64,000 bases of DNA, from the IMG/VR virus record IMGVR_UViG_3300027675_000005, positions 5,236-69,235 of that record, one strand, 5' to 3'. This DNA is from a virus. Below the pieces are notes generated by a model. The model searched no databases. It saw only the letters and a program-made list of their open reading frames with translations, and was not told the origin of the DNA. A program made the position numbers and the translations under genes. The first letter of the stretch is position 1, and every line of letters starts with the position of its first letter. Below are positions 1 through 64,000 of this stretch, in pieces.

Positions 1-979
1 AATACGAACAATTGTAATCTGCGGGTCCCCGCATCGCGCCACCAACCATATTAATCGTTGGAGTTGTTCTCATCATAACTGGCCAGTTCATTGCAACAGC
101 AAGAGATCCATTCGTTTGACTGGATAGTTTGGTCGCGGCACCGCTTAATTGACAATACGAATAATATCGCTTGCACAATTGCAATTCTGTATTATACGGA
201 CGTACCATGAATGGAGACTGTTCTGCTGTAGGAGCTTGCGCACCAGGCAAGATAACAACGCCAGTAATCTCCATTGTATTGCCGACTGTACTAACAAAAT
301 TCATTGACCCAGCAGCAGCAATTCGCATCTTAATCCGCAGACCAGCTAGATTACCTTTATCCCATACCCCAGTTGTTTGACCCGGATAAGTTAACGTCAC
401 CCATTTTGCAGTATTCGCTACAAGATTAAGAACCGTTTGTGTGGCACCGGCTGAATGATCATTATTATAAACTATAACAGGAAAGCTACCCGAGATAGAT
501 GACTTAATCCAAAAACTCATCGTCATTGGGATAGCATTTGGCGTACCCCATCCGAGACGTGCCGATAAGATTCCTTCAACATTAAGAGCGATATCAGTTA
601 CGTCACTTCCAATTGTCGGCTGTGCAACAAGACAAATTAACTTCAGAGATCTTGCAAAACCAGGAATATTTGTTACCACTCCCTGCGCCGACAGCCTGGA
701 TGTTCCAGTTGGCTTTTCGATCTTAAATCCATCAACAGGATGTATCGTTCCCGTAACAACCTCGCCAACCGCGAAGTTATTTTCTTGAGAAATCTCCATC
801 CCGCCGTTAAGCTGTAATCCACTATCAGCAGAAAAAATAATAATCGGATCACTGGCTTCGCCGGGGCTAGCATAGGATGTCCACTTCTCTCCATCCCAGG
901 TATATTGAACCTGACCAGCGACAGCCGGATCGGGATACTTTTGCCCTATCGTTGGCGTCGAGGGAAAGTCAATTGCCAC
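1..979 (-). CDS. Tail fibre / receptor-binding protein, runs off the window edge (absent from the ORF track)
   Basis: GTG at 979 overlaps the stop of the upstream gene. Reads MAIDFPSTPTIGQKYP...YTWDGEKWT, then LNGGMEISQ and ELQLCKRYY...MMRTTPTI motifs typical of phage fibre proteins. Confidence 0.75.
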   Translation of the reverse strand, partial: MAIDFPSTPTIGQKYPDPAVAGQVQYTWDGEKWTSYASPGEASDPIIIFSADSGLQLNGGMEISQENNFAVGEVVTGTIHPVDGFKIEKPTGTSRLSAQGVVTNIPGFARSLKLICLVAQPTIGSDVTDIALNVEGILSARLGWGTPNAIPMTMSFWIKSSISGSFPVIVYNNDHSAGATQTVLNLVANTAKWVTLTYPGQTTGVWDKGNLAGLRIKMRIAAAGSMNFVSTVGNTMEITGVVILPGAQAPTAEQSPFMVRPYNTELQLCKRYYSYCQLSGAATKLSSQTNGSLAVAMNWPVMMRTTPTINMVGGAMRGPADYNCSY

Positions 980-1878
980 TAGAACCACTCCGCGATAATG
1001 TAACTGCCGGGTGCCCAATTGATAGGAGATGTAGAAATGAAACGCAACGCCAACACTTCCAATTGCGTACCGGCAGCAATAGAAAGATGTGTACTATAGA
1101 AAGAGTTGGATGCGCCAGCGGGATTATATGCCGATCCACGCGTCTTGCAGATGAATGGCATCATAGCGTTAGCTCGTTTGAGTGTAAGGTGACCCTCTGA
1201 ATATAACGGGTAAGCTCCACTCTCATGCCCAGCACTTAACATGATCCCCGGAGTAGAAGCATGTGAGTTAAGAAGCACTACTCCCGGTGAATTTGAATTC
1301 TGAGAAAAACCAGTTGCGGTATATTGACCGGCTTCTACAAACACACCTGGGGCAAGACTGAGTTGAAGTAATACGTTGAAAACTGCAGATGTAGATGGAT
1401 TTATCATTGCTGTCAAACGAACCGCATGAGCTCCATTAGGAACATCAATGACCTTAGAATTAACGTTTCCAACGTCATAACGCGCATAGTTAAGTTGAGC
1501 TGGCGGGCCCGCGGGCCCAACAGGACCAATTAATCCCGTAGGACCAACAGGACCGGGTGGTCCTGCACCACCAACGATAACCCATTGCGTAGAAGTTCCG
1601 TCATTGTAATTGATATAAAGAACGCCGCTATCCGATTCCCACCACAACGTTCCAGCGGGAGCTCCGAGCGGGGGTTGATCCGCAATCACAACAGTAGAGC
1701 CACCACCACTAGCGGATAAATCGACTAGCAACCTCTTTCCAGTTGGATCAAGTGAAATTGGAACGCCTACCCATAGTCGGGTTGGCGTAGCCATCTCAAC
1801 AGCTAACTCCCCAGGTAGCAACCCCGTCGGAGGAGCAGCGTAAGATTCTGTTCGTTTGATGAATACTTTTTGCATCAC
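979..1878 (-). CDS. Tail fibre/adaptor protein with short collagen-like repeat
   Basis: GPPGPVGPTG repeat and LWWESDSGVLYINYNDG motif; downstream of the baseplate genes. Start likely 1878/1875 rather than 1941. Confidence 0.65.
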   Translation of the reverse strand: MMQKVFIKRTESYAAPPTGLLPGELAVEMATPTRLWVGVPISLDPTGKRLLVDLSASGGGSTVVIADQPPLGAPAGTLWWESDSGVLYINYNDGTSTQWVIVGGAGPPGPVGPTGLIGPVGPAGPPAQLNYARYDVGNVNSKVIDVPNGAHAVRLTAMINPSTSAVFNVLLQLSLAPGVFVEAGQYTATGFSQNSNSPGVVLLNSHASTPGIMLSAGHESGAYPLYSEGHLTLKRANAMMPFICKTRGSAYNPAGASNSFYSTHLSIAAGTQLEVLALRFISTSPINWAPGSYIIAEWF

Positions 1879-1879
1879 T

Positions 1880-2404
1880 TCACCATGTTCCGCAGTCAAT
1901 GATTCCAACTGCGAGTGGTGCAGCGGCAGATCCATCTCCAACGATAGAAATACCGTCCACCGCCATTGTCGGATCGTTTACTTTAACCCATCCCGGAATA
2001 CTTGAATCGTACACATACATTGATAGCGTGTCCGGTTCCCACCAAAGCATACCCTCATAAGGATCGGGCGGAGCTTCATCTCCAATAAAAATAGCGGGTC
2101 GATTTGCATAAACCCACGTCGTAAAAGCACTGCACAGATTCTTTAGCGAGTTACAGTCCCATGGACCGTTTGTATCTAAACACTCTGCGAAGGCAACCAG
2201 TTCGCTAACGATAGCGTTAATCTGGCGTGGCTCGATTCGTGCGTCGCAGTTCGACGGTAGAGCAGATATAGCGCATGTCGCAACATACTCGGGAGGTGGA
2301 ACATAACCATTGTTAACTTCCGGTTGCGGAATCGGAACACCCGCAGGGTCACGTATTTCGACAGCACCGGCGCTCTCGGTATCTGGAAAAATAGTATTAG
2401 ACAT
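1880..2404 (-). CDS. Baseplate-proximal tail fibre anchor protein
   Basis: Follows the gp48-like gene; carries the LWWEPDT motif shared with fibre proteins; Cys-rich. Confidence 0.55.
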   Translation of the reverse strand: MSNTIFPDTESAGAVEIRDPAGVPIPQPEVNNGYVPPPEYVATCAISALPSNCDARIEPRQINAIVSELVAFAECLDTNGPWDCNSLKNLCSAFTTWVYANRPAIFIGDEAPPDPYEGMLWWEPDTLSMYVYDSSIPGWVKVNDPTMAVDGISIVGDGSAAAPLAVGIIDCGTW

Positions 2405-3373
2405 CTAGCAAGCCCTTTTGATGTTAGGTGGGCATGTCGGTGGTAGCATTGAACGAACTATGCACTCAGCCGCTAACACGCCGGGCCATATACGATCTGG
2501 CAGACCCGCAGGACGATCACAGCCCTGATCCCAGTAAGCAGGTATTTGAGGAAGCGGAAGTTGCGTTTCGCAGACGTCACCACTCCCAACACCCTCGATC
2601 CAATCTTGTTTACTACTGATAAGAAAACCCACATCTTCCATACAATAAGATACACATGGGCCTACCTCAACAATTGGATGTGTCGGTTCCGGTGGCGGAT
2701 AGATTGGTTGGATCTGAGCACCAAGAGGTTCAATAATCCAATTAATACCACACAGGTTCTTTATGATACCCATGTTGGCGCGAGTGAGAGCTATCGCAAC
2801 GGCACGTTTAAGAGCTTCCTCCAACTCGGGCGGATAATTGGGCGGACAGAACATCGGACCGCACTCAGTCCAGACTTCTAATGGAGTGAGTTCGCCAAGC
2901 AATACGGAACGACAGTGTTGATTATAACAATCTTCCCATTCCAATCGCGCTAGATAATTGTCCAGCGTACTGATAGCCGTGTACGGATTACTCTCCCGCA
3001 TCGCTACCCATAAGGCATCATGAACAACTATCCGTAATTTCAATACTGCGTATATGGCATGTAGGATTAATGACGGGCATTGTGGATCACTAATTAGAGG
3101 ACATTCGGCAGGATCCGCAGATGGATTGGATTCGAAATAACTAATCGCTGCGGCCTTCCAATAATCCCATAGTGGTCCACTTGGCAAAAGATTCATAAAC
3201 GCCACAAAGGTGCAGCATAGATCATTTCCGCAGAGCGGAGGCGGGCAGCAGCCCACCTCGTCAATCTCTGTGAATGGTACGCAGCCATCCGCTCCCAGTT
3301 TCGTCACCGGGATCATAGCCATCGGCGGCTTACCACTAAGCGGAGGATCACCTGTGGTATTCACATCTAGCAT
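2405..3373 (-). CDS. Baseplate wedge protein (Mu gp48/YmfQ-like)
   Basis: LLPSGPLW and RESNPYTA motifs; directly after the J-like gene. Confidence 0.65.
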   Translation of the reverse strand: MLDVNTTGDPPLSGKPPMAMIPVTKLGADGCVPFTEIDEVGCCPPPLCGNDLCCTFVAFMNLLPSGPLWDYWKAAAISYFESNPSADPAECPLISDPQCPSLILHAIYAVLKLRIVVHDALWVAMRESNPYTAISTLDNYLARLEWEDCYNQHCRSVLLGELTPLEVWTECGPMFCPPNYPPELEEALKRAVAIALTRANMGIIKNLCGINWIIEPLGAQIQPIYPPPEPTHPIVEVGPCVSYCMEDVGFLISSKQDWIEGVGSGDVCETQLPLPQIPAYWDQGCDRPAGLPDRIWPGVLAAECIVRSMLPPTCPPNIKRAC

Positions 3374-4584
3374 GGCGGCGATGTCGTGGGTTGTGTAAAC
3401 GTGATATCATTCAGACAAGGAAGCACATCGCATTCTGGCTCGAGACCGCAACCGCTGGCATACACAAGCTCTCTCGGATACGGAGGCTTATGATCTTCCC
3501 AACCAACAATCTCAAACCGAACAGATGAGTTGATTTCGGCCCCTAGAACGCTGGCTACGATAAGTTCGAGCTGTTTAGTGTATAGTGGCATCGACGGACA
3601 GATTCGCTTAAACAGCGCCGTGATCTGATCTTCTATAACCTGTTTCTGTGCAGTTGAAGGACAACCCTCAATATCTATGAACACATTAACCGGAAGTGGT
3701 ATCGGAGCAAAGATCTTTCCGCACACTCCAATCTCAACCTGTCCTTCTCCGTAGCCCTGATGCTCACCAAACAACCAATCGGTGATATCGTCTACGACAT
3801 TCTGTGGAGGAATTCCACATGGGAAAGTATCATCAAACAACACATAGAACTGCATCATATTTCCGCAGTTCTTGCAACCCCAATCGTCGCACTCACCGCC
3901 ACAACGGCAACAGGCTCCCTCGCGGATACAGACCCGTGTGGCGCAAGGAAACTCCAGTAGCTTGGCCTTAATCCAAGCCATCGTTGCGCGAGGCTGATAA
4001 GCTAGACGTTCGATATATCGCTTGCGAAAGTCTTCACATGACTCTGCGTCTGCACCGCCGCAGAAGGTACCTCCGCAGATACTTACTTCGGTATTGATAC
4101 CGGGTGCAGGTGTGATTAGAGTACCTTCTGTTATCTCTCCCGCTGAATTGTAAGCGGGCCCGGGTGTCAATGCTCTAATGCGAACTACTATCTCACCGGA
4201 ACTAGGAATCGTTAATGGTATCGTACCGACAGACACATAAATGCCTGCAGAAGTTTGAATTTCAAAATACGGGGGAACTGCGGATCCGACTACACCAGTT
4301 AGTCTAGTATATCCCTCCGCATGTGATGCTGGTCTTGGATATACGCCATGTTGCGCTGCCATCTTGTACAGATTTTCGCAACAGGCTGTCTCCGGATTAG
4401 TCTCCCTCCACATCTGATCCGCAATAGCATAGAACTGCTCTGCTGCGGCATAATCATTCGATACAACGTACCATTCATTTGATTCAGGGATAACCTGTCC
4501 GCCGCCAAGTACTGTCGACGAAAACTGGCTTTTGATCTGATCAAATAATTGTTTAGGATCTGGTCTGAGGATGATACAAGACAT
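3367..4584 (-). CDS. Baseplate J-like protein (Mu gp47-like)
   Basis: GGADAESCEDFRKRY motif, ~400 aa, synteny. Confidence 0.85.
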   Translation of the reverse strand: MSCIILRPDPKQLFDQIKSQFSSTVLGGGQVIPESNEWYVVSNDYAAAEQFYAIADQMWRETNPETACCENLYKMAAQHGVYPRPASHAEGYTRLTGVVGSAVPPYFEIQTSAGIYVSVGTIPLTIPSSGEIVVRIRALTPGPAYNSAGEITEGTLITPAPGINTEVSICGGTFCGGADAESCEDFRKRYIERLAYQPRATMAWIKAKLLEFPCATRVCIREGACCRCGGECDDWGCKNCGNMMQFYVLFDDTFPCGIPPQNVVDDITDWLFGEHQGYGEGQVEIGVCGKIFAPIPLPVNVFIDIEGCPSTAQKQVIEDQITALFKRICPSMPLYTKQLELIVASVLGAEINSSVRFEIVGWEDHKPPYPRELVYASGCGLEPECDVLPCLNDITFTQPTTSPPC

Positions 4585-5120
4585 CAGTTCCACATCCATA
4601 CGTCAGAGCTATACGAACCGGAAAGGTTTAGTGTTTGACGAACAGATCGAGATGTGATCGTAATCTCAACATCAACTCTAGATCGACCCCGATACGTTAC
4701 ATCGACATCAATACCGGTAGCTAGATTAAGAATAACCAATTTGCTAACATCACTACGGATAGCAGCACCGATTGCCTTGACCCCGTCAAGAACTCTGGGG
4801 TATGATTTTTCTGCTGCATTAAACATACGAGTTCCGATATAGAGCCCGTCGTCCCGATAGCTTTCGGACCAGTGACCATAAGTACCCGCAGGGGTTGGAC
4901 ACATAAGATCGCTTCTAGCCCGGGTATTGAGAATATTTAAAACTAGACCCCGCAACCATTCGACATTAGAGATCGTTCTACCTTCAGGCTTATTGATATA
5001 CTCAAGCCCAGGTATAATGCACTCTTGTCCACACAGATTGTAACGACCACATGACTCCAATGTCGTCCAGAATACTCTGCGACGCTCAATATCGCCAGGT
5101 AGGCAATCAGCGGAGCGCAT
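4584..5120 (-). CDS. Baseplate wedge protein (Mu gp46-like)
   Basis: L-x-T-x-ARS...GHWSES...IGTR pattern; lies between spike and J. Confidence 0.65.
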   Translation of the reverse strand: MRSADCLPGDIERRRVFWTTLESCGRYNLCGQECIIPGLEYINKPEGRTISNVEWLRGLVLNILNTRARSDLMCPTPAGTYGHWSESYRDDGLYIGTRMFNAAEKSYPRVLDGVKAIGAAIRSDVSKLVILNLATGIDVDVTYRGRSRVDVEITITSRSVRQTLNLSGSYSSDVWMWN

Positions 5121-5680
5121 TAATCAGGATCCTTAGCTTCAGCCTGCTTACTTCCTGTGAAGCCAGGAATCGGTTCCTTACCCTGTACAATTTCAGGAGT
5201 TTTAATACGCTTATTTACAATCAATTCGCCTTCCATGATAATCTGACTGGCGCGAATGTAAACCTTATCGCCCCGAACTTCGAACTCACCTTTCTCGCCA
5301 ACTGCGAATTTGTTCTTTGTGAGATGTGCAAGAGAATCGCTGAAGTCTAGAGCAAACGTGTCATCCGTAGGATGTTGAACTCCACCATGCCCCTCTTCCC
5401 ATCGCCGCTGCTTATCTTTTGGGATGGTTAGCAGCGCCATCTTCAATGTGGTGTCAGATGAACCTGCAAGCAACATGACCTCGGTATTAAATTTCTCCTT
5501 AACGTTGAAGGAGACACCTCCAACTACCAAGACTCCAGCTTCTTGATCTTCGGTATCAGTTCCTCTAACTTTAATAATCGAACCGTTCTTTTTGATGTAT
5601 TCTTGCTTACCCCACACATGGCGTTCAGTACCGTCATTTATATCCCGCGAACGTTCACGGAAATGAGTAAAGCTCGTCAT
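5120..5680 (-). CDS. Baseplate spike (Mu gp45-like)
   Basis: Synteny after the hub; beta-rich C-terminus. Confidence 0.6.
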   Translation of the reverse strand: MTSFTHFRERSRDINDGTERHVWGKQEYIKKNGSIIKVRGTDTEDQEAGVLVVGGVSFNVKEKFNTEVMLLAGSSDTTLKMALLTIPKDKQRRWEEGHGGVQHPTDDTFALDFSDSLAHLTKNKFAVGEKGEFEVRGDKVYIRASQIIMEGELIVNKRIKTPEIVQGKEPIPGFTGSKQAEAKDPD

Positions 5681-6987
5681 GAAACTTCTCCAAACCAATA
5701 AGGAAGGGTCAACGGCGGGGGTTTAGGTTGCGGAGGCTCATTCTTCGCCATCTGTTCTAGAGATTCGGTAGCAGACATAAATGGAAGAATGGATAAATCT
5801 GGAGGCAACCACGGCTCTGGAAACTGTCCTGCTATCAACGAAATACCGGACTGCGCCATACGCGCTTCTCCAGTATTGAATTTGATATTAGCAAGCCCGA
5901 ATCCTTCTCCACCTCCTGCTGAAGGCGGAGGAGATAGCGTTAGACTAGTCTTAATTGTCTTATCTGCATTTACAGTGTACGTCAGGTCAGTACATTCGAA
6001 CATATCAAAAATACCCTCAGGCGGAACCTCAACGTAATGCAAGTTTCCAATATCCCACGGGCCACCATTTGACATAACGTGAAACACTTCAATCTGAATC
6101 TTCTTACTCTTAGCGGCTCGCGCGTTCATCTCGAACCGTCCCCGCCGCTCCAGTGTCTTATCGTCAGCATCACCGTTATGTTGAATGGTATGAGGTACAT
6201 GCGATTTCATACGCTTATTCTTTGTTGTTTTATGCGTCTTGAGAACAGCTTCCTCTCCCCATTTATCTTTCTTGGAACGCTGACCTTTTACTTTGACTTC
6301 TGACTTGTCATTCTCTTCAGATTGTTCCGCAGAGAACTCAAGGATGTTACGTCCAAGAATAAGAGGATCTCCACCTCCACCAGCACAGCCATCAGTGACA
6401 ACTAATTTCCCTTCTCGACTCTCATACATGAAATAACAGTTCTCGACTGCGATACGATTAAGTTCGTCCACCACACGGGCACCGTCGCGGAAACGCTGTT
6501 TATCTAATTTGATTACTTCGCCCTTCCACTCGGTCTGAATCTTCCAAGGCTCGAGCAACTTTTCAACAACTTCTTTAGTAGTTGGCTTCAACATATTAGT
6601 GGTTGGATGTTGATGCGAACTATCGACCAGACGCTTAGTCTTACCACGAGCAGTCAACTTAATGGTGTATTCGTTCGGACCAATGTTAACTGATAGCGAA
6701 GCACCCTTTCCACTATCTCCTTCGCTTTCTTCAGTTCCAGCAGTACCTTTCTTTGCGCCGGTTCCTTTACGCTTATCAACGTTCCCAGTGAAAGCAAGCT
6801 GCCCGCCCACATAGACGTTTATTTCTGCCCCTGCGGCGGCTGCGCGAGCTATTGGGCCCGACGGCATAGCACCAGCAAAGATAGAGACCGAAAGACTTCC
6901 AGTCAATTGCTCCTTACTACGCTGGAGGGTCATTTCCGTCCAGGTTGTAAGTTCAGAACCACCAACTGTAATGACAACAGGTTTCAC
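5677..6987 (-). CDS. Baseplate hub (Mu gp44/gpP-like)
   Basis: N-terminal W-x-E-M-T-L-Q-R-S; LILGRNIL and VKVKGQ motifs. Confidence 0.8.
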   Translation of the reverse strand: MKPVVITVGGSELTTWTEMTLQRSKEQLTGSLSVSIFAGAMPSGPIARAAAAGAEINVYVGGQLAFTGNVDKRKGTGAKKGTAGTEESEGDSGKGASLSVNIGPNEYTIKLTARGKTKRLVDSSHQHPTTNMLKPTTKEVVEKLLEPWKIQTEWKGEVIKLDKQRFRDGARVVDELNRIAVENCYFMYESREGKLVVTDGCAGGGGDPLILGRNILEFSAEQSEENDKSEVKVKGQRSKKDKWGEEAVLKTHKTTKNKRMKSHVPHTIQHNGDADDKTLERRGRFEMNARAAKSKKIQIEVFHVMSNGGPWDIGNLHYVEVPPEGIFDMFECTDLTYTVNADKTIKTSLTLSPPPSAGGGEGFGLANIKFNTGEARMAQSGISLIAGQFPEPWLPPDLSILPFMSATESLEQMAKNEPPQPKPPPLTLPYWFGEVS

Positions 6988-8180
6988 GTCGGAGCAATTC
7001 CCCTAACGATGCGACCGAATCGTCCGTTCGCATCTATGATGTTTCGAGGCTCTAGATCCCTGTGGCGTTTCGCATCATTATAGATCACATACGCAGCAAT
7101 CAATGGATGCACCCCACCTTGGAAGTCAACAGTAATTAGACCCGGAAGACGATAAGCAAGATCATACATCATTTCTTTGAAGCTGGTAATATACTTCACA
7201 AGCTCAAGATACAGAGCATTGTCACAGATGTTATAGGCAGACTTGGCTTCGTCCTCAAGAACCGCGGATGCAATGTCCATTGCAGATATTGCAGCTTGAA
7301 CATTTGGGTACTGGCGAACCATTGCGGTCTCAGCCAGTGCAACGCCAGTCAGTATGCGGAATCGGCTGTACAGCGAATTCTCTATTGCAGCAGCGCCGCC
7401 AGCCACAGGAAGCACACTTTCGACCGCTGCCACGTTAGTGAGTTTTCTTAGAACTCGCCACTGACTATCCGGATCTTGGATATTATAAGTGAGTTGGCTT
7501 ATCCCTGATGTAAGTGATGTGTCTACCGGTTCCGCTTGCATTGCTAGACCAGGATCGCTAGCCACTTCTTCCATTTTAAGAGCCACACGCCATTGCGACG
7601 TACTTGTCTCCGTAGTGAATGTCTGAACCAGAGCATCGTGCGTCGTCTTAACAAGAGATTGAGCAGTAGTTACAATATCTCGGGACCAAGGTTGGGACAC
7701 AGAAGCTGGAATATAGTCTCTTCGAAACGATGTAGAACTAACAGCTAGAACAGCACTTGCAATGATTCCGAATAAGGATCCGCCAAGTCCCGTACCAACG
7801 GGATTAGCTTCAACGAATTCTAATTCAGCTGTAGTCTCGCCCTGCCCTTCTTCCAGCTTATCGCTGACTTTGACGCTACGGCAGGCAACAAGATGAGTTC
7901 CGCGTGTCGGATGAACAAGTATTCCAGGCTGTGGACTTTGGCAAACAAGAAATAGGCCCTGGCTATCCCAAACATGGTCATCTTCCCGAAACACCGCGGT
8001 AAGATTAAAGACCCTTATCTTACGACCGAGATCCGCGTATGCAGTGTCTTCACCAAAAGGAAACTCTCCTTCGGCACCCCGGCGACCACCTTCGGCGTTA
8101 GCCTCAGTACACCAGAATCCCACACCCTTGAACGAAGCGGGAACATAGTCCTTACCGATGGCGCAGTTAGTTCGTGACAT
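6984..8180 (-). CDS. Mu gpN-like DNA circularisation / tail protein
   Basis: ASFKGVGF...GGRR...EFPF...DLGR...PGILVHPTRG motif set. Confidence 0.85.
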   Translation of the reverse strand: MSRTNCAIGKDYVPASFKGVGFWCTEANAEGGRRGAEGEFPFGEDTAYADLGRKIRVFNLTAVFREDDHVWDSQGLFLVCQSPQPGILVHPTRGTHLVACRSVKVSDKLEEGQGETTAELEFVEANPVGTGLGGSLFGIIASAVLAVSSTSFRRDYIPASVSQPWSRDIVTTAQSLVKTTHDALVQTFTTETSTSQWRVALKMEEVASDPGLAMQAEPVDTSLTSGISQLTYNIQDPDSQWRVLRKLTNVAAVESVLPVAGGAAAIENSLYSRFRILTGVALAETAMVRQYPNVQAAISAMDIASAVLEDEAKSAYNICDNALYLELVKYITSFKEMMYDLAYRLPGLITVDFQGGVHPLIAAYVIYNDAKRHRDLEPRNIIDANGRFGRIVRGIAPT

Positions 8181-10756
8181 TAGCCAACAGCCGTTCTCTG
8201 ACCTTGATCGGAGCTACCCTCAACATTTTTAACGTTGACAGTAGCAGCAAGTTGGATATTAGCTACCCCTGCCCTAATTCTAGCAACTGCATTATCCCCG
8301 AAGATTCCACCAGCACCAGCAGCTCCCGAATTGATCGTAGTCATAGCTGTTGTCGAGAAGTTGGTTCCACCCTCCTGTCCCTTAGCTGGAAGAGTACCAA
8401 AAGCCTCGTTAAACTTCCCGGGCGCGGTATCGATCGCTGCCAACATTGACTGAACTTCGGGTGTCGTAGCTTCGGCTCTCTTTTCGGCACCTGGAGGGAG
8501 CGGACCAATGAAGTCCGAAGGATACTTCTTATCATCCTCTTCTTTCTTTTGTTGCAGATCCTTCTGCCTCTGTTCAAGATATGCTTTCAGACCCGCAGCG
8601 TTAGCTCTTGCTTCCTCGAGATCAGCTTCTATCCTGGCAACTAGAGAAGCTAGATTTGCTTTTCGCTGTTCATTAGCTTTACCGCGCCACGGAGCATTTC
8701 TTAGGTCACTCTGTGCTTTCTTTAACTCCCCCTCAAGTCTCATTATATCGTTCAATACTTGACCTCGCTTAGTAGCATCAGCCGTCGTCTGTGCATCCAC
8801 TTGTGAAATAGCACCCGAGGTAGCTGAGGGATCCGGACCAATACCAAGTTTAGAAGCTATCCAAGCAGCACCTTTATAGAATAACTGAGCGGCTTCCCAA
8901 AGAAGCCTTCCCGCCTGAGCGGCAGGAGTCATCATAAGGGCTTCCTGTCCTTTAGCTACAAGATTGGCACGAGCTGGACCGCTGGGATCAGCTAAGGCAT
9001 CATTTATCTCTTTAATTATTGCAGACAGACCTAGACCCTTTGATACGCTTGTACCCAACTCCTGAGCTTTAGTATCAAGGGTTGCTTTAAGATTAGATAA
9101 TTGAGCAGCTATCGAATCACCAAAGATCTGACCTCCTTTTTGACGAAGATTATCTAAAGCAATCCGTCCTTGTGCAACGGTACCCTGTTGTTGCACATGA
9201 CTGAATATAGCATCAGAAAGAGCAGTTCTGGCTGTAGCAGCCATCCCCGGGAATGCTTGATCCAGTATCGTCTGCATTCTAGAACGAAGCGGAGCACGAG
9301 CGTCTGCGATCTCCTGTTCAGTTCCACCTTCTTCTCTAACTACCCTTGCTCGTTCTTCTCCCGCCTTGACCTCAGCTTTGGTAAGGCTCTTATCTGCAAT
9401 CTTCTCCATCTTAGGGAGAACATTTTTAATGATCCATTCAAAGGGATTAGTTCGAAGTAGATCAGAATCAACTACATTACCCGATCCAGGTACAATACCG
9501 CCCGCTCGCCCAGCTTTTCCAGGTAGAGGCGTACCACCCGTAAGAAGACCTAGCTTCTGAAGACCTCTATTTAAAGCCTTGTTGTCCACGACGCCGGACA
9601 TAGACCGCATTGCTTGGTAGAGTTCGTTTGCTACTCGAACTCCGCGATCACCACCCGCAGAAAGGACGCGAGCAAGGGCTTCAGGCTCTAATGTGAACGC
9701 CGCTGTTTTCAGGTTAGCAAGAACAGTTCGAATGCGCTCAGCTTCCAGCTGAGGATTCATAGCCTTAGCAAGCGCCACACCTTCAAAGACTCGTTGACCA
9801 TCCTTAGTTAATTGTCCCGCGGCATTCGTTAAATCACCGGACGCAATATTCAGACCTTTAACAATCGTATTAAGATTAGCTATAGACTCTTCACGGCTCT
9901 GCTTTGCCCCGCCAAGTCCATAAGCTAATGGAATAAATGTATCTGCAATCTTTGGAGCAATAGCTGCGGCAGCGGTGGCTCTTTCGGTTGCGGACTTTCC
10001 ACCAACGTCGCCCAGAATTCCAACCATGAATTCTGTCATTTCCGCTTTAGTCAATTTTATTGGATGACCAGCGGTCTCCTTAACATATTTGTCAACAGCA
10101 GCTCGAATAATACCCTGTTGACCAGAACCTGGTTTACCTGGCTCATCCGGAGTCGCTGCTAACCTCAGCATGAGGTCAGCGCGATCTGCCTTAATCGTTT
10201 CGCTTCCAATATATCGGAGAGCAGCAGCGGCGGCATAAGCTGCGGCAGCCACAGCTAGCATCGCTGGATTGACAGCAGCAAGGCCTCCCATGAGACCTAG
10301 GCCGAGCCCGCCCCCTGCGCCAGCATTGGCGCCCTGCATTGCAGTTCCAAGGAAGGTTCGCGAACGACCCCCACCCCGACCAGCCCCAGGTCTGCCACCA
10401 CCTCCACCAGGAGGAATTCGAGGGGGTTGTCCAGTAGTATTGAATCTGGTATTGATAACAACAGGTCGTCTAGCAGATTGCCTTAATCTACTAATCTGCC
10501 CCTGTACAGCGCCGAGGCCAGTGGTATTTACATTGATACGAATTGCTGAGCCAGCAACTGACTTCAGTCTCCTTACGGCACTGGTGAGTTGGTTAACCTG
10601 TCGTGTCGCCTGCCCAATACCAGTAAACTGTACTCTGATACTTTTGAGGGATCTTGCAGTGGCTTGAAGTTTCTTTAACTCAGCATTAATCTTACGGATT
10701 TGTGCCGTAGATTTGTCTTTTACCTCAAGGGTTGCTCTTTCAGTAAAAGAAGCCAT
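8180..10756 (-). CDS. Tail tape measure protein
   Basis: 858 aa, Ala/Gly-rich and helical; follows the tail chaperone. Confidence 0.85.
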   Translation of the reverse strand: MASFTERATLEVKDKSTAQIRKINAELKKLQATARSLKSIRVQFTGIGQATRQVNQLTSAVRRLKSVAGSAIRINVNTTGLGAVQGQISRLRQSARRPVVINTRFNTTGQPPRIPPGGGGGRPGAGRGGGRSRTFLGTAMQGANAGAGGGLGLGLMGGLAAVNPAMLAVAAAAYAAAAALRYIGSETIKADRADLMLRLAATPDEPGKPGSGQQGIIRAAVDKYVKETAGHPIKLTKAEMTEFMVGILGDVGGKSATERATAAAAIAPKIADTFIPLAYGLGGAKQSREESIANLNTIVKGLNIASGDLTNAAGQLTKDGQRVFEGVALAKAMNPQLEAERIRTVLANLKTAAFTLEPEALARVLSAGGDRGVRVANELYQAMRSMSGVVDNKALNRGLQKLGLLTGGTPLPGKAGRAGGIVPGSGNVVDSDLLRTNPFEWIIKNVLPKMEKIADKSLTKAEVKAGEERARVVREEGGTEQEIADARAPLRSRMQTILDQAFPGMAATARTALSDAIFSHVQQQGTVAQGRIALDNLRQKGGQIFGDSIAAQLSNLKATLDTKAQELGTSVSKGLGLSAIIKEINDALADPSGPARANLVAKGQEALMMTPAAQAGRLLWEAAQLFYKGAAWIASKLGIGPDPSATSGAISQVDAQTTADATKRGQVLNDIMRLEGELKKAQSDLRNAPWRGKANEQRKANLASLVARIEADLEEARANAAGLKAYLEQRQKDLQQKKEEDDKKYPSDFIGPLPPGAEKRAEATTPEVQSMLAAIDTAPGKFNEAFGTLPAKGQEGGTNFSTTAMTTINSGAAGAGGIFGDNAVARIRAGVANIQLAATVNVKNVEGSSDQGQRTAVG

Positions 10757-10902
10757 CGCTTACAATTTACCTCCAGCCAGGTTGATCCGATTACGGATCT
10801 CCTGGTTATGAACTTTGATAAAGTTGGAGATTCGGAGAGTCAGAAGACGCATACTTAGAGATCTAAGATCGCCGGCAGAAGCAGAGTAGTAACGATATTC
10901 TT

Positions 10903-11520
10903 CTACTCGTTCTCCGACTCGACCGGCAACCCTAAAAAATGTGGAGTCACGAGTTTCGCAATCGTAACACCATCCCCGATAGTAATAGCATTCACAGCCC
11001 AGCTCGGAAGTGCTAGCATTCCCGGAGGTTTAGCAACCGTTGCAATCAGGATCGCTGTCTGCGTGATACTATCATTAGCTGATAGAACATCCTCGACATC
11101 TCCGTATGTCGAAGCAAGGAACTCAAGTTCTGTAATGGGATCCTTTCCCGTAACAGGAATCGGCGTACCCAATTGATAAACAATCGAGGTAGAAATCCCA
11201 TCACCTTCGCGAGTGACCTTACCAACTGCGCCCTCATCCTCATCCAGATGTGATGTCAACATCTGAGCGTTAGGAATAGGCATCATTGTTACGTCATCCG
11301 ATTCGATTGGGGTTGTCGAACCGTTGACATAATAGATCACTTGTTTAGCAAGACGCAATCTGCGCAATCGCGCCTCAAGCGTCTTTGGCTTTTTCATTGT
11401 CTGCGCCTCGGCGATCATATCCGAGAACGACTGAAATGAAAGCCGATTAATGACAGCTCCGTCGATTACCTTATCGCGAAGCTGCCAAGGCTGTGGTAGT
11501 ACGAACTTTTCGCTGGGCAT
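10903..11520 (-). CDS. Tail assembly chaperone; -1 frameshift extends the product to the stop at 10760
   Basis: Between tube and TMP. Slippery T TTT TTA at 10939-10933; the -1 frame is open to TAA at 10762-10760. Confidence 0.75.
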   Translation of the reverse strand: MPSEKFVLPQPWQLRDKVIDGAVINRLSFQSFSDMIAEAQTMKKPKTLEARLRRLRLAKQVIYYVNGSTTPIESDDVTMMPIPNAQMLTSHLDEDEGAVGKVTREGDGISTSIVYQLGTPIPVTGKDPITELEFLASTYGDVEDVLSANDSITQTAILIATVAKPPGMLALPSWAVNAITIGDGVTIAKLVTPHFLGLPVESENE

Positions 11521-11541
11521 AGATACTCCGTTAGGTTAAGC

Positions 11542-11988
11542 TCACGCTGCGACGGCGAACGTCGGCTGAACCAAATCAGGTGTTGGTTCGAGAGTACCCG
11601 CCGGCAGCATTTCGTCGATCTCCTTGAAGACGATCGTCATTGTCACCTCGTGGGTGTCTGACTTCTCGTCGCCAGTGCCGGTGCCTTTTGCTGCCGAGTA
11701 CACAAGACCGTTGTAATACTCGACCTGCAGATTGACGTCCGAACACCCCTGATACATCGAAAGTGGAATTCGAAGATCACGAATGACCTTGATCTCCACT
11801 TCCGGGTTGGTCGGCTGCCGCTTCACATACCCATGAGGGAGTGCCTCGTTATTGTAGCCACACAGCCTCCAGGTCGGCAATTCCTCCGACGAAAGCTCAT
11901 GACTGATAGGGCCGTAAACTGCATCGGTGTCGCAATCCCGAAAGGAGATCAGGATGTTTTTGACGCCAACTTGATTTTCGCAAGTCAT
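11542..11988 (-). CDS. Tail tube protein
   Basis: 148 aa immediately after the sheath gene. Confidence 0.75.
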   Translation of the reverse strand: MTCENQVGVKNILISFRDCDTDAVYGPISHELSSEELPTWRLCGYNNEALPHGYVKRQPTNPEVEIKVIRDLRIPLSMYQGCSDVNLQVEYYNGLVYSAAKGTGTGDEKSDTHEVTMTIVFKEIDEMLPAGTLEPTPDLVQPTFAVAA

Positions 11989-12028
11989 TTAGACAACTCC
12001 TTGAAGCTGTGCGCCTCGGCGCAGTTGA

Positions 12029-13558
12029 TTAGTACGGGCGATCGCAGTTGGTCAGCAACGACGGTTTGGCGTTGATGATGATGTTGCTGATACGGACCGG
12101 CGGGCGATAGATAAAATCGATCCACAGCTTACCGGGGATGCCCTGACACTTCGGAGCAACCTCGAAGTCCGTCTTCAGAATGATATCCTTATCGATATCC
12201 TCGAACTCAGAGAAGAGAATACCGATCTGCGATTTGGCCCATGCTCGGAACGCGCCAAGGATGAGCTTCGGATTCGTACCACGAACACCTTCGGGAATGC
12301 TGGTGTTCTTGGTGTACAGACCAAGGCCAAGCACACGGCCAAGCTGGAGAGCGGCCTGATCCGCAGTTGCCGCTGCGAGGCGACGGCTGCTGACATTCCA
12401 CCATGTGGCGTTGAAACGACCGTTCTCGTCGTAACGGTTGTTCGTCACATCGTTGACGATCATCGGGCTGGTCATCTGGCCGGTGCCACCCTGAAGCGGA
12501 ACCACCACAACAAAGCCAGTCGCCTGCAGAACCTGCTGCTCCTCGAACGTGAAGCACTGGAAGCAGCTCTCCGGTTGAATGAGACAACCCAGGACACCAA
12601 AGTTTGGTCCCTGAACGTTCATCTCCGGATGATCGATAGTCGAGCAACAAGACAATGCAGCATACGCTGCCGCTTTCTGCCAACCAGCAACCGGATCAGT
12701 GGTGCAATGAGCGATACGGCTCACTTCTGCAGAGTTCGTGTCAGACGACATAATCTGACCGAACGAGCCATAGTTGTAAGTGTAACCATGGCCGAAGCAT
12801 TGCGGCTTCGAGCAGTCCCACGCGGACTTGATGTACTCGATCATCGCGTCCTGCCAATCATCATCGGCGTACAGCATTGCGATGCAGCAATAGCAGCATT
12901 CACCGAGAATCGCCTGATAGTCAGGCGGGGTGAAAGCGGTATTGGCGCCCTGCACACTCTGGGCAACCACCACTTCGATACCGACAGGAGCATAGTCACG
13001 ACGCTGATGCCAATTATAAAGAATGTTGATAGCATTACCGACTGTGCCAGCATTCTTTGACGTCAACGTGATTACTCCCGCTGCCGCAACAGCGATAAAC
13101 GGAAGTCCAGGTTCACTGTTGAGCTCGTTTGCCACATTGGTGGCAATCTCGTCTGCCGTATCGCCTTCGTGAACGCGAACGGAAGTATTGTAACGCCCGT
13201 CGACCAAGAACAGATCAACCCGACCGTCACTCTCCGCCGTACCAGTAAAGGTCACGGTGTAAGCAGCCTTTACGGATGCCCCGATGGTTGCGTCCATCCA
13301 CGGAAGAGCATAGAACTCCATCACCTGCTGCGGGCAGCACAGGAAGGCTGTACGCAGACCTTCGGCAATGATGCTGCCCTCGCCGAACAGCAGATCGACG
13401 TCCTTCAACGAAGGCATCTTGATGAGCTCGCCATCCAAAGCAGTACCGGTGTCGAGCATCTGACCCTCGACTAGAATGCGGCACCGGTTGGGATAGGCAT
13501 TGAGGCTCGGATCGAAACAAATCCGGATTGCACCGGACCGCAGACTGTCGATTGACAT
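12029..13558 (-). CDS. Tail sheath protein (Mu gpL-like)
   Basis: LFGEGS and ITLTSKNAGTVGN motifs, 509 aa. Confidence 0.9.
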   Translation of the reverse strand: MSIDSLRSGAIRICFDPSLNAYPNRCRILVEGQMLDTGTALDGELIKMPSLKDVDLLFGEGSIIAEGLRTAFLCCPQQVMEFYALPWMDATIGASVKAAYTVTFTGTAESDGRVDLFLVDGRYNTSVRVHEGDTADEIATNVANELNSEPGLPFIAVAAAGVITLTSKNAGTVGNAINILYNWHQRRDYAPVGIEVVVAQSVQGANTAFTPPDYQAILGECCYCCIAMLYADDDWQDAMIEYIKSAWDCSKPQCFGHGYTYNYGSFGQIMSSDTNSAEVSRIAHCTTDPVAGWQKAAAYAALSCCSTIDHPEMNVQGPNFGVLGCLIQPESCFQCFTFEEQQVLQATGFVVVVPLQGGTGQMTSPMIVNDVTNNRYDENGRFNATWWNVSSRRLAAATADQAALQLGRVLGLGLYTKNTSIPEGVRGTNPKLILGAFRAWAKSQIGILFSEFEDIDKDIILKTDFEVAPKCQGIPGKLWIDFIYRPPVRISNIIINAKPSLLTNCDRPY

Positions 13559-13598
13559 TAGTCAGTCTCCTTGTAAATGAAGTCCAGTGAAGGACGGT

Positions 13599-13868
13599 TT
13601 AGGCTTTTGGTGCAGGCGAACCGGTACCGGGAGCGGGTGGCTCAGAAGCTGATTTGCCACCACTTAGCCACGGTTGCTCTTTCTTCCTGGATTGCGCAGG
13701 TCTCCCTCCGCTACCCTTACCTTCTTCGACTTCGAGGTCTTCCCAGTGGTGAACCAGCCTCCGAATATACGGATTGTCTGGAACAGGAATAAACTTGTCC
13801 TGAGGGATCACTTTCCCCTCGAAGAAGGCCTTTCGGCCTGGCTTAGTTCGCACATAAATCATGGCCAT
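13599..13868 (-). CDS. DUF2635-like small tail protein (Mu gp38-like)
   Basis: VPDNPYIRRLV...DL motif just upstream of the sheath. Confidence 0.65.
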   Translation of the reverse strand: MAMIYVRTKPGRKAFFEGKVIPQDKFIPVPDNPYIRRLVHHWEDLEVEEGKGSGGRPAQSRKKEQPWLSGGKSASEPPAPGTGSPAPKA

Positions 13869-13883
13869 TGGGTCTCTCCTTAG

Positions 13884-14486
13884 TTAGGGACAGGGATCTT
13901 CACACGGAACAGGATCGAAGCATTCAGGCACACAACATTCTGAAGCAGGAGCACACATATTGAATCCAATATGATCGATTATCATATCAGGGGGATAAGA
14001 AATGCAAGCCTTCCAGTTAACAGCCGCTATAAAGCCGAACGTCATTGTCACAGCTAGATGGTCTGCTTCCGTATCCAAAGCTCGGAAAGCAATTCGAGCA
14101 TCCCGAGGCGCCTTCCAAGTCGCCATATGCGTCAGTAGCTTATCTCGAATTGCTTCATAATTGTAATAGCTCCAGAAAGGTGCGTCGCTTCCATTAGCGC
14201 GTTTATATTTCTCTGGAGACAACCAAAACTCTACAATAAAATGATCCGTAATTTCATATTGACTCTGACGAGACTTTACACTCTGCTCACCGACCGCACG
14301 AACAAAAGCAACCACAGCCAGCGGCAGTGTCGGAATGTTCTCTTTTGTCACCGCGCTCTCAGAAACTGCCATTGCACGACCGTTCAACTCAGGAAACCAC
14401 TCTGCGACCGCCGCGGCAAGGGCAGGCAGGAGACGAGTTTCTACCTGAACTGGAGGAAGTTCACCTTTGGGAGTAATAGCATCCAT
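13884..14486 (-). CDS. Tail terminator/completion protein
   Basis: Position in the neck module. Confidence 0.5.
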   Translation of the reverse strand: MDAITPKGELPPVQVETRLLPALAAAVAEWFPELNGRAMAVSESAVTKENIPTLPLAVVAFVRAVGEQSVKSRQSQYEITDHFIVEFWLSPEKYKRANGSDAPFWSYYNYEAIRDKLLTHMATWKAPRDARIAFRALDTEADHLAVTMTFGFIAAVNWKACISYPPDMIIDHIGFNMCAPASECCVPECFDPVPCEDPCP

Positions 14487-14885
14487 CTACCCGCCTTCTA
14501 TTCCTCTTGTTCCCGGAGAACCGTGCGACCATCCAACCCAAGTCTTAGCTCGCTTTTTAGCAGCAGCAAGACCTTCCTTCAAAGCATTATCGGACATCTT
14601 ACGTCGTTGCATCTTTCGGGTACCGTGACGCAGATATCCTGCGTAAGATGTGTTACTGCTAATTTCGACACCGGTATCTGACACTTTAGTTCTGATTGAT
14701 CTTCTGAGTCTACCCGACCGAACCGCAGGATATTCACCTGGGGATGATGCGGGAGGATACTTCCCCATCTTTTTGAAGGCTTTCTCAGACTCGTTAGCTA
14801 CCAATTGAAGCCAACGCCGAAATGCAGCCTTATCCCGTTTCGCCCAGAACGGCGCCCATTGTTTAAAACTAATTTCGAGTGTCAC
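14487..14885 (-). CDS. HK97 gp10-like tail completion protein
   Basis: ASSPGEYPAVRSGRLRRSI...YLRHGTRKM motif. Confidence 0.8.
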   Translation of the reverse strand: MTLEISFKQWAPFWAKRDKAAFRRWLQLVANESEKAFKKMGKYPPASSPGEYPAVRSGRLRRSIRTKVSDTGVEISSNTSYAGYLRHGTRKMQRRKMSDNALKEGLAAAKKRAKTWVGWSHGSPGTRGIEGG

Positions 14886-15304
14886 AGGTTTACCCGAGTA
14901 CGTTCAGGATTAAGATCACTCGGCATTGGCTGAGCGGTTTCACTGGCTTCAACAAGGTGGCATTCAAGCATTACAAATTTTCTAGTCTCATCTACAAAGC
15001 CTAGAACTTTATACCAACGAGATGGGCTCTGAAAAAATTCCTCGTAGATCCAAGCTGCTGAACTATAATCAATACCCAGATCAGCACGAATTCGAATACG
15101 ATGAGTTGCTCGAGTTGCAAGTTCCTTGATTGCAAAACCTACTTCAGATAAAAATGAAGGTAGATGCTGCTGATGATCAATCTTAGCCCAAGTCCACACC
15201 ACAGCTTCCCGACGCAAATCCATCCGATCAGCGGACACAACAACATCCTTCATCGTACAGATTGCGACGCGGTGTCTCAATTGTGAGATTTTAGTTTCCG
15301 CCAC
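14882..15304 (-). CDS. Head closure / head-tail joining protein
   Basis: LRHRVAI...WAKI...THRIRIR pattern. Confidence 0.75.
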   Translation of the reverse strand: MAETKISQLRHRVAICTMKDVVVSADRMDLRREAVVWTWAKIDHQQHLPSFLSEVGFAIKELATRATHRIRIRADLGIDYSSAAWIYEEFFQSPSRWYKVLGFVDETRKFVMLECHLVEASETAQPMPSDLNPERTRVNL

Positions 15305-16006
15305 TTAGAATCCCTCAGGATCGAACTGCCGCCAAGACTCCAACGCGCCACTGATCAGAGCAATATTGTTAGTACCAATAATAGCACCACCCCTTGCAGA
15401 AAGAGTATTCCGCATACTAAGTACTTCATCACCTGGGTGTTCGACGACCCATGCGACAAATTGAAGAATTCCAAGAAGTATTCCAGCCGGGACTTGATCT
15501 GCACAGGAGAATCCTGCTTTGTACATGATACGAAGTCCATTTGTCGCTACCGAACAAGGATTGCAACAATTGCTCAGATCTGGGGTGTAAAAGAAACGAC
15601 CCGGAAGTTTTACCTTACGGCTGTTCGGAGTAACATGAACAATCTCAGGGTTCTGATTGTTTCCGTAGATATAAACTATTCCATCAGTCGAAGGATACTG
15701 AAGTCTAATTGTAACATAATCGTGTCCCAGCTTAGGCTTCTTTACAGCAAGGACTTCGCTGAACACCTTTTGTTTACTTAGAGTGAGACCAGTATAGAAT
15801 TCTGCCGCCTCAACCGCAGCAGCACGATAGAGACGCAGTTGTTCGTCGCTCACACCAGGCACATCGTCTGTCTTGGTATGCTCACGAATCAACTTAATGC
15901 TGAGATACTCATCCCAGTTAACGCCGCCCAAAGCATCCCCTTCCTTCAGGGGCTGATCTGGCGCGGGCGGACCCGGGGAAAGAGTGTAGCCAGTACTGCT
16001 CAACAC
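15305..16006 (-). CDS. Head-tail connector (gp6-like)
   Basis: AAVEAAEFYTG...YKAGF...VPAGI pattern. Confidence 0.75.
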   Translation of the reverse strand: MLSSTGYTLSPGPPAPDQPLKEGDALGGVNWDEYLSIKLIREHTKTDDVPGVSDEQLRLYRAAAVEAAEFYTGLTLSKQKVFSEVLAVKKPKLGHDYVTIRLQYPSTDGIVYIYGNNQNPEIVHVTPNSRKVKLPGRFFYTPDLSNCCNPCSVATNGLRIMYKAGFSCADQVPAGILLGILQFVAWVVEHPGDEVLSMRNTLSARGGAIIGTNNIALISGALESWRQFDPEGF

Positions 16007-16692
16007 TTGCTCATCCTGATATCAAAACAGTCTTGCCGACTGTAGCAGACACAGTTGCAATCGATTGCCTGCATCTGCGCAGTAAGACGCCACACTTCAC
16101 AGGCATCCGCATTCGGTGCAACCTTGACTGCGACTGTGACATAATAATGCTGGTAATTAACAGTCCAGCTTTCGACGCTGACGTGTGGCGTCTCTTCCAT
16201 ATCGGCGGAATCGTAAGATCCAACACCGATCAAAACTTCAAAAACAGAAGTCTTGTTTGTCTCGTCCGTAGCACTAATATAGAAACGATCCGGACCATTA
16301 TATCCACCGTTTGGAATATAGTCAAATGTTCCATCCAAGTGAACATCAACTGCCCCATGGCTTGGCCCAGTAAATGGAACGATCTTAAAAGTCATTGGGC
16401 CGAGTTCGGGATCTGTGATCTTGGTTTTAAAATCCCCATTGAGTGGCGGCGACGGAACATTGAACGCCACATTGGCCCCGTCAACTTTCACGGGTGCGCC
16501 CGCGCTGACACCACAAGCTGCCATCTGCTCCAGAGCAAACTGCGGCTCACAATGTAAACGGCCGATAGGAACAGCCCATGGGGCATAATGAATCGGAAGC
16601 CGCGACGTAGTACCAGGCTTCAGAGTAACCTGCTCGCAGCAACAAACTTGACACGCATCGCGAACGACGTCTTCAACGGCAAACTGGAGCAT
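16000..16692 (-). CDS. Virion protein with cadherin/Ig-like domain, Cys-rich
   Basis: GPSHGAV...DGTFDYIPNGGYNGPDRF motif (Big_9/cadherin-like). Confidence 0.7.
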   Translation of the reverse strand: MLQFAVEDVVRDACQVCCCEQVTLKPGTTSRLPIHYAPWAVPIGRLHCEPQFALEQMAACGVSAGAPVKVDGANVAFNVPSPPLNGDFKTKITDPELGPMTFKIVPFTGPSHGAVDVHLDGTFDYIPNGGYNGPDRFYISATDETNKTSVFEVLIGVGSYDSADMEETPHVSVESWTVNYQHYYVTVAVKVAPNADACEVWRLTAQMQAIDCNCVCYSRQDCFDIRMSKC

Positions 16693-16768
16693 GATGTTAC
16701 CCTCTGGTTAGCGGGAATCCTCTCCCCCATCTCTCAAGGGAGGGCGAAAACGGAGGAGAGGCCCCTAC

Positions 16769-16861
16769 TTACGGAGCAGGCGGACAGGTGAAGCAAGGCG
16801 GAGCAGCAAGCGGAACTGCGGCAGCCGCACCGCAACCTGGTCGACAGGTAACTGGAATCAT
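16769..16861 (-). CDS. 30-aa Cys/Pro-rich micropeptide (MIPVTCRPGCGAAAAVPLAAPPCFTCPPAP)
   Basis: AAGGAG SD 6 nt before the ATG; fills a gap in the operon; below the ORF-track cutoff. Confidence 0.6.
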   Translation of the reverse strand: MIPVTCRPGCGAAAAVPLAAPPCFTCPPAP

Positions 16862-16871
16862 AATAATCTCC

Positions 16872-17231
16872 TTAGTTATCACCGCTAGGTTTCAGCCACG
16901 AAGGTGCAGGAGGAGGCGGTGGGGGCTCCTCTGCAGTGACATCTTGTTTGGGTTTTGGAGAAGGAGCGGGCGCCGTGGGCGCCGCTGGCGGAGGAGCAGT
17001 TGGCTTCGTAGCTACAGGGGCCGAACCCGGAGCAACGGGGGCAGCATAGCCCGCTCGCAGCAAGTAGTCAGCAACCGGAGAATCAAGTTCCACGTCCATT
17101 GTGTCGAGTTCCCACTCGATGCGTACAATGTCCACACGAAACGACGGCCGATACTCGAACCATTGAATGGTATCGTTCTTCCCCGTAACACGGAGCATAC
17201 GGACTTTCAAAGTTTCACTGTCTTCGGCCAT
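16872..17231 (-). CDS. Hypothetical virion-module protein, Pro-rich C-terminus
   Basis: AACGGAG RBS, operon context. Confidence 0.6.
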   Translation of the reverse strand: MAEDSETLKVRMLRVTGKNDTIQWFEYRPSFRVDIVRIEWELDTMDVELDSPVADYLLRAGYAAPVAPGSAPVATKPTAPPPAAPTAPAPSPKPKQDVTAEEPPPPPPAPSWLKPSGDN

Positions 17232-17608
17232 TCTGTCAATCTCCGTTTGAATCTATCTAGGCGCGAAGTGGTAGCCATAATAAGATCGAGACTTACTTCA
17301 GCAACTTTATCGTCACGAGTATCTACTTCTTGGACGATGACAATCTGGCCTTTCATGTCAGCTACAAAGCTGATCTTGTGCGCCGGACGTTGAGGAACCA
17401 ATCTCATGCTTATAGGAGAAAGCATATTGGGTAGTTCACCCAGATCAATTACATCCGTTCCTAGGACATAGGGTGAGAATTGATCTGACCCAACTTGCTT
17501 TGCCCAGACGTATAAGCGAGCAAGACCGAGGTCAGCGGGAAGTGCAGCACGGACGATTATCTCATCACCCGGCCGCACTCTCACCGCCTTTGTAGCTGTT
17601 TTCCTCAC
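17207..17608 (-). CDS. Hypothetical protein
   Basis: Overlapping gene in the head module. Confidence 0.5.
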   Translation of the reverse strand: MRKTATKAVRVRPGDEIIVRAALPADLGLARLYVWAKQVGSDQFSPYVLGTDVIDLGELPNMLSPISMRLVPQRPAHKISFVADMKGQIVIVQEVDTRDDKVAEVSLDLIMATTSRLDRFKRRLTEWPKTVKL

Positions 17609-18021
17609 CGGGGGCCCGAGAGGACAGCGACAACAATGATGCGACCAGTATCTCCACTGACCGCGAACACCTTAATAAAGGCATCCGGTCTGCACGGTAT
17701 CGTGGCCGTGCAGACAGTACCCGCCTTTGTACCGACGGGAAAGATGATCTGCGATTTCGGAGCAGCGACTTGCCCCGGCATCGCACACATCGCGATCACG
17801 GGGATATCAGATGCGTTAGCAACATCCCCCATGCAGTTGTCGGAAGGAAGAGGCGGTGCTGATCTGACCTCAAACACAGCCTCCACAGCAATATCAGAAT
17901 CAACAGTAAAGGTAAACGAGAACCCATTATGCTGTCTGATATCTATTCCAGGGTTGAATGGAGCAGCTTTGGCGCTCCAGGCAATAAACCCCTGGTGCTG
18001 AGAAGCAATATTCAGATTCAT
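17605..18021 (-). CDS. Putative capsid decoration protein, paralog 2
   Basis: Clear paralog of 18031-18423 (IDIRQHN.F.FTF, CTAT.PCRPDAFI). Confidence 0.6.
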   Translation of the reverse strand: MNLNIASQHQGFIAWSAKAAPFNPGIDIRQHNGFSFTFTVDSDIAVEAVFEVRSAPPLPSDNCMGDVANASDIPVIAMCAMPGQVAAPKSQIIFPVGTKAGTVCTATIPCRPDAFIKVFAVSGDTGRIIVVAVLSGPR

Positions 18022-18030
18022 GGCAGCTCC

Positions 18031-18423
18031 TTAGCGGGGGCCACCAAGAACAGCAACAGCGATAACTGACGCTGCTCCGGTGCCAACCAGTTGGATGAAA
18101 GCGTCGGGTCTGCACGGCAACGTCGCTGTGCAGATGGTTCCCTTCTTGGTCCCGTTCGGGATAACGAACCCAGTTGTCGGATTCGCCGGCCCGAAGTCCA
18201 TGCAGGTGAGCGTCTCCTTGACGTCGTACAACGTACCGGGGAGACACGGATCTGCATCGCTAGGCGGAGCCGCCTGCACCTTAAACGAAGCGTCAGCAGC
18301 AAGATCTGCTGTCGTTTCGAAAGTGAAAGCGAAGTTGTTATGCTGGCGGATGTCAATAGGCCGACCCGCCGTACCAGACCACGCCAGAAGGCCGTTGTTC
18401 TGGCTAGCTACATTGATATTCAT
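18031..18423 (-). CDS. Putative capsid decoration protein, paralog 1
   Basis: Downstream of the MCP; paralog of the next gene. Confidence 0.6.
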   Translation of the reverse strand: MNINVASQNNGLLAWSGTAGRPIDIRQHNNFAFTFETTADLAADASFKVQAAPPSDADPCLPGTLYDVKETLTCMDFGPANPTTGFVIPNGTKKGTICTATLPCRPDAFIQLVGTGAASVIAVAVLGGPR

Positions 18424-18435
18424 GTGAACCTCTTC

Positions 18436-18469
18436 TGAGTTAACGTGACTAGTGAGTTAACGTGACTAG
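18436..18469. repeat. Perfect 17-bp tandem duplication TGAGTTAACGTGACTAG x2
   Basis: 18436-18452 is identical to 18453-18469. Confidence 0.9.
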
Positions 18470-18681
18470 GCGGGCGAAGCAGCCTTTGGAGCGGCCTTCG
18501 GAGCAGCTTTGGGCTCCGCAGTTTCCTTGGCGGGAGAGAACTCTCCCGTACGAGCGGTCCGGCGAAATACCTCGTTCGAGATATACCAACCGGAGTCCAC
18601 AGTTTGATTCCAACGGATGGGAGGAACCTCCATCTCTGGTTGCTCCACCGTGGCTTTAGGATCAGCAGCTTTGTCGGCCAT
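18466..18681 (-). CDS. Small hypothetical protein after the MCP
   Basis: AAGGAG SD; AAPK repeats. Confidence 0.6.
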   Translation of the reverse strand: MADKAADPKATVEQPEMEVPPIRWNQTVDSGWYISNEVFRRTARTGEFSPAKETAEPKAAPKAAPKAASPA

Positions 18682-18773
18682 TGTGATCTCCTTGGGAAGT
18701 GAATGAAACGGCGGACGCTTGCAGTCGCCCCGACAGTTTGAAGCACGTCAATTCGTGCTGCCGAGTCAATCGG

Positions 18774-20222
18774 TTAACCAACGGTGAGGATACGGGCTGC
18801 GGGGCAGCAGGCGGTGAAGCCACCGTCTTCGGCACCGAACACATATTTGACGCACCAAGCCGTGGACTGACCTTCCCACTGCTCCATCCAAAGCGAACGC
18901 TTGTTGACCATGTAGTAGGCCTGAGACCAGCTACCAGCAGCCACAAGGAAGTCGCCTGCGGTGAACGGCGCAGCCGCAGAGCCCTTTGTCAGACCTTCCG
19001 TCGGATCCGGCAAACAGTTGCTGATGCGGATATTCTCACGCACATCGTTCGGAGAATAAGTCATCAGACCATCGCCGAAGATGAAACGCCCGGTGGTGTC
19101 AACCAATGCAGCCAGATACGCGAACGTGTTCTGGTGCATGACAGCCGTCACCGGACCATACTCCACAGGGGAGCTGGCATAGAACAGACGGAAGTCAATA
19201 TGGTTAAACTGTGCCGGAGTGTTCGTAGCCTTCTTCGCAAAGCAGGAAGCATTCAGCCAGCCGAGCGGCTCGTTGATGCCATCGCCCACCATCAATGCGC
19301 GGTTGCGATTGATGCGATAAGAGCGAGCCGCCGCGCGGAACATGAAGTCCAGGAGCGGGTAGTTGGCTTCCGCCAGCACCTTGCGCTGGAAGCAGAACAC
19401 GCCACGGAAGTCGGAAACGGCGCCGGACTTGAACTGAATGTTCCCTTCCGGACCGTACTCGGCATCGCACTTGGCATCGCAATCATACTTGCCGATCTGA
19501 CCGTAGTCCATGACCTGCGGGTACATGAACTGCGACTTGCTGACCGTCACGCTGCCGTACAGATCCAGCAGCTCGGCACACTCGATAATACAGTTCACCT
19601 CGATCCCAAGAAGCTCGGGCGAGAAGAATGCGCTGTCGAGAGACGAAGCATCGAACGCCTTGCGTTCGACGTCCGTAAGACCACGAATGACCTTCTGCTT
19701 CGACTCGATGCCAACCTGCATCATCTTGCGTACCGCGGAACGGTAAGCAGATGCGTCGATCAGATTGTTCATGTCGGGCTTGAAGTCGTCGTCCGTGCCG
19801 CCCTTGAAGATATGGGCGCGGCGCTGGCATTCGACACCAGCCTTCTTGTCGGACTCCACCAGAGCGTCGCCGCCCTTGAGAATCGGAGCATCGAGCTCCT
19901 TCTTCACCTGGTCGAGCGCCTGAGTGAGCGATTGCTGAGTAGCCACAAGTGCGGCGTAGTCCTCAGCATGTTTCAGGACGGTCTTTTTCAGATCATCACT
20001 GTCGGCCTTGACGGCGCCGAAGTGGTTCGTCAGGTCCTTGTACTGCTGCTCGGTGTCGGCGCGATTCTTGGTCAGCAGACCAGTGATATCGCCAAGCTCC
20101 TTACTCAGCAGCTCGAGCGCCTGTTCGGCTGCCTGCTTGTCGGCCGGAGCTTCCTTTTTCAGATACATGCCCCTGGTCACAAGAGCAGGAGCCGCCATCA
20201 GTCTATTCTTAACCTGGTTCAT
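18774..20222 (-). CDS. Major capsid protein, HK97 fold with coiled-coil delta domain
   Basis: Coiled-coil N-terminus, ALMVGDGINEPLGWL motif, strong codon bias, follows the protease. Confidence 0.92.
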   Translation of the reverse strand: MNQVKNRLMAAPALVTRGMYLKKEAPADKQAAEQALELLSKELGDITGLLTKNRADTEQQYKDLTNHFGAVKADSDDLKKTVLKHAEDYAALVATQQSLTQALDQVKKELDAPILKGGDALVESDKKAGVECQRRAHIFKGGTDDDFKPDMNNLIDASAYRSAVRKMMQVGIESKQKVIRGLTDVERKAFDASSLDSAFFSPELLGIEVNCIIECAELLDLYGSVTVSKSQFMYPQVMDYGQIGKYDCDAKCDAEYGPEGNIQFKSGAVSDFRGVFCFQRKVLAEANYPLLDFMFRAAARSYRINRNRALMVGDGINEPLGWLNASCFAKKATNTPAQFNHIDFRLFYASSPVEYGPVTAVMHQNTFAYLAALVDTTGRFIFGDGLMTYSPNDVRENIRISNCLPDPTEGLTKGSAAAPFTAGDFLVAAGSWSQAYYMVNKRSLWMEQWEGQSTAWCVKYVFGAEDGGFTACCPAARILTVG

Positions 20223-20233
20223 AGGGAATCCCC

Positions 20234-20968
20234 TTAAAGCATCGATTTGATGCGTGCGAGTTGATCGCGAACTGGTTGCAACAATTGTACATCCAGCAGG
20301 GGATGTGGAGCTACGAGCGGTTCAGCCAAAGGCTCTCGCTCGTCTAGGAACAGATGCGAATTCGCTTTCAAGTAGTTCGCCAACTTGTGCGCTTCGCCTC
20401 TGCTTCGGCACATCCCCTGAGCTACAAGAGCTTTTTCGAGCTGTGCCATCGTATCGTGATTCTTAATGAAAGTCATCTCTGCCTCGAGTTGGGCAGGGAA
20501 CACCACAACGCTGACTTCCATCAAGTCGCCTGACTTAATGAGAAGATATTCTCCGTCTTCGGATTTCTTCTCATCAACAAAACTGAATTCGTCCAGCGTG
20601 AAACCAACGCTGAAGTTGAGTCCGCCGTTCTGGATAGCAACTTCGTGAACGTCCTTCACATAGGAGACGTTCAGATTCATTTGCCCGGCGATCTCCAGAT
20701 TCTCTCCTACAGTCTTGAGTTTGGAGATAGTGCCGGCTGGCTTGTGCCAGTCATGATGAACAAGGAGTTTCACACCCCGAGGACCAGTAAGGCCCTTCTG
20801 CTTGATCGATTTATCGAAAGCACCCTTCATCACCTTGTGACCATAGAGGTCAGTAGATGGGGTGCTTGCAATTCCTTCAAAATAACCAGGAGGTTGATTC
20901 TCGACGTTGACTTTGGTAAGTTCCATACCAAGATCGAGATTGATCTGATCACCCTGTTTATAGGTCAT
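20234..20968 (-). CDS. HK97-family prohead protease
   Basis: FEGIAST..DLYGHKVMKGAF, LLVHH, FSVGF, EVSVVVFPA motifs. Confidence 0.93.
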   Translation of the reverse strand: MTYKQGDQINLDLGMELTKVNVENQPPGYFEGIASTPSTDLYGHKVMKGAFDKSIKQKGLTGPRGVKLLVHHDWHKPAGTISKLKTVGENLEIAGQMNLNVSYVKDVHEVAIQNGGLNFSVGFTLDEFSFVDEKKSEDGEYLLIKSGDLMEVSVVVFPAQLEAEMTFIKNHDTMAQLEKALVAQGMCRSRGEAHKLANYLKANSHLFLDEREPLAEPLVAPHPLLDVQLLQPVRDQLARIKSML

Positions 20969-20979
20969 AGGTCTATCTC

Positions 20980-22299
20980 TCAATTTACGAGCTTGAGCGG
21001 GGGAGCCAATTTGTCAGGCTCGGGTTCAATTTCAGGTTCTTCGGGCTCAACACCACCAGTCGGGATCGGTGTGGATGTGGTGGAACCAATCAGTGAAGGT
21101 AGCGTGTTGTCCTCCTCGAAGCCGAGGATCTCACGCTTCTCGTTGGTGGTAAGGAAGTTGACGTGGCTGAGGGTTTGTCCGAGCTTGGCGCGTCCTTCCC
21201 AGAGCGCAGGAATAGCATCATAGTCGAAGGAAATCTTAGCACCATACGGACAAAGACACGCACTGAGACCAGCTGCCATCGGAGATATATAATTGGGAAC
21301 CACCGTATCTTGCCATAGGGCGAGTCTGGACTGTTCATAATTGTTCGAATACTTTGCAGAGTCCGCATTGCTCAATCCTAGGAGAGCTACAGGAACGCCG
21401 AACACGCCTGCGATAATGCGCGTCATGTCGTCGAGAGGAATCTTACTGTGAATGTCACCCATCTTATTGTCAAGGGTATGGACTTCAATCTTCGTGTTGT
21501 AAAGGAATAGGACAGTACCAGAACCATCTTCCCCTGGCCCCGAAGATTCGAGATGCTCCTTAAGAGCCTCGACCTGCTGCTTAGTTAGAGTCTTGTCAGA
21601 CGTAACCACATACTTGATATTGGGATGGCCACTCGCAGTGTCATACGCTCGCTGCATCAGACAAGTAATAATTGCAAGCGGAATTGCAAGGGATTCGATA
21701 GCCGCCGGAGCTTTGTTATATTCAATCAGACCGGTAATGGATGGAAAGGAGATCTCCGCAGCGTAGCTCTCACCGGGGAGAGCTTTACGCTTCGACGGGA
21801 ACCTCTGCTCCTGTGGTGTATTCTCACCATAGATATAGGTGTCGATAGTACCGCGGGAGTTCGGAACCCCCTTCATGTACTTGGTAGCAAGAGGATAGAT
21901 CCCGTTCGGGAGCCCCTTTGTTCCAATGCCGACCTTGAAATGAACGCGAGAGTAAAGCATCAGATTCAGGGTTAGCCAGTAACGTAGATTCTCTGGAGTG
22001 AAATTGTCGTTCGGGGATTTGAGAAGAGAGTTGATCGCTTTGATCTCGCCTGGGTTGGCGCGATCGGAGGCGGAGACGTTTGGATCAGCTTCGCAGAACC
22101 ACGGAACAGCCTGGGCGCTAGATGCAACCAAATGAGTCACACGATATAGTTGAGGAATGCGCCGCTGCGCTTCCTCCGCCGTCATAACCGCCGTAGCCGA
22201 TATAAGCCGGATCGGTTGATTCCCGATCGTAAAGATCGGGCTCATAGGCTCGTCAGCGACGTCCCGTTTCGGTGGCTTTTTAATTAACCAGTCCCACAT
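20980..22299 (-). CDS. Portal protein (HK97 family)
   Basis: LLKSPND, IAGVFGVPVALLG, YSNNYEQ, LTTNEKREILGF motifs. Confidence 0.93.
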   Translation of the reverse strand: MWDWLIKKPPKRDVADEPMSPIFTIGNQPIRLISATAVMTAEEAQRRIPQLYRVTHLVASSAQAVPWFCEADPNVSASDRANPGEIKAINSLLKSPNDNFTPENLRYWLTLNLMLYSRVHFKVGIGTKGLPNGIYPLATKYMKGVPNSRGTIDTYIYGENTPQEQRFPSKRKALPGESYAAEISFPSITGLIEYNKAPAAIESLAIPLAIITCLMQRAYDTASGHPNIKYVVTSDKTLTKQQVEALKEHLESSGPGEDGSGTVLFLYNTKIEVHTLDNKMGDIHSKIPLDDMTRIIAGVFGVPVALLGLSNADSAKYSNNYEQSRLALWQDTVVPNYISPMAAGLSACLCPYGAKISFDYDAIPALWEGRAKLGQTLSHVNFLTTNEKREILGFEEDNTLPSLIGSTTSTPIPTGGVEPEEPEIEPEPDKLAPPLKLVN

Positions 22300-22481
22300 C
22301 AGACTTTACGTCTTCCTGACGATGCCGCAGCTTGGGCTTGCACAGTCTTCGCCTGAAGCGATTTACTCTGAATGCTCACAGGCGCCGGTCTTGTAGTCGG
22401 AACGTGGGTGGTAGCCCCGCCCTTGTACCGCTGACCAGTAGCATACGAATTGGAGAATGATTTTCCGCAACCACATCCCAT
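22299..22481 (-). CDS. Small MGCGCGK-leader protein
   Basis: AACGGAG RBS; stop overlaps the portal start. Confidence 0.6.
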   Translation of the reverse strand: MGCGCGKSFSNSYATGQRYKGGATTHVPTTRPAPVSIQSKSLQAKTVQAQAAASSGRRKV

Positions 22482-22500
22482 AGCAAAGTCTCCGTTTGAT

Positions 22501-23751
22501 CTACCACAGCTTCACAACTCCACCAAACGGATCGTCTCCGGAATCGGGCTGGGTGATACAGTCTTCTAAAGCGTAACGAGAAGCATCCCAACCGTGGTTA
22601 TTCGCATCTACGGGAACCCGACCAGGAAGAACCTTACCACTGAGCTTGTCAGTCATGAACGAGTACAGACGTGCTTCATCCCGCATCATTTCACATTGCG
22701 GATGAATGATAATCTTATACCCGGACATAAAGTTAATGCCCTCTTTGACGGAACCAGGACCTTTCTTAGCCCCAATGATATTTGGGAAGCCTCTAGCATT
22801 AAGGAATTCAATTGTTCCCGGTTGACTGGAATCTGCCTTAACTAAATCGTCAGGGGAATCAAGTACAGAAAGGAGCAACGTAGGGAGCTGATCCATAGGA
22901 ACACGACCGCTAGCCTCCGCTGCGATATAGATCGTCTGAATGGCCTCGATCAGATAAATCTTAACCACAAAGGAGGGATCGGAGCCAAAGCCAAAGTCCA
23001 TCCCATATCGGGGCGGACAATCCACTGGTACCAGTGTGGTGCCAGTAGTGCAGTTCGGGAACACCTTGGAGTCGGCCGCTGTGTCATAACCACCAAGCCA
23101 CACATGCTTATAACGCTCGAAATTGCCCTTCTTCAGTGTTTCCCGTTCTTCAGGGAGTTCCGTCTGGTAGAAGTAGGGGTTATCGGAGCAGTCGACGAAG
23201 GTGACCAAGGAACGTGGAGGCGGGCCTTCTTTGGTGTTTCGAAAGTAGTAATCGACGGGGTCGTCGGGCTTCTCTGGGTTCCAAGTCCAGATGAAGAAGG
23301 AACCAGGGCTGCGCACTGTTGGCAGCAGAACTTCCATCGACTTGGCACGGATCGTCCTCGCTTCCTCTACCCAAACGATATCTGCGCCTTCCAAGGAACG
23401 AATCGAATCAATGTTGCGCTCGAGGCCTACGAAGCTGATCTCGGTCTTAGTCTCGACATGCGTAATGTATTGATCTGTTACCCGGTAATGTCCAGTAAAA
23501 CCAAGGGAGTCAATCCGTTTCTCAATTAGTGCTTTGGAGCTGTCCCGAATGGAGTTCTGGAACTGACGGGCGCAGACAATCTTCTTCTTTGCCTGTCCGC
23601 CAACTATAGTAAGGAAAGAAGCAACGGACCAGGACTTAGCAGAGCCTCGGCCACCAAATAGAGCGTGATGGCGAGCAGGAGTCCACAGATTTTGTACATA
23701 CTTTTCACCGAGGTGAAGATCTAGCTGGGCCTTTCTGGCTTGGGCAGACAT
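22501..23751 (-). CDS. terL: Terminase large subunit (PBSX family)
   Basis: GGRGSAKS Walker A, WVEEA Walker B, DFGF and NHGWDASRYA nuclease motifs. Confidence 0.95.
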   Translation of the reverse strand: MSAQARKAQLDLHLGEKYVQNLWTPARHHALFGGRGSAKSWSVASFLTIVGGQAKKKIVCARQFQNSIRDSSKALIEKRIDSLGFTGHYRVTDQYITHVETKTEISFVGLERNIDSIRSLEGADIVWVEEARTIRAKSMEVLLPTVRSPGSFFIWTWNPEKPDDPVDYYFRNTKEGPPPRSLVTFVDCSDNPYFYQTELPEERETLKKGNFERYKHVWLGGYDTAADSKVFPNCTTGTTLVPVDCPPRYGMDFGFGSDPSFVVKIYLIEAIQTIYIAAEASGRVPMDQLPTLLLSVLDSPDDLVKADSSQPGTIEFLNARGFPNIIGAKKGPGSVKEGINFMSGYKIIIHPQCEMMRDEARLYSFMTDKLSGKVLPGRVPVDANNHGWDASRYALEDCITQPDSGDDPFGGVVKLW

Positions 23752-23797
23752 CAACTAACCATCCAGAAGATACTCACAATGATAAAAACCCACAACG

Positions 23798-24091
23798 TCA
23801 CTGCCATTGGTAGGCCAAGAAAAAACCCACGGCAACAGCCAAGGGCATCATAATGACCGCGCTGATAACTATCCCGGTTGAAATCCCTCTGAATAGGAGA
23901 CAGCATGGGCAATCCGTAAATAAGTACTGAGTGAGGCGGCTAGTCCAGTGTTCGGGTGTCTGGCACCAATTAGGCAGAAACTTGTAGGAGAACCAAGCCA
24001 TCGTGTTGGAGATAGCATTGTCTTCCCACTCAACAGGCGTATTGGGAGTGGTAGGATCTCCTTCTGGTAAGTCCCCTGGTCTAAAGCGCAC
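23798..24091 (-). CDS. Membrane protein with CPCC motif
   Basis: C-terminal hydrophobic helix. Confidence 0.5.
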   Translation of the reverse strand: MRFRPGDLPEGDPTTPNTPVEWEDNAISNTMAWFSYKFLPNWCQTPEHWTSRLTQYLFTDCPCCLLFRGISTGIVISAVIMMPLAVAVGFFLAYQWQ

Positions 24092-24094
24092 GGA

Positions 24095-24346
24095 TCAGAC
24101 GGGCTTATGTTGCGGATAGTGGAACCAGTTGGCGCAACTCCCTACGCTGCCGCGTGGCGGATTCGGTCCTAAACTGAAAAGGTGGAAACCACACAGCATC
24201 TTGCTCAGGGCTAGCTCGACAGCATAAGGATGGCTGTAGAGAAGCCGATCCCGCTCGGTGGGATAAACAGTAATCCGCTGGCGCCGTTGTGCATCAGCAA
24301 CAGAGGTGAAGATCAGCAGTAGCGCGAGCGTGAGGAGGGTTTTCAT
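24095..24346 (-). CDS. Putative secreted protein
   Basis: MKTLLTLALLLIFTSVADA signal peptide. Confidence 0.55.
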   Translation of the reverse strand: MKTLLTLALLLIFTSVADAQRRQRITVYPTERDRLLYSHPYAVELALSKMLCGFHLFSLGPNPPRGSVGSCANWFHYPQHKPV

Positions 24347-24362
24347 CTGTTTTATCCTTGAC

Positions 24363-24842
24363 TCAAGCAACGTCGGACTTGAAAGGATCTACGGGAGTGG
24401 GGTTGTTGAGGAGATCCTCAATAGTCTGGACAGACTCGGGAGTGGTATCTGGAGCTGTATCGGAAGCGGAGGGAACGTGATCGATCGTAGGGCCTTTAAA
24501 GCCGGAGGCGGGCATATACCGATCGGGAGGAACGGAAACGATGTTCACATGCTCGATCACGTTGATGGTTGATTTGGAATCGATCTGCAGCGGGAGAACC
24601 TTAGAGATCACCTGGAGGTACTGCTTCGGGTAGGTGCTCGCTGCGAACTTCAAGTAACCGAGCAGGCCGTCCCTTCCGTTCCCATCCATACCAATAGCTG
24701 CCGCTGCGTCTAGGATAAGCGTTCGCAGGTCAGCGTGTTGATCAACCGTCAGGGTATTCTGGAGAGCAACCTTCTGCAATTCAGCAGTCAGGTTGACAGG
24801 CTGAAGATTCACTTGGACATGGGGTGTGCTCGGGTTGTTCAT
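24363..24842 (-). CDS. terS: Terminase small subunit (putative)
   Basis: GLLGYLKFAA..YPKQYLQVISKVLPLQI motif of DUF5681-like TerS; first gene of the packaging operon. Confidence 0.7.
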   Translation of the reverse strand: MNNPSTPHVQVNLQPVNLTAELQKVALQNTLTVDQHADLRTLILDAAAAIGMDGNGRDGLLGYLKFAASTYPKQYLQVISKVLPLQIDSKSTINVIEHVNIVSVPPDRYMPASGFKGPTIDHVPSASDTAPDTTPESVQTIEDLLNNPTPVDPFKSDVA

Positions 24843-24862
24843 GTTGCTGATATATAGTCAAT

Positions 24863-24893
24863 AAAAAAGATCGCTCCCTTTCGAGAGCGATCT
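24863..24893 (-). terminator. Intrinsic terminator just upstream of terS
   Basis: AGATCGCTC-loop-GAGCGATCT followed by a T run on the minus strand. Confidence 0.8.
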
Positions 24894-25179
24894 GAGGTGG
24901 CAGTCATCGTCAGTAGGCAGGCTAGAAAGGGGATGCGGGGACGTCCAACGGAGTAGAAGTCCGTCCCCGCTCTGGTTAGGCGGAAGCAGTGGCCGGAGCC
25001 TAGCTACACCACCCCAGTTACTAAAGTCGGAGCGAGTTTGGTGCCCACGACTTTAACTTCGCTTCCGAGTGGGAGCATCGGGGGAATTAAGATGCCCAGA
25101 CCCGAAAGCTAAAGCGGTGTGTGAACAAATCCACTACTCACCGCAAGTCAAACTGAACCGCAGACGCAACGCTGACTAA
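24863..25179 (-). ncRNA. Putative structured ncRNA / late-operon leader
   Basis: ORF-free, with stems 24935-43/24962-70, 24981-87/25061-67, 25022-29/25048-55 and 25114-19/25139-44, ending in the terminator. Confidence 0.5.
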
Positions 25180-25689
25180 CTACAGCAAGCGTAACACAGA
25201 AGCATTTACGATGCAAGTATTTATTTGCCATCCTAAATGTTCTTTGATTTTCAATGTGATATCGCCATTTGTCTTAATATTGAGTATCGTTCCTGTACAG
25301 CCACATAGCAAGCCGTCAGTTACCTCAACGTGAGCGTTAATGGTCAGTCCATCGGGAGGGATGGCAAGAAGGGCATGGGTGGTGGACATAATTGTAATCT
25401 CGGATAGTGTACAGGTGGCGTATGGGAGTGGGGGTCGTTTCATAATATGCAGCTTATGAGAGAAGCGGGGGAAAGAGAGTTGGATAGACTGGATGGGGTG
25501 GGGGTAGAACAGGAATGAGGGCAGTATTGGGATAGTAATCGTTTCGCGTTGGCGGGAGGGGCCACGGCGGACTTGGATAGTTGTGGTTGGACAGAGGAGG
25601 TCGGGGTTCAGGAGGGATAGGTTCAAGGTGTCGCGTGGGTGACAGCGTAGGATGAGGAAGCGGGGATCATTTAGCAAGGAGCCCTCCAT
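25180..25689 (-). CDS. NusG/RfaH-like transcription antiterminator
   Basis: PILPSFLF (NGN PLFPGYLF-like) and VEVTDGLLCGCTGTI KOW motif; upstream of the late operon. Confidence 0.75.
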   Translation of the reverse strand: MEGSLLNDPRFLILRCHPRDTLNLSLLNPDLLCPTTTIQVRRGPSRQRETITIPILPSFLFYPHPIQSIQLSFPRFSHKLHIMKRPPLPYATCTLSEITIMSTTHALLAIPPDGLTINAHVEVTDGLLCGCTGTILNIKTNGDITLKIKEHLGWQINTCIVNASVLRLL

Positions 25690-25694
25690 TGGAT

Positions 25695-25766
25695 GAGAGA
25701 ATGGTTTTTCGCAAAACGCTCGATCTGGTTTTTGGGGGTGAAGTTTCGAGGAGAGAATGGTTTTTT
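25695..25766. repeat. Direct repeat GAGAGAATGGTTTTT x2
   Basis: Copies at ~25695 and ~25751. Confidence 0.8.
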
Positions 25767-25915
25767 GCGAAGGCTGAGATTTTAGATGACCGATCAGTTT
25801 TTTCGTAAACCTCGATCACGATACGCCACCGCCGACCCCCGCCGATCTCGATTTATCCACCGCCCCGGGGGGTCCCTCTGCATAGCTGCTATGCAAACAA
25901 ACATAGCACATCGCA

Positions 25916-25944
25916 TTGCATTTTCGACTAGCTTACCCCATATT
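25916..25944 (+). promoter_or_regulatory. Putative sigma70 promoter of the first early gene
   Basis: TTGCAT ... CATATT; palindrome TGCATAGC-T-GCTATGCA at 25879-25895 upstream. Confidence 0.45.
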
Positions 25945-26020
25945 GCATTTGTTGGTGCAAACGCACTAACCGCGTCAGCAGCCGCTGCCGCGTTTCGCTA
26001 CACAACAGAAAGTAGTCGTT

Positions 26021-26383
26021 ATGTCAAAAAAGTCACGTAAGTCGCAGTCAGTTGCCGTCGCTGCCCCCGTCATCGTTGCTGATGTCGCCGAGCTGCCGCC
26101 GGAAGTCGCAGTCGCTGAAGTCGCTGCTGAAGTCGCAGCCCCCGAAGCCGCTGCCCCCGAAGCCGCTGCTGTCGCAGTTGTCGCGCCAGTTGTCAAAACC
26201 AAAAAGTACCCCCGCGAAGGGGGCAAGTGTTGGCTTGTCTGGCACGAGTGTGACAACTTGCTCGCCGCCGGCACTCACCCCACCGTTGCTCACTTGCGCG
26301 CAACCGCAGTCGAGCGCAACTGGAACGTGTCAAACGCCAGCCAGGAATTTTACGCTTGGCGCAAGTATCACGGTCGCAAGTAA
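26021..26383 (+). CDS. Early protein, Ala/Glu-rich N-terminus plus conserved C-terminal domain
   Basis: C-terminal domain resembles that of 46353-46922; followed by a terminator. Confidence 0.7.
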   Translation: MSKKSRKSQSVAVAAPVIVADVAELPPEVAVAEVAAEVAAPEAAAPEAAAVAVVAPVVKTKKYPREGGKCWLVWHECDNLLAAGTHPTVAHLRATAVERNWNVSNASQEFYAWRKYHGRK

Positions 26384-26400
26384 GCGACACGTCAAAATCG

Positions 26401-26434
26401 GGGGACACGCGCGTCGCGTGTCCCCTACTTTTTT
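26401..26434 (+). terminator. Intrinsic terminator
   Basis: GGGGACACGCG-loop-CGCGTGTCCCC then a T tract. Confidence 0.8.
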
Positions 26435-26461
26435 CAACCCCTCGTATCGAAAGGACACGCC

Positions 26462-26641
26462 ATGCGCGTCAAATTGATAAACCTCGAAACCGGCAAGGTG
26501 ATCTTCACCTGCCAGTCGCTTCGCTCCGCGATCGCGTTGCAGGAGACGATGACCGAAGCCGGCCTGCGGGTCGTCTTCCACTTCCCCACCCCGAAGCTCG
26601 ACGCCGAGCGCGCGGCCCTGCTCAGCGAGGTGCGCCGATGA
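26462..26641 (+). CDS. Hypothetical 59-aa protein
   Basis: GAAAGGA SD; ATGA overlap with the next gene. Confidence 0.55.
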   Translation: MRVKLINLETGKVIFTCQSLRSAIALQETMTEAGLRVVFHFPTPKLDAERAALLSEVRR

Positions 26642-26955
26642 GACGCGCCCTCGTTGCCCTGCTCCTGATCGGCACGTCGCCGGCGGGAGCCGCGCCCTCG
26701 CTCACCGATCGAGCGGCGCTCGCGCTCTTCGCTGCTCCGAACCGAGTGCAGTCGGCGGTGATCGCCGACGTCTGCGCCGACTGGAACCCGTTCGAGCAGA
26801 CGGTCGCGGCTCGCCTCCGTCTTCGGAAGGCCGAGCGGCGTATCTACGACCGAGTTCTGAAGAGGCTTGGAGATGCCTACGGAGCAACGAACTCCACCGA
26901 CGGGGAGCTGGAAGCGGTCCAGCAGGAGTTCTGCGAAGCCGCTGACAACCGATAA
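26638..26955 (+). CDS. Putative secreted protein
   Basis: MRRALVALLLIGTSPAGA signal peptide. Confidence 0.6.
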   Translation: MRRALVALLLIGTSPAGAAPSLTDRAALALFAAPNRVQSAVIADVCADWNPFEQTVAARLRLRKAERRIYDRVLKRLGDAYGATNSTDGELEAVQQEFCEAADNR

Positions 26956-26972
26956 GCGACACCTGTCGACCT

Positions 26973-27000
26973 GGGGCCCCTCGAAAGAGGGGCCCTTTTT
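26973..27000 (+). terminator. Intrinsic terminator
   Basis: GGGCCCC-CTC GAAA GAG-GGGCCC then TTTTT. Confidence 0.85.
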
Positions 27001-27663
27001 CGTGGTCGCCGTCCTCCGACATCCGGCGCAGAGGCCCACATCTCGACGCACGTCGAGGCCGCTCCGACCGAGGCACAGCCCGATGGAGAATTTCTCGAAA
27101 CCCGACCCACGTCGACGGCTATCGGCCTGCAGCCCCGAAGCGGCTCGCCTCTCAGCAAAATTTCGAGTCGGGCCTGCGCCGACACGTTTTCGCTGCCCTC
27201 GAGTTGCCTCGAGTTGTCCGGTCTCAGAGTCGATTCTCGGCGACACCGGAGATCGAGGCCGGTACCGATCTTCGATCCGATCGAGAAGCTTGAGGGTGAG
27301 AGAAGCGATACATATACGCGCGGGCGCGGGCGCGGATGTACACACGCTAGGAGGCGCGCTGAGACTGATGAAGATTCGAAATCGATTGCGAGAGAGTTCT
27401 CAAGAAGTCTCTCGAGAGATCGAAATTCGATTTTCATCGGCGTTGACGCGCAAACTTATATCCTGCCGACTCCTTTCGACAAACACCACACACAGAGTCT
27501 TCTCGCGGCGGCCTGCGATCGGTCTCTGCTGAGACTTGCCTCGCTTCGGTCCGGAGAATTTCTGCGCTAGTGAACGGCATGTCAATCTGACCGCGCGGTC
27601 GCGGCAGACTGTAACCCTTCACAATGTCAAACAGCGCAGGCTAGACGATGGAGACCGAGATCG

Positions 27664-27748
27664 AACTCGACCGAAGAAAGACTCGAGCCGAGAAAGAACT
27701 CGGCCTTCAACTCGACCATCAACTCGACCGGAACATTGAACTCGACCT
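27664..27748 (+). repeat. Array 1 of six RACTCG(A/G)(C/G)C repeats, iteron-like
   Basis: ACTCG at 27665, 27681, 27698, 27710, 27722, 27740. Confidence 0.85.
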
Positions 27749-27789
27749 CCTAACTCAGCATGGAGCCTAGCATAGGACTTTGTTGATTG

Positions 27790-28160
27790 CAAGGGGGAAA
27801 ACAAAAATAATTATTTCTTGAAATAAACAGGAGAAAAGAAGTTTAGATGGAAAAATTGTGGGGGAGAATGGTGGAATTATACGGTATAAAGAAGATTTTT
27901 CCAGGTTAAGTGGTTGTTCTATATAAAGAATATATAATAGAATATATAGAATAATAGTAAAGGCTTTATACCTGGCTCATCTCTTCTCTTGTTCAATCGA
28001 TCGAGGCGTGTTTTCCCGACGACCCTCCCCCCGTAAAGGGAACAAAAAAAATTTCTTGGCTCCATCTACCTGACTTTTTTGTTAATGAATTCAATCACTT
28101 AGCCGGGAAAAATCTAAACAATTGTCCCCAATTCCCGCAATTCGTACTCTTCTCCTATTC
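27790..28160. other. AT-rich tract flanked by imperfect inverted repeats; candidate replication origin
   Basis: TATATA-rich 27920-27960; inverted repeat GATTTTTCCAGGTTAAGTGGTTG (~27893) / CAATCACTTAGCCGGGAAAAATC (~28092). Confidence 0.45.
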
Positions 28161-28274
28161 TCAGTTGCCCCGCCAGTTGTCCACACTACAACTCGCCAGT
28201 CATGTCGCTCGCGTAATCATCCACACCTCCTCCCTTCCCTAACTCGTCCCGGTAAACGATACCCACCTTGGCAC

Positions 28275-28320
28275 TTGCACTCACCCCCACATCTATGTTA
28301 TACTTGTCTTTTAAGACAAG
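28275..28320 (+). promoter_or_regulatory. Early promoter with downstream palindrome
   Basis: TTGCAC-N18-TATACT with extended TG; CTTGTCT/AGACAAG palindrome. Confidence 0.65.
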
Positions 28321-28367
28321 GAACGGCGCACTTGCCAAACGTGCCAAATAGTACCAAAGGACACGCT

Positions 28368-28670
28368 ATGCGACTACCCTACCGTGTAACCCTTCGCGCT
28401 ATCGGCGAGGAGGACTTCCAAGTCACCATCAACGCTACGGACGCTGAAGACGCTCGTAGATGGATCCGCAGCATTTATGAAGCGGAGATCCTCAACGTCG
28501 TCCCGCAGCCAGTCCACAACTTCCGTGTGGTGGAACATGACGTCCAATTCAACTTGGATTCCGTCATTTACAGCTCGGACGATCTGCACGACGCCACAGC
28601 CATGCTAGAGCATCTGCGCCGCGCGTGGCTCTCTGGCACTCGCTACACTTTCACCCTTCAACACGGCTAG
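28368..28670 (+). CDS. Hypothetical early protein
   Basis: AAAGGA SD; start MRLPYRV. Confidence 0.65.
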   Translation: MRLPYRVTLRAIGEEDFQVTINATDAEDARRWIRSIYEAEILNVVPQPVHNFRVVEHDVQFNLDSVIYSSDDLHDATAMLEHLRRAWLSGTRYTFTLQHG

Positions 28671-28679
28671 GATATCCCT

Positions 28680-28874
28680 ATGAACGAACTTGCAAACGCA
28701 AGACGTCGCTACCGGAAAGCACTTGAAGAAGTGTTCTCCGCCAAGGTTGAGCTTGTGGCACAACTGCAGAAACAGTACGCCGAGGTTCAAAAAGCTGCTG
28801 ATGTGGATTGCACAGCAGCGGACTTAGAAGAGCTAACCGAACTCAACGCTGAAATCCTTCAGCTGTTGAGCTAA
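28680..28874 (+). CDS. Hypothetical coiled-coil protein
   Basis: ORF with SD, operon spacing. Confidence 0.6.
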   Translation: MNELANARRRYRKALEEVFSAKVELVAQLQKQYAEVQKAADVDCTAADLEELTELNAEILQLLS

Positions 28875-28889
28875 CCGAAAGCACACCTT

Positions 28890-29126
28890 ATGAAAACGTA
28901 CACACTCGGTTCCACCTCACTATTCTGCGCCCCCGGCATCGTACGCTGGGCAATCAACGGAGCGCAGTTTCGCAAAGATCGTAAGAAAATGATCTTTGTA
29001 ATCAGCGGCGGTTGGGGCATCCCTATCGAGGCCGCAACGCAGCTGGTTCTCAAAGAAGTCCCGTACATCGTCACTAAGGACGAAGCGGTTCAATTCACCG
29101 TAAACACAGAAAGTCTGCCCACATGA
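28890..29126 (+). CDS. Hypothetical protein
   Basis: Operon packing. Confidence 0.6.
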   Translation: MKTYTLGSTSLFCAPGIVRWAINGAQFRKDRKKMIFVISGGWGIPIEAATQLVLKEVPYIVTKDEAVQFTVNTESLPT

Positions 29127-29395
29127 GCAAGCACAATCCCGACGGCACAACTGAACACTATCTGTCTGCGCCGGAGACAGTTACTCTGGAAGGTTCCCAT
29201 ATCCGGACCATCACAATGAGCCTCACAAAGACTCACAAAACGCTAGCGGAGTACGCCCAGCTCGACGGAGATCTCCAACCCGTCAAAAAGCCTGCGCTTT
29301 CTCCCATATACATCCGCAAGAGCGAGTTCGAAGTTAACGGGGAACTTCCTACGCACTTCGACATCGCAATCAACCCTGTGTACGCGGAGAAATGA
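29123..29395 (+). CDS. Hypothetical protein
   Basis: ATGA overlap. Confidence 0.6.
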   Translation: MSKHNPDGTTEHYLSAPETVTLEGSHIRTITMSLTKTHKTLAEYAQLDGDLQPVKKPALSPIYIRKSEFEVNGELPTHFDIAINPVYAEK

Positions 29396-29634
29396 CAATG
29401 GGATGGTACGTTGGACCGAAAGCAGATCACATCTGCTCACACGCTAAGTTCAACCTGCGCGGATGTACCCGCCGCGCAGGGCATTCTGGCTCGCACACAA
29501 ACATCAATGATCCTTACGGGCGCACCTGGGAGGATGCTGATGGGAAATACTGCGAGACAAAAGAAGATTGGGTCTGGTTAATTGACAACCTAACCGGTTC
29601 CGGCGGAAAGTACAACGACTACCCGAAGGAGTGA
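29392..29634 (+). CDS. Hypothetical protein, possible Cys/His metal site
   Basis: C...CTRRAGHSGSH. Confidence 0.55.
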   Translation: MTMGWYVGPKADHICSHAKFNLRGCTRRAGHSGSHTNINDPYGRTWEDADGKYCETKEDWVWLIDNLTGSGGKYNDYPKE

Positions 29635-29690
29635 TGCAAGCCCTTGCCCTGGGTCACTCCAGGGCAAGAACGTGCATCCCGCACGACAAC
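29632..29690 (+). repeat. Structured intergenic element, copy A
   Basis: Covarying homolog at 30710-30773. Confidence 0.75.
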
Positions 29691-29702
29691 GGAGTAACTA
29701 AA

Positions 29703-29915
29703 ATGAAGAAGCTTCTTATCTCGCTTTCGTTTGCTGCCCTTCTCGGCGTTCCCGAGGCCTACGCTGCGGAAATCAGCGCCGACAAGCTGAAGGCCTGCGA
29801 GTCCGCTTATCGCGAGAAGAACAAGGCCGACAAGGACGCAGCACCGGAGGGATACAAGGTTTCCCGCCCGCGTGGCTTCCGGCAGGCATTCATCGTTGAG
29901 TGCCTGAGCAAGTAG
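29703..29915 (+). CDS. Putative small secreted protein
   Basis: MKKLLISLSFAALLGVPEAYA signal; two Cys; AACGGAG RBS. Confidence 0.65.
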   Translation: MKKLLISLSFAALLGVPEAYAAEISADKLKACESAYREKNKADKDAAPEGYKVSRPRGFRQAFIVECLSK

Positions 29916-29961
29916 TCCACAAGAGGTCCACCATCTATGACCCAGATGCCACGCAAGCCGC

Positions 29962-30006
29962 TTGTGCTCAGCGTGGCATCTGTGTTATACTTATCTGTAA
30001 GATAAG
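29962..30006 (+). promoter_or_regulatory. Early promoter with downstream palindrome
   Basis: TTGTGC ... TGTTATACT; CTTATCT/AGATAAG palindrome. Confidence 0.6.
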
Positions 30007-30030
30007 GCAAACAGAGAGAAAGGTACGCAA

Positions 30031-30324
30031 ATGATAGTTCTAAACAACCTGCGTCGCGATAACCCCTATCGTGAAGGACAAACGCAGAACATGCACTGGC
30101 AAGACCTCTACACGGCGCTCGGTCTGAGCACCACACGGCATCTCCCCGCTGAAGGGCTGCCGCCGCGCATGATTGGGAACGTTGAAGTCTGGGTCGATGC
30201 TAAGATCCCAGGCGTCAATCAGGACGCCAAGCGCGTGTGGTGCAAATGTCCAGTCTGCGATAAGCCGTTCACCGCCGGAAAGCTGTTCCAGCATCTCCCG
30301 GTTCACAAGAAGGACACCAAGTAA
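30031..30324 (+). CDS. Hypothetical protein with C2H2-like zinc finger
   Basis: CPVCDKPFTAGKLFQHLPVH. Confidence 0.65.
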   Translation: MIVLNNLRRDNPYREGQTQNMHWQDLYTALGLSTTRHLPAEGLPPRMIGNVEVWVDAKIPGVNQDAKRVWCKCPVCDKPFTAGKLFQHLPVHKKDTK

Positions 30325-30325
30325 G

Positions 30326-30712
30326 ATGAAAAAAGATCTATACGATCCAAATCACCAAGCCCTCAAACAGGGCTGGAAGGTGATTAAATCTGTAGCGGTT
30401 CCCGGCGACGGAGTGCAAGCTCCGGGCGCCGTGGTGATGTGTGAAGTCAACAGCGAACATCACCCGCTCGCAGTTCACTTCTTCAATGCACAGGACGGGG
30501 GTTTCCACAGCGGAAACTACTGCAAGACCCGCGCTGAGGCGGAGGAAGCCTTTGGAAAGCGGGCGCTGCGGTTCAACGTCGAGGATGAGCCTTGGGACAC
30601 TGACGGGGACACCAGCAAGTGGAACGAGAACGGCGAGAGCAGCGAGCGTGAAAACGATCGCATGTCCCGCGACGAGCAATACAACGACTACGAAAGCTCG
30701 TTCGGAGGCTGA
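30326..30712 (+). CDS. Hypothetical protein
   Basis: ORF with SD; acidic tail. Confidence 0.6.
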   Translation: MKKDLYDPNHQALKQGWKVIKSVAVPGDGVQAPGAVVMCEVNSEHHPLAVHFFNAQDGGFHSGNYCKTRAEAEEAFGKRALRFNVEDEPWDTDGDTSKWNENGESSERENDRMSRDEQYNDYESSFGG

Positions 30713-30773
30713 TTGCAAGCCCATGTCCCCGGGTCAGAGGCGGGGACATGAACGTGCAATCCCGCACGACAAC
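30710..30773 (+). repeat. Structured intergenic element, copy B
   Basis: Homolog of 29632-29690. Confidence 0.75.
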
Positions 30774-30786
30774 GAAAGCACATCCT

Positions 30787-31062
30787 ATGACTAAACCTGT
30801 GATGCGCTACCCGGGCAACGATCCTGAGAATGGTCCTGCCTATCCGCAAGTGTTCGACGGTGTCGATTGGCACTGTGCCGAACACAAGTTCGTTACCGGA
30901 ATCGATCACGATCACGAGACCGGTGAGGAATACGAAGTCACCCATTGCGTCCACTGCGGTGATTGGCCCTCGGACCACAGCGCCCACGTTCTGGCCTGGT
31001 ACGAGTTCACCTCCGCCATGTCCGACAGCGAATGGGGAGCATATAATGCATCACGTAGATGA
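30787..31062 (+). CDS. Hypothetical zinc-ribbon-like protein
   Basis: C..H and CVHC motifs. Confidence 0.55.
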   Translation: MTKPVMRYPGNDPENGPAYPQVFDGVDWHCAEHKFVTGIDHDHETGEEYEVTHCVHCGDWPSDHSAHVLAWYEFTSAMSDSEWGAYNASRR

Positions 31063-31279
31063 TCTTGGGATTAGATGCCCCAAGGGCCACACGGAACTCA
31101 CGGCGAGTTCCATGGGGAAGCCGATTACTGAAGCTCGTTGGATGATCCGACCCTTTAAAGTCGGGGATGAACACGGGCGTTGGTGGTCTGAGTGCATGGT
31201 CTGCGCCGGGGTTATCGACGCAGACGGTAATTCAACCGGTAAATCGAACAATAAGAAAGGATGGTACTGCAATGGCTAG
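31046..31279 (+). CDS. Hypothetical zinc-ribbon-like protein
   Basis: CPKGH...ECMVC. Confidence 0.5.
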   Translation: MHHVDDLGIRCPKGHTELTASSMGKPITEARWMIRPFKVGDEHGRWWSECMVCAGVIDADGNSTGKSNNKKGWYCNG

Positions 31280-31580
31280 ATCAATCTTTGGATGGGACTT
31301 GCCCCCGGGCGTGTCCACTTCTGATCTTCCTGGCAACAGCCGGGAAGAGCAGGAGGTAGAAGCCTTTGTTGAAGGTGTGTACGAGATGCTTGGCGAGGCT
31401 GCCAAGGACGAGAAGTTAGCTGAGATGGTTGCCACCTGGGCTCTCGCTCTTCGAGGCAACGCTTACTCCGAAGGATACCAGCAGGGAATGGCTGATGCTG
31501 AAGAAGCCAAGCGTCACACGGAGCAGCAGCTCCACCGAATCGTTTGTTCCAACACGCTAACTTCAGGAGAGGACAAGTGA
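31272..31580 (+). CDS. Hypothetical protein
   Basis: FGWDLPPGVSTSDLPGN motif common in phage hypotheticals. Confidence 0.6.
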   Translation: MARSIFGWDLPPGVSTSDLPGNSREEQEVEAFVEGVYEMLGEAAKDEKLAEMVATWALALRGNAYSEGYQQGMADAEEAKRHTEQQLHRIVCSNTLTSGEDK

Positions 31581-31849
31581 GAACCTTCCAAACCACCCGC
31601 GATCAGCGGTACACATCATTACTCGCTCGATATGAGGGCAACGGAGACGAACTCGACAATGACGAACTGGTTGAGTTCCGTGCCCTGCACCGACGCGCAA
31701 TCGAACGCGATCTGCCCCTCTGTCGTTCAGTAATGGTTGAGGCGCTTCTCGACCGGGGCATGGATATCCACGAGATTGCGGAACTTACTGATCCCAATCT
31801 ACTGGCAATGATCAAGACAATGATGGAACTGGATAAGACAAATGGGTAA
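31577..31849 (+). CDS. Hypothetical protein, possible HTH
   Basis: LLDRGMDIHEIAELT. Confidence 0.5.
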   Translation: MRTFQTTRDQRYTSLLARYEGNGDELDNDELVEFRALHRRAIERDLPLCRSVMVEALLDRGMDIHEIAELTDPNLLAMIKTMMELDKTNG

Positions 31850-32027
31850 CTATCTTGTCGAAGTCTACGATTCCTCCGGGGACTGTTTCCATCGTTGGAA
31901 AAGTACCGATCCAATGACTGCGATAGCTGAACTTGGATTGAAGTGCATGGATTGGCGGGGGTTGGGATTCAGGAATGCATCCTGCTATCTCAACTCCGTG
32001 GAGCAATGGAATCTGGAAGTGAAATGA
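31842..32027 (+). CDS. Hypothetical protein
   Basis: Overlapping ORF. Confidence 0.5.
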   Translation: MGNYLVEVYDSSGDCFHRWKSTDPMTAIAELGLKCMDWRGLGFRNASCYLNSVEQWNLEVK

Positions 32028-32250
32028 AACCTTCCAACGGAGATCGAAAGTGACGCGGCTGGAGAGAGCCCACCTCCGGTCGCGAAACCGTGATCGACAC
32101 GAGCCAGAGACCGAGACCGGCGGGGTCGGTACGGGACCTTCGAAATCATCTGCGAGTTCCTATGGGGAGCGCGGGCGAGGCAGCCCTGACGTGCAAACTT
32201 TTTAGCGCGGAGCTGGCGGTTGACGCAACGTCTCTGAAAACAATTGATGG

Positions 32251-32279
32251 TTGCATCGAACCAAAATCTGTGCTACTAT
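32251..32279 (+). promoter_or_regulatory. sigma70-type promoter
   Basis: TTGCAT-N17-TACTAT with extended TG. Confidence 0.65.
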
Positions 32280-32310
32280 AATGCCACTGGAATCACAACG
32301 GAGATCCTAA

Positions 32311-32496
32311 ATGGCTAGAAGGAAAGAAAGACCAATTGAACCACAGAAATGGCTGGTTCGTATAATTCGCGACTCACGAGACGCAACGCGCGATTATTGG
32401 CTTCCGGCGCGCGAAGCTAGCGAATTGGAAAAGCAGGGGAAGCTGGCGTTTGATCTAACGAATAGCTGCTATAGCACGGCTAGGGTTATCGATTAA
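32311..32496 (+). CDS. Hypothetical protein
   Basis: AACGGAG RBS. Confidence 0.6.
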   Translation: MARRKERPIEPQKWLVRIIRDSRDATRDYWLPAREASELEKQGKLAFDLTNSCYSTARVID

Positions 32497-32497
32497 A

Positions 32498-32588
32498 GAC
32501 TCGACGACCGGCTGGAGACTCGACCGCTGAGAAATGACTCGGCCAAGGACTCGGCCAGAAACTCGACCACCGAAAAACAACTCGACCT
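32498..32588 (+). repeat. Array 2 of six RACTCG(A/G)C repeats
   Basis: ACTCG at 32499, 32518, 32537, 32549, 32561, 32580. Confidence 0.85.
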
Positions 32589-32605
32589 CTAGAAAGGAAT
32601 ATGCT

Positions 32606-32896
32606 ATGGAACGCTTCAATGAAGAGAAACTGCACACTGACATGCGACCCAAGAAACGATACACTTATTGGGTCACAGGCACTAGAGAATTTCCATTCGA
32701 CATGCTGCGTTATGATTCTGCATGGCCCGCAGATTCACAGAGCGCATCCAATCTTGCGTGGAGTTACGCAGATCTGAATGTTTCTAGGGACCGTCGCTCG
32801 GTGAGATTGCACTCGTACAGGGAGCCTACAGTGGATAGGTGGGCATCCTTCAGTTGGTCCGTTGGTGAACAAGCCGTTCAAAAGGAAACGCTATGA
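32606..32896 (+). CDS. Conserved phage hypothetical protein
   Basis: VTG..EFPFDMLRYD..WP and PTVDRWASF motifs. Confidence 0.65.
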   Translation: MERFNEEKLHTDMRPKKRYTYWVTGTREFPFDMLRYDSAWPADSQSASNLAWSYADLNVSRDRRSVRLHSYREPTVDRWASFSWSVGEQAVQKETL

Positions 32897-33096
32897 TCAG
32901 CAAAGAAGACTGGACCACCTACTTCAAATTCCTGGACGCTCTACGGGAATCAGGCGCCACAAACATGCTCGGCGCTGGTCCTTATCTTACAGAGGCGTTC
33001 GATATTCCAAGGGGCGATGCAAATAAGATCTTGCAAGCCTGGTGGAAAAACTTCAGCGACGAGCCTGCTGAGGTCAGAGCAGAGAAAGTTATCTGA
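32893..33096 (+). CDS. Conserved phage hypothetical protein
   Basis: FLDALRESGATNMLGAGPYL motif. Confidence 0.65.
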   Translation: MISKEDWTTYFKFLDALRESGATNMLGAGPYLTEAFDIPRGDANKILQAWWKNFSDEPAEVRAEKVI

Positions 33097-33211
33097 GCTA
33101 CCCACGAAGATGTACTTTCGGTCGGGTAGCGGGAGACTCGGTCTTCAGAAAGGTGACCTGCGGTTCTTCGTGGGTTATGTCATAGCGCCGTTCAAGGTCA
33201 CCAACTCCCGC
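33097..33211 (+). ncRNA. Putative structured cis-regulatory RNA with alternative pairings
   Basis: Four perfect 7-11 bp stems within 115 nt. Confidence 0.5.
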
Positions 33212-33234
33212 ATTTAATTCAACGGAGGACTACC

Positions 33235-33441
33235 ATGCGTGTCCAGATCCCCGCCTACACTGATCGCTGGATGATGGGCGATCGATACGGTTATGTAATC
33301 AAAACCACTAGACATAAGGAGCGTTACATTGGCGTACCGTCGTCCCGTTCACGTTCAGACGAATATGAAGTTGCTCATGTTAAACTGGACAAGTCAGGCA
33401 AGACAGTGAAAGTTATTCTTGCTGATTGCACGAATGTCTAA
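33235..33441 (+). CDS. Hypothetical protein
   Basis: AACGGAGG RBS; W(M)MGDRYG motif. Confidence 0.65.
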   Translation: MRVQIPAYTDRWMMGDRYGYVIKTTRHKERYIGVPSSRSRSDEYEVAHVKLDKSGKTVKVILADCTNV

Positions 33442-34498
33442 GCAACCACCCACGCTAGCCGACGCTCTCATTCGCGAATGGTCTCGGCCATTCTATCGGC
33501 GAGTCGACCCTAACAATTGGTTGGCAACTCACATCGCACAAGCTCGCAAATTCGTAATGGATGAGAGCATGTCTGCCTTCATGGCGGACCTGGGCTACAC
33601 TAGCCTGAATGCCTGCACCACAATCCCGAGGCGGATTCAGCTGTGCGAAAGCATGAGAAGACTAGCGCGGCTGCCCCATGCTCTGACGTGGATGGAATAC
33701 GATAAGCAAGCGCACCGTAAGCGAGTTAAGGAAGCCTACCATCCCGAGGTTGATGCAAACCCGGAATCGGTTCCCGACCGCAGTGGTTGGCTTCTAATGC
33801 AGCATCCAAAGATCGAAACTGCATTCATGGCACTCCACTGCACTAGTCACTCCTGGAAGGACGACCAACGAGTAACGAGTGCAAACTCGGGTGCATTTGC
33901 TTACTCCTGGACTTGTGATGATGGCGTTTCGCCTTGGCCCAGGGATCCGTTCTATCATCAGGATCATGCAGCTCACATTAATCACACGGATAAGATCCGT
34001 ATATGCTCTCCGGAAGGTATCCTAACAGGTGTGCTCGAGTACCGAACCCCATGTGTATCCGTTAACGCAGCTCCTCATTTTAATCGCGTAGCAAATGAGC
34101 AGCTTCAACTCCTTGCTATCAAAAGATTCCATCCGTTAGGGGAACTGGCACACGACGCTCGTTATCTTTGGAGCCTGCTTGCAACGATTAACGATTTGCC
34201 CACTTCGTTGGTTAGCGTGAGACCTGATCATGGATACTTCTCTCGAGGCAAGTATAGAAAGTTTTCCGAACACACTGTAATCAGCCTCACAGTTCCTGCG
34301 AAACGATACATCATTACAGCCAAGCGAGCGATCGCAGTTGCTCGGCGCCGCGGACATCAAGTCCGTGGGCACTGGCGTAAGAATCGTTTTCATCCAGGCG
34401 AGCGTGTTTGGATCCGTGAGCATGTACGGGGTGACACATCACTCGGCTTCGTCCTACACGACTACACTGTCGAACACCCAACGGAGGATCAACAATGA
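33434..34498 (+). CDS. Conserved phage protein with C-terminal HxVRGHWR motif
   Basis: RRGHQVRGHWR...WIREHVRGD. Confidence 0.7.
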   Translation: MSKQPPTLADALIREWSRPFYRRVDPNNWLATHIAQARKFVMDESMSAFMADLGYTSLNACTTIPRRIQLCESMRRLARLPHALTWMEYDKQAHRKRVKEAYHPEVDANPESVPDRSGWLLMQHPKIETAFMALHCTSHSWKDDQRVTSANSGAFAYSWTCDDGVSPWPRDPFYHQDHAAHINHTDKIRICSPEGILTGVLEYRTPCVSVNAAPHFNRVANEQLQLLAIKRFHPLGELAHDARYLWSLLATINDLPTSLVSVRPDHGYFSRGKYRKFSEHTVISLTVPAKRYIITAKRAIAVARRRGHQVRGHWRKNRFHPGERVWIREHVRGDTSLGFVLHDYTVEHPTEDQQ

Positions 34499-34719
34499 AA
34501 AAGTTATACCTAATAAAAATGCAGTCAGATGAAAATCCGCGCATGTTTTATAAGGAATATGTGATAGCTGAAAGTCTTGTTGTTGCTCGACAAGTTGTTC
34601 AAGAAAAATGTCCAAACTACAGTTTTTGTTGGTTTGCAGATTTTCATCTTCCTGAAGACCTTCAGAAGGATGTTGTAGATTTCTTTTATCCGGATGGTTT
34701 CCCGGAGCATCTTCGATGA
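34495..34719 (+). CDS. Hypothetical protein
   Basis: AACGGAGG RBS. Confidence 0.55.
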   Translation: MKKLYLIKMQSDENPRMFYKEYVIAESLVVARQVVQEKCPNYSFCWFADFHLPEDLQKDVVDFFYPDGFPEHLR

Positions 34720-35303
34720 AATTCTTATTCGACATGACCCATATTACAATCCTGCACACAGCAGAGACAGCTCAAGAACTTTTGTTCGATGACGATAGCT
34801 GGCCTGCCCATATGGCTCATGTTCGAAGTGTGCGAATCGAAGGAATAGATGATTCTTTGTTTCTTGGCAGCCGTAAAGATTGGCATGAGATGAATTTACG
34901 GCGTCTTTACCATTGGTTAAAGATGGATCCTCCGCTTTCCCCTACTAAAATGGACGATAATGCAATTCTATCTCTACGAATACGCATTCGAAACTTTATT
35001 GCTGCGAGTTTGCACCTTGAACCCAATACACTACCGCCACTAGAGCCCGTGCTCGCTACAGTCAGCGCCCCACCTGCACCGAAACCCATCCGCCTCCCAA
35101 ATGCTAGTCGAGGTTCCGTGGGGCCTCTCATTCATCGTGTGGCAACTGAGATGTGGGAAGCGGCAGGCAGTCCTAAAGATATCCCCGCCATCTTAACGCT
35201 GCGACAAACAATTATGAAGACACTTAACGACGAACATAAGATCAAAACTTCTACAAGTAGCAATGAACTTGGCCGTTGGCAGAAACAGATTTTGAGCTTG
35301 TGA
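34716..35303 (+). CDS. Hypothetical protein, C-terminal domain related to 26021/46353
   Basis: TSSNELGRWQK resembles NASQEFYAWRK. Confidence 0.6.
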   Translation: MKFLFDMTHITILHTAETAQELLFDDDSWPAHMAHVRSVRIEGIDDSLFLGSRKDWHEMNLRRLYHWLKMDPPLSPTKMDDNAILSLRIRIRNFIAASLHLEPNTLPPLEPVLATVSAPPAPKPIRLPNASRGSVGPLIHRVATEMWEAAGSPKDIPAILTLRQTIMKTLNDEHKIKTSTSSNELGRWQKQILSL

Positions 35304-35419
35304 CTATTCAAACGGTGGACCGCTACATTTAGTAGCTTGACCTTCCCGACTATCCATGCTACAGTAGCATCTTCCCTGCCTTCTCTGCTTTTTACTATTC
35401 TGCCCAACGGAGCCCTTCA

Positions 35420-37789
35420 ATGACCGACGACCCACGCCTGCTCCAATGGCGAAATCTTCCCATGGAGCTGCGTTTAAAGAGGCAGTGGCTCGTTGCAAAT
35501 CCAGGAAATAAGAATCCACTTTTCCATAAGAACAATCAGTTCTATAACGCTTCCGTATCCATACATGCTAGCTCGCAATGGATGACGTTTGAGGAAGCGA
35601 CAACTATAGCTCTCACATACAGTCTCGCAATTGGCTTCGTCATTATGGAAGGCGAAGACATTACTTGTATTGATCTTGACGTAAAGCCCAACACCTTAAA
35701 AGAGCGTCTGGACCTATACGATAGTATTGTTCATTCGTTTGATAGTTACAGTGAGCGTTCTATTGGTGGACAAGGTATCCATATATGGTGTAAGGGGAGC
35801 ATCGGACTCGGCCGCAAGCGTGACGGTGTAGAAATCTACAGCCAGAACAGATTTATGATATGCACTGGCAATGTATTGCATCAGAAGGAGCAATTGGAAT
35901 CTAGGCAAGAGAAGCTGACTAAGATGGTTAGTCAGATGCCTCTGTCTGCAGACTATAGCGAGATCGTTCTTGAAGAGCTTCCACAGATTGAAACAGACGA
36001 AGACGTTGGGCGCAAGCTGTTCGAAGTGGAAGACGCAAAGATGCTCTGGCAGGGCATGTGGCGCGAACTTGATCATCCGTCGCAGTCTGAAGGCGATCTG
36101 GATTTGATGGTTTACCTTGTACGCTTTAGTCCTTCGAATGAACAGTGTAGGCGTCTGTTTCGACAGTCCGGGCTCGGAAAGCGAACCAAAGCAAACCGAG
36201 TAGATTACATCTCGCGTACTTTGCGCCATGCTCGGTTTATCCGTCAAAGCGAACTGGTAGATATCGAAGCAGGTAAACGTAGCTCCGAAGCTATTGCTGC
36301 TAAATATGATGCTATGCAGGCTGAATTGAAACAAGCCGCTAACGGATCTTATCCTGTTGAATTCTACTCTGCTCAATCATTTATACAGACCTTTGAACCT
36401 CAACCTCAACTTAAAGAAGAAGAGGAAGAAAGCAATGCAACTCCTATTGAATTTCCTCCCGGGGGACTTGGATATCTAGCGCATTATTTCTATCGTGGAT
36501 CAGTCTATCCTAATGCTGAATTCTCAGTAGCAGCAGCGATTACAGTAATGTCTGCTCTCTGTGGGAGAGCTTGGAATACCCATACATCTGCAGGATTGAA
36601 TACTTATAATCTTGTTGTTGCTCCTTCTGGTATGGGTAAAGAACAAATGGCAACAGGAATCAGTAGATTAATAGATGTCTGTGCTGAAAAATTTCCTATG
36701 TTCAAAGACTTCTTTTATTTTGGAACTTTTGCAAGTGGACAGGGCCTAACGAAACATTTCAATCCAGCACGAACCTGTTTCGCTCAAATTTTACCAGAAT
36801 TTGGAACAGTAATAAAGCGATTCTCAAATGGCCGTGATGAAAATATGCAAGGTCTGATGTCTCAGATGCTCGATTTCCATTCGAAAGCAGGACCAAAATC
36901 AGTATCGAATGCAATCAATTATAGTGATGCAACTAAAAATATAGCTTCAGTTAGATCACCAGCATATAGTTTCCTTGGAGATACTACACCTGAAGTTTTT
37001 GAGAGCGTCAACGCATTTCTTCTTAACAACGGATTCATTTCGCGATTCAATATTTTTGAATATAAGGGGCTTCGACCCCCATTAAACGAACATATAGATT
37101 ATTCAATTGATCCTGGGTTTATAGAATATCTAATTATGCTTGCTCGAATTTCTGATCTTATCTCCACTCAGAAAAAGGACCCCATTACTGCTAGAATGGA
37201 TACGGAAGCTAAAATTCAATTTAATAATTTTGAAAGATATTGTGACGGTAATTATAACAAGGCAGTTAGAACTAGAAGTGGAGATATTGAACATCATATG
37301 TGGTCCCGTTCTCTTACTCGAATTAATGTTCTAGCAACTCTTGCTGCAATTCTTGATGCACCTCCGCCTACGGCACAAGGGATTGTTACTCAACCGGTCG
37401 TTACAAAGGCTCACTGGAACTATTTCGAACAAATGGTAGTGAATGATATAAACAACTTTAAAACTAAACAAGAGTCCGGTGACATAGGAACTGGTGATAC
37501 TGTACAGATTAAAAAACTTGAGAAACTTATTGATGACTATCTATGTAGAACTGTTCCAGAGAGCTATAAAATCAAATCAGAATTACAAGCATCCGGAAAA
37601 ATTCAATACAGTTATATCCGGCAACGAATGCAACACATACCTTCTTTTAAAACTGACGGTAACTTCGATGATAGGAAATTGAAAAATTCAATTCATACTC
37701 TTATCCAGATGGGGAGACTTAAAGAAATTAAAGATCCATTTGAAAAGGGAATGATAGGGGGCGATCTATATTGGGTCAGAGGCACATAA
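35420..37789 (+). CDS. Primase-polymerase fused to a DUF3987-like helicase domain
   Basis: IDLD, SERSIGGQGIHIW and EIYSQNRF prim-pol motifs; APSGMGKE P-loop. Confidence 0.85.
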   Translation: MTDDPRLLQWRNLPMELRLKRQWLVANPGNKNPLFHKNNQFYNASVSIHASSQWMTFEEATTIALTYSLAIGFVIMEGEDITCIDLDVKPNTLKERLDLYDSIVHSFDSYSERSIGGQGIHIWCKGSIGLGRKRDGVEIYSQNRFMICTGNVLHQKEQLESRQEKLTKMVSQMPLSADYSEIVLEELPQIETDEDVGRKLFEVEDAKMLWQGMWRELDHPSQSEGDLDLMVYLVRFSPSNEQCRRLFRQSGLGKRTKANRVDYISRTLRHARFIRQSELVDIEAGKRSSEAIAAKYDAMQAELKQAANGSYPVEFYSAQSFIQTFEPQPQLKEEEEESNATPIEFPPGGLGYLAHYFYRGSVYPNAEFSVAAAITVMSALCGRAWNTHTSAGLNTYNLVVAPSGMGKEQMATGISRLIDVCAEKFPMFKDFFYFGTFASGQGLTKHFNPARTCFAQILPEFGTVIKRFSNGRDENMQGLMSQMLDFHSKAGPKSVSNAINYSDATKNIASVRSPAYSFLGDTTPEVFESVNAFLLNNGFISRFNIFEYKGLRPPLNEHIDYSIDPGFIEYLIMLARISDLISTQKKDPITARMDTEAKIQFNNFERYCDGNYNKAVRTRSGDIEHHMWSRSLTRINVLATLAAILDAPPPTAQGIVTQPVVTKAHWNYFEQMVVNDINNFKTKQESGDIGTGDTVQIKKLEKLIDDYLCRTVPESYKIKSELQASGKIQYSYIRQRMQHIPSFKTDGNFDDRKLKNSIHTLIQMGRLKEIKDPFEKGMIGGDLYWVRGT

Positions 37790-37794
37790 GATGC

Positions 37795-37823
37795 TTGCAT
37801 CCGGTCACAGAATGTGTTACACA
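37795..37823 (+). promoter_or_regulatory. sigma70-type promoter
   Basis: TTGCAT-N17-TACACA. Confidence 0.55.
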
Positions 37824-37854
37824 TTAGGGAGCTACAACAACGGAGGTATTTGCT

Positions 37855-38289
37855 ATGGTTCTAATTCCAGAACGCGAGGTGACCCACCAACACCTCAAAG
37901 AATGGTATGCTTTAAAGCAGCAGCTTGATGAGCTGAAGGGCAAGGAAGTTGTTCTTCGGCAGTTCATTGTTGCTGGATTGTTCCCCGATCCAGTAGAAGG
38001 CGTTAACACTCACCCATTGAATGATGGAACGGGCGCCGTTGCTAAAGCGACGCACGTTATCAATCGTTCTGTGCAGGTTGAGCCGCTTGAAGAGCTTCGT
38101 AAGTCGCTCGAGAGTGACAATAACTTGCCCAAGCTGGACCTGGATAAACTGGTTCGGTGGAAGCCGGAAGTTGCAACTAAAGAGTACCGAACTCTTACTG
38201 ACGAAGAGAGGCACTTGTTCGATCAGGTGCTTGTGATCAAGCCGGGTATGCCTGGATTTGAAATCATGATTCCAAAGAAAGGAAGCTAA
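37855..38289 (+). CDS. Conserved phage protein upstream of the recombination module
   Basis: Coiled-coil N-terminus; typical neighbour of AAA_24 genes. Confidence 0.7.
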   Translation: MVLIPEREVTHQHLKEWYALKQQLDELKGKEVVLRQFIVAGLFPDPVEGVNTHPLNDGTGAVAKATHVINRSVQVEPLEELRKSLESDNNLPKLDLDKLVRWKPEVATKEYRTLTDEERHLFDQVLVIKPGMPGFEIMIPKKGS

Positions 38290-39011
38290 TGGCACTAAAT
38301 TTCTCTACCGCTTCACAAGAGTCTGCCGGTAACGGCATCAAGGTGCTTGTGTACGGGGGCTCGGGGGTTGGCAAAACGGTTCTCACTGCCACACTCCCGA
38401 ATCCCGTCTTGATCTCCGCCGAATCGGGCGCCTTGTCTCTTCGTGAAGCTAATCTACGTCGTTTGTTTGGTGATGATCAATCCATCTGTTATAACATGCC
38501 TATCATTACCATTCGAACGGCAGATGATCTGCGTGATGTACATCTCTGGTGTACACAGAGCGCAGAAGCAAAGAACTTTCAGAGCATTGGATTGGACAGC
38601 ATAAGTGAGATCGGTGAGGTTGTTCTCAACAATGCCAAACGGCAAGTGAAAGATCCAAGACAAGCCTACGGAGATCTAATCGAACAGATGGAAACTGCGA
38701 TTAGGGCTTTTCGGGATCTTCCTGGTAAGAATGTTCTCGTCTCCGCAAAAATGGAGCCGATGAAGGATGAATTGTCTGGTGTCGTTAAGTATGGTCCGTC
38801 GATGCCCGGAGCTAAACTTGGACCTAAGCTGCCTTACTTCTTTGACGAAGTCTTTCGTCTTGGAATAAATAAGGATCCGCAGGGAAAGGAATATCGTTTC
38901 CTGCAAACGCAACCTGACCTTCAGTACGAAGCGAAGGATCGAAGTGGAGCTTTGCTTATCACAGAGCCTCCACATCTGCACTACATCTTCAACAAGATCA
39001 TCAACGCATAA
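38289..39011 (+). CDS. Sak4-like AAA_24 ATPase (ssDNA annealing)
   Basis: YGGSGVGKT, LDSISE, AKDRSG motifs. Confidence 0.88.
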   Translation: MALNFSTASQESAGNGIKVLVYGGSGVGKTVLTATLPNPVLISAESGALSLREANLRRLFGDDQSICYNMPIITIRTADDLRDVHLWCTQSAEAKNFQSIGLDSISEIGEVVLNNAKRQVKDPRQAYGDLIEQMETAIRAFRDLPGKNVLVSAKMEPMKDELSGVVKYGPSMPGAKLGPKLPYFFDEVFRLGINKDPQGKEYRFLQTQPDLQYEAKDRSGALLITEPPHLHYIFNKIINA

Positions 39012-39023
39012 GGAGACACCGAT

Positions 39024-39818
39024 ATGGTGCAACTTAACTTCGACGCACGGCAACACGCTCCCCTCGACAATGACCCTCTTCCGGAGGGGTGGTATAACTT
39101 CATCATTGACGAGTCGAACGCAGTTCCAACGAAGGATGGTAACCCTAACCACCTTCGCCTAGTTCTGCGTTTCTCCGTCATGGATGGACCACACCAGGGC
39201 CGCAAGGTCTTCAACGGTCTGAACATTCGCCACACTAACGTTCAGACGATGGAGATCGCAAACAGGGAATTGAGTGCGATCTGCGCTGCCGTTAACCTGC
39301 CTTACGTTCAGGATACACAGCAGCTTCACAATATCCCGATGAAGGGGCGCGTGAAGATCCGCAAGGATCCCACGGGTCAATATGACGATCAGGCGGAGAT
39401 CAAGAGCTACAAGCCCATCAACTTCGTACCGCCTGTGGCTCCTGGTTTCGTTCAACAGGGCGCAGCGGCAGCAGCACCCCAGACGGCGCCAGCAGCTCCG
39501 CAAGGGTGGATGCAGACGCCGCAGTCTCAACAGGCTGCTCAGCAAGCTGCACCGCATCCGCAAGCTGCTCCAAACGGAGGTTGGCAGCAGCCGCAGCAGC
39601 CGCAGCCGTGGGGACAGCCTCAGCAGCAGACCGCCCCGCAGCCGGTAGCGCCGCCGGTACAGCAGCCGACACCAACTGCACCGCCACCGCAGCAGCCCGC
39701 GCCAGCTGGGTTCGCTGCACCGACCCCGCCTCCACCTGCTCAACAGGCTGCTCCAGCTCCGGCATCCCCGGAAGTTGCAGCAGCTCAACAGGCAGCTCCA
39801 CCTTGGGCGCGGGGTTAA
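39024..39818 (+). CDS. DUF669-family ssDNA-binding protein
   Basis: PLPEGWY...GRKVFNGLNI...LSAICAA; Q/P-rich tail ending PPWARG. Confidence 0.82.
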   Translation: MVQLNFDARQHAPLDNDPLPEGWYNFIIDESNAVPTKDGNPNHLRLVLRFSVMDGPHQGRKVFNGLNIRHTNVQTMEIANRELSAICAAVNLPYVQDTQQLHNIPMKGRVKIRKDPTGQYDDQAEIKSYKPINFVPPVAPGFVQQGAAAAAPQTAPAAPQGWMQTPQSQQAAQQAAPHPQAAPNGGWQQPQQPQPWGQPQQQTAPQPVAPPVQQPTPTAPPPQQPAPAGFAAPTPPPPAQQAAPAPASPEVAAAQQAAPPWARG

Positions 39819-39890
39819 ACGTAACCAACTCAAGGGGGTCCCATCCGGGGCCCCCATTTCATCTGCAACGGAGACAATTGCGGAGAGAAA

Positions 39891-40073
39891 ATGAACGGCA
39901 TCGAAAAGTTAATCGCGGACCTTAAATGGCGCGGTCCGAACGACAAGCCAATGGGTCATATTGTGTTAACTCGAGAACAGGCTGAGAGTATATTAATCGA
40001 GACACAGATGCTTTGGGAATCCGTAGCTAAAAAGAATGAGGAGATACTACAATTGAGAAAGGATAAATCTTAA
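39891..40073 (+). CDS. Hypothetical protein
   Basis: Short ORF with SD. Confidence 0.5.
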   Translation: MNGIEKLIADLKWRGPNDKPMGHIVLTREQAESILIETQMLWESVAKKNEEILQLRKDKS

Positions 40074-41017
40074 TGGTCGATATTGCGATTGATCTATGCC
40101 TTGCTATCGATAAAGCTATCCAAGTAGATCAGGGGGCAACCTATCGAGGTTGGCTTGGTAAGGTACTCCCGCATATGTCAGATGCATATCGGGACACTGA
40201 GGAATCGCATCGAAGCCACATGGGGGCTTCGCAGCTCGGCCAGGACTGTGGACGAGCCGTCTGGTACAGTTTTCATTGGACAACTAAGGCAGCCCACAGT
40301 GGCCGTATGCTTCGGCTATTTAATCGTGGCCACATTGAAGAAGCCCGTTTCATTGCAATGCTGCTCACTGTTGGAATGCCAGTCTACCAACAGGATGCAG
40401 AAGGAAAACAGTTTCGAATTCAATTTGGAGACGGCCACGGTGGTGGAAGCGGAGACGGAGTCACACATTATAATAACAGCCCCGCACTCATTGAAGCAAA
40501 GACGCACAATGAGAAGTCTTTTACCGAGCTGGCTGGATCGCTTGAGAGTTGGCGGGCATATCTAATTGGTGAAGGTCATTTTAAGGGAAAGGGAGTTCGT
40601 GACGCCAAGCCCGAGCATTTTGTTCAAGCGCAGATCTACATGCGCAAGATGGGTATTGCGAGCTGTCTCTACTTCGCAGTCTGCAAGAACACTGATGATC
40701 TTTACATTGAAATCATTACTCTTAATCCCGAACACGCAGACCAGTATATTGATAGGGGTGAGAAGCTGATACAAACAACGACACCCCCACCCCGAATCAA
40801 TAACTCGCCTGGCTTCTGGAAGTGTACATGGTGTGAACATAAACCCGTCTGTCATATGAAGCGAGATCCTGATCGGAATTGCCGTACCTGCAAATATGCT
40901 CAAGTCGGCTCGGCAGCAACTTGGCACTGTACTCATCCTACTGAACGTGCTATACTTAGCGTAGAGAAACAATTAGTAGGTTGTCCGATGTACAAAATGG
41001 CAGAGTATTACAGATGA
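40073..41017 (+). CDS. Cas4-like PD-(D/E)XK exonuclease
   Basis: GASQLGQDC, DG...IEAKT, QAQIYM, CTWC...C Fe-S cysteines. Confidence 0.85.
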   Translation: MVDIAIDLCLAIDKAIQVDQGATYRGWLGKVLPHMSDAYRDTEESHRSHMGASQLGQDCGRAVWYSFHWTTKAAHSGRMLRLFNRGHIEEARFIAMLLTVGMPVYQQDAEGKQFRIQFGDGHGGGSGDGVTHYNNSPALIEAKTHNEKSFTELAGSLESWRAYLIGEGHFKGKGVRDAKPEHFVQAQIYMRKMGIASCLYFAVCKNTDDLYIEIITLNPEHADQYIDRGEKLIQTTTPPPRINNSPGFWKCTWCEHKPVCHMKRDPDRNCRTCKYAQVGSAATWHCTHPTERAILSVEKQLVGCPMYKMAEYYR

Positions 41018-42813
41018 AGAAACCCTTCACCGATCGCCAGTACCAGACCGAGGCTGTTCAAAGTATCTGGGCATACTTTGAAACCCATACTACTGGCAAT
41101 CCTATCATTGCAATGCCTACCGGCAGCGGGAAGACGATTGTTAACGCTCGCTTCCTTGAAGAAATCTTTCGTAGGTTTCCATTCCAAAAAGTAATGCTGT
41201 TGACTCACGTTAAGGAATTGATTCAACAGAATTATGATAAGCTATTAGTCTTGTGGCCCGACTCCCCTGTTGGAATCTACAGCGATGGACTTGGACAAAA
41301 GAATTCCAGACAGTCCATTACAATAGGCGGTATTGCTTCTGTGTGGAGACAGCCGCAACTCTTTGGGCATGTGGACTTAGTCATCATTGATGAGGTTCAT
41401 CTAGTTAGTCAGAACGGTACTACAATGTACCAGAAGTTTATCAAGGCGCTAGCCAAAGTTAACCCAAACATCCGTGTCATTGGACTCACCGCTACCCCTT
41501 GGCGTATGGGGCATGGAAAGCTAACTGATCCCTATCTAGAGAAAGACGGATCACTAACACCAAGTCTCTTTACAGATTTCTGTTTCGACATTACAAACTA
41601 TCAAAGTTTCAACCGGTTGATCGCAGAGGGCTATCTTGTCCCGCTGATCCCGAAGAAACCAAAGACCGAACTTAACGTAGATGGAGTTCATCTCCGTGGT
41701 GGCGAGTTCGTTGAGAAGGAACTGCAAATCGCAGTCGACAAACACGAAGTCACCGTAGCAGCAGTTACGGAAGCTATCGAGCTTGGTAAGGATCGTAAGA
41801 AATGGTTAGTGTTCGGAGCGGGTATTGAACACGCGGAACACATTACCGAGATCCTAAACGAGATGGGAGTCTCTGCAAAATGCGTTCACAGCAAACTCGA
41901 TAAGTCAGAACGCGATAAGGTAATTGCAGACTTCCGAGCGGGACGAATCCGTGCGATAGTCAATAACAACATTCTGACCACAGGGTTCGATGATCCAGCA
42001 GTCGATATGATTGTTGTGCTGCGGCCAACTATGTCCACGGTGCTGTGGGTTCAAATGCTTGGACGCGGCACACGACCAATCTATCCTAAGGGACACAACA
42101 GCGATACGATAGAACAGCGTATTGAAGCGATCAAGGTCAGCGGCAAACTGGACTGCCTAGTTCTAGACTACGCTGGTAACACACGCCGCCTGGGGCCCAT
42201 CAATGACCCTGTGATTCCCGAAGGCCCCAAGTCCCGCGGAACGCGCCCCGCCCCAGTTAAGCTCTGCGATGTATGTCAGACCTATGTCCACGCTAGTCTG
42301 CGCATCTGCCCCCATTGTGGCAACGAGTTCCACATCCAACTCAACATTGTGCAGACCGCAAGTTCTGTCAGTCCATTGAAGGGTGAGCTACCAATCACAA
42401 AGGTATTCAAAGTAGATCACATCACTGCAATGCGCCACGAGAAGATTGGAGGCGGTTCCGTATCGTTGCGCGTCTCATACTACTGCGGACTAAAGATGTA
42501 CACCGAGTTCGTAACGTTTGAGAATAGCAACGCCTTTGCTCAACGCCGTGCGCGAGCTTGGTGGAAGACACGAATGCACAATCCGAACGCATTAATTCCC
42601 GCCACAGTGAACGAGGCTCTCGCGCGCCTCGAAGAAGTCAATCACCCAACGCACATCCGCGTCTGGGTTAACAAGGCTCCCTATCCAGAGATCATGGCCC
42701 TCTGCTTTGATGGCACTGCTTTTGGAACGGAGGAGATGTCAGACGTGGTTCCCGAGATTTCAACCTCCCTGACAACTGCAACGAAGGCTCCCGAAATCGA
42801 AATCCCATTCTAA
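41014..42813 (+). CDS. Superfamily 2 (DEAH-like) helicase with zinc ribbon
   Basis: PTGSGKT, DEVH, TAT, QMLGRGTR, CDVC/CPHC. Confidence 0.92.
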   Translation: MKKPFTDRQYQTEAVQSIWAYFETHTTGNPIIAMPTGSGKTIVNARFLEEIFRRFPFQKVMLLTHVKELIQQNYDKLLVLWPDSPVGIYSDGLGQKNSRQSITIGGIASVWRQPQLFGHVDLVIIDEVHLVSQNGTTMYQKFIKALAKVNPNIRVIGLTATPWRMGHGKLTDPYLEKDGSLTPSLFTDFCFDITNYQSFNRLIAEGYLVPLIPKKPKTELNVDGVHLRGGEFVEKELQIAVDKHEVTVAAVTEAIELGKDRKKWLVFGAGIEHAEHITEILNEMGVSAKCVHSKLDKSERDKVIADFRAGRIRAIVNNNILTTGFDDPAVDMIVVLRPTMSTVLWVQMLGRGTRPIYPKGHNSDTIEQRIEAIKVSGKLDCLVLDYAGNTRRLGPINDPVIPEGPKSRGTRPAPVKLCDVCQTYVHASLRICPHCGNEFHIQLNIVQTASSVSPLKGELPITKVFKVDHITAMRHEKIGGGSVSLRVSYYCGLKMYTEFVTFENSNAFAQRRARAWWKTRMHNPNALIPATVNEALARLEEVNHPTHIRVWVNKAPYPEIMALCFDGTAFGTEEMSDVVPEISTSLTTATKAPEIEIPF

Positions 42814-42826
42814 CGGAGTAAAGACT

Positions 42827-43216
42827 ATGCCTTTCAAACTGACTAAAACTGAAGAAACAGAATTCGAAAAACTGAAAATGGATCTCACTAACAAATATGG
42901 TGAGGTGGAAGTAACTGTCAGTGAGTATAATGAAGAGACAGAAAAAGTTAAAGCGGCTGTTGATACCGCATTGGCTACCTATAATGCATCTCTTGCTGAG
43001 TTCCGTTCATTCGTAGATAAGATTGCCTCGGAACGACGCGACGAATATGACGAGAAGTCTGACGGTTGGAAAGAAGGGGATAATGGATCCACTGCCGAGG
43101 AGTGGGTCTCTACCTGGGAACAAGCCGATCTCGAAGACGCAGCTATTACTTTTCCTGACGATCTAGAACTTGAATTCGACAATCACGCTGATACTGATCT
43201 GCCCATCGAGCCCTAA
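42827..43216 (+). CDS. Highly acidic hypothetical protein
   Basis: AACGGAG RBS; Asp/Glu-rich. Confidence 0.65.
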   Translation: MPFKLTKTEETEFEKLKMDLTNKYGEVEVTVSEYNEETEKVKAAVDTALATYNASLAEFRSFVDKIASERRDEYDEKSDGWKEGDNGSTAEEWVSTWEQADLEDAAITFPDDLELEFDNHADTDLPIEP

Positions 43217-43222
43217 CTCGGC

Positions 43223-43251
43223 TTGCATCTTGTAGGGAATCATGCTATGCT
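43223..43251 (+). promoter_or_regulatory. sigma70-type promoter
   Basis: TTGCAT-N17-TATGCT. Confidence 0.65.
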
Positions 43252-43279
43252 TGTGGTGTTCAATGGAGCACCACAAGCA

Positions 43280-43597
43280 ATGCGAATGTGGATGGTAGAC
43301 CCTAAGATTCTATGTCGGAAACACTTACTGGGTGAGCATGTCGAGTTACATATGTTCGTTGGTACAATCCAAAAGGGTGTGTCACTGGACGGCTATGTGA
43401 GTCGTGGGTTAGTTGACACCTCTAAGATTGCATCTCGGCATGAAACGTTGGTCGAGGAAATGGTAGCGCGTGGCTACAATCATCAATCTCCATTACCGTA
43501 TGTGGATACGCTTGGAATAGGAAAGGTTGATCCGTTAAATTCGGCTACAGAATTGGCCCGGCGTTGTCCTGACTGTGCGAAGCTTCAAGGGGGCTAA
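43280..43597 (+). CDS. Pyrimidine-dimer DNA glycosylase (DenV-like)
   Basis: MRMWMVDPKILCRKHLLGEHVELH...RHETLVEEMVARGYNH. Confidence 0.8.
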   Translation: MRMWMVDPKILCRKHLLGEHVELHMFVGTIQKGVSLDGYVSRGLVDTSKIASRHETLVEEMVARGYNHQSPLPYVDTLGIGKVDPLNSATELARRCPDCAKLQGG

Positions 43598-43598
43598 T

Positions 43599-44045
43599 AT
43601 GATCCGCTTTATTAAGGACGACGGGGGCCGTGCTGCCTGCGGATACAAAGGAAAGACAGGCGACTGCGTAACTCGATCTATCGCTATCGCTACCGGGAAA
43701 CCCTATCATAAGATCTACGCCGATCTTGCGTATATCAATCTTACGATGCCTAAGACCCGGGGTCGTACAACGGTAGGCATCCACAGCGCCGCACATGGTA
43801 TCTTTACCAGGAGTGTGATATTCAAACGATACATGCAAGAGATCGGTTTCGTATGGACACCAACTATGGGCATCGGTACGGGTTGTAAAGTCCATCTACG
43901 AGCAGACGAACTGCCCATGGGCCGACTCGTCGTTAATGTTAGCAAACATCTTGTCGCTGTTATTGATAAAGTGATACACGACGAATATGACCCTTCACGG
44001 CACGGTACCCGCTGCGTCTATGGATACTGGAAATTGGAGAAGTAG
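43599..44045 (+). CDS. Hypothetical protein, papain-like C39-type motif
   Basis: GDCVTRSIAIATG...H.VAVID. Confidence 0.6.
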   Translation: MIRFIKDDGGRAACGYKGKTGDCVTRSIAIATGKPYHKIYADLAYINLTMPKTRGRTTVGIHSAAHGIFTRSVIFKRYMQEIGFVWTPTMGIGTGCKVHLRADELPMGRLVVNVSKHLVAVIDKVIHDEYDPSRHGTRCVYGYWKLEK

Positions 44046-44046
44046 A

Positions 44047-44265
44047 ATGGCTGTCAAAATCAAAGCCAGACTGGTGACCGCGCGCGATCTTATGCCAGGT
44101 GACTTGTTCTCGGCTGCGGGGCCCTCCTATTGGGATACCGCACTGGACAAGGGCTCGATTGGTGAGATGGTCTATATCCGTACTCGCGCCCATCCTGACC
44201 GCGCTCCGGATGCTAACGATGTGGTGTACCATATCACTATCGAAGGGAACGAGGAAACAAAATGA
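44047..44265 (+). CDS. Hypothetical protein
   Basis: SD and operon packing. Confidence 0.55.
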   Translation: MAVKIKARLVTARDLMPGDLFSAAGPSYWDTALDKGSIGEMVYIRTRAHPDRAPDANDVVYHITIEGNEETK

Positions 44266-44519
44266 AGATTCGATTAGCGATGCGTCAAGAAGGAAACTTC
44301 TGGAACGCTTATCTTGCGCTCCCAGACACCATGGAGAATGCAAAACTAATTGGATCAATCATGATGGGTGCTATTGCCCGAGATCCAAAAATTAAAAAAG
44401 ATTTTATGAAGCTAATGCAACGTGTGCTCGGTAATGCTATCAAAGACACCACAGGTGAAAAGCCGAAGGACTGGGTAATCAATCCAGCACCGGAATCTGA
44501 ACGCTCGGGACACTCATAA
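44262..44519 (+). CDS. Conserved phage hypothetical protein
   Basis: RLAMRQEGNFWNAY...APESERSGH. Confidence 0.65.
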   Translation: MKIRLAMRQEGNFWNAYLALPDTMENAKLIGSIMMGAIARDPKIKKDFMKLMQRVLGNAIKDTTGEKPKDWVINPAPESERSGHS

Positions 44520-44531
44520 CGGAGGACTAAG

Positions 44532-44735
44532 ATGCCAACTCTTAAAGACTACGCCTGGAACATATTGGACAGGAAATGCCAGTGTGGTTCTGGTAGGGAA
44601 CAAGAAGCACAGTATGACGGGCATGGAATCTTTCTCTGCAACACTTGTACCAAGTGCCACAAGGAAAAGATGTCCCGATATCGTTCCGACATTCACGAAC
44701 GCTACGAGTGCGACGAACCGATAGAGGAGGACTAG
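44532..44735 (+). CDS. Small zinc-binding hypothetical protein
   Basis: CQCGSG...CTKC. Confidence 0.6.
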   Translation: MPTLKDYAWNILDRKCQCGSGREQEAQYDGHGIFLCNTCTKCHKEKMSRYRSDIHERYECDEPIEED

Positions 44736-44967
44736 ATGGGTTTCTTCTTTCTCTGGCTTTGCATCTTTATTGTGTTTCTAATTCTCGCTCGTATGATATT
44801 CGGAGTAAGGTGATGTCTGGCGGTGGGATGTTTCTAATGTTGCTACTGACCGTCCTGATGACTGTTAGCGGTGTACGCGAGATTAGTCAACAACGTTATG
44901 CAATGGGTGTGACATTGATTGCAATTCCGGCGTGTGGTTGGATCGCGTTAATGTTTGGGAGAGTAGC

Positions 44968-45144
44968 ATGAAATCGCCGCCCGATGAAAACCATTCACTT
45001 GGGGGATGGCGTCCGCCACCACCGTCACCGCCTCCGATCCGTATAATCCCCGAGCCGCTTCTGTGGCGGGGCGTCGCACTCGGCGGGTTGGTCGCGGGGG
45101 TCTTGGCGCTGATGGTGATGATCCTGTTGAAGCTGATGTGCTGA
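44968..45144 (+). CDS. Small membrane protein
   Basis: Pro-rich segment, then a TM helix. Confidence 0.45.
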   Translation: MKSPPDENHSLGGWRPPPPSPPPIRIIPEPLLWRGVALGGLVAGVLALMVMILLKLMC

Positions 45145-45249
45145 TAAAATAAGATACAAAATAGTGCTTGCGTTGAGGTGAAGAGCTGTGCTTACATACT
45201 GGGGCAGCAGCAAGTTATATCCAAGCTGCATCAACAATGGAGTTAGAGA

Positions 45250-46209
45250 ATGTCACACGAAGTGGAATCAATGGCCTGGGCACACGAAGTTCCCTGGCAC
45301 GGTCTCGGCAACAAGGTCGAAGGAAATATCACCTGCGATGAGATGTTGGTCGCTGCTGGTATCGACTGGACGGTCGAGGAGCTTCCTTGCTACATCATGA
45401 TTGATGGCAAGAACGTTCCAGTTAATCGCAAAGCGATTGTTCGTTCCACGGACAAGAGAATCTTCACTGTAACTGGTCTGGATTGGAAGCCCAATCAGAA
45501 CAAAGTTACGATGGATTTCTTCCGCGAATACACCAAAGAAGGCGGCTGCACACTTGAGACAGCCGGTTCGCTTCGTGGCGGAAAAATCGTTTGGGCGTTG
45601 GCGCGTGTTTCCGCTGGGTTCTCACTCCAGGGTAGGGACCACGTGAAAGCGTACATTCTGATAGTATCGCCGCACGAAGTTGGAAAGGCAATCACTGTCC
45701 GAACCACAAGCGTCCGCGTCGTGTGCGCCAATACGCTGGCGATGGCCGGTGGGGTTCACGGCAAACACGCAGAGTATCGTCAAAGCCACACCTACAACTT
45801 CGACACCGCTGCTGCAAAGGCTTCCGTTCAACTTGTGAAGGAAGAGATCGCTCAGCTAGCTCTCGACGCTGCGGCATTGCAACAGCTGAAGATGAGCCAG
45901 TTCGACACGTTGCGCGTCCTGGCAGAGTTCTTCCAGCCCGCGCTGCCGAACGGAACTCAGCACAACATCGAAGAGCTGATCAACGAGCCGGACGCGCGTT
46001 CGCCCAAGCTCCAGCGTGTTCTGTGGGCAACAGAAAAGGCGCCGGGTGCGACTCCGGGCAATGGCTGGGGCGTTCTGAACGGTGTCACTTACTGGGCCGA
46101 CCATATGGCAGGCAACTCCAAGGATTCCCGCCTGTTCAACAGCTGGTTGGGTGAGACTGGAAAGAAGAAAGATCAAGTCAAGGGTAAGCTGATGGAAATG
46201 ATCTCTTGA
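45250..46209 (+). CDS. DUF932/DUF945-family phage protein
   Basis: PWHGLG, ETAGSLRGG, VRVVCANTL motifs. Confidence 0.88.
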   Translation: MSHEVESMAWAHEVPWHGLGNKVEGNITCDEMLVAAGIDWTVEELPCYIMIDGKNVPVNRKAIVRSTDKRIFTVTGLDWKPNQNKVTMDFFREYTKEGGCTLETAGSLRGGKIVWALARVSAGFSLQGRDHVKAYILIVSPHEVGKAITVRTTSVRVVCANTLAMAGGVHGKHAEYRQSHTYNFDTAAAKASVQLVKEEIAQLALDAAALQQLKMSQFDTLRVLAEFFQPALPNGTQHNIEELINEPDARSPKLQRVLWATEKAPGATPGNGWGVLNGVTYWADHMAGNSKDSRLFNSWLGETGKKKDQVKGKLMEMIS

Positions 46210-46224
46210 GGCAGATACACGATC

Positions 46225-46264
46225 AGACAGGGTTGGGTTCTTTCCCAGCCCTGTCTTTTTATTT
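46225..46264 (+). terminator. Intrinsic terminator
   Basis: AGACAGGGTTGGG-loop-CCCAGCCCTGTCT then a T tract. Confidence 0.85.
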
Positions 46265-46290
46265 CGGCAAAAATCGAGTTAAAATAGTCC

Positions 46291-46319
46291 TTGCAATCTG
46301 CGGCGCATTATATTATGTT
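46291..46319 (+). promoter_or_regulatory. sigma70-type promoter
   Basis: TTGCAA-N17-TATGTT. Confidence 0.6.
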
Positions 46320-46352
46320 GTTCTATTGTAACAACGAGTAAAGGAGATCCAC

Positions 46353-46922
46353 ATGAATGATGCTACAAAGGCACCCGATTGGGCTGCACCTCCGTCCGCT
46401 GGTGGCGCCGTCGCGGCTCCGGCCGATGATCCTGCTGTGAAAGCTCAGAAGGAGCAGGAAGCGGCTGCGAAGAAGCTCGAGCGTGAGCAGAAGAAGGCCG
46501 CTAAGGACGCGGAGAAAGCTGCCGCCGCCGAAGCCAAGGAAGCCGCCAAGGCTGCCAAGGCCCAGGAGAAGGCCGACAAGCAGGCTCAGAAGGAAGCTGC
46601 GATGCTTGCCCGCAACGAGGCGAAGGCCGCCAAGGCTGCTCAAAAGGAGCAGGCAAAGCAGCCGGAGCAGAACGGCATCCGTCGTCCGAAGCCGGACGGT
46701 GAGTGCGGTAAGGCGTGGGCGCTGTTCGATCAGCTGTCTGCAAGCAAGGGTGCTCCCGTTGCTGCGGCTGAGATCCGCGCTGCTCTGCCACAGCATTCGC
46801 ATCTGAACGAAGGCAACGTCAAAGCGGAATACCCGCGTTGGAAGAAGTTCCACGGTCTGTCTGGTACCATCCAGCCGACCGCGCCGCTTGCTCCGACGCC
46901 CCAGCCTCAGGCCACTGCCTGA
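46353..46922 (+). CDS. Lys/Ala-rich (histone H1-like) protein with conserved C-terminal domain
   Basis: KAAKDAEKAAAA repeats; C-terminus similar to 26021-26383. Confidence 0.7.
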   Translation: MNDATKAPDWAAPPSAGGAVAAPADDPAVKAQKEQEAAAKKLEREQKKAAKDAEKAAAAEAKEAAKAAKAQEKADKQAQKEAAMLARNEAKAAKAAQKEQAKQPEQNGIRRPKPDGECGKAWALFDQLSASKGAPVAAAEIRAALPQHSHLNEGNVKAEYPRWKKFHGLSGTIQPTAPLAPTPQPQATA

Positions 46923-46990
46923 TCTAACGTCTCAATACCGAAACCTGCCCCGGAGGAATTCGCCTCCGGGGCTACCTCCCGGGGAGAGAC

Positions 46991-47710
46991 ATGAACGAAC
47001 AAGCAATCGAGAAGTCGGTCAACCATTCTGAAGGGTTGCTCGACGTCCACAGTATCTTCTACACCATCCAAGGCGAGGGACCCTTCAGTGGATTCCCCGC
47101 CGTTTTTATTCGGCTCGCGGGCTGCAATCTCCAATGCCCGTGGTGTGATACCGAATACACACAAGGGCGCCGCTTTGCGCATCCCGAAGTCGTTGCGGAC
47201 TACGTTAGCTCGCTGAGCCTACCCGGAGGCCTCATAGTTATAACGGGCGGGGAACCGTTCAGGCAGAATCTAACTGCGCTACTTGAGCATCTGGACGATC
47301 GCAAACATCTTGTTCAGATCGAAACCAACGGCACCCTTCCACCAAGCGAATTTAAACACTATTCAAAATACCCGCGAATGGATCATTTCCACGGCGTCTA
47401 TATTGTCTGCAGTCCAAAAACAGGACGTGTTAATCAGGCGATCATAAATAACGCATGTTGTTTCAAATACGTTCTCGATGCGGATAGTATGAATCCGGAA
47501 GACGGACTTCCGATTCGTGCCCTCGGCCACACTGCTAATCCCCAACTTGCTCGACCACCAGATGGTTGGGCTGAACCAATCTATCTCCAGCCTATGGATA
47601 CAAAAGACCCCGCGCATAATATTCGGAACATCCAAGCTGTAACTCAGTCTTGCATGAAACACGGGTATAGGCTACAGTTACAAATTCATAAGTACATCGG
47701 AGTGGAGTAA
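46991..47710 (+). CDS. queE: 7-carboxy-7-deazaguanine synthase (radical SAM)
   Basis: FYTIQGEG, CNLQCPWCDT, ITGGEP, IETNG, QIHK. Confidence 0.95.
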   Translation: MNEQAIEKSVNHSEGLLDVHSIFYTIQGEGPFSGFPAVFIRLAGCNLQCPWCDTEYTQGRRFAHPEVVADYVSSLSLPGGLIVITGGEPFRQNLTALLEHLDDRKHLVQIETNGTLPPSEFKHYSKYPRMDHFHGVYIVCSPKTGRVNQAIINNACCFKYVLDADSMNPEDGLPIRALGHTANPQLARPPDGWAEPIYLQPMDTKDPAHNIRNIQAVTQSCMKHGYRLQLQIHKYIGVE

Positions 47711-49095
47711 TGTGCGCAATCATGGGGGCCCTCATCTGGAGGGCGACCACCCACCATCTCATCGCGGCTAATCAAATCCTTACTGATATCGGAAATGCTA
47801 GTTTCGCTCGGGGTCGTGATGGATGGGGGTTTCATACTCAGGAGAGCAATGGACCCAACCACGAATACAAAACAGCCGTAAGATCCATAAGTCTAAAAAA
47901 GAATCTACAATTCTTTAGTGTGACTAACTCACGCGCGGCTGTAAATCTGATCGGTAATTTCCGTGCTGAGCCCACGACGGAGTTTGTGGTCAAGAAAACA
48001 GCAAACGATCAGCAACCCTACTCACTTAATAAATGGAACATTGTTCACAATGGAACTATTGCGAACGATAAAGTATTGCGAACAGGAGAATACCCCACCA
48101 CAATTGATAGTGCTGCAATTGTTGAGCAACTTGCCAAAGTTACTGATCTACCAGATCGAATACAAGCAGAATCAGCTTTTCGAATTGTTATTTCTAAACT
48201 TAAAGGAAGCTACGCTATCCTTGCAACACATGATGACTTTCCAGATCTGATGTTTGCTGCCTGCAATTATAGACCTATCTGGTTCACTAGACAAGAACGA
48301 GGGATCTTCTTTGCAAGCTCAAAGGATTATTTTCCAAAAGATTTTGTTTCCGAAATGCTTCAACCTTATTCCTGTTGGGTTTTTGGACCTGACCAGATTA
48401 CTAGACTCGACGCTGAATCCGATTACGGCACGAGAGCTCTTATCGTATGTAGTGGTGGCATGGACAGCGTTGTCGCTGCTACTAAAATGAAAGATGATGG
48501 ATATAAGATAGAGCTAGTTCATTTTGAATACGGTTCGCGAGCTGAAGGTCCTGAAATAATAGCGGTCAAGAATGTAGCGGAATTTCTTGACGTACCGTTA
48601 CACTTTATACCAATGAACATCTACGATCCCAAAGATTCCCCATTACTTCAAGCAGATAGTAAAATTGCAGGGGGCGAAGCTGGAGCTGAATTTGCACACG
48701 AATGGGTCCCGGCGCGTAATCTTGTGATGTTATCACTCGCAACTGCGTTTGCAGAAGCTAGAGGGATTAGTATAATCGTACTTGGTAACAATCTAGAGGA
48801 AGCAGGTGCTTACCCAGACAACGAACCTGAGTTCATTAATCGTTTTAATGATATGCTTCCATTTGCAGTCGGAGATGGAAAACGAGTTAAAGTTGTCATG
48901 CCTGTTGGTAACTATATGAAACACGAAATCGTTGCTATAGGGCACGAGGTCGGCGCTCCACTTCACCTCACATGGAGTTGCTATCGTGCGGGTCCGATCC
49001 ACTGTGGTACTTGTGGACCATGTTACATGCGTAGAACTGCATTCGAGATTAATAAGCTGCCCGAAGTTATCCAATACACAAATGGAGGAGAATAA
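47710..49095 (+). CDS. gat-queC: Glutamine amidotransferase-QueC fusion (preQ0/archaeosine synthesis)
   Basis: N-terminal MC (Ntn Cys), RG.DG.G, HNGTI; SGGMDS, VPARN, SCY...CGTCGPC. Confidence 0.92.
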   Translation: MCAIMGALIWRATTHHLIAANQILTDIGNASFARGRDGWGFHTQESNGPNHEYKTAVRSISLKKNLQFFSVTNSRAAVNLIGNFRAEPTTEFVVKKTANDQQPYSLNKWNIVHNGTIANDKVLRTGEYPTTIDSAAIVEQLAKVTDLPDRIQAESAFRIVISKLKGSYAILATHDDFPDLMFAACNYRPIWFTRQERGIFFASSKDYFPKDFVSEMLQPYSCWVFGPDQITRLDAESDYGTRALIVCSGGMDSVVAATKMKDDGYKIELVHFEYGSRAEGPEIIAVKNVAEFLDVPLHFIPMNIYDPKDSPLLQADSKIAGGEAGAEFAHEWVPARNLVMLSLATAFAEARGISIIVLGNNLEEAGAYPDNEPEFINRFNDMLPFAVGDGKRVKVVMPVGNYMKHEIVAIGHEVGAPLHLTWSCYRAGPIHCGTCGPCYMRRTAFEINKLPEVIQYTNGGE

Positions 49096-49096
49096 G

Positions 49097-49543
49097 ATGA
49101 CCTATATCTCAACAAAGACATGGGGTCACGACATTGGGCTCTCCGCTTGCTTCCGGCAATGGAAAGCACAAAGTCATTGCAAATATCTTCACGGCTACGC
49201 TCTTTGTATTCACATTGAATTTGAATCCAAAGAATTGGATGAACGCAACTGGGTAGTTGATTTTGGTTCTCTAAAAGGTTTCAAAGGTTGGCTTGAAAAT
49301 ACCTTTGATCATAAGATGTTAGTAGCTGAAGACGACCCAGACCGAACAGCCTTATGCCATCTGGCAAAATTACACATCGCCAATGTAGTATTGGTACCCG
49401 ATACAGGATGTGAAGCATTTGCTAAGATGATTTATGAATATGGAAAGATCTGGTTAAAAGATAACGGCTACGCTCCACGAGTTGAAGTTCGATCTGTCGA
49501 AGTGAAAGAACACGGTGCTAACTCAGCAATCTATATGGAGTAG
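49097..49543 (+). CDS. queD: 6-carboxy-5,6,7,8-tetrahydropterin synthase
   Basis: HCKYLHGY, VVDFG, FDH motifs. Confidence 0.92.
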   Translation: MTYISTKTWGHDIGLSACFRQWKAQSHCKYLHGYALCIHIEFESKELDERNWVVDFGSLKGFKGWLENTFDHKMLVAEDDPDRTALCHLAKLHIANVVLVPDTGCEAFAKMIYEYGKIWLKDNGYAPRVEVRSVEVKEHGANSAIYME

Positions 49544-49545
49544 AA

Positions 49546-49875
49546 ATGAAACAACTTCGAGCACTAAATGAGATCCGTCAGAAGGAATGGGACCCAACTG
49601 ACGTAATTACTCTCGCTTACCGGGGCAATGAACTTGCTGGCGAGATTGGAGAAGCCTGTAATGTAATTAAGAAACTGGAACGCGAACGTCTTGGTATCCG
49701 GGGATCGCGAGCTACGATTGAACAACTCGCTGAAGAACTAGCAGATGCAGTAATCTGTCTCGATTTGATTGCTATGCAAGCCGGGATTGATCTAAACGCA
49801 GCAGTCATTAAGAAATTCAACGCCACTTCTGAGAAGTACGGACTCAGAACTAAATTCAACGGAGATCAGACGTGA
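49546..49875 (+). CDS. MazG-like NTP pyrophosphohydrolase
   Basis: ELAGEIGEACNVIKK...EELAD motif. Confidence 0.85.
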   Translation: MKQLRALNEIRQKEWDPTDVITLAYRGNELAGEIGEACNVIKKLERERLGIRGSRATIEQLAEELADAVICLDLIAMQAGIDLNAAVIKKFNATSEKYGLRTKFNGDQT

Positions 49876-50297
49876 AGATCTATCTTGCCGGTGCGATATG
49901 GGGAGTCGAAGATCCAGTTACGTGGCGTCGCAAACTTGCAGATCGTCTACCACAGGGGTGGGAAGCAATCGATCCAACACAGATTGAATTGTTTGTAGAG
50001 AACGAGCATGAAGAAGAAAAGGCCCGTGAAATAGTATCAGCAGACCTTAATGCGATCCAGATGAGTAATGCTTTCCTTGCTCGAATAGATCGACCCTCTT
50101 GGGGTACTGCAATGGAGATGTTCTACGCCTATAACCTACGGATCCCAGTCATTGGTTGGATTCCAAATCGAGAAGCAGTAAGTGAGTGGGGTGGGAAAAG
50201 AATAACGCCACCCTGGGTCAGAGCTCACTCCGATATCGTTACTTCGGACTTCGAAGTCGTTAAACAATTCTTGCAGAATCTACTTGTAAAAGCATAA
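49872..50297 (+). CDS. Nucleoside 2-deoxyribosyltransferase / N-glycosidase-like protein
   Basis: IYLAG...WR...DLNAI...SWGTAME...IPVI. Confidence 0.82.
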   Translation: MKIYLAGAIWGVEDPVTWRRKLADRLPQGWEAIDPTQIELFVENEHEEEKAREIVSADLNAIQMSNAFLARIDRPSWGTAMEMFYAYNLRIPVIGWIPNREAVSEWGGKRITPPWVRAHSDIVTSDFEVVKQFLQNLLVKA

Positions 50298-50312
50298 CAT
50301 CTCGCTTATAAT
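50284..50312 (+). promoter_or_regulatory. sigma70-type promoter for folE
   Basis: TTGTAA-N17-TATAAT. Confidence 0.65.
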
Positions 50313-50333
50313 TAACCACTAACGGAGTACCCC

Positions 50334-50888
50334 ATGACCGGTAATCTACGCGGCGCTTTTAAAGCCGTCCTTGAAAACATCCCTGGTGAAGACGCCAACA
50401 GGGAAGGTCTGCAAGAGACGCCGGAGCGTGTGGCTCGAGCCTGGGAATTCTGGACGTCCGGCTACAACGTAGATCCAATCAGCGTACTTAAGACCTTCGT
50501 TGATGGATCTGAAGGAGTAGACGAAATGGTCGTAGTCAAAGACCTGCCGTTCTATTCTCACTGTGAACATCACCTTGCCCCATTCTTTGGTACTGTGACA
50601 ATTGGTTATCTACCATACAAACGAATCGTTGGATTAAGCAAGCTCGCTCGCTTACTCCAAATCTATTCTAGACGCCTACAAGTTCAGGAACGTCTGACCT
50701 GTCAAATGGCCGACGCTATCTTCGAGGCTCTGAAGCCTTTGGGATGTGGTGTTATTATTCGCGCCCGGCACTTATGTATGGAGTCCCGGGGAATATGTCA
50801 ACAGGGTCATTACACTGTTACTAGTGCTCTCCGAGGCATTTTTAAGACTGAGGATTCCGCTCGTTCAGAATTTCTGGGAATGAAATAA
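50334..50888 (+). CDS. folE: GTP cyclohydrolase I
   Basis: REGLQETPERV, SHCEHH, GLSKLAR, LQVQERLT, HLCMESRG. Confidence 0.97.
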   Translation: MTGNLRGAFKAVLENIPGEDANREGLQETPERVARAWEFWTSGYNVDPISVLKTFVDGSEGVDEMVVVKDLPFYSHCEHHLAPFFGTVTIGYLPYKRIVGLSKLARLLQIYSRRLQVQERLTCQMADAIFEALKPLGCGVIIRARHLCMESRGICQQGHYTVTSALRGIFKTEDSARSEFLGMK

Positions 50889-51008
50889 TGGCAATTAAAC
50901 AGATTGTTTTTACTGAAGACGGATGGTGGATATGGGTAGTGGGCCGGGATGGCACTTTTCATATCGGACCCTATCGTTGGCGCTTACTAGCAGTGATCAG
51001 GAGTTGGC

Positions 51009-51233
51009 GTGTCTAAACGTTCATCCTATGCTGTCTTTGTTGATGGCGAATTGATCGGAAATCTAATCTGGCAAAGTTGGAGATTAGTATTACATAAGCA
51101 TGACGGTACGTCGATTCGATATCACCGTGATGTCGGAGTTAAACGAGCCCGTGGTAACATCGCAAGGAATTACAGAGTCAGAGATGACCAAGTATCACTA
51201 ACACTCTGGAAACTTGAATTGGCAGCAGAATAA
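51009..51233 (+). CDS. Hypothetical protein
   Basis: AGGAG SD. Confidence 0.45.
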   Translation: MSKRSSYAVFVDGELIGNLIWQSWRLVLHKHDGTSIRYHRDVGVKRARGNIARNYRVRDDQVSLTLWKLELAAE

Positions 51234-51415
51234 TGAAAGATAAATACACCGCACGACATTGTGATATGGTCATCCCATCTGATATAGATGATTTAATTCA
51301 TCGTCGAATAAAACCATTCTTAGATAGCGTTGGGATGAATAAAAGTCTAGAGCATCTACTAGCAGAAGCATATCTGCAAGGAATGAAAGATGCCGTACAG
51401 ACTATGGAAAAATAG
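51233..51415 (+). CDS. Hypothetical protein
   Basis: Operon packing; AYLQGMKDA. Confidence 0.5.
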   Translation: MKDKYTARHCDMVIPSDIDDLIHRRIKPFLDSVGMNKSLEHLLAEAYLQGMKDAVQTMEK

Positions 51416-52342
51416 ATGCAAATCTATCTAGCTGCGATCTATACAAACGGATATCGTGCCGGGGGTAACTCCGGCCGATATCGTAACTTGACTGACAATG
51501 AAAAGTTATTGGTAGACGCAGTCCCACATATCCTAGAATCATATCATTATGTTCAGAAACAGAAGTTCGCTGATGCCATGCGTGAGGACCACAGCAAGGT
51601 CTTTCTTGACTCCGGAGCGTTCTCCGCTCATACGCTTAAGGTAGAACTCTCAGTTGCCGAGTACTGCGAGTATATCAAACGCAACACAGATATCATTCGT
51701 GTCGAAGATGGAATCCCATTAGTATCCGTACTCGACGGCATCGGTGATCCGCTTCAGACGTATCGCAACCAATGCGAAATGGAAGCCCGTGGGGTTCGCC
51801 CACTTCCTTGCTTTCACTCAGGCGAAGATGAACGCTATCTTGAATACTACGTTAAAAATTATGAATACATTACTCTAGGTGGTATGGTCGGAGCTTCCTC
51901 TGCGCAGCTTATGAAATGGCTCGATCGAATTTGGGATAGATATCTAGTTGACGGCAGCGGTCGCCCGCGCCTCAAGGTACATGGGTTTGGTATCACCTCT
52001 ATTCCAATTATGGAAGCCTATCCTTGGTATAGTTGCGACTCATCTTCTTGGGTGCAGACCGCAGCGTTCGGTGGTATTCAGACACCACAATGGGGTCCGA
52101 TCAACGTCTCCGAGAAGAGTCCGCAACGCCACGATGCAAACCAACACGCCACAACTCTGTCTGCGATCGAGCAGGATGTTATCTTTAAGCATCTTGAGGA
52201 TAAGGGTTTCACATACGAACGGTTGTCCACCGTCTACGAGTCTCGAGCTGCATATAACTTGTGGGCTTATGGTATAATCAATGCTATAGTTAACATCAGG
52301 AATCGTGGCATCTACAAAGGCAGAGTGAGGGAACTATTCTGA
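51416..52342 (+). CDS. dpdA: DpdA-like 7-deazaguanine DNA transglycosylase (TGT fold)
   Basis: FLDSGAFS, PCFH, LGGMV, HGFG, DSSSW motifs; next to the que genes. Confidence 0.8.
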   Translation: MQIYLAAIYTNGYRAGGNSGRYRNLTDNEKLLVDAVPHILESYHYVQKQKFADAMREDHSKVFLDSGAFSAHTLKVELSVAEYCEYIKRNTDIIRVEDGIPLVSVLDGIGDPLQTYRNQCEMEARGVRPLPCFHSGEDERYLEYYVKNYEYITLGGMVGASSAQLMKWLDRIWDRYLVDGSGRPRLKVHGFGITSIPIMEAYPWYSCDSSSWVQTAAFGGIQTPQWGPINVSEKSPQRHDANQHATTLSAIEQDVIFKHLEDKGFTYERLSTVYESRAAYNLWAYGIINAIVNIRNRGIYKGRVRELF

Positions 52343-53298
52343 TGTTGAAAGAACTTAAATTCGTTCAAGGTGCTGTAGCGAAGAAAGACTTCGTTCCTGC
52401 GATGACACATTTCCGTATCGAAAAAGGTACAGTAAGATCGTTCAATGGTAATCTCGCTATCTGTTCTCCTATTCCGCTGGATCTGGAATGCACTCCGAAA
52501 GCGGACCCGCTAGTCCGTGCGATTGCTAACTGTGAAGAAGAGGTTGTACTTAGTTTAACGGAGAAAGGGCGTCTCAAAGTACAGAGCGGTAAGTTTCGAG
52601 CTTTCATTGAGACTATAGAAGGGGATGCACAAACACATCTAGAACCTATTGGTAACATTGTTAACATCGATGGATCTAAATTACTTGATGCGTTTCAAAA
52701 GATCAATACGTTTATTGGTAACGATGCGTCCCGCCCTTGGACCAATGGTATTCTATTGCGTAATCAATCCGCATTTGCAACAAACAATGTCTGCGTGATT
52801 GAATACTGGCTTGCGATTGACATTCCGTTTGTGGTTAACATTCCTGGAACTGCGGTTAAAGAAATCATTCGTGTTGGGGAAGCTCCATCCCATCTCCAAC
52901 TTAGCGATAATTCTGTTACCTTTCATTATACCGGGGGTCGTTGGATTCGAACGCAACTCTACGTTACCCACTGGCCGGATATCAGTAAAGTACTCGATCA
53001 GAAGTCCGCTCCAGTTCCCATTGATCCGCGTCTCTATCCAGCATTAGATAGTCTAACTATGTTCTCAGATGATCTAACGCGCGTCCATCTTAAAGACGGA
53101 CTTCTCCGAACTCATCTGGCAGATGAAGTTGGAGCTACCTACGAAGTAAGCGGCCTAGGAATCACTGGACTTTACCAAATTAAAATGCTACGCTTGCTAG
53201 AAGGAGTAGCTGAAACAGCAGACTTCACTAGGTACCCGGATCCCGTATTGTTCTTTGGAAAGAATCTGCGGGGTGCGATTGTTGGTATGCGTGGATAA
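52342..53298 (+). CDS. DNA polymerase III beta-clamp-like protein
   Basis: 318 aa; D.SRPWTNGILL...ATN and final GAIVGMR resemble DnaN. Confidence 0.7.
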   Translation: MLKELKFVQGAVAKKDFVPAMTHFRIEKGTVRSFNGNLAICSPIPLDLECTPKADPLVRAIANCEEEVVLSLTEKGRLKVQSGKFRAFIETIEGDAQTHLEPIGNIVNIDGSKLLDAFQKINTFIGNDASRPWTNGILLRNQSAFATNNVCVIEYWLAIDIPFVVNIPGTAVKEIIRVGEAPSHLQLSDNSVTFHYTGGRWIRTQLYVTHWPDISKVLDQKSAPVPIDPRLYPALDSLTMFSDDLTRVHLKDGLLRTHLADEVGATYEVSGLGITGLYQIKMLRLLEGVAETADFTRYPDPVLFFGKNLRGAIVGMRG

Positions 53299-53321
53299 TC
53301 ATCAAACAAACGGAGGATAAA

Positions 53322-53507
53322 ATGGCAGCTAAAACTAAGTCAGTTGATCTCGGAACCCTTCAGGATAATCTGATCTTGGCAAAACGAAAACTCGTCACCG
53401 ACGAACGTGCGCTCGAACGCGCTCGTATGGCATACGATACGGCCAAGGAAGATTATTCAAAAGCAGTTCAAGAACTAAAGGACGCAACTCGAACTGTACT
53501 GGGATAA
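53322..53507 (+). CDS. Small coiled-coil protein
   Basis: AACGGAGG RBS. Confidence 0.6.
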   Translation: MAAKTKSVDLGTLQDNLILAKRKLVTDERALERARMAYDTAKEDYSKAVQELKDATRTVLG

Positions 53508-53508
53508 G

Positions 53509-55557
53509 ATGCCGCGTAATCCTGTTGAAGGAATCTTCTGGGACGACACAATTATTCCCAAGGAACCAAAGGTCCAACGGGAGAAACGTACTCCGCCTGA
53601 GCAAACTTGGCTCGATCATTTGCCCGGGCTTGAAGAAGCCCGGGCGTTTCCTGTTGAATTCTTAACGTACGATGACCTGCTGCGTATCAGCGCAGACGTC
53701 GAAGAACTTATAATCGATGTGGAAGTATTCGAAAATTATTTCCTCGCAGTGTTCACGCATGTGGCGTCCGGTAAAGTCTTCTACCTAGATTCTAAAACTC
53801 CACAGCTAACCGAGGGCTTGCGTTGGATCCTTGAGAATTGTCTTACCGTGGGATTTAATTCTATCTCTTACGATCTAACAATCTGTTATCTGATATGTGA
53901 TGGTGTAGAAGAAGATACCGTAAAAAATGCTTCAGATGCCATAATCAAACTTAACATAAATCCATCTGATATTCTTAGAGAACACCGAGTTAAGAAGTTC
54001 GGTGTTAACCATATTGATCTAATTGAAGTTGCTCCTTTATTTGCAAGCCTGAAAACGTATGCCGGAAGACTCCACGCAAAGAAGATGCAAGATCTTCCAT
54101 TCCATCCCGATACCGTTCTAAGCGAAGATCAGATCAGCATTGTCCGTTGGTATTGTGTTAACGATACTCTCAACACCCAACTGCTTCGTGAGTGCTTGAA
54201 CGAACAGATTGCATTGCGATATGAACTCAGTAACGAATTCAATATCGATCTACGTTCGAAATCCGATGCGCAGATTGCTGAAGCTGTCATTAACAGGGAG
54301 CTCAAAAGGCTCACTGGGCGTTTCCCAAGTAAACCTATGGTTCCGATTGGCACAGTTTATCAATACCGCATTCCCTATTACCTTAACTTTCAATCTGACT
54401 TAATGAAGTACGCTCTGAATGTAGTTGCCAATGCCCAGTTTATTGTCGATCACACTGGTTCGATCGCAATGCCGAAAGAGATCAAAGAACTTCCGATCGA
54501 AATGAACGGAGCAGTGTACCGCATGGGAATCGGCGGACTACACAGTTCGGAACAGACAGCAGCCCATGTGGCGGACGATGACTTTATATTACTTGACAAA
54601 GACGTAGTATCTTATTATCCTTTCATTATTCTGAATCTAGAATTAGCACCACAACATCTTGGAGATCCGTTCCTTACTGTCTATCGATCCATTGTTAATA
54701 AGCGCGTCGATGCAAAGCGGGCTGGAAACAAAGCTGCCGCGGATTCGCTCAAGATCGTAGTCAACGGAACGTTCGGTAAACTGGGTAACATGCACTCCAT
54801 TATCTACTCGCCCGACTTGCTTTTTCAAGTTACGCTTACGGGCCAACTAACCCTTCTACTTCTAATTGAACGTCTCGAGCTGGCAGGCATTCGTGTGGTC
54901 AGCGCCAATACGGATGGTATTGTAATCAAATGTCCACGCGCACTTAAAGAACGCATGGAAGGGATTATTAAATCATGGGAATTTGATACTCGCTTTGAGA
55001 CCGAGGGGTCTGAATTCCAAGCTCTCTATTCCAGGGATGTCAATAACTATATTGCGATTAAGAAAGATGGAAAGATCAAATCCAAAGGGGCTTATGCGAA
55101 ACCCGAATACGCTGCCGAGCGACTGCATAAGAATCCAACAGCAACTATCTGTCTAGATGCAGTACTTGAATATCTTATTAGAGCTGTTCCATTGGAAACC
55201 ACAATACGGTCTTGTGCTGACATCGCGAAGTTTGTTAGCGTCCGCACTGTACGGGGAGGCGCTGCACGGGTTCGGCCTTCAGGAAACGAATATATAGGTC
55301 GATCTATACGATGGTATTATGCAACCAATACTGAAGGGGAATTAGTCTATGTTATGTCCGGTAATAAAGTACCGAGGTCTGATGGAGCAAAGGAGCTAAT
55401 GGTGCTTCCAGATTCTCTGCCCACCGACATAGATTACGAGTGGTACATCAAGGAGGCACACAGAATATTAATTGATATAGGAGCGGAAACTGAAACCGCT
55501 AGCGGGGCCCCCACAGCCGCTGATCAGCAGGGGGCTCCCCATGTACAGGCCAGCTAG
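53509..55557 (+). CDS. DNA polymerase, family-B-like with 3'-5' exonuclease
   Basis: DVE exo I, GFNSISYD exo II, YCVND exo III; DVVSYYP, KIVVNGTFGK, NTDG. Confidence 0.88.
   Translation: MPRNPVEGIFWDDTIIPKEPKVQREKRTPPEQTWLDHLPGLEEARAFPVEFLTYDDLLRISADVEELIIDVEVFENYFLAVFTHVASGKVFYLDSKTPQLTEGLRWILENCLTVGFNSISYDLTICYLICDGVEEDTVKNASDAIIKLNINPSDILREHRVKKFGVNHIDLIEVAPLFASLKTYAGRLHAKKMQDLPFHPDTVLSEDQISIVRWYCVNDTLNTQLLRECLNEQIALRYELSNEFNIDLRSKSDAQIAEAVINRELKRLTGRFPSKPMVPIGTVYQYRIPYYLNFQSDLMKYALNVVANAQFIVDHTGSIAMPKEIKELPIEMNGAVYRMGIGGLHSSEQTAAHVADDDFILLDKDVVSYYPFIILNLELAPQHLGDPFLTVYRSIVNKRVDAKRAGNKAAADSLKIVVNGTFGKLGNMHSIIYSPDLLFQVTLTGQLTLLLLIERLELAGIRVVSANTDGIVIKCPRALKERMEGIIKSWEFDTRFETEGSEFQALYSRDVNNYIAIKKDGKIKSKGAYAKPEYAAERLHKNPTATICLDAVLEYLIRAVPLETTIRSCADIAKFVSVRTVRGGAARVRPSGNEYIGRSIRWYYATNTEGELVYVMSGNKVPRSDGAKELMVLPDSLPTDIDYEWYIKEAHRILIDIGAETETASGAPTAADQQGAPHVQAS
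55496..55517. repeat. Left arm of a long-range 22-bp inverted repeat
   Basis: Reverse complement matches 60417-60438 at 21/22 positions. Confidence 0.8.
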
Positions 55558-55634
55558 TTGATCCGCACTGTAGCGGCGGCAGCCGCCGCTAAACACACAT
55601 CAAAAACACAGGTCGCAGCACATGGGGGCTCGCA

Positions 55635-56075
55635 ATGATTCACGTTGTCAATAAGGGGAAAACGGGGGAACGCGAAGTTGCGGATACAATGAATTATTGT
55701 ATCTTCTTAGCAATGGAAGCATTGGGTTATCCAAGAGAAGAATGTATCGCAGGCATGGCAACTATCCAAAGGAATCAGATACAGACCGCTATTGGAGGTT
55801 CAGATCTGATTGGCTGCTTTGGTCTTTCAGTTGAAGTCAAACGTCAAGAAGTTTTAAGTGTCAATACATGGTGGAGACAGTGCGAGACTTCCGCAAAGCG
55901 GGATGGCTGTATTCCTGTTCTTATTTATAGACAAAACAAGAAACCCTGGCGAGTCAGAACTTATTTCTATCTCCCACTTCCCGAAGGGCATCAGATGCAA
56001 GTTACGGGAGAGATAGACTGGGAAACTTTCAAGACCTGGTTCATCGGTTGGGTGAAGGCTACTCTCCAAAAATAA
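55635..56075 (+). CDS. PD-(D/E)XK nuclease, Holliday-junction resolvase-like
   Basis: KGKTGERE...GSDL...VEVKR...PVLIYRQNKKPW. Confidence 0.8.
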   Translation: MIHVVNKGKTGEREVADTMNYCIFLAMEALGYPREECIAGMATIQRNQIQTAIGGSDLIGCFGLSVEVKRQEVLSVNTWWRQCETSAKRDGCIPVLIYRQNKKPWRVRTYFYLPLPEGHQMQVTGEIDWETFKTWFIGWVKATLQK

Positions 56076-56078
56076 CGC

Positions 56079-56107
56079 TTGCATCAAGGGCTTGAAACAC
56101 CTATAAT
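56079..56107 (+). promoter_or_regulatory. sigma70-type promoter
   Basis: TTGCAT-N17-TATAAT. Confidence 0.75.
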
Positions 56108-56131
56108 ATGCGGTGTAACGGAGTCCCGCGA

Positions 56132-56542
56132 TTGTTAAAGCTCACTTATCTCGCTGCTGGATGCGGCGTCTTTTTTGTTGTCTGGGGCGTATTTTTCCTC
56201 AGATCCGAACCGCCGCGAGTTCTTACGCTTCAAGAAAAATGGAATGATGCAATTCGAGAACTTCCACCAATCTCCCCGGGGCCTCGCGTGGTAAAGACCG
56301 ATAGAATCCTTCCTGATCCACCCCGTCCTGATTTTGGTTGGGTCACAGACATAAAAAAGATTGATCCTCCTGTTGTTCCTTTTCCTTCTGTTGTTGAGAA
56401 GCCACAACAGATTATTGAGAAGCCACAACGGTCGAGGAGAATGCGTAGCGAAGAAAGAGTTACTCGTTCTGAAGTCTGTAGCGCACACGGTATGCGTAAA
56501 GTCATAACCAATGGAGGTAAATCATGGAGATGCCGAAAATGA
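56132..56542 (+). CDS. Membrane-anchored Pro-rich protein with C-terminal C..HGMRKV..SWRC motif
   Basis: N-terminal TM; AACGGAG before TTG. Confidence 0.6.
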   Translation: MLKLTYLAAGCGVFFVVWGVFFLRSEPPRVLTLQEKWNDAIRELPPISPGPRVVKTDRILPDPPRPDFGWVTDIKKIDPPVVPFPSVVEKPQQIIEKPQRSRRMRSEERVTRSEVCSAHGMRKVITNGGKSWRCRK

Positions 56543-56745
56543 AACAGTCGATCGAATACCCAATTGGATTCAATAGAGAAGATGGCACCAAGCAGATTGC
56601 CATCCGGCTCCCACCAGTATTGTTTAATCAGATCATCGAGATGGCTAAGACTGAACAAAAGAATTTCAATGCTATGGTAACTGAGCTTATCATATGTGGA
56701 AAGCTCTGCCTTGATGAGAGTGACGCAATGGAGCTTAAACAATGA
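56539..56745 (+). CDS. Ribbon-helix-helix (Arc-like) DNA-binding protein
   Basis: KQIAIRLPPVLFNQIIEMAK.E.KNFNAMVTELI. Confidence 0.65.
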   Translation: MKQSIEYPIGFNREDGTKQIAIRLPPVLFNQIIEMAKTEQKNFNAMVTELIICGKLCLDESDAMELKQ

Positions 56746-56978
56746 TTGATGACGTAGATAAGAAAATGATAGACGAGATGCTGTGTTCGATCGACGATGA
56801 TCGCATTGCAGAAGGACTTCCAATTCTATCAGTTCTTGTTCGTCACGATGATGGTGCAGTTAGCACAGCGTTCTGGGCTACTGTCAAAAAACACAATCTA
56901 CGTTTACCCGGGGAGAATGACGCTATGCTGATTAATCGGTTGGTTGAATTGGCATTCGCAGGAGCTAAACAATCATGA
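56742..56978 (+). CDS. Hypothetical protein
   Basis: GLPILSVLV...F motif; ATGA overlap. Confidence 0.55.
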   Translation: MIDDVDKKMIDEMLCSIDDDRIAEGLPILSVLVRHDDGAVSTAFWATVKKHNLRLPGENDAMLINRLVELAFAGAKQS

Positions 56979-57175
56979 ATAACATTCTCGCAAAACGAGC
57001 AGAGCTAATCCGCAACATTCTTGTGATGCGTACAAAGCTAGAAGATCGCATTCGCGCTGCGGGTGGTGTAATACCTCCACCATGGCCATGGGATGAAGAT
57101 GGGACACTTCGAAATCTACAGCTACTAGAAGTAGTTGAAGATCTAGAAAGGAGACAGCGAGGAAAGAAAGGATGA
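56975..57175 (+). CDS. Hypothetical protein
   Basis: ATGA overlap. Confidence 0.5.
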   Translation: MNNILAKRAELIRNILVMRTKLEDRIRAAGGVIPPPWPWDEDGTLRNLQLLEVVEDLERRQRGKKG

Positions 57176-57408
57176 ACATTCGTATTCCAACTCGTGTTCT
57201 AAAACTTGAAGAAAGAAATCGTATCGTTAGCGCAAGAAAAAACGAAGACGGTACAGTAACTTTCAGACACGAGAACCTTGGTTGGTTTGTACATTTCGAA
57301 GGGAGTTATGAAGCTCTCTTTGTGGGTTTTGAAAAGCCCGAAGAACTCGCTCCAGGTATCGAAGTAGATATCCTTATCGTACCAAGGGGAATCAATATTG
57401 ACATCTAA
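57172..57408 (+). CDS. Hypothetical protein
   Basis: ATGA overlap. Confidence 0.55.
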   Translation: MNIRIPTRVLKLEERNRIVSARKNEDGTVTFRHENLGWFVHFEGSYEALFVGFEKPEELAPGIEVDILIVPRGINIDI

Positions 57409-57426
57409 TAGTTAGTGTGCTATGCT
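57398..57426 (+). promoter_or_regulatory. sigma70-type promoter
   Basis: TTGACA-N17-TATGCT with extended TG. Confidence 0.75.
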
Positions 57427-57456
57427 ATACGTCTAAGCAAACAAACGGAGTATTAG

Positions 57457-57807
57457 ATGTTTAGAATCGAAGCCTTCTGTGACGATAAAAACCTACCGCG
57501 CGTTCTTCACGCGCTGATGGGACTCGTCCATGGCCAGCCCGCTATCCAGCCGGTAGCCAACGCGAAAGTAAAGAAGGGAGAAGTTCGCGCTAAAGTGAAC
57601 GGTAACCTTCCTGAGTTGTTCTCAGTGTACATCAAGAAAAATAAACTTGAAGCAGTAACGCCTACAAACATTAAAGCGTTCGCCGTTGAAAATGGTTACG
57701 CTGAAGGATCGTACAGTCTGTTTCTAAAGAATCTGATTCAGGCTAAAGTCCTTCGCAGAAACCCTAAAACACATGGGAACAAGACTAGCTATGTGGTGGT
57801 GAAATAA
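57457..57807 (+). CDS. Hypothetical protein, possible winged helix
   Basis: AACGGAG RBS. Confidence 0.6.
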   Translation: MFRIEAFCDDKNLPRVLHALMGLVHGQPAIQPVANAKVKKGEVRAKVNGNLPELFSVYIKKNKLEAVTPTNIKAFAVENGYAEGSYSLFLKNLIQAKVLRRNPKTHGNKTSYVVVK

Positions 57808-58085
57808 TGGCCCGCCGCAAAAGCAACGGATCTCCACCCATCTACGGAGCTTATAGATTCCGTGAAAAGGATCCTGCAATCGATGAATACAGAACGCTGG
57901 TTGAGGACTACTTCGGTCATCGCGTTAACAGCAAGGCTCTCACAGCTATTACCGAAGCGGGCGGTCCCACCTCCGGAACAATGGGCTCGTGGTTTTTTGG
58001 CAAGACACGTCGCCCGCAAAGCGCAACTCTCGAAGCCGCAGGCCGCGCCCTCGGATACAAAAGGAAATGGGTAAAGATGACATGA
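57807..58085 (+). CDS. Cro/XRE-like HTH protein
   Basis: TMGSWFFGKTRRPQSATLEAAGRALG. Confidence 0.7.
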   Translation: MARRKSNGSPPIYGAYRFREKDPAIDEYRTLVEDYFGHRVNSKALTAITEAGGPTSGTMGSWFFGKTRRPQSATLEAAGRALGYKRKWVKMT

Positions 58086-58369
58086 GCACAATTCGAAAAG
58101 TTGATCCCAACAATTACGACATTCCAAAAACAGGTAGTCCTATACTACATCAAAACTTGGAATGGTATGCTACAGATGACGATAAGGTACTTGGAGTTGT
58201 GATTCTTGACCTTGTCGATAAAGACTATAGCTGGGTAGTGTTGACAGACACTCCAGAAGACACCCCAGGCTATTGCTGTGTCAATATGGCTGCGTCGCTT
58301 CGTAGTCAAGACGAAGCTACGCGAATTCTACATTTAGAAATGTTAAAGCAATGGGGGCAGATGAAATGA
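58082..58369 (+). CDS. Hypothetical protein
   Basis: EWY...LGVVILD..DKDYSWVVL motif. Confidence 0.6.
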   Translation: MSTIRKVDPNNYDIPKTGSPILHQNLEWYATDDDKVLGVVILDLVDKDYSWVVLTDTPEDTPGYCCVNMAASLRSQDEATRILHLEMLKQWGQMK

Positions 58370-58782
58370 ATCTCTACTATATCGACTCCGGAGAGACTCG
58401 GTTCTATTCTAAAATAGCGGACGCGCAAAACGCCGCTCAAGAAGAAGCAGACAAAACACGCCGACAAGTATTAGTGACTCGGATGTTTATTGCAACCGAT
58501 CGCGACAACGTTGCTCGTCTAGCAAACAAAGAAAATGGATTTAGTAAATTCGTTGGGCGGGTCTGCGTAGTGGAGCCCAGGAAACGCCCGAAGTTAAAAC
58601 TGAGAAAAGTTGCGGCAGCACTAGCTTTCTTCGCACTGCTATCGCCGAACCTTGCCGACGCTGCCAGCTGCACTACGCGGAAGAGCGGTTCGGTAATTAT
58701 CACCACCTGTGATAGTAAAAATTCCTATTCACAATGTCGCAGCTACAAATCAGGGAGCGTCGTTAAGACGCATTGCCGATGA
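58366..58782 (+). CDS. Hypothetical protein with C-terminal Cys repeat
   Basis: KSGSV..T.C occurs twice. Confidence 0.5.
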   Translation: MNLYYIDSGETRFYSKIADAQNAAQEEADKTRRQVLVTRMFIATDRDNVARLANKENGFSKFVGRVCVVEPRKRPKLKLRKVAAALAFFALLSPNLADAASCTTRKSGSVIITTCDSKNSYSQCRSYKSGSVVKTHCR

Positions 58783-59003
58783 CGCAACTAGAATTTGATT
58801 ACCAACCCTCTGGCCCTGAAATAGAAAAGGCCGATTATTACGAGGCCACATTCTGCAACGACATCGAGGGGGGCATACACATCTTCTCGTTCCGAGCAAA
58901 CGGAACGATCATCTGTGAGACAAGTTTATCCGCGAAGGCAACGTTAAGTCTTGTTGAGTACTGTAGAAATCACCTCTACCAAAAAGCAACCAGGAGAGAG
59001 TAA
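58779..59003 (+). CDS. Hypothetical protein
   Basis: Operon packing. Confidence 0.5.
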   Translation: MTQLEFDYQPSGPEIEKADYYEATFCNDIEGGIHIFSFRANGTIICETSLSAKATLSLVEYCRNHLYQKATRRE

Positions 59004-59500
59004 TGACTGATAATGAAAGAATCGCTAGTCTGACAACGGGAGCAATCAAAACCACAAGTGAGAAAGCCATCAAAGCAATGATGGACGCTGTGGAAGCAGC
59101 AGAAGAAAAAACCAAGGAGATGCGTGATATAGCAGTTCAACACGCCGCGGATCTTACAGAAAGATTTACCGCTCACGTAACATCCTGTCAAGCTGCGCTC
59201 GAATCGTTCCATCAAGAACATCTTCAACTTCTTACTGCTGCTCAATCAACGACTCAGGAGATGCGAAAAGCATCTGAGGAGTATAAAGTCGAATTTGAGC
59301 AGACGACTAAACTCCTTGCTGAGAACGTTAACGCGCATGTGGTGTCCTGTCAAGCAGCCATCGACTCCATTCAAAAACACCATTTGAATATTCTCAATGT
59401 TGAACCGCAAACTGGTCAGAATGGCAATAGTGAAGACCACATTAAGATGGTCGAGGAATTGAATAAGCTTCGAGTTTATTCTCCAGAGGAGAAGAGATAA
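59003..59500 (+). CDS. Coiled-coil protein with internal duplication
   Basis: AHVTSCQAALESF..HL / AHVVSCQAAIDSI..HL. Confidence 0.65.
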   Translation: MTDNERIASLTTGAIKTTSEKAIKAMMDAVEAAEEKTKEMRDIAVQHAADLTERFTAHVTSCQAALESFHQEHLQLLTAAQSTTQEMRKASEEYKVEFEQTTKLLAENVNAHVVSCQAAIDSIQKHHLNILNVEPQTGQNGNSEDHIKMVEELNKLRVYSPEEKR

Positions 59501-59519
59501 TTCTTAGCAAAAAAGACAC

Positions 59520-59549
59520 TTGCCCTCTGACCGGGGCAAGTGTTACACT
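59520..59549 (+). promoter_or_regulatory. sigma70-type promoter overlapping a palindrome
   Basis: TTGCCC-N18-TACACT; CTTGCCC/GGGCAAG inverted repeat. Confidence 0.55.
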
Positions 59550-59578
59550 GCTAGCGCGTAACCCAACGGAGGACGACA

Positions 59579-59785
59579 ATGTTACCGCCCTGCCAGAAAT
59601 GCGCCTGCCCCTGCGAGCTTCCCGAAGACGATTATGGTGAGTTCATTTGTCAGTCGTGTGTTGACAATGCAAATGAACTTGCTTACGAACGCCACATTGA
59701 GTCGTTCCATGATGGTGGCTCAACGCAATGGAAGACTCTCATTCAACAGCAGATCGAAGCCAAACAAATGAAGCTGTGGAAATGA
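59579..59785 (+). CDS. Small zinc-finger protein
   Basis: CQKC...CQSC; AACGGAGG RBS. Confidence 0.6.
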   Translation: MLPPCQKCACPCELPEDDYGEFICQSCVDNANELAYERHIESFHDGGSTQWKTLIQQQIEAKQMKLWK

Positions 59786-59979
59786 TTACCACTGAGATGG
59801 TTCATTTCCGACTATTTCAAATGCCGTGCTGTGGGCAGATGCTATGCTGGGTGAATCCACGTCTACCTAATTTCTGCCCGGAATGTGGTAATCGTACACT
59901 TCTGGATTTGAAAAGCGGAGAGTACACCCGAGTTAGTGATAAAGAAGCAACACTCAGGATGAACAATGAAAAAATCTAA
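59782..59979 (+). CDS. Small zinc-ribbon protein
   Basis: PCCG...FCPECG. Confidence 0.6.
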   Translation: MITTEMVHFRLFQMPCCGQMLCWVNPRLPNFCPECGNRTLLDLKSGEYTRVSDKEATLRMNNEKI

Positions 59980-60376
59980 TAAAGTAAATAATAATTTCAA
60001 AGGCGCACATAGCGAATTGATTGCATGTGTTTGGTTAATGGGTCAAGGCTACGAAGTCTATCGAAATATTTCGCCTAGTGGTCCGATAGATATTATCGCC
60101 ATAAAAGATAATATAATTTCTAAATTTGATGTTAAATCGTGTCCCGATATTGATAAAGCTAGACCAACAGGAATTTCAAAAGATCAGATAGAACAAGGAA
60201 TTCAACCATTATACGTTGATCTTTTAGGAAAATGTGTTATAGGAATTAAAATTAAATGTAGATCATGCCAGAATGAGTTTGAAGGTCTTGCTGGTTATTG
60301 TTCTGATTATTGTAGAATAAAAGGTAGAATTGAATGGGAAACTAAAAACGGCTATAAGCCCCGTACAGCGGTTTGA
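59966..60376 (+). CDS. PD-(D/E)XK endonuclease (homing-endonuclease-like), AT-rich
   Basis: GAHSE...IDIIA...DVKS; C-terminal CxxC..YCS..C. Confidence 0.7.
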   Translation: MKKSNKVNNNFKGAHSELIACVWLMGQGYEVYRNISPSGPIDIIAIKDNIISKFDVKSCPDIDKARPTGISKDQIEQGIQPLYVDLLGKCVIGIKIKCRSCQNEFEGLAGYCSDYCRIKGRIEWETKNGYKPRTAV

Positions 60377-60416
60377 ATATGTTGCACTACCGCTACAGCG
60401 GCTAACGTGATTTCTC

Positions 60417-60438
60417 GCTGTGCGGGCCCCGCTAGCGG
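60417..60438. repeat. Right arm of the long-range inverted repeat
   Basis: Matches 55496-55517 in inverted orientation. Confidence 0.8.
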
Positions 60439-60452
60439 CTACAGCCCCGATC

Positions 60453-60492
60453 AAAATAAGCCCCGCGCGGCAGTTAGCAGCGCGGGGTTTAT
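60453..60492. terminator. Probable bidirectional terminator between convergent operons
   Basis: ATAAGCCCCGCGC...GCGCGGGGTTTAT. Confidence 0.6.
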
Positions 60493-60583
60493 CGTATGTA
60501 ACCGCTCTACGGCAGCGGCATAGGGTAGTCGGCAGGCAGAGGAACTGGAGCCGTACACCCTCCAGGACGACAGATAACTTTTA

Positions 60584-60775
60584 TCATCTCATACTCCTTT
60601 CGTCTTGACAGTCGTTACGTTGAGACTCAGGTGGGATCCACATATTCTCAACGTGATACCAACCCACCTTGACCCAATCCGGTGCTTCTATTATTTTTTC
60701 TTCAGGGTGAGTAAGGGGTAGGGTTGGAACATTGGTGATCGAAACGACTTGAGCATACCTAACGATCACTTTCAT
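60584..60775 (-). CDS. Hypothetical protein
   Basis: APDWVKVGW.....W.PP motif like tail fibre assembly proteins. Confidence 0.45.
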   Translation of the reverse strand: MKVIVRYAQVVSITNVPTLPLTHPEEKIIEAPDWVKVGWYHVENMWIPPESQRNDCQDERSMR

Positions 60776-61142
60776 TCTGTTCTCCGTTTCGTTCTAGTTC
60801 CCAGATTCGTTTTCGTAATTCCAAGATAAGTTTTTCACATTCTTTGGCGTAATCTTCTTTCTGTCTTGCCAACTGTATGAAGCTAGCTACCACAGCGGGG
60901 CTCCACGTCGTCTTAGCGCAATTTACACAGAAGATCTGCCAACCGACTTTAGCGTCGTTGACACCTCCGCAGATAATACATGGGGGATCTGCCACCTCGG
61001 TATCCTCCATGAGCCTACGATAACGTGGGCGAGTCTTTCGTTCAGAGCGATGCGCCCAGTGGCGACTAACTTCGTAACGGTGCCGGCGAGCGGAGTTTGG
61101 TAACCAGTTTATCGAGCTTTGCTTCTTCTCTATCGAGCTCAC
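60759..61142 (-). CDS. Hypothetical zinc-finger/coiled-coil protein (start uncertain)
   Basis: CIIC...CVNC. Confidence 0.45.
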   Translation of the reverse strand: MSSIEKKQSSINWLPNSARRHRYEVSRHWAHRSERKTRPRYRRLMEDTEVADPPCIICGGVNDAKVGWQIFCVNCAKTTWSPAVVASFIQLARQKEDYAKECEKLILELRKRIWELERNGEQNESDR

Positions 61143-61266
61143 GATAAGGATCCTGCTCGGGATGCAGTTCTTTTAACCGTTCCAGTAAATGATCTTTATG
61201 GCCACGACCAAAGACTCGAATCGGTGCATCGTGTTCAGCTTCGTAGTCAGGTCTCGGCAGTGACAT
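61066..61266 (-). CDS. Hypothetical protein
   Basis: LLERLKELHPE motif. Confidence 0.45.
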   Translation of the reverse strand: MSLPRPDYEAEHDAPIRVFGRGHKDHLLERLKELHPEQDPYRELDREEAKLDKLVTKLRSPAPLRS

Positions 61267-61359
61267 CAGCAACCCTTACAGATTGGCGGAGGTGGTGGAG
61301 GCAGAGGCGGTAGAGGTGGAACATCTCGACTGTAGGGCCTCAGCGGACCGCGTCTCCGC

Positions 61360-61536
61360 TCATCGTATAGGGGAGCCGTACACCGAGATCCCGAGAATGC
61401 CAACTAGAATGAACAGAATGATCCACGAGCCGAATGGCGCCCATGGATACTGCTGTGCTCGCCACGGTCCCATACCCGCGATACCGAGAACGCCAACGAT
61501 GACGTAGATCAACCAGAACCAGATATTTGCACCCAT
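61360..61536 (-). CDS. 58-aa two-TM membrane protein, holin candidate (absent from the ORF track)
   Basis: MGANIWFWLIYVIVGVLGIAGMGPWRAQQYPWAPFGSWIILFILVGILGISVYGSPIR; AAGGAG SD. Confidence 0.6.
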   Translation of the reverse strand: MGANIWFWLIYVIVGVLGIAGMGPWRAQQYPWAPFGSWIILFILVGILGISVYGSPIR

Positions 61537-61550
61537 GACAGTCTCCTTGC

Positions 61551-61889
61551 CTATGTTGAAGAGATTCCTTCAGCTAACTTTTCTTCAAGTGCAGTTAATC
61601 GTGTTTTAACATCTCTTAATACAGTTTCAACATCACTTAATCGAAGCTCGTGATCTTCTAACATTATCTTTTCAGGCGAAGGTTGGGGTATTTCAGTTGA
61701 GACTGGCATCGGAGGAGGGGGTGTATAAACACCATCGATGTAGGTACCGCCAGGCGACATCGGCGTTGCGGTTTCCTCTACTATTGAATGCCCTGCTGGA
61801 ATCTCCCATTGGTCAGGATCATTTAACAGGATCCGATTAACAATACTTCCGGTTGTGTCATCAATGACAATATAGGTACTCATCGGCAT
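61551..61889 (-). CDS. Tail fibre assembly-like protein with coiled-coil
   Basis: IVNRILL..W..P.G...GGTY.DG.YTPP. Confidence 0.55.
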   Translation of the reverse strand: MPMSTYIVIDDTTGSIVNRILLNDPDQWEIPAGHSIVEETATPMSPGGTYIDGVYTPPPPMPVSTEIPQPSPEKIMLEDHELRLSDVETVLRDVKTRLTALEEKLAEGISST

Positions 61890-61892
61890 CCT

Positions 61893-62672
61893 CTATTGTG
61901 TACAATACTCGGTGATATAAACAACACCTTGAGCTCCCCATCCTCCACCAGCAGCGCCTGCCGTACCAACACCCCCACCCCCACCTCCACCCCAACCAGT
62001 CGCATTATAACCATTGACGCTTCCTCCAGAGAAGAATCCCGGTGCGCTACCGCCAAATATAGAACTTCCTCCATTACCACCAGTGCCTAATATATACGAT
62101 GCATTTCCACCAGCGCCGGGGTGACCGGGCATCCCAGTCGAACAAATATCTCCTACCCCAGCTTGTCCACCATTAGCACCGTTTCCTGGATAATAAGGCG
62201 AAGTAGTACCACCTCCACCCCCACCATAAGCTATACATAATGATCCAACTGATGACGCTCCACCTGTTATTCCGTCTCCTCCACCGCCGCCTCCAGAACC
62301 CTGAGCACCAACTGTGACTGGTTGTGATGCTCCAATCTGAGCAGCAGTACATAATTTGCGTGAATAGGCTCCAGAACCTCCCCCACCAGAACCGCACGAA
62401 AATCCACCAGCTACGTTAGGACCTCCAGCCCCGCCGCCAGCGCCAACACATTCGAAATCAGCATAAACCAATCCAGCAGAAGGAATGTAAGTTCCGCTTA
62501 CTAACCAGATGGATCTTTTAATAACTTTAATGGTTCCAGGTAATATTGGAACAATCGCGTTAACATTAGTCGTCCATTTTTCTCCATCCCAAGTGTACGT
62601 TGGAACACCGGCAATGGGTGACACGGGATACTTCTGACCAACAGATGGAGATGCGGGAAAGTCTATCGCCAT
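61893..62672 (-). CDS. Glycine-rich tail fibre protein
   Basis: MAIDFP N-terminus; GAGGGAGG...G.V.ITEY glycine-rich domain. Confidence 0.75.
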   Translation of the reverse strand: MAIDFPASPSVGQKYPVSPIAGVPTYTWDGEKWTTNVNAIVPILPGTIKVIKRSIWLVSGTYIPSAGLVYADFECVGAGGGAGGPNVAGGFSCGSGGGGSGAYSRKLCTAAQIGASQPVTVGAQGSGGGGGGDGITGGASSVGSLCIAYGGGGGGTTSPYYPGNGANGGQAGVGDICSTGMPGHPGAGGNASYILGTGGNGGSSIFGGSAPGFFSGGSVNGYNATGWGGGGGGGVGTAGAAGGGWGAQGVVYITEYCTQ

Positions 62673-62674
62673 TA

Positions 62675-64000
62675 TCAATCTCTCCCGCGACGGTCAATCC
62701 AACCGTAAGTGCCAATATAATAACTTCCGACTGTACCCGCTTGAGCAACAACACCGATCTGAGCAAAATAATCAGATCGAATTGTAAAATCTCCAGATAC
62801 CTGACCAGTAGATCCAACTGCCGCTAATGATACAGCATTCGCATTACTTGTCTGAGTTCCACGAGCCCACGGATAAAAATAAACATATGAATTACCACTA
62901 TTCACCATCAGTGCAGTAAATTTAGCCCAAGTAACAATTCCTGACGGAATAGATAAAACTATCGGTGTCGGAGCACTTGTTAATGTAACACCGCTCCAAT
63001 CAGCGGCTGTTGTTAACCATAGAAATTCATCTCCCTCTTGTGTAAATGGAATCCACTGGCTTGATGCATTCGACCTCATCGAACCAATACGACGGAATGT
63101 AGTGTATCCGGCAGGCAGAGTTGGGTTAGTTGGAGATCGTGATGTCAATACCTCCACCACACCTGTGTCGAGGCGTTTAATGACAAAGGCGTGGAGCCAA
63201 CCACCAGAACTCGGTGGGGCTCCGGTACCATCAAACGATCCTTGACCATTGCCTAAAGCCCAGGCAGCAGACGTTTTTGTGATAGGTCCAGGAAGTGAGA
63301 TGTAATCGGTATTGGCACTGTTAGCAGCTTGACCCGGCCCGATACTGAATGACGTACTCGGTCCCGTACTGCCTAATATGAAACCGCTAATAAATCCACG
63401 TTGAACTCTAAATGCAAGATCAGGTTGTGGTGCAGCACTAACCCACTGAGTAGTATTTCCATCGTTGTAGTTAACATAGAGCTGACCAGTATCGCTTTCC
63501 CACCACAACGCATTGAGTGGCGCACCAACCGGCGCAGAATCAGAAACATACAAAGCCGGACCTGCCGGACCAGTAGCTCCGGGAATTCCTTGAATACCTT
63601 GGGGTCCTTGAGCACCAGCTGCTCCAGCTGGTCCTTGAATACCTTGGGCACCTGGAGGCCCAGTTGGTCCTGGTACTGTACTGTCGGCACCCGCTGGCCC
63701 GGTTGCTCCAGGTGCGCCGGTAGCACCAGTCGGTCCAGGATCACCCTGAGGCCCTGCCGGACCTGGCACCACACTATCTGCGCCAGTTGCTCCTGTTGGG
63801 CCTATCGGTCCTTGAATGCCTTGAGGACCCGCTGGCCCCTGTGGACCCGGGACAGTACTATCGGCACCTGTAGCGCCTATCGGCCCTTGGATGCCTTGGA
63901 TACCTTGGTCACCTTGAGGACCTTCTGGTCCTGTCGCGCCCGTCGGACCCGGATCTCCCTGTGGTCCCTCCGGACCCACCGGACCGGGCACTGTACTATC
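62675..64000 (-). CDS. Collagen-like tail fibre protein, start beyond the window
   Basis: Long G-X-Y repeats (GADSTVPGP); LWWESDTGQLY and LPAGYTTFRRIGS motifs. Confidence 0.85.
   Translation of the reverse strand, partial: DSTVPGPVGPEGPQGDPGPTGATGPEGPQGDQGIQGIQGPIGATGADSTVPGPQGPAGPQGIQGPIGPTGATGADSVVPGPAGPQGDPGPTGATGAPGATGPAGADSTVPGPTGPPGAQGIQGPAGAAGAQGPQGIQGIPGATGPAGPALYVSDSAPVGAPLNALWWESDTGQLYVNYNDGNTTQWVSAAPQPDLAFRVQRGFISGFILGSTGPSTSFSIGPGQAANSANTDYISLPGPITKTSAAWALGNGQGSFDGTGAPPSSGGWLHAFVIKRLDTGVVEVLTSRSPTNPTLPAGYTTFRRIGSMRSNASSQWIPFTQEGDEFLWLTTAADWSGVTLTSAPTPIVLSIPSGIVTWAKFTALMVNSGNSYVYFYPWARGTQTSNANAVSLAAVGSTGQVSGDFTIRSDYFAQIGVVAQAGTVGSYYIGTYGWIDRRGRD

Follow-up and report, generated by a model that had tools for sequence, protein, structure and literature searches.

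A conserved, structured leader RNA beside a NusG-like gene precedes the late genes of an uncultivated virus

A gap between the gene for a NusG-like protein and the first gene of the packaging block of an uncultivated virus appears, from comparison with related sequences, to hold a conserved and uncatalogued structured leader RNA that is paired with a phage NusG paralogue. The locus combines an RNA structure that is conserved and covaries, a constant gene order, an intrinsic terminator and a protein of the NusG family. By analogy with the LoaP and RfaH systems, the gap of 337 nt is probably a cis-acting antitermination leader for the late genes.

The stretch of DNA analysed here (the window, 64 kb) is part of a 69,235-bp uncultivated virus record. 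From ~25.7 kb downwards its minus strand carries the late genes; the 159-aa ORF is followed by two small ORFs and then by the genes for TerL, portal, protease, capsid, tail sheath, baseplate and fibres (Table 1). The plus strand between 28 and 60 kb holds replication genes and 7-deazaguanine/queuosine-type genes. A previous reading of the window from its sequence only had described an ORF-free region of ~315 nt ahead of the packaging genes. We measure 337 nt (24843-25179) between the minus-strand ORFs 25689..25180 and 24842..24363, touched only by ORFs of 22-40 aa, none of which is credible. The sole match of the 159-aa protein is PHROG 11043, a family of unknown function. Upstream of the NusG-like gene, positions 25690-25785 form a candidate promoter region that is divergent from a plus-strand gene and contains a direct repeat. 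The nearest cultured relatives of TerL belong to Synechococcus phages (53.7%) and Agrobacterium phages (41%), which do not establish a Rhizobiales host. Synechococcus phage Yong-L2-223 and Agrobacterium phage Milano were rejected as counterparts of the locus; their regions upstream of TerL are not syntenic with it.

Table 1. Features of the leader locus and neighbouring genes (positions in the window)
Feature	Position	Strand	Description
NusG-like ORF, 169 aa	25180..25689	minus	putative phage antiterminator
Non-coding leader (or 3' UTR of the NusG-like mRNA), 337 nt	24843..25179	minus	
P1	25114..25144	minus	two-tier hairpin: 6-bp outer stem, 5-bp inner stem GUGGA/UUCAC
P2	25061..25109	minus	conserved 10-bp base, variable apical part
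12-nt word GUUAAAGUCGUG	25046..25057	minus	consensus GUURARGUCRUG; doubles as 5' arm of P3
P3	25021..25056	minus	hairpin from the fold
P4	24972..25017	minus	apical loop UCCG; variable among relatives
P5	24935..24970	minus	9-bp stem, 18-nt loop GACUUCUACUCCGUUGGA at 24944-24961
Intrinsic terminator	24860..24893	minus	11-bp stem, GAAA loop, U-tract
Conserved box UGACUAUAUAUCAGCA	24845..24860	minus	between terminator and start codon
First packaging/late-block gene, 159 aa	24363..24842	minus	'terS' by position only
TerL	22501-23754	minus	downstream of the 159-aa gene
Portal	20980-22299	minus	downstream of the 159-aa gene

On the minus strand the region folds with -132.7 kcal/mol (z -5.18) and none of 100 shuffled sequences folds as well, whereas the plus-strand fold reaches a z-score of only -1.75. 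Where at least four stems had been proposed, five hairpins (P1-P5) could be placed on the minus strand, and the expectation of a structured minus-strand RNA that ends in a terminator was borne out; the terminator hairpin (24893..24868) has 11 pairs and runs into TTTTTTATT. We assign the leader RNA to the minus strand because of its G.U pairs, the fold z-scores and the U-tract of the terminator. Rfam 15 gave no match at the gathering score for the window or for the loci of nine relatives, and the small RNA families with which the element had been compared (AbcR, alpha-r14) found no counterpart in this search. At E ≤ 10 the single match was NsiR4 (12.5 bits), which lies on the wrong strand and over the terminator; 6S, riboswitch and JUMPstart models stayed unmatched even at this threshold. 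Searches for tRNA and tmRNA found none. Six DNA runs are listed as containing this sequence and no RNA sequencing runs; one of the six contains every sampled word and may be the source of the DNA.

Related contigs were obtained from IMG/VR and JGI metagenomes via TerL, the 159-aa protein and the NusG-like protein. A query of viral contigs with the single NusG-like protein found no relatives, and alignment A2 was needed for this step. The resulting set comprises 16 distinct leaders, including those of the window and of contig L016, the truncated L053 and L058 having been dropped. In every locus with both genes (tblastn), these share a strand and the NusG-like gene comes first, at a distance of 168-422 nt from the 159-aa gene, and the order of NusG-like gene, structured leader, terminator and first packaging-block gene is kept in every relative found. 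All 15 leaders tested have a sense z-score between -3.0 and -8.1, which is more negative than that of the antisense strand in 13 of them. At the level of primary sequence (blastn), the greater part of the leader can be aligned in the closest relative alone (73% over 230 nt); in the other relatives the alignment is confined to the last 26-29 nt.

The conserved 5' core of the leader consists of P1, P2 and the word GUURARGUCRUG. R1, a covariance model of the P1-P2 core, found one copy each in the window and in the related genomes G001, G002 and G003, always in this gap, and 19 matches overall in 372,255 bases. In the model-fitted alignment of the core 96.8% of 250 cells pair and 7 of the 21 pairs change on both sides; 500 shuffles did not reach its covariation score, and slid partners pair at 34-48%. 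The 11 pairs of P1 are formed in 97-100% of cells, with compensatory A-U/G-C and A-U/C-G changes, and pair 18:27 is G.U in 12 of 13 rows. The internal loop of P1 is conserved and its apical loop is variable (UUUG, CCCC(U), GCAA, UCAG and CUCG across relatives), and we propose P1 as a candidate loading site for the NusG-like protein. In P2, both partners differ in half of the pairs (5 of 10) and pairing is kept in 94.4% of cells, compared with only 34-48% when the partner strand is slid by 1-3 columns. No other unpaired stretch of alignments A3 and A4 is as conserved as the 12-nt word. A search of 17 leader sequences, with truncated ones counted, found it in 13; its regular expression has no match in L015, L019 and the truncated L053 and L058, and L019 carries a divergent form. 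We infer that the word is a candidate pause or ops-like element. P3 corresponds in the relatives to a long-range helix that encloses variable inserts, with arms, read by eye, of GAAGUC/GACUUC and AGGUC/GACCU. Two leaders depart from this core: in L019 it scores only 21 bits with R1, and in L015 it was not found by R1 at E ≤ 1, the P1 region being much enlarged while gene order, terminator and P5 are retained.

A hairpin with a U-run closes all 15 distinct leaders that have a 3' end, and the stem sequences are unrelated. In six matching loci the U-run and the box behind it together show 89.7-96.2% identity over 26-29 nt; the leaders in these loci come from three distinct relatives and are otherwise unalignable. 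The box, in the form UGACUAUAUAUCAG, ends 4-7 nt before the start codon and no Shine-Dalgarno sequence is found there. It resembles an extended -10 element (TGnCTATAT). The box may thus serve as a promoter of this kind, or else as the place where translation begins in a gene that has no Shine-Dalgarno sequence. A role as a repeated late promoter was rejected: TGACTATATATCAG has one exact copy in the window and, with up to three mismatches, 7 sites compared with 4.5 expected (22 of 100 shuffles reach 7), and GACTATAT has 3 copies compared with 1.3 expected, the other two being inside genes. The box after the terminator is the main uncertainty of the mechanism proposed below. As an independent late promoter it could turn the leader into a 3' UTR and the terminator into a simple insulator of the late genes.

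The earlier suggestion that the upstream protein is NusG-like held up well, as PHROG 6386, profile, fold and remote-relative Pfam evidence agree on the NusG family. The 169-aa protein matches PHROG 6386 ('transcription antiterminator') with an E of 1.4e-5 and has no direct Pfam or PDB sequence match. A profile of 17 relatives matches Spt5/NusG KOW with E values of 0.012-1.2. The family profile collected 58 representatives at E ≤ 1e-3, and Pfam NusG (PF02357) was recognized in 22 of the 48 remote relatives scanned (E ≤ 0.01), 10 of them above the curated cut-off. The AF2 model has a mean pLDDT of 63.8 and is good for residues 1-104 only; values are about 70-89 in the N-terminal domain and < 55 in the C-terminal part, where a helix is predicted at 125-140. 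The best Foldseek matches are 8f5g ('NusG-RNA complex', LoaP-type), RfaH (2oug and 5ond) and NusG, with E about 8e-3. An NGN domain is indicated by the modelled N-terminal domain, which is closest to the NGN of NusG and RfaH, and by PF02357 via the remote relatives. A KOW domain is suggested by the profile, together with weak matches of several relatives, in a C-terminal part that AF2 models with low confidence. Singly, each homology score is weak (E 1e-5 to 1e-2). Since several weak lines of evidence concur, we regard the protein as a very divergent NusG paralogue with an NGN domain and possibly a KOW-like one. Among cultured phages (50,697 records) tblastn of the NusG-like protein gave only spurious matches (E 0.04-0.5), and blastn of the locus gave no match.

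In the antitermination model that we favour, transcription would start upstream of the NusG-like gene (25689-25180) and pass through the gene into the leader. Polymerase would then halt at the strong intrinsic terminator (24893-24860), ahead of the packaging and structural genes. Once it has accumulated, the NusG paralogue would board RNA polymerase at P1, P2 and the word GUUAAAGUCGUG, and the modified polymerase would read through the terminator into a late operon of roughly 25 kb. P3, P4 and P5 would be exchangeable accessory hairpins. In this scheme the action of the protein on the leader, its binding site and the role of the terminator as the point of regulation are all inferred. P1, P2 and the 12-nt word, not P5, are kept in all relatives except L015, which makes cis antitermination the likelier primary role of the leader. 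The 69 proteins of the window (PHROGs, E ≤ 1e-5) and the 7 flanking proteins (E ≤ 0.001) include no recognizable phage RNA polymerase, sigma factor or Q-type protein; this and the composition of the minus-strand block (head, tail and baseplate genes) speak for the model. Points against it are the TATA-like box, which could be a promoter, the failure to find the core in L015, a P1 loop that is not UNCG, the weak single scores of the protein and an AF2 model of moderate quality for residues 1-104 and low quality C-terminally.

LoaP requires an RNA hairpin in the dfn leader and overrides the intrinsic terminator there (PMC12691694). The phage locus resembles the dfn/mln operons of Bacillus velezensis in having a specialised NusG paralogue adjacent to its target operon and an untranslated leader in which an intrinsic terminator comes after a hairpin (15 of 15 phage leaders have such a terminator); the best fold match of the phage protein is, moreover, the LoaP-type 8f5g. 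Unlike LoaP, the system is phage-encoded and late structural genes are its proposed target. Its leader has about 170-420 nt and 3-6 hairpins, whereas LoaP uses one small UNCG hairpin, and the variable apical loops of P1 do not follow UNCG. The phage protein also reaches Pfam NusG only through intermediate relatives.

A second parallel is provided by RfaH with ops and UpxY with opsX, where a paralogue is recruited to paused polymerase by a short leader word (PMC7819879, PMC11685472); UpxY combines nascent-RNA pause hairpins with the DNA word (PMC11685472). The conserved 12-nt word of the phage leader likewise follows two conserved hairpins, and RfaH structures are among the best fold matches of the phage protein. 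Unlike RfaH, which is reported to be weak against intrinsic terminators (PMC7819879), the phage system would face a strong intrinsic terminator as its barrier. Nor is there a JUMPstart match in Rfam at E ≤ 10, and the 12-nt word appears to be a different one. By analogy, the phage system would work like the LoaP and RfaH systems and be a member of neither.

The paradigms for the timing of phage late genes are lambda Q, T4 gp55/gp33 and the P2 Ogr type. The lambdoid Q/pR'/6S RNA/tR' switch shares with our locus the succession of antiterminator gene, short non-coding transcript, terminator and late genes. Unlike Q, the phage protein is NusG-like, and no Q family appears in its PHROG or Pfam results; the leader is also far more structured than the lambdoid one and covaries, and a promoter-proximal pause element was not identified in it. 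To our knowledge, all NusG paralogues described with a leader of their own (RfaH, LoaP, UpxY, ActX) belong to cellular or plasmid operons. We found no description of a phage-encoded NusG paralogue in the literature covered, which excludes most subscription journals. A phage NusG paralogue with a large covarying leader would extend this antitermination mechanism to virus development, and would contribute both an RNA family that is not yet catalogued and an antitermination module of protein plus RNA that is compact and portable.

P5 is the hairpin that the sequence-only reading had singled out (24970-24935, 9 bp). It is present as described, and its loop GACUUCUACUCCGUUGGA contains CUCCGUU, with an unpaired probability of 1.0 for the CUCC. 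P5 was found in 7 of the 16 distinct leaders and is missing from 9; L053 and L058 end before the P5 region and were left out of these counts. In the five distinct variants the stem cells are paired in 36 of 36 cases; of the 9 pairs, 2 differ in both partners and 2 turn into G.U. The loop is invariant at 16 of 18 positions, L015 alone being different (UA -> G), and this invariance spans lineages whose NusG-like proteins share only 43-67% identity. Because the loop is invariant and fully unpaired, a sequence-specific function of P5 can be argued. On the NusG-like protein tree the P5-bearing lineages are deep and paraphyletic, and all P5-less leaders apart from L019 fall into one clade (support 94/89). 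An ancestral P5 with one or two losses would agree with this pattern.

The motif complementary to this loop is abundant. AACGGAG occurs at 28 sites in the window compared with 7.8 ± 2.9 expected, a number that none of 100 shuffles reaches, and it is the top 7-mer 3-10 nt before ORF starts in the phage genome. The claim that it precedes ~19 genes agrees with our count: 20 of the 28 sites lie 3-11 nt ahead of a start that opens at least 40 codons and, as one of the 20 (54505) is inside the DNA polymerase ORF, about 19 genes have AACGGAG 5-10 nt before their start. Correctly placed sites number 18 of 29 in the genome of this phage (G000) and 17 of 25 in G001; in the complete, P5-less G002, where AACGGAG is also the top ribosome-site 7-mer, they number 10 of 19. 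The exact 10-nt complement reported upstream of 29703 is real, with CAACGGAGTA at 29687-29696, 8 nt before the ATG, complementing UACUCCGUUG; this match is kept at the same gene in G000 and G001. Directly before another ATG (49537), GGAGUAGAA pairs with the other half of the P5 loop and is kept in G001 as well. Predicted pairing of the loop with phage start regions, a check proposed with the original reading, gave 47 of 103 regions at -10 kcal/mol or better. Composition shuffles of the loop reach a mean of 25 regions (0 of 300 reach 47) and CUCC-keeping shuffles a mean of 31 (2% of 300 reach 47); a generic 16S tail of assumed sequence reaches 10 regions. The complementarity of the P5 loop to the motif is therefore genuine and exceeds chance by a modest margin.

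The terminated transcript, or a processed piece of it, might on this basis act in trans as a small RNA whose P5 loop pairs with the AAYGGAG sites of about 20-24 genes. Its proposed targets lie mostly in the plus-strand replication block, and their translation would be altered as the leader accumulates. This is compatible with the cis role, and we consider it possible but unlikely. The unpaired loop, its invariance over a covarying stem in distant lineages and the deep, paraphyletic distribution expected of an ancestral element all favour the proposal, as do the kept matches at 29703 and 49537, the excess of pairing start regions over both kinds of shuffles, and the complementarity of CUCCGUU to the leading ribosome-site 7-mer of G000 and G001; a G in the loop can pair with either the C or the U of AAYGGAG. 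However, 9 of the 16 distinct leaders lack P5, and the share of the motif is independent of it. In a comparison that rests on three complete genomes, AAY precedes ribosome-site-placed GGAG at 24 of 81 sites in G000, 21 of 79 in G001 and 17 of 72 in the P5-less G002 (6-8% among all GGAG), and matches of at least 8 nt to the loop complement number 32, 29 and 26, respectively. Because G002 keeps a similar share and orthologous genes retain the motif without P5, AAYGGAG is best attributed to the lineage or its host and not to P5. Of the original expectation that the loop is conserved and covaries with the motif, the first half therefore stands where P5 is present and the second does not. The bias towards early genes is also weak (34 of 66 start regions on the plus strand at -10 kcal/mol or better versus 13 of 37), and the 5' half of the loop, GACUUCUA, is equally invariant and complements few ribosome sites, as would be expected if the loop had a different ligand. 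We rejected autoregulation of the NusG-like gene by P5; the pairing with its start region (-15.5 kcal/mol) is seen in the window only and is not kept in other P5-bearing phages (about -10 kcal/mol). StxS, reported as a terminated late leader that acts as a trans small RNA (PMC7547250), offers a precedent for such a function. If the P5 loop titrates the phage's own ribosome sites, the virus would link the shut-off of early genes to the onset of late ones in a novel manner. That the late leader carries an ancestral 'private anti-Shine-Dalgarno', with CUCCGUU(GG) pairing to the AAYGGAG of about two dozen of the phage's own genes, seems doubtful to us; if true, an RNA made by antitermination would also switch the translation of replication genes and so couple transcriptional and translational timers. 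AbcR and alpha-r14/15 of the Alphaproteobacteria are multi-hairpin anti-Shine-Dalgarno small RNAs, and share with the phage leader the C-rich or CUCC loops on several hairpins and a Rho-independent terminator at the end. Unlike these, the phage RNA resides in a leader, CUCC is not significantly enriched and the proposed targets are the phage's own genes.

P5 might instead be the binding site of a protein or of the transcription or translation machinery, an accessory of the cis switch whose complementarity to the motif is incidental. Conservation that extends over all 18 loop nucleotides, beyond the 7-nt complement, is in keeping with this idea, as are the direct repeat GGAC that frames the loop and the position of P5 in an insertion-prone part of the leader beside exchangeable hairpins. 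We nevertheless rate it as rather improbable: no candidate partner protein turned up, the chance that GUU follows a given CUCC is about 1/64 by simple arithmetic, and CUCC-keeping shuffles reach the observed target count in 2% of cases only. A ligand-sensing riboswitch or attenuator that governs the terminator independently of the protein is a very unlikely identity for the leader. An intrinsic terminator behind a conserved 5' domain of several helices would suit such a device, and with 7-deazaguanine/queuosine-type genes aboard a metabolite signal is conceivable; however, Rfam riboswitch models gave no match, length (168-422 nt) and hairpin content vary widely, no alternative pairing between core and terminator was seen, and the NusG paralogue is always adjacent. 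Hardly credible is a signal at the DNA level, for instance an origin, a packaging site or repeats bound by a protein. The gap is situated directly upstream of packaging genes, a common location of cos or pac sites, and the box at 24845-24860 is conserved as sequence. Against this, the stems are conserved as pairs and not as sequence, their compensatory changes include G.U pairs, which would be C-A on the other strand, and the fold z-scores differ between strands in 13 of 15 leaders.

Several smaller observations concern the loop sequence and its neighbours. The further CUCC motifs noticed in the leader are located at 25075, 25032 and 24998; the total of 4 is not significant (about 2.1 expected), and only the copies in P4 and P5 are mostly unpaired. 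Apical loops contain CUCC in P4 and P5 in the window and in P3, P4 and P5 in L020 and L045, and are free of it in the L005 group. The P5 loop 17-mer has 5 viral matches in public collections (2 known relatives with the hairpin and 3 sequences without it) and 17 matches in bacterial and archaeal genomes, none with the hairpin. Mimicry of a host RNA by the loop was rejected, as ~70 chance matches are expected in 596 Gb and there was no sign of it. The same applies to a partner within its own leader, where the best duplexes (-12.6 to -15.1 kcal/mol) are inside the range of shuffled loops (means -12.6 to -16.0 kcal/mol, sd about 2). L059 and L016, in an arrangement that is not general, have a hairpin beside P5 with the loop AACGGAGUAA, an exact 9-nt complement.

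Among the sequences complementary to the loop of P5, the leader hairpin that carries CUCCGUU, are one in the leaders of relatives and one before a phage gene. In the leaders of two related uncultivated phage loci, L059 and L016, a small hairpin exposes the loop AACGGAGUAA, which is the exact complement of the P5 loop over 9 nt; hairpins of this complementary type were not seen among the remaining P5-bearing leaders. It is possible that this hairpin and the P5 loop would form a kissing pair, or that the hairpin would act as a built-in decoy. Another sequence, GGAGUAGAA, precedes a MazG-like gene of the phage itself and can pair with UUCUACUCC, which makes up the loop's 5' half in P5. G001, a relative that bears P5, keeps this complementarity (G001:C1 about 60323). 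In four leaders of the P5-less clade, the place of P5 is taken by a hairpin with one Shine-Dalgarno-like arm (GGAGGGG) and one anti-Shine-Dalgarno-like arm (CCCCUCC(UA)).

Features of the leader, its surroundings and the 7-deazaguanine-type genes (window positions unless a locus is named)
Feature	Location	Strand	Remarks
Small hairpin, loop AACGGAGUAA	L059:2250-2290; L016:1-40		just 5' of P5 in leader
GGAGUAGAA	49537-49548	plus	immediately before ATG of MazG-like gene
Hairpin at P5's place	leaders of L012, L014, L018, L056		GGAGGGG paired with CCCCUCC(UA)
Box UGACUAUAUAUCAGCA	24845-24860	minus	immediately 3' of terminator, 4-7 nt ahead of start codon
Direct repeat GCRAAAAACCATTCTCTC	25700-25785	minus	2 copies, ~55 nt apart
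Strong terminator-like hairpin	26207-26225	minus	
Strong terminator-like hairpin	26400-26426	plus	
Strong terminator-like hairpin	26973-26996	plus	
QueE-like, QueC-like/amidotransferase, GTP cyclohydrolase and queuine tRNA-ribosyltransferase-like gene cluster	46991-52342	plus	

The box UGACUAUAUAUCAGCA, between the terminator and the first packaging-block gene, is near-identical in those relatives for which the rest of the leader cannot be aligned. The start codon of the gene downstream lacks a Shine-Dalgarno sequence. The box could be an extended -10 promoter yielding a near-leaderless mRNA, or else a translation element. Upstream of the NusG-like gene, the GCRAAAAACCATTCTCTC repeat sits in a 96-nt divergent promoter region bounded on the other side by a plus-strand ORF (25786-26040), and its copies may serve in the early/late decision as operators or as promoter elements. 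The interval between the late and early blocks (25.7-28 kb) holds three additional strong terminator-like hairpins, and several short transcription units therefore converge there. Elsewhere in the window, the clustered queuosine-type genes suggest that the phage DNA carries a 7-deazaguanine modification.
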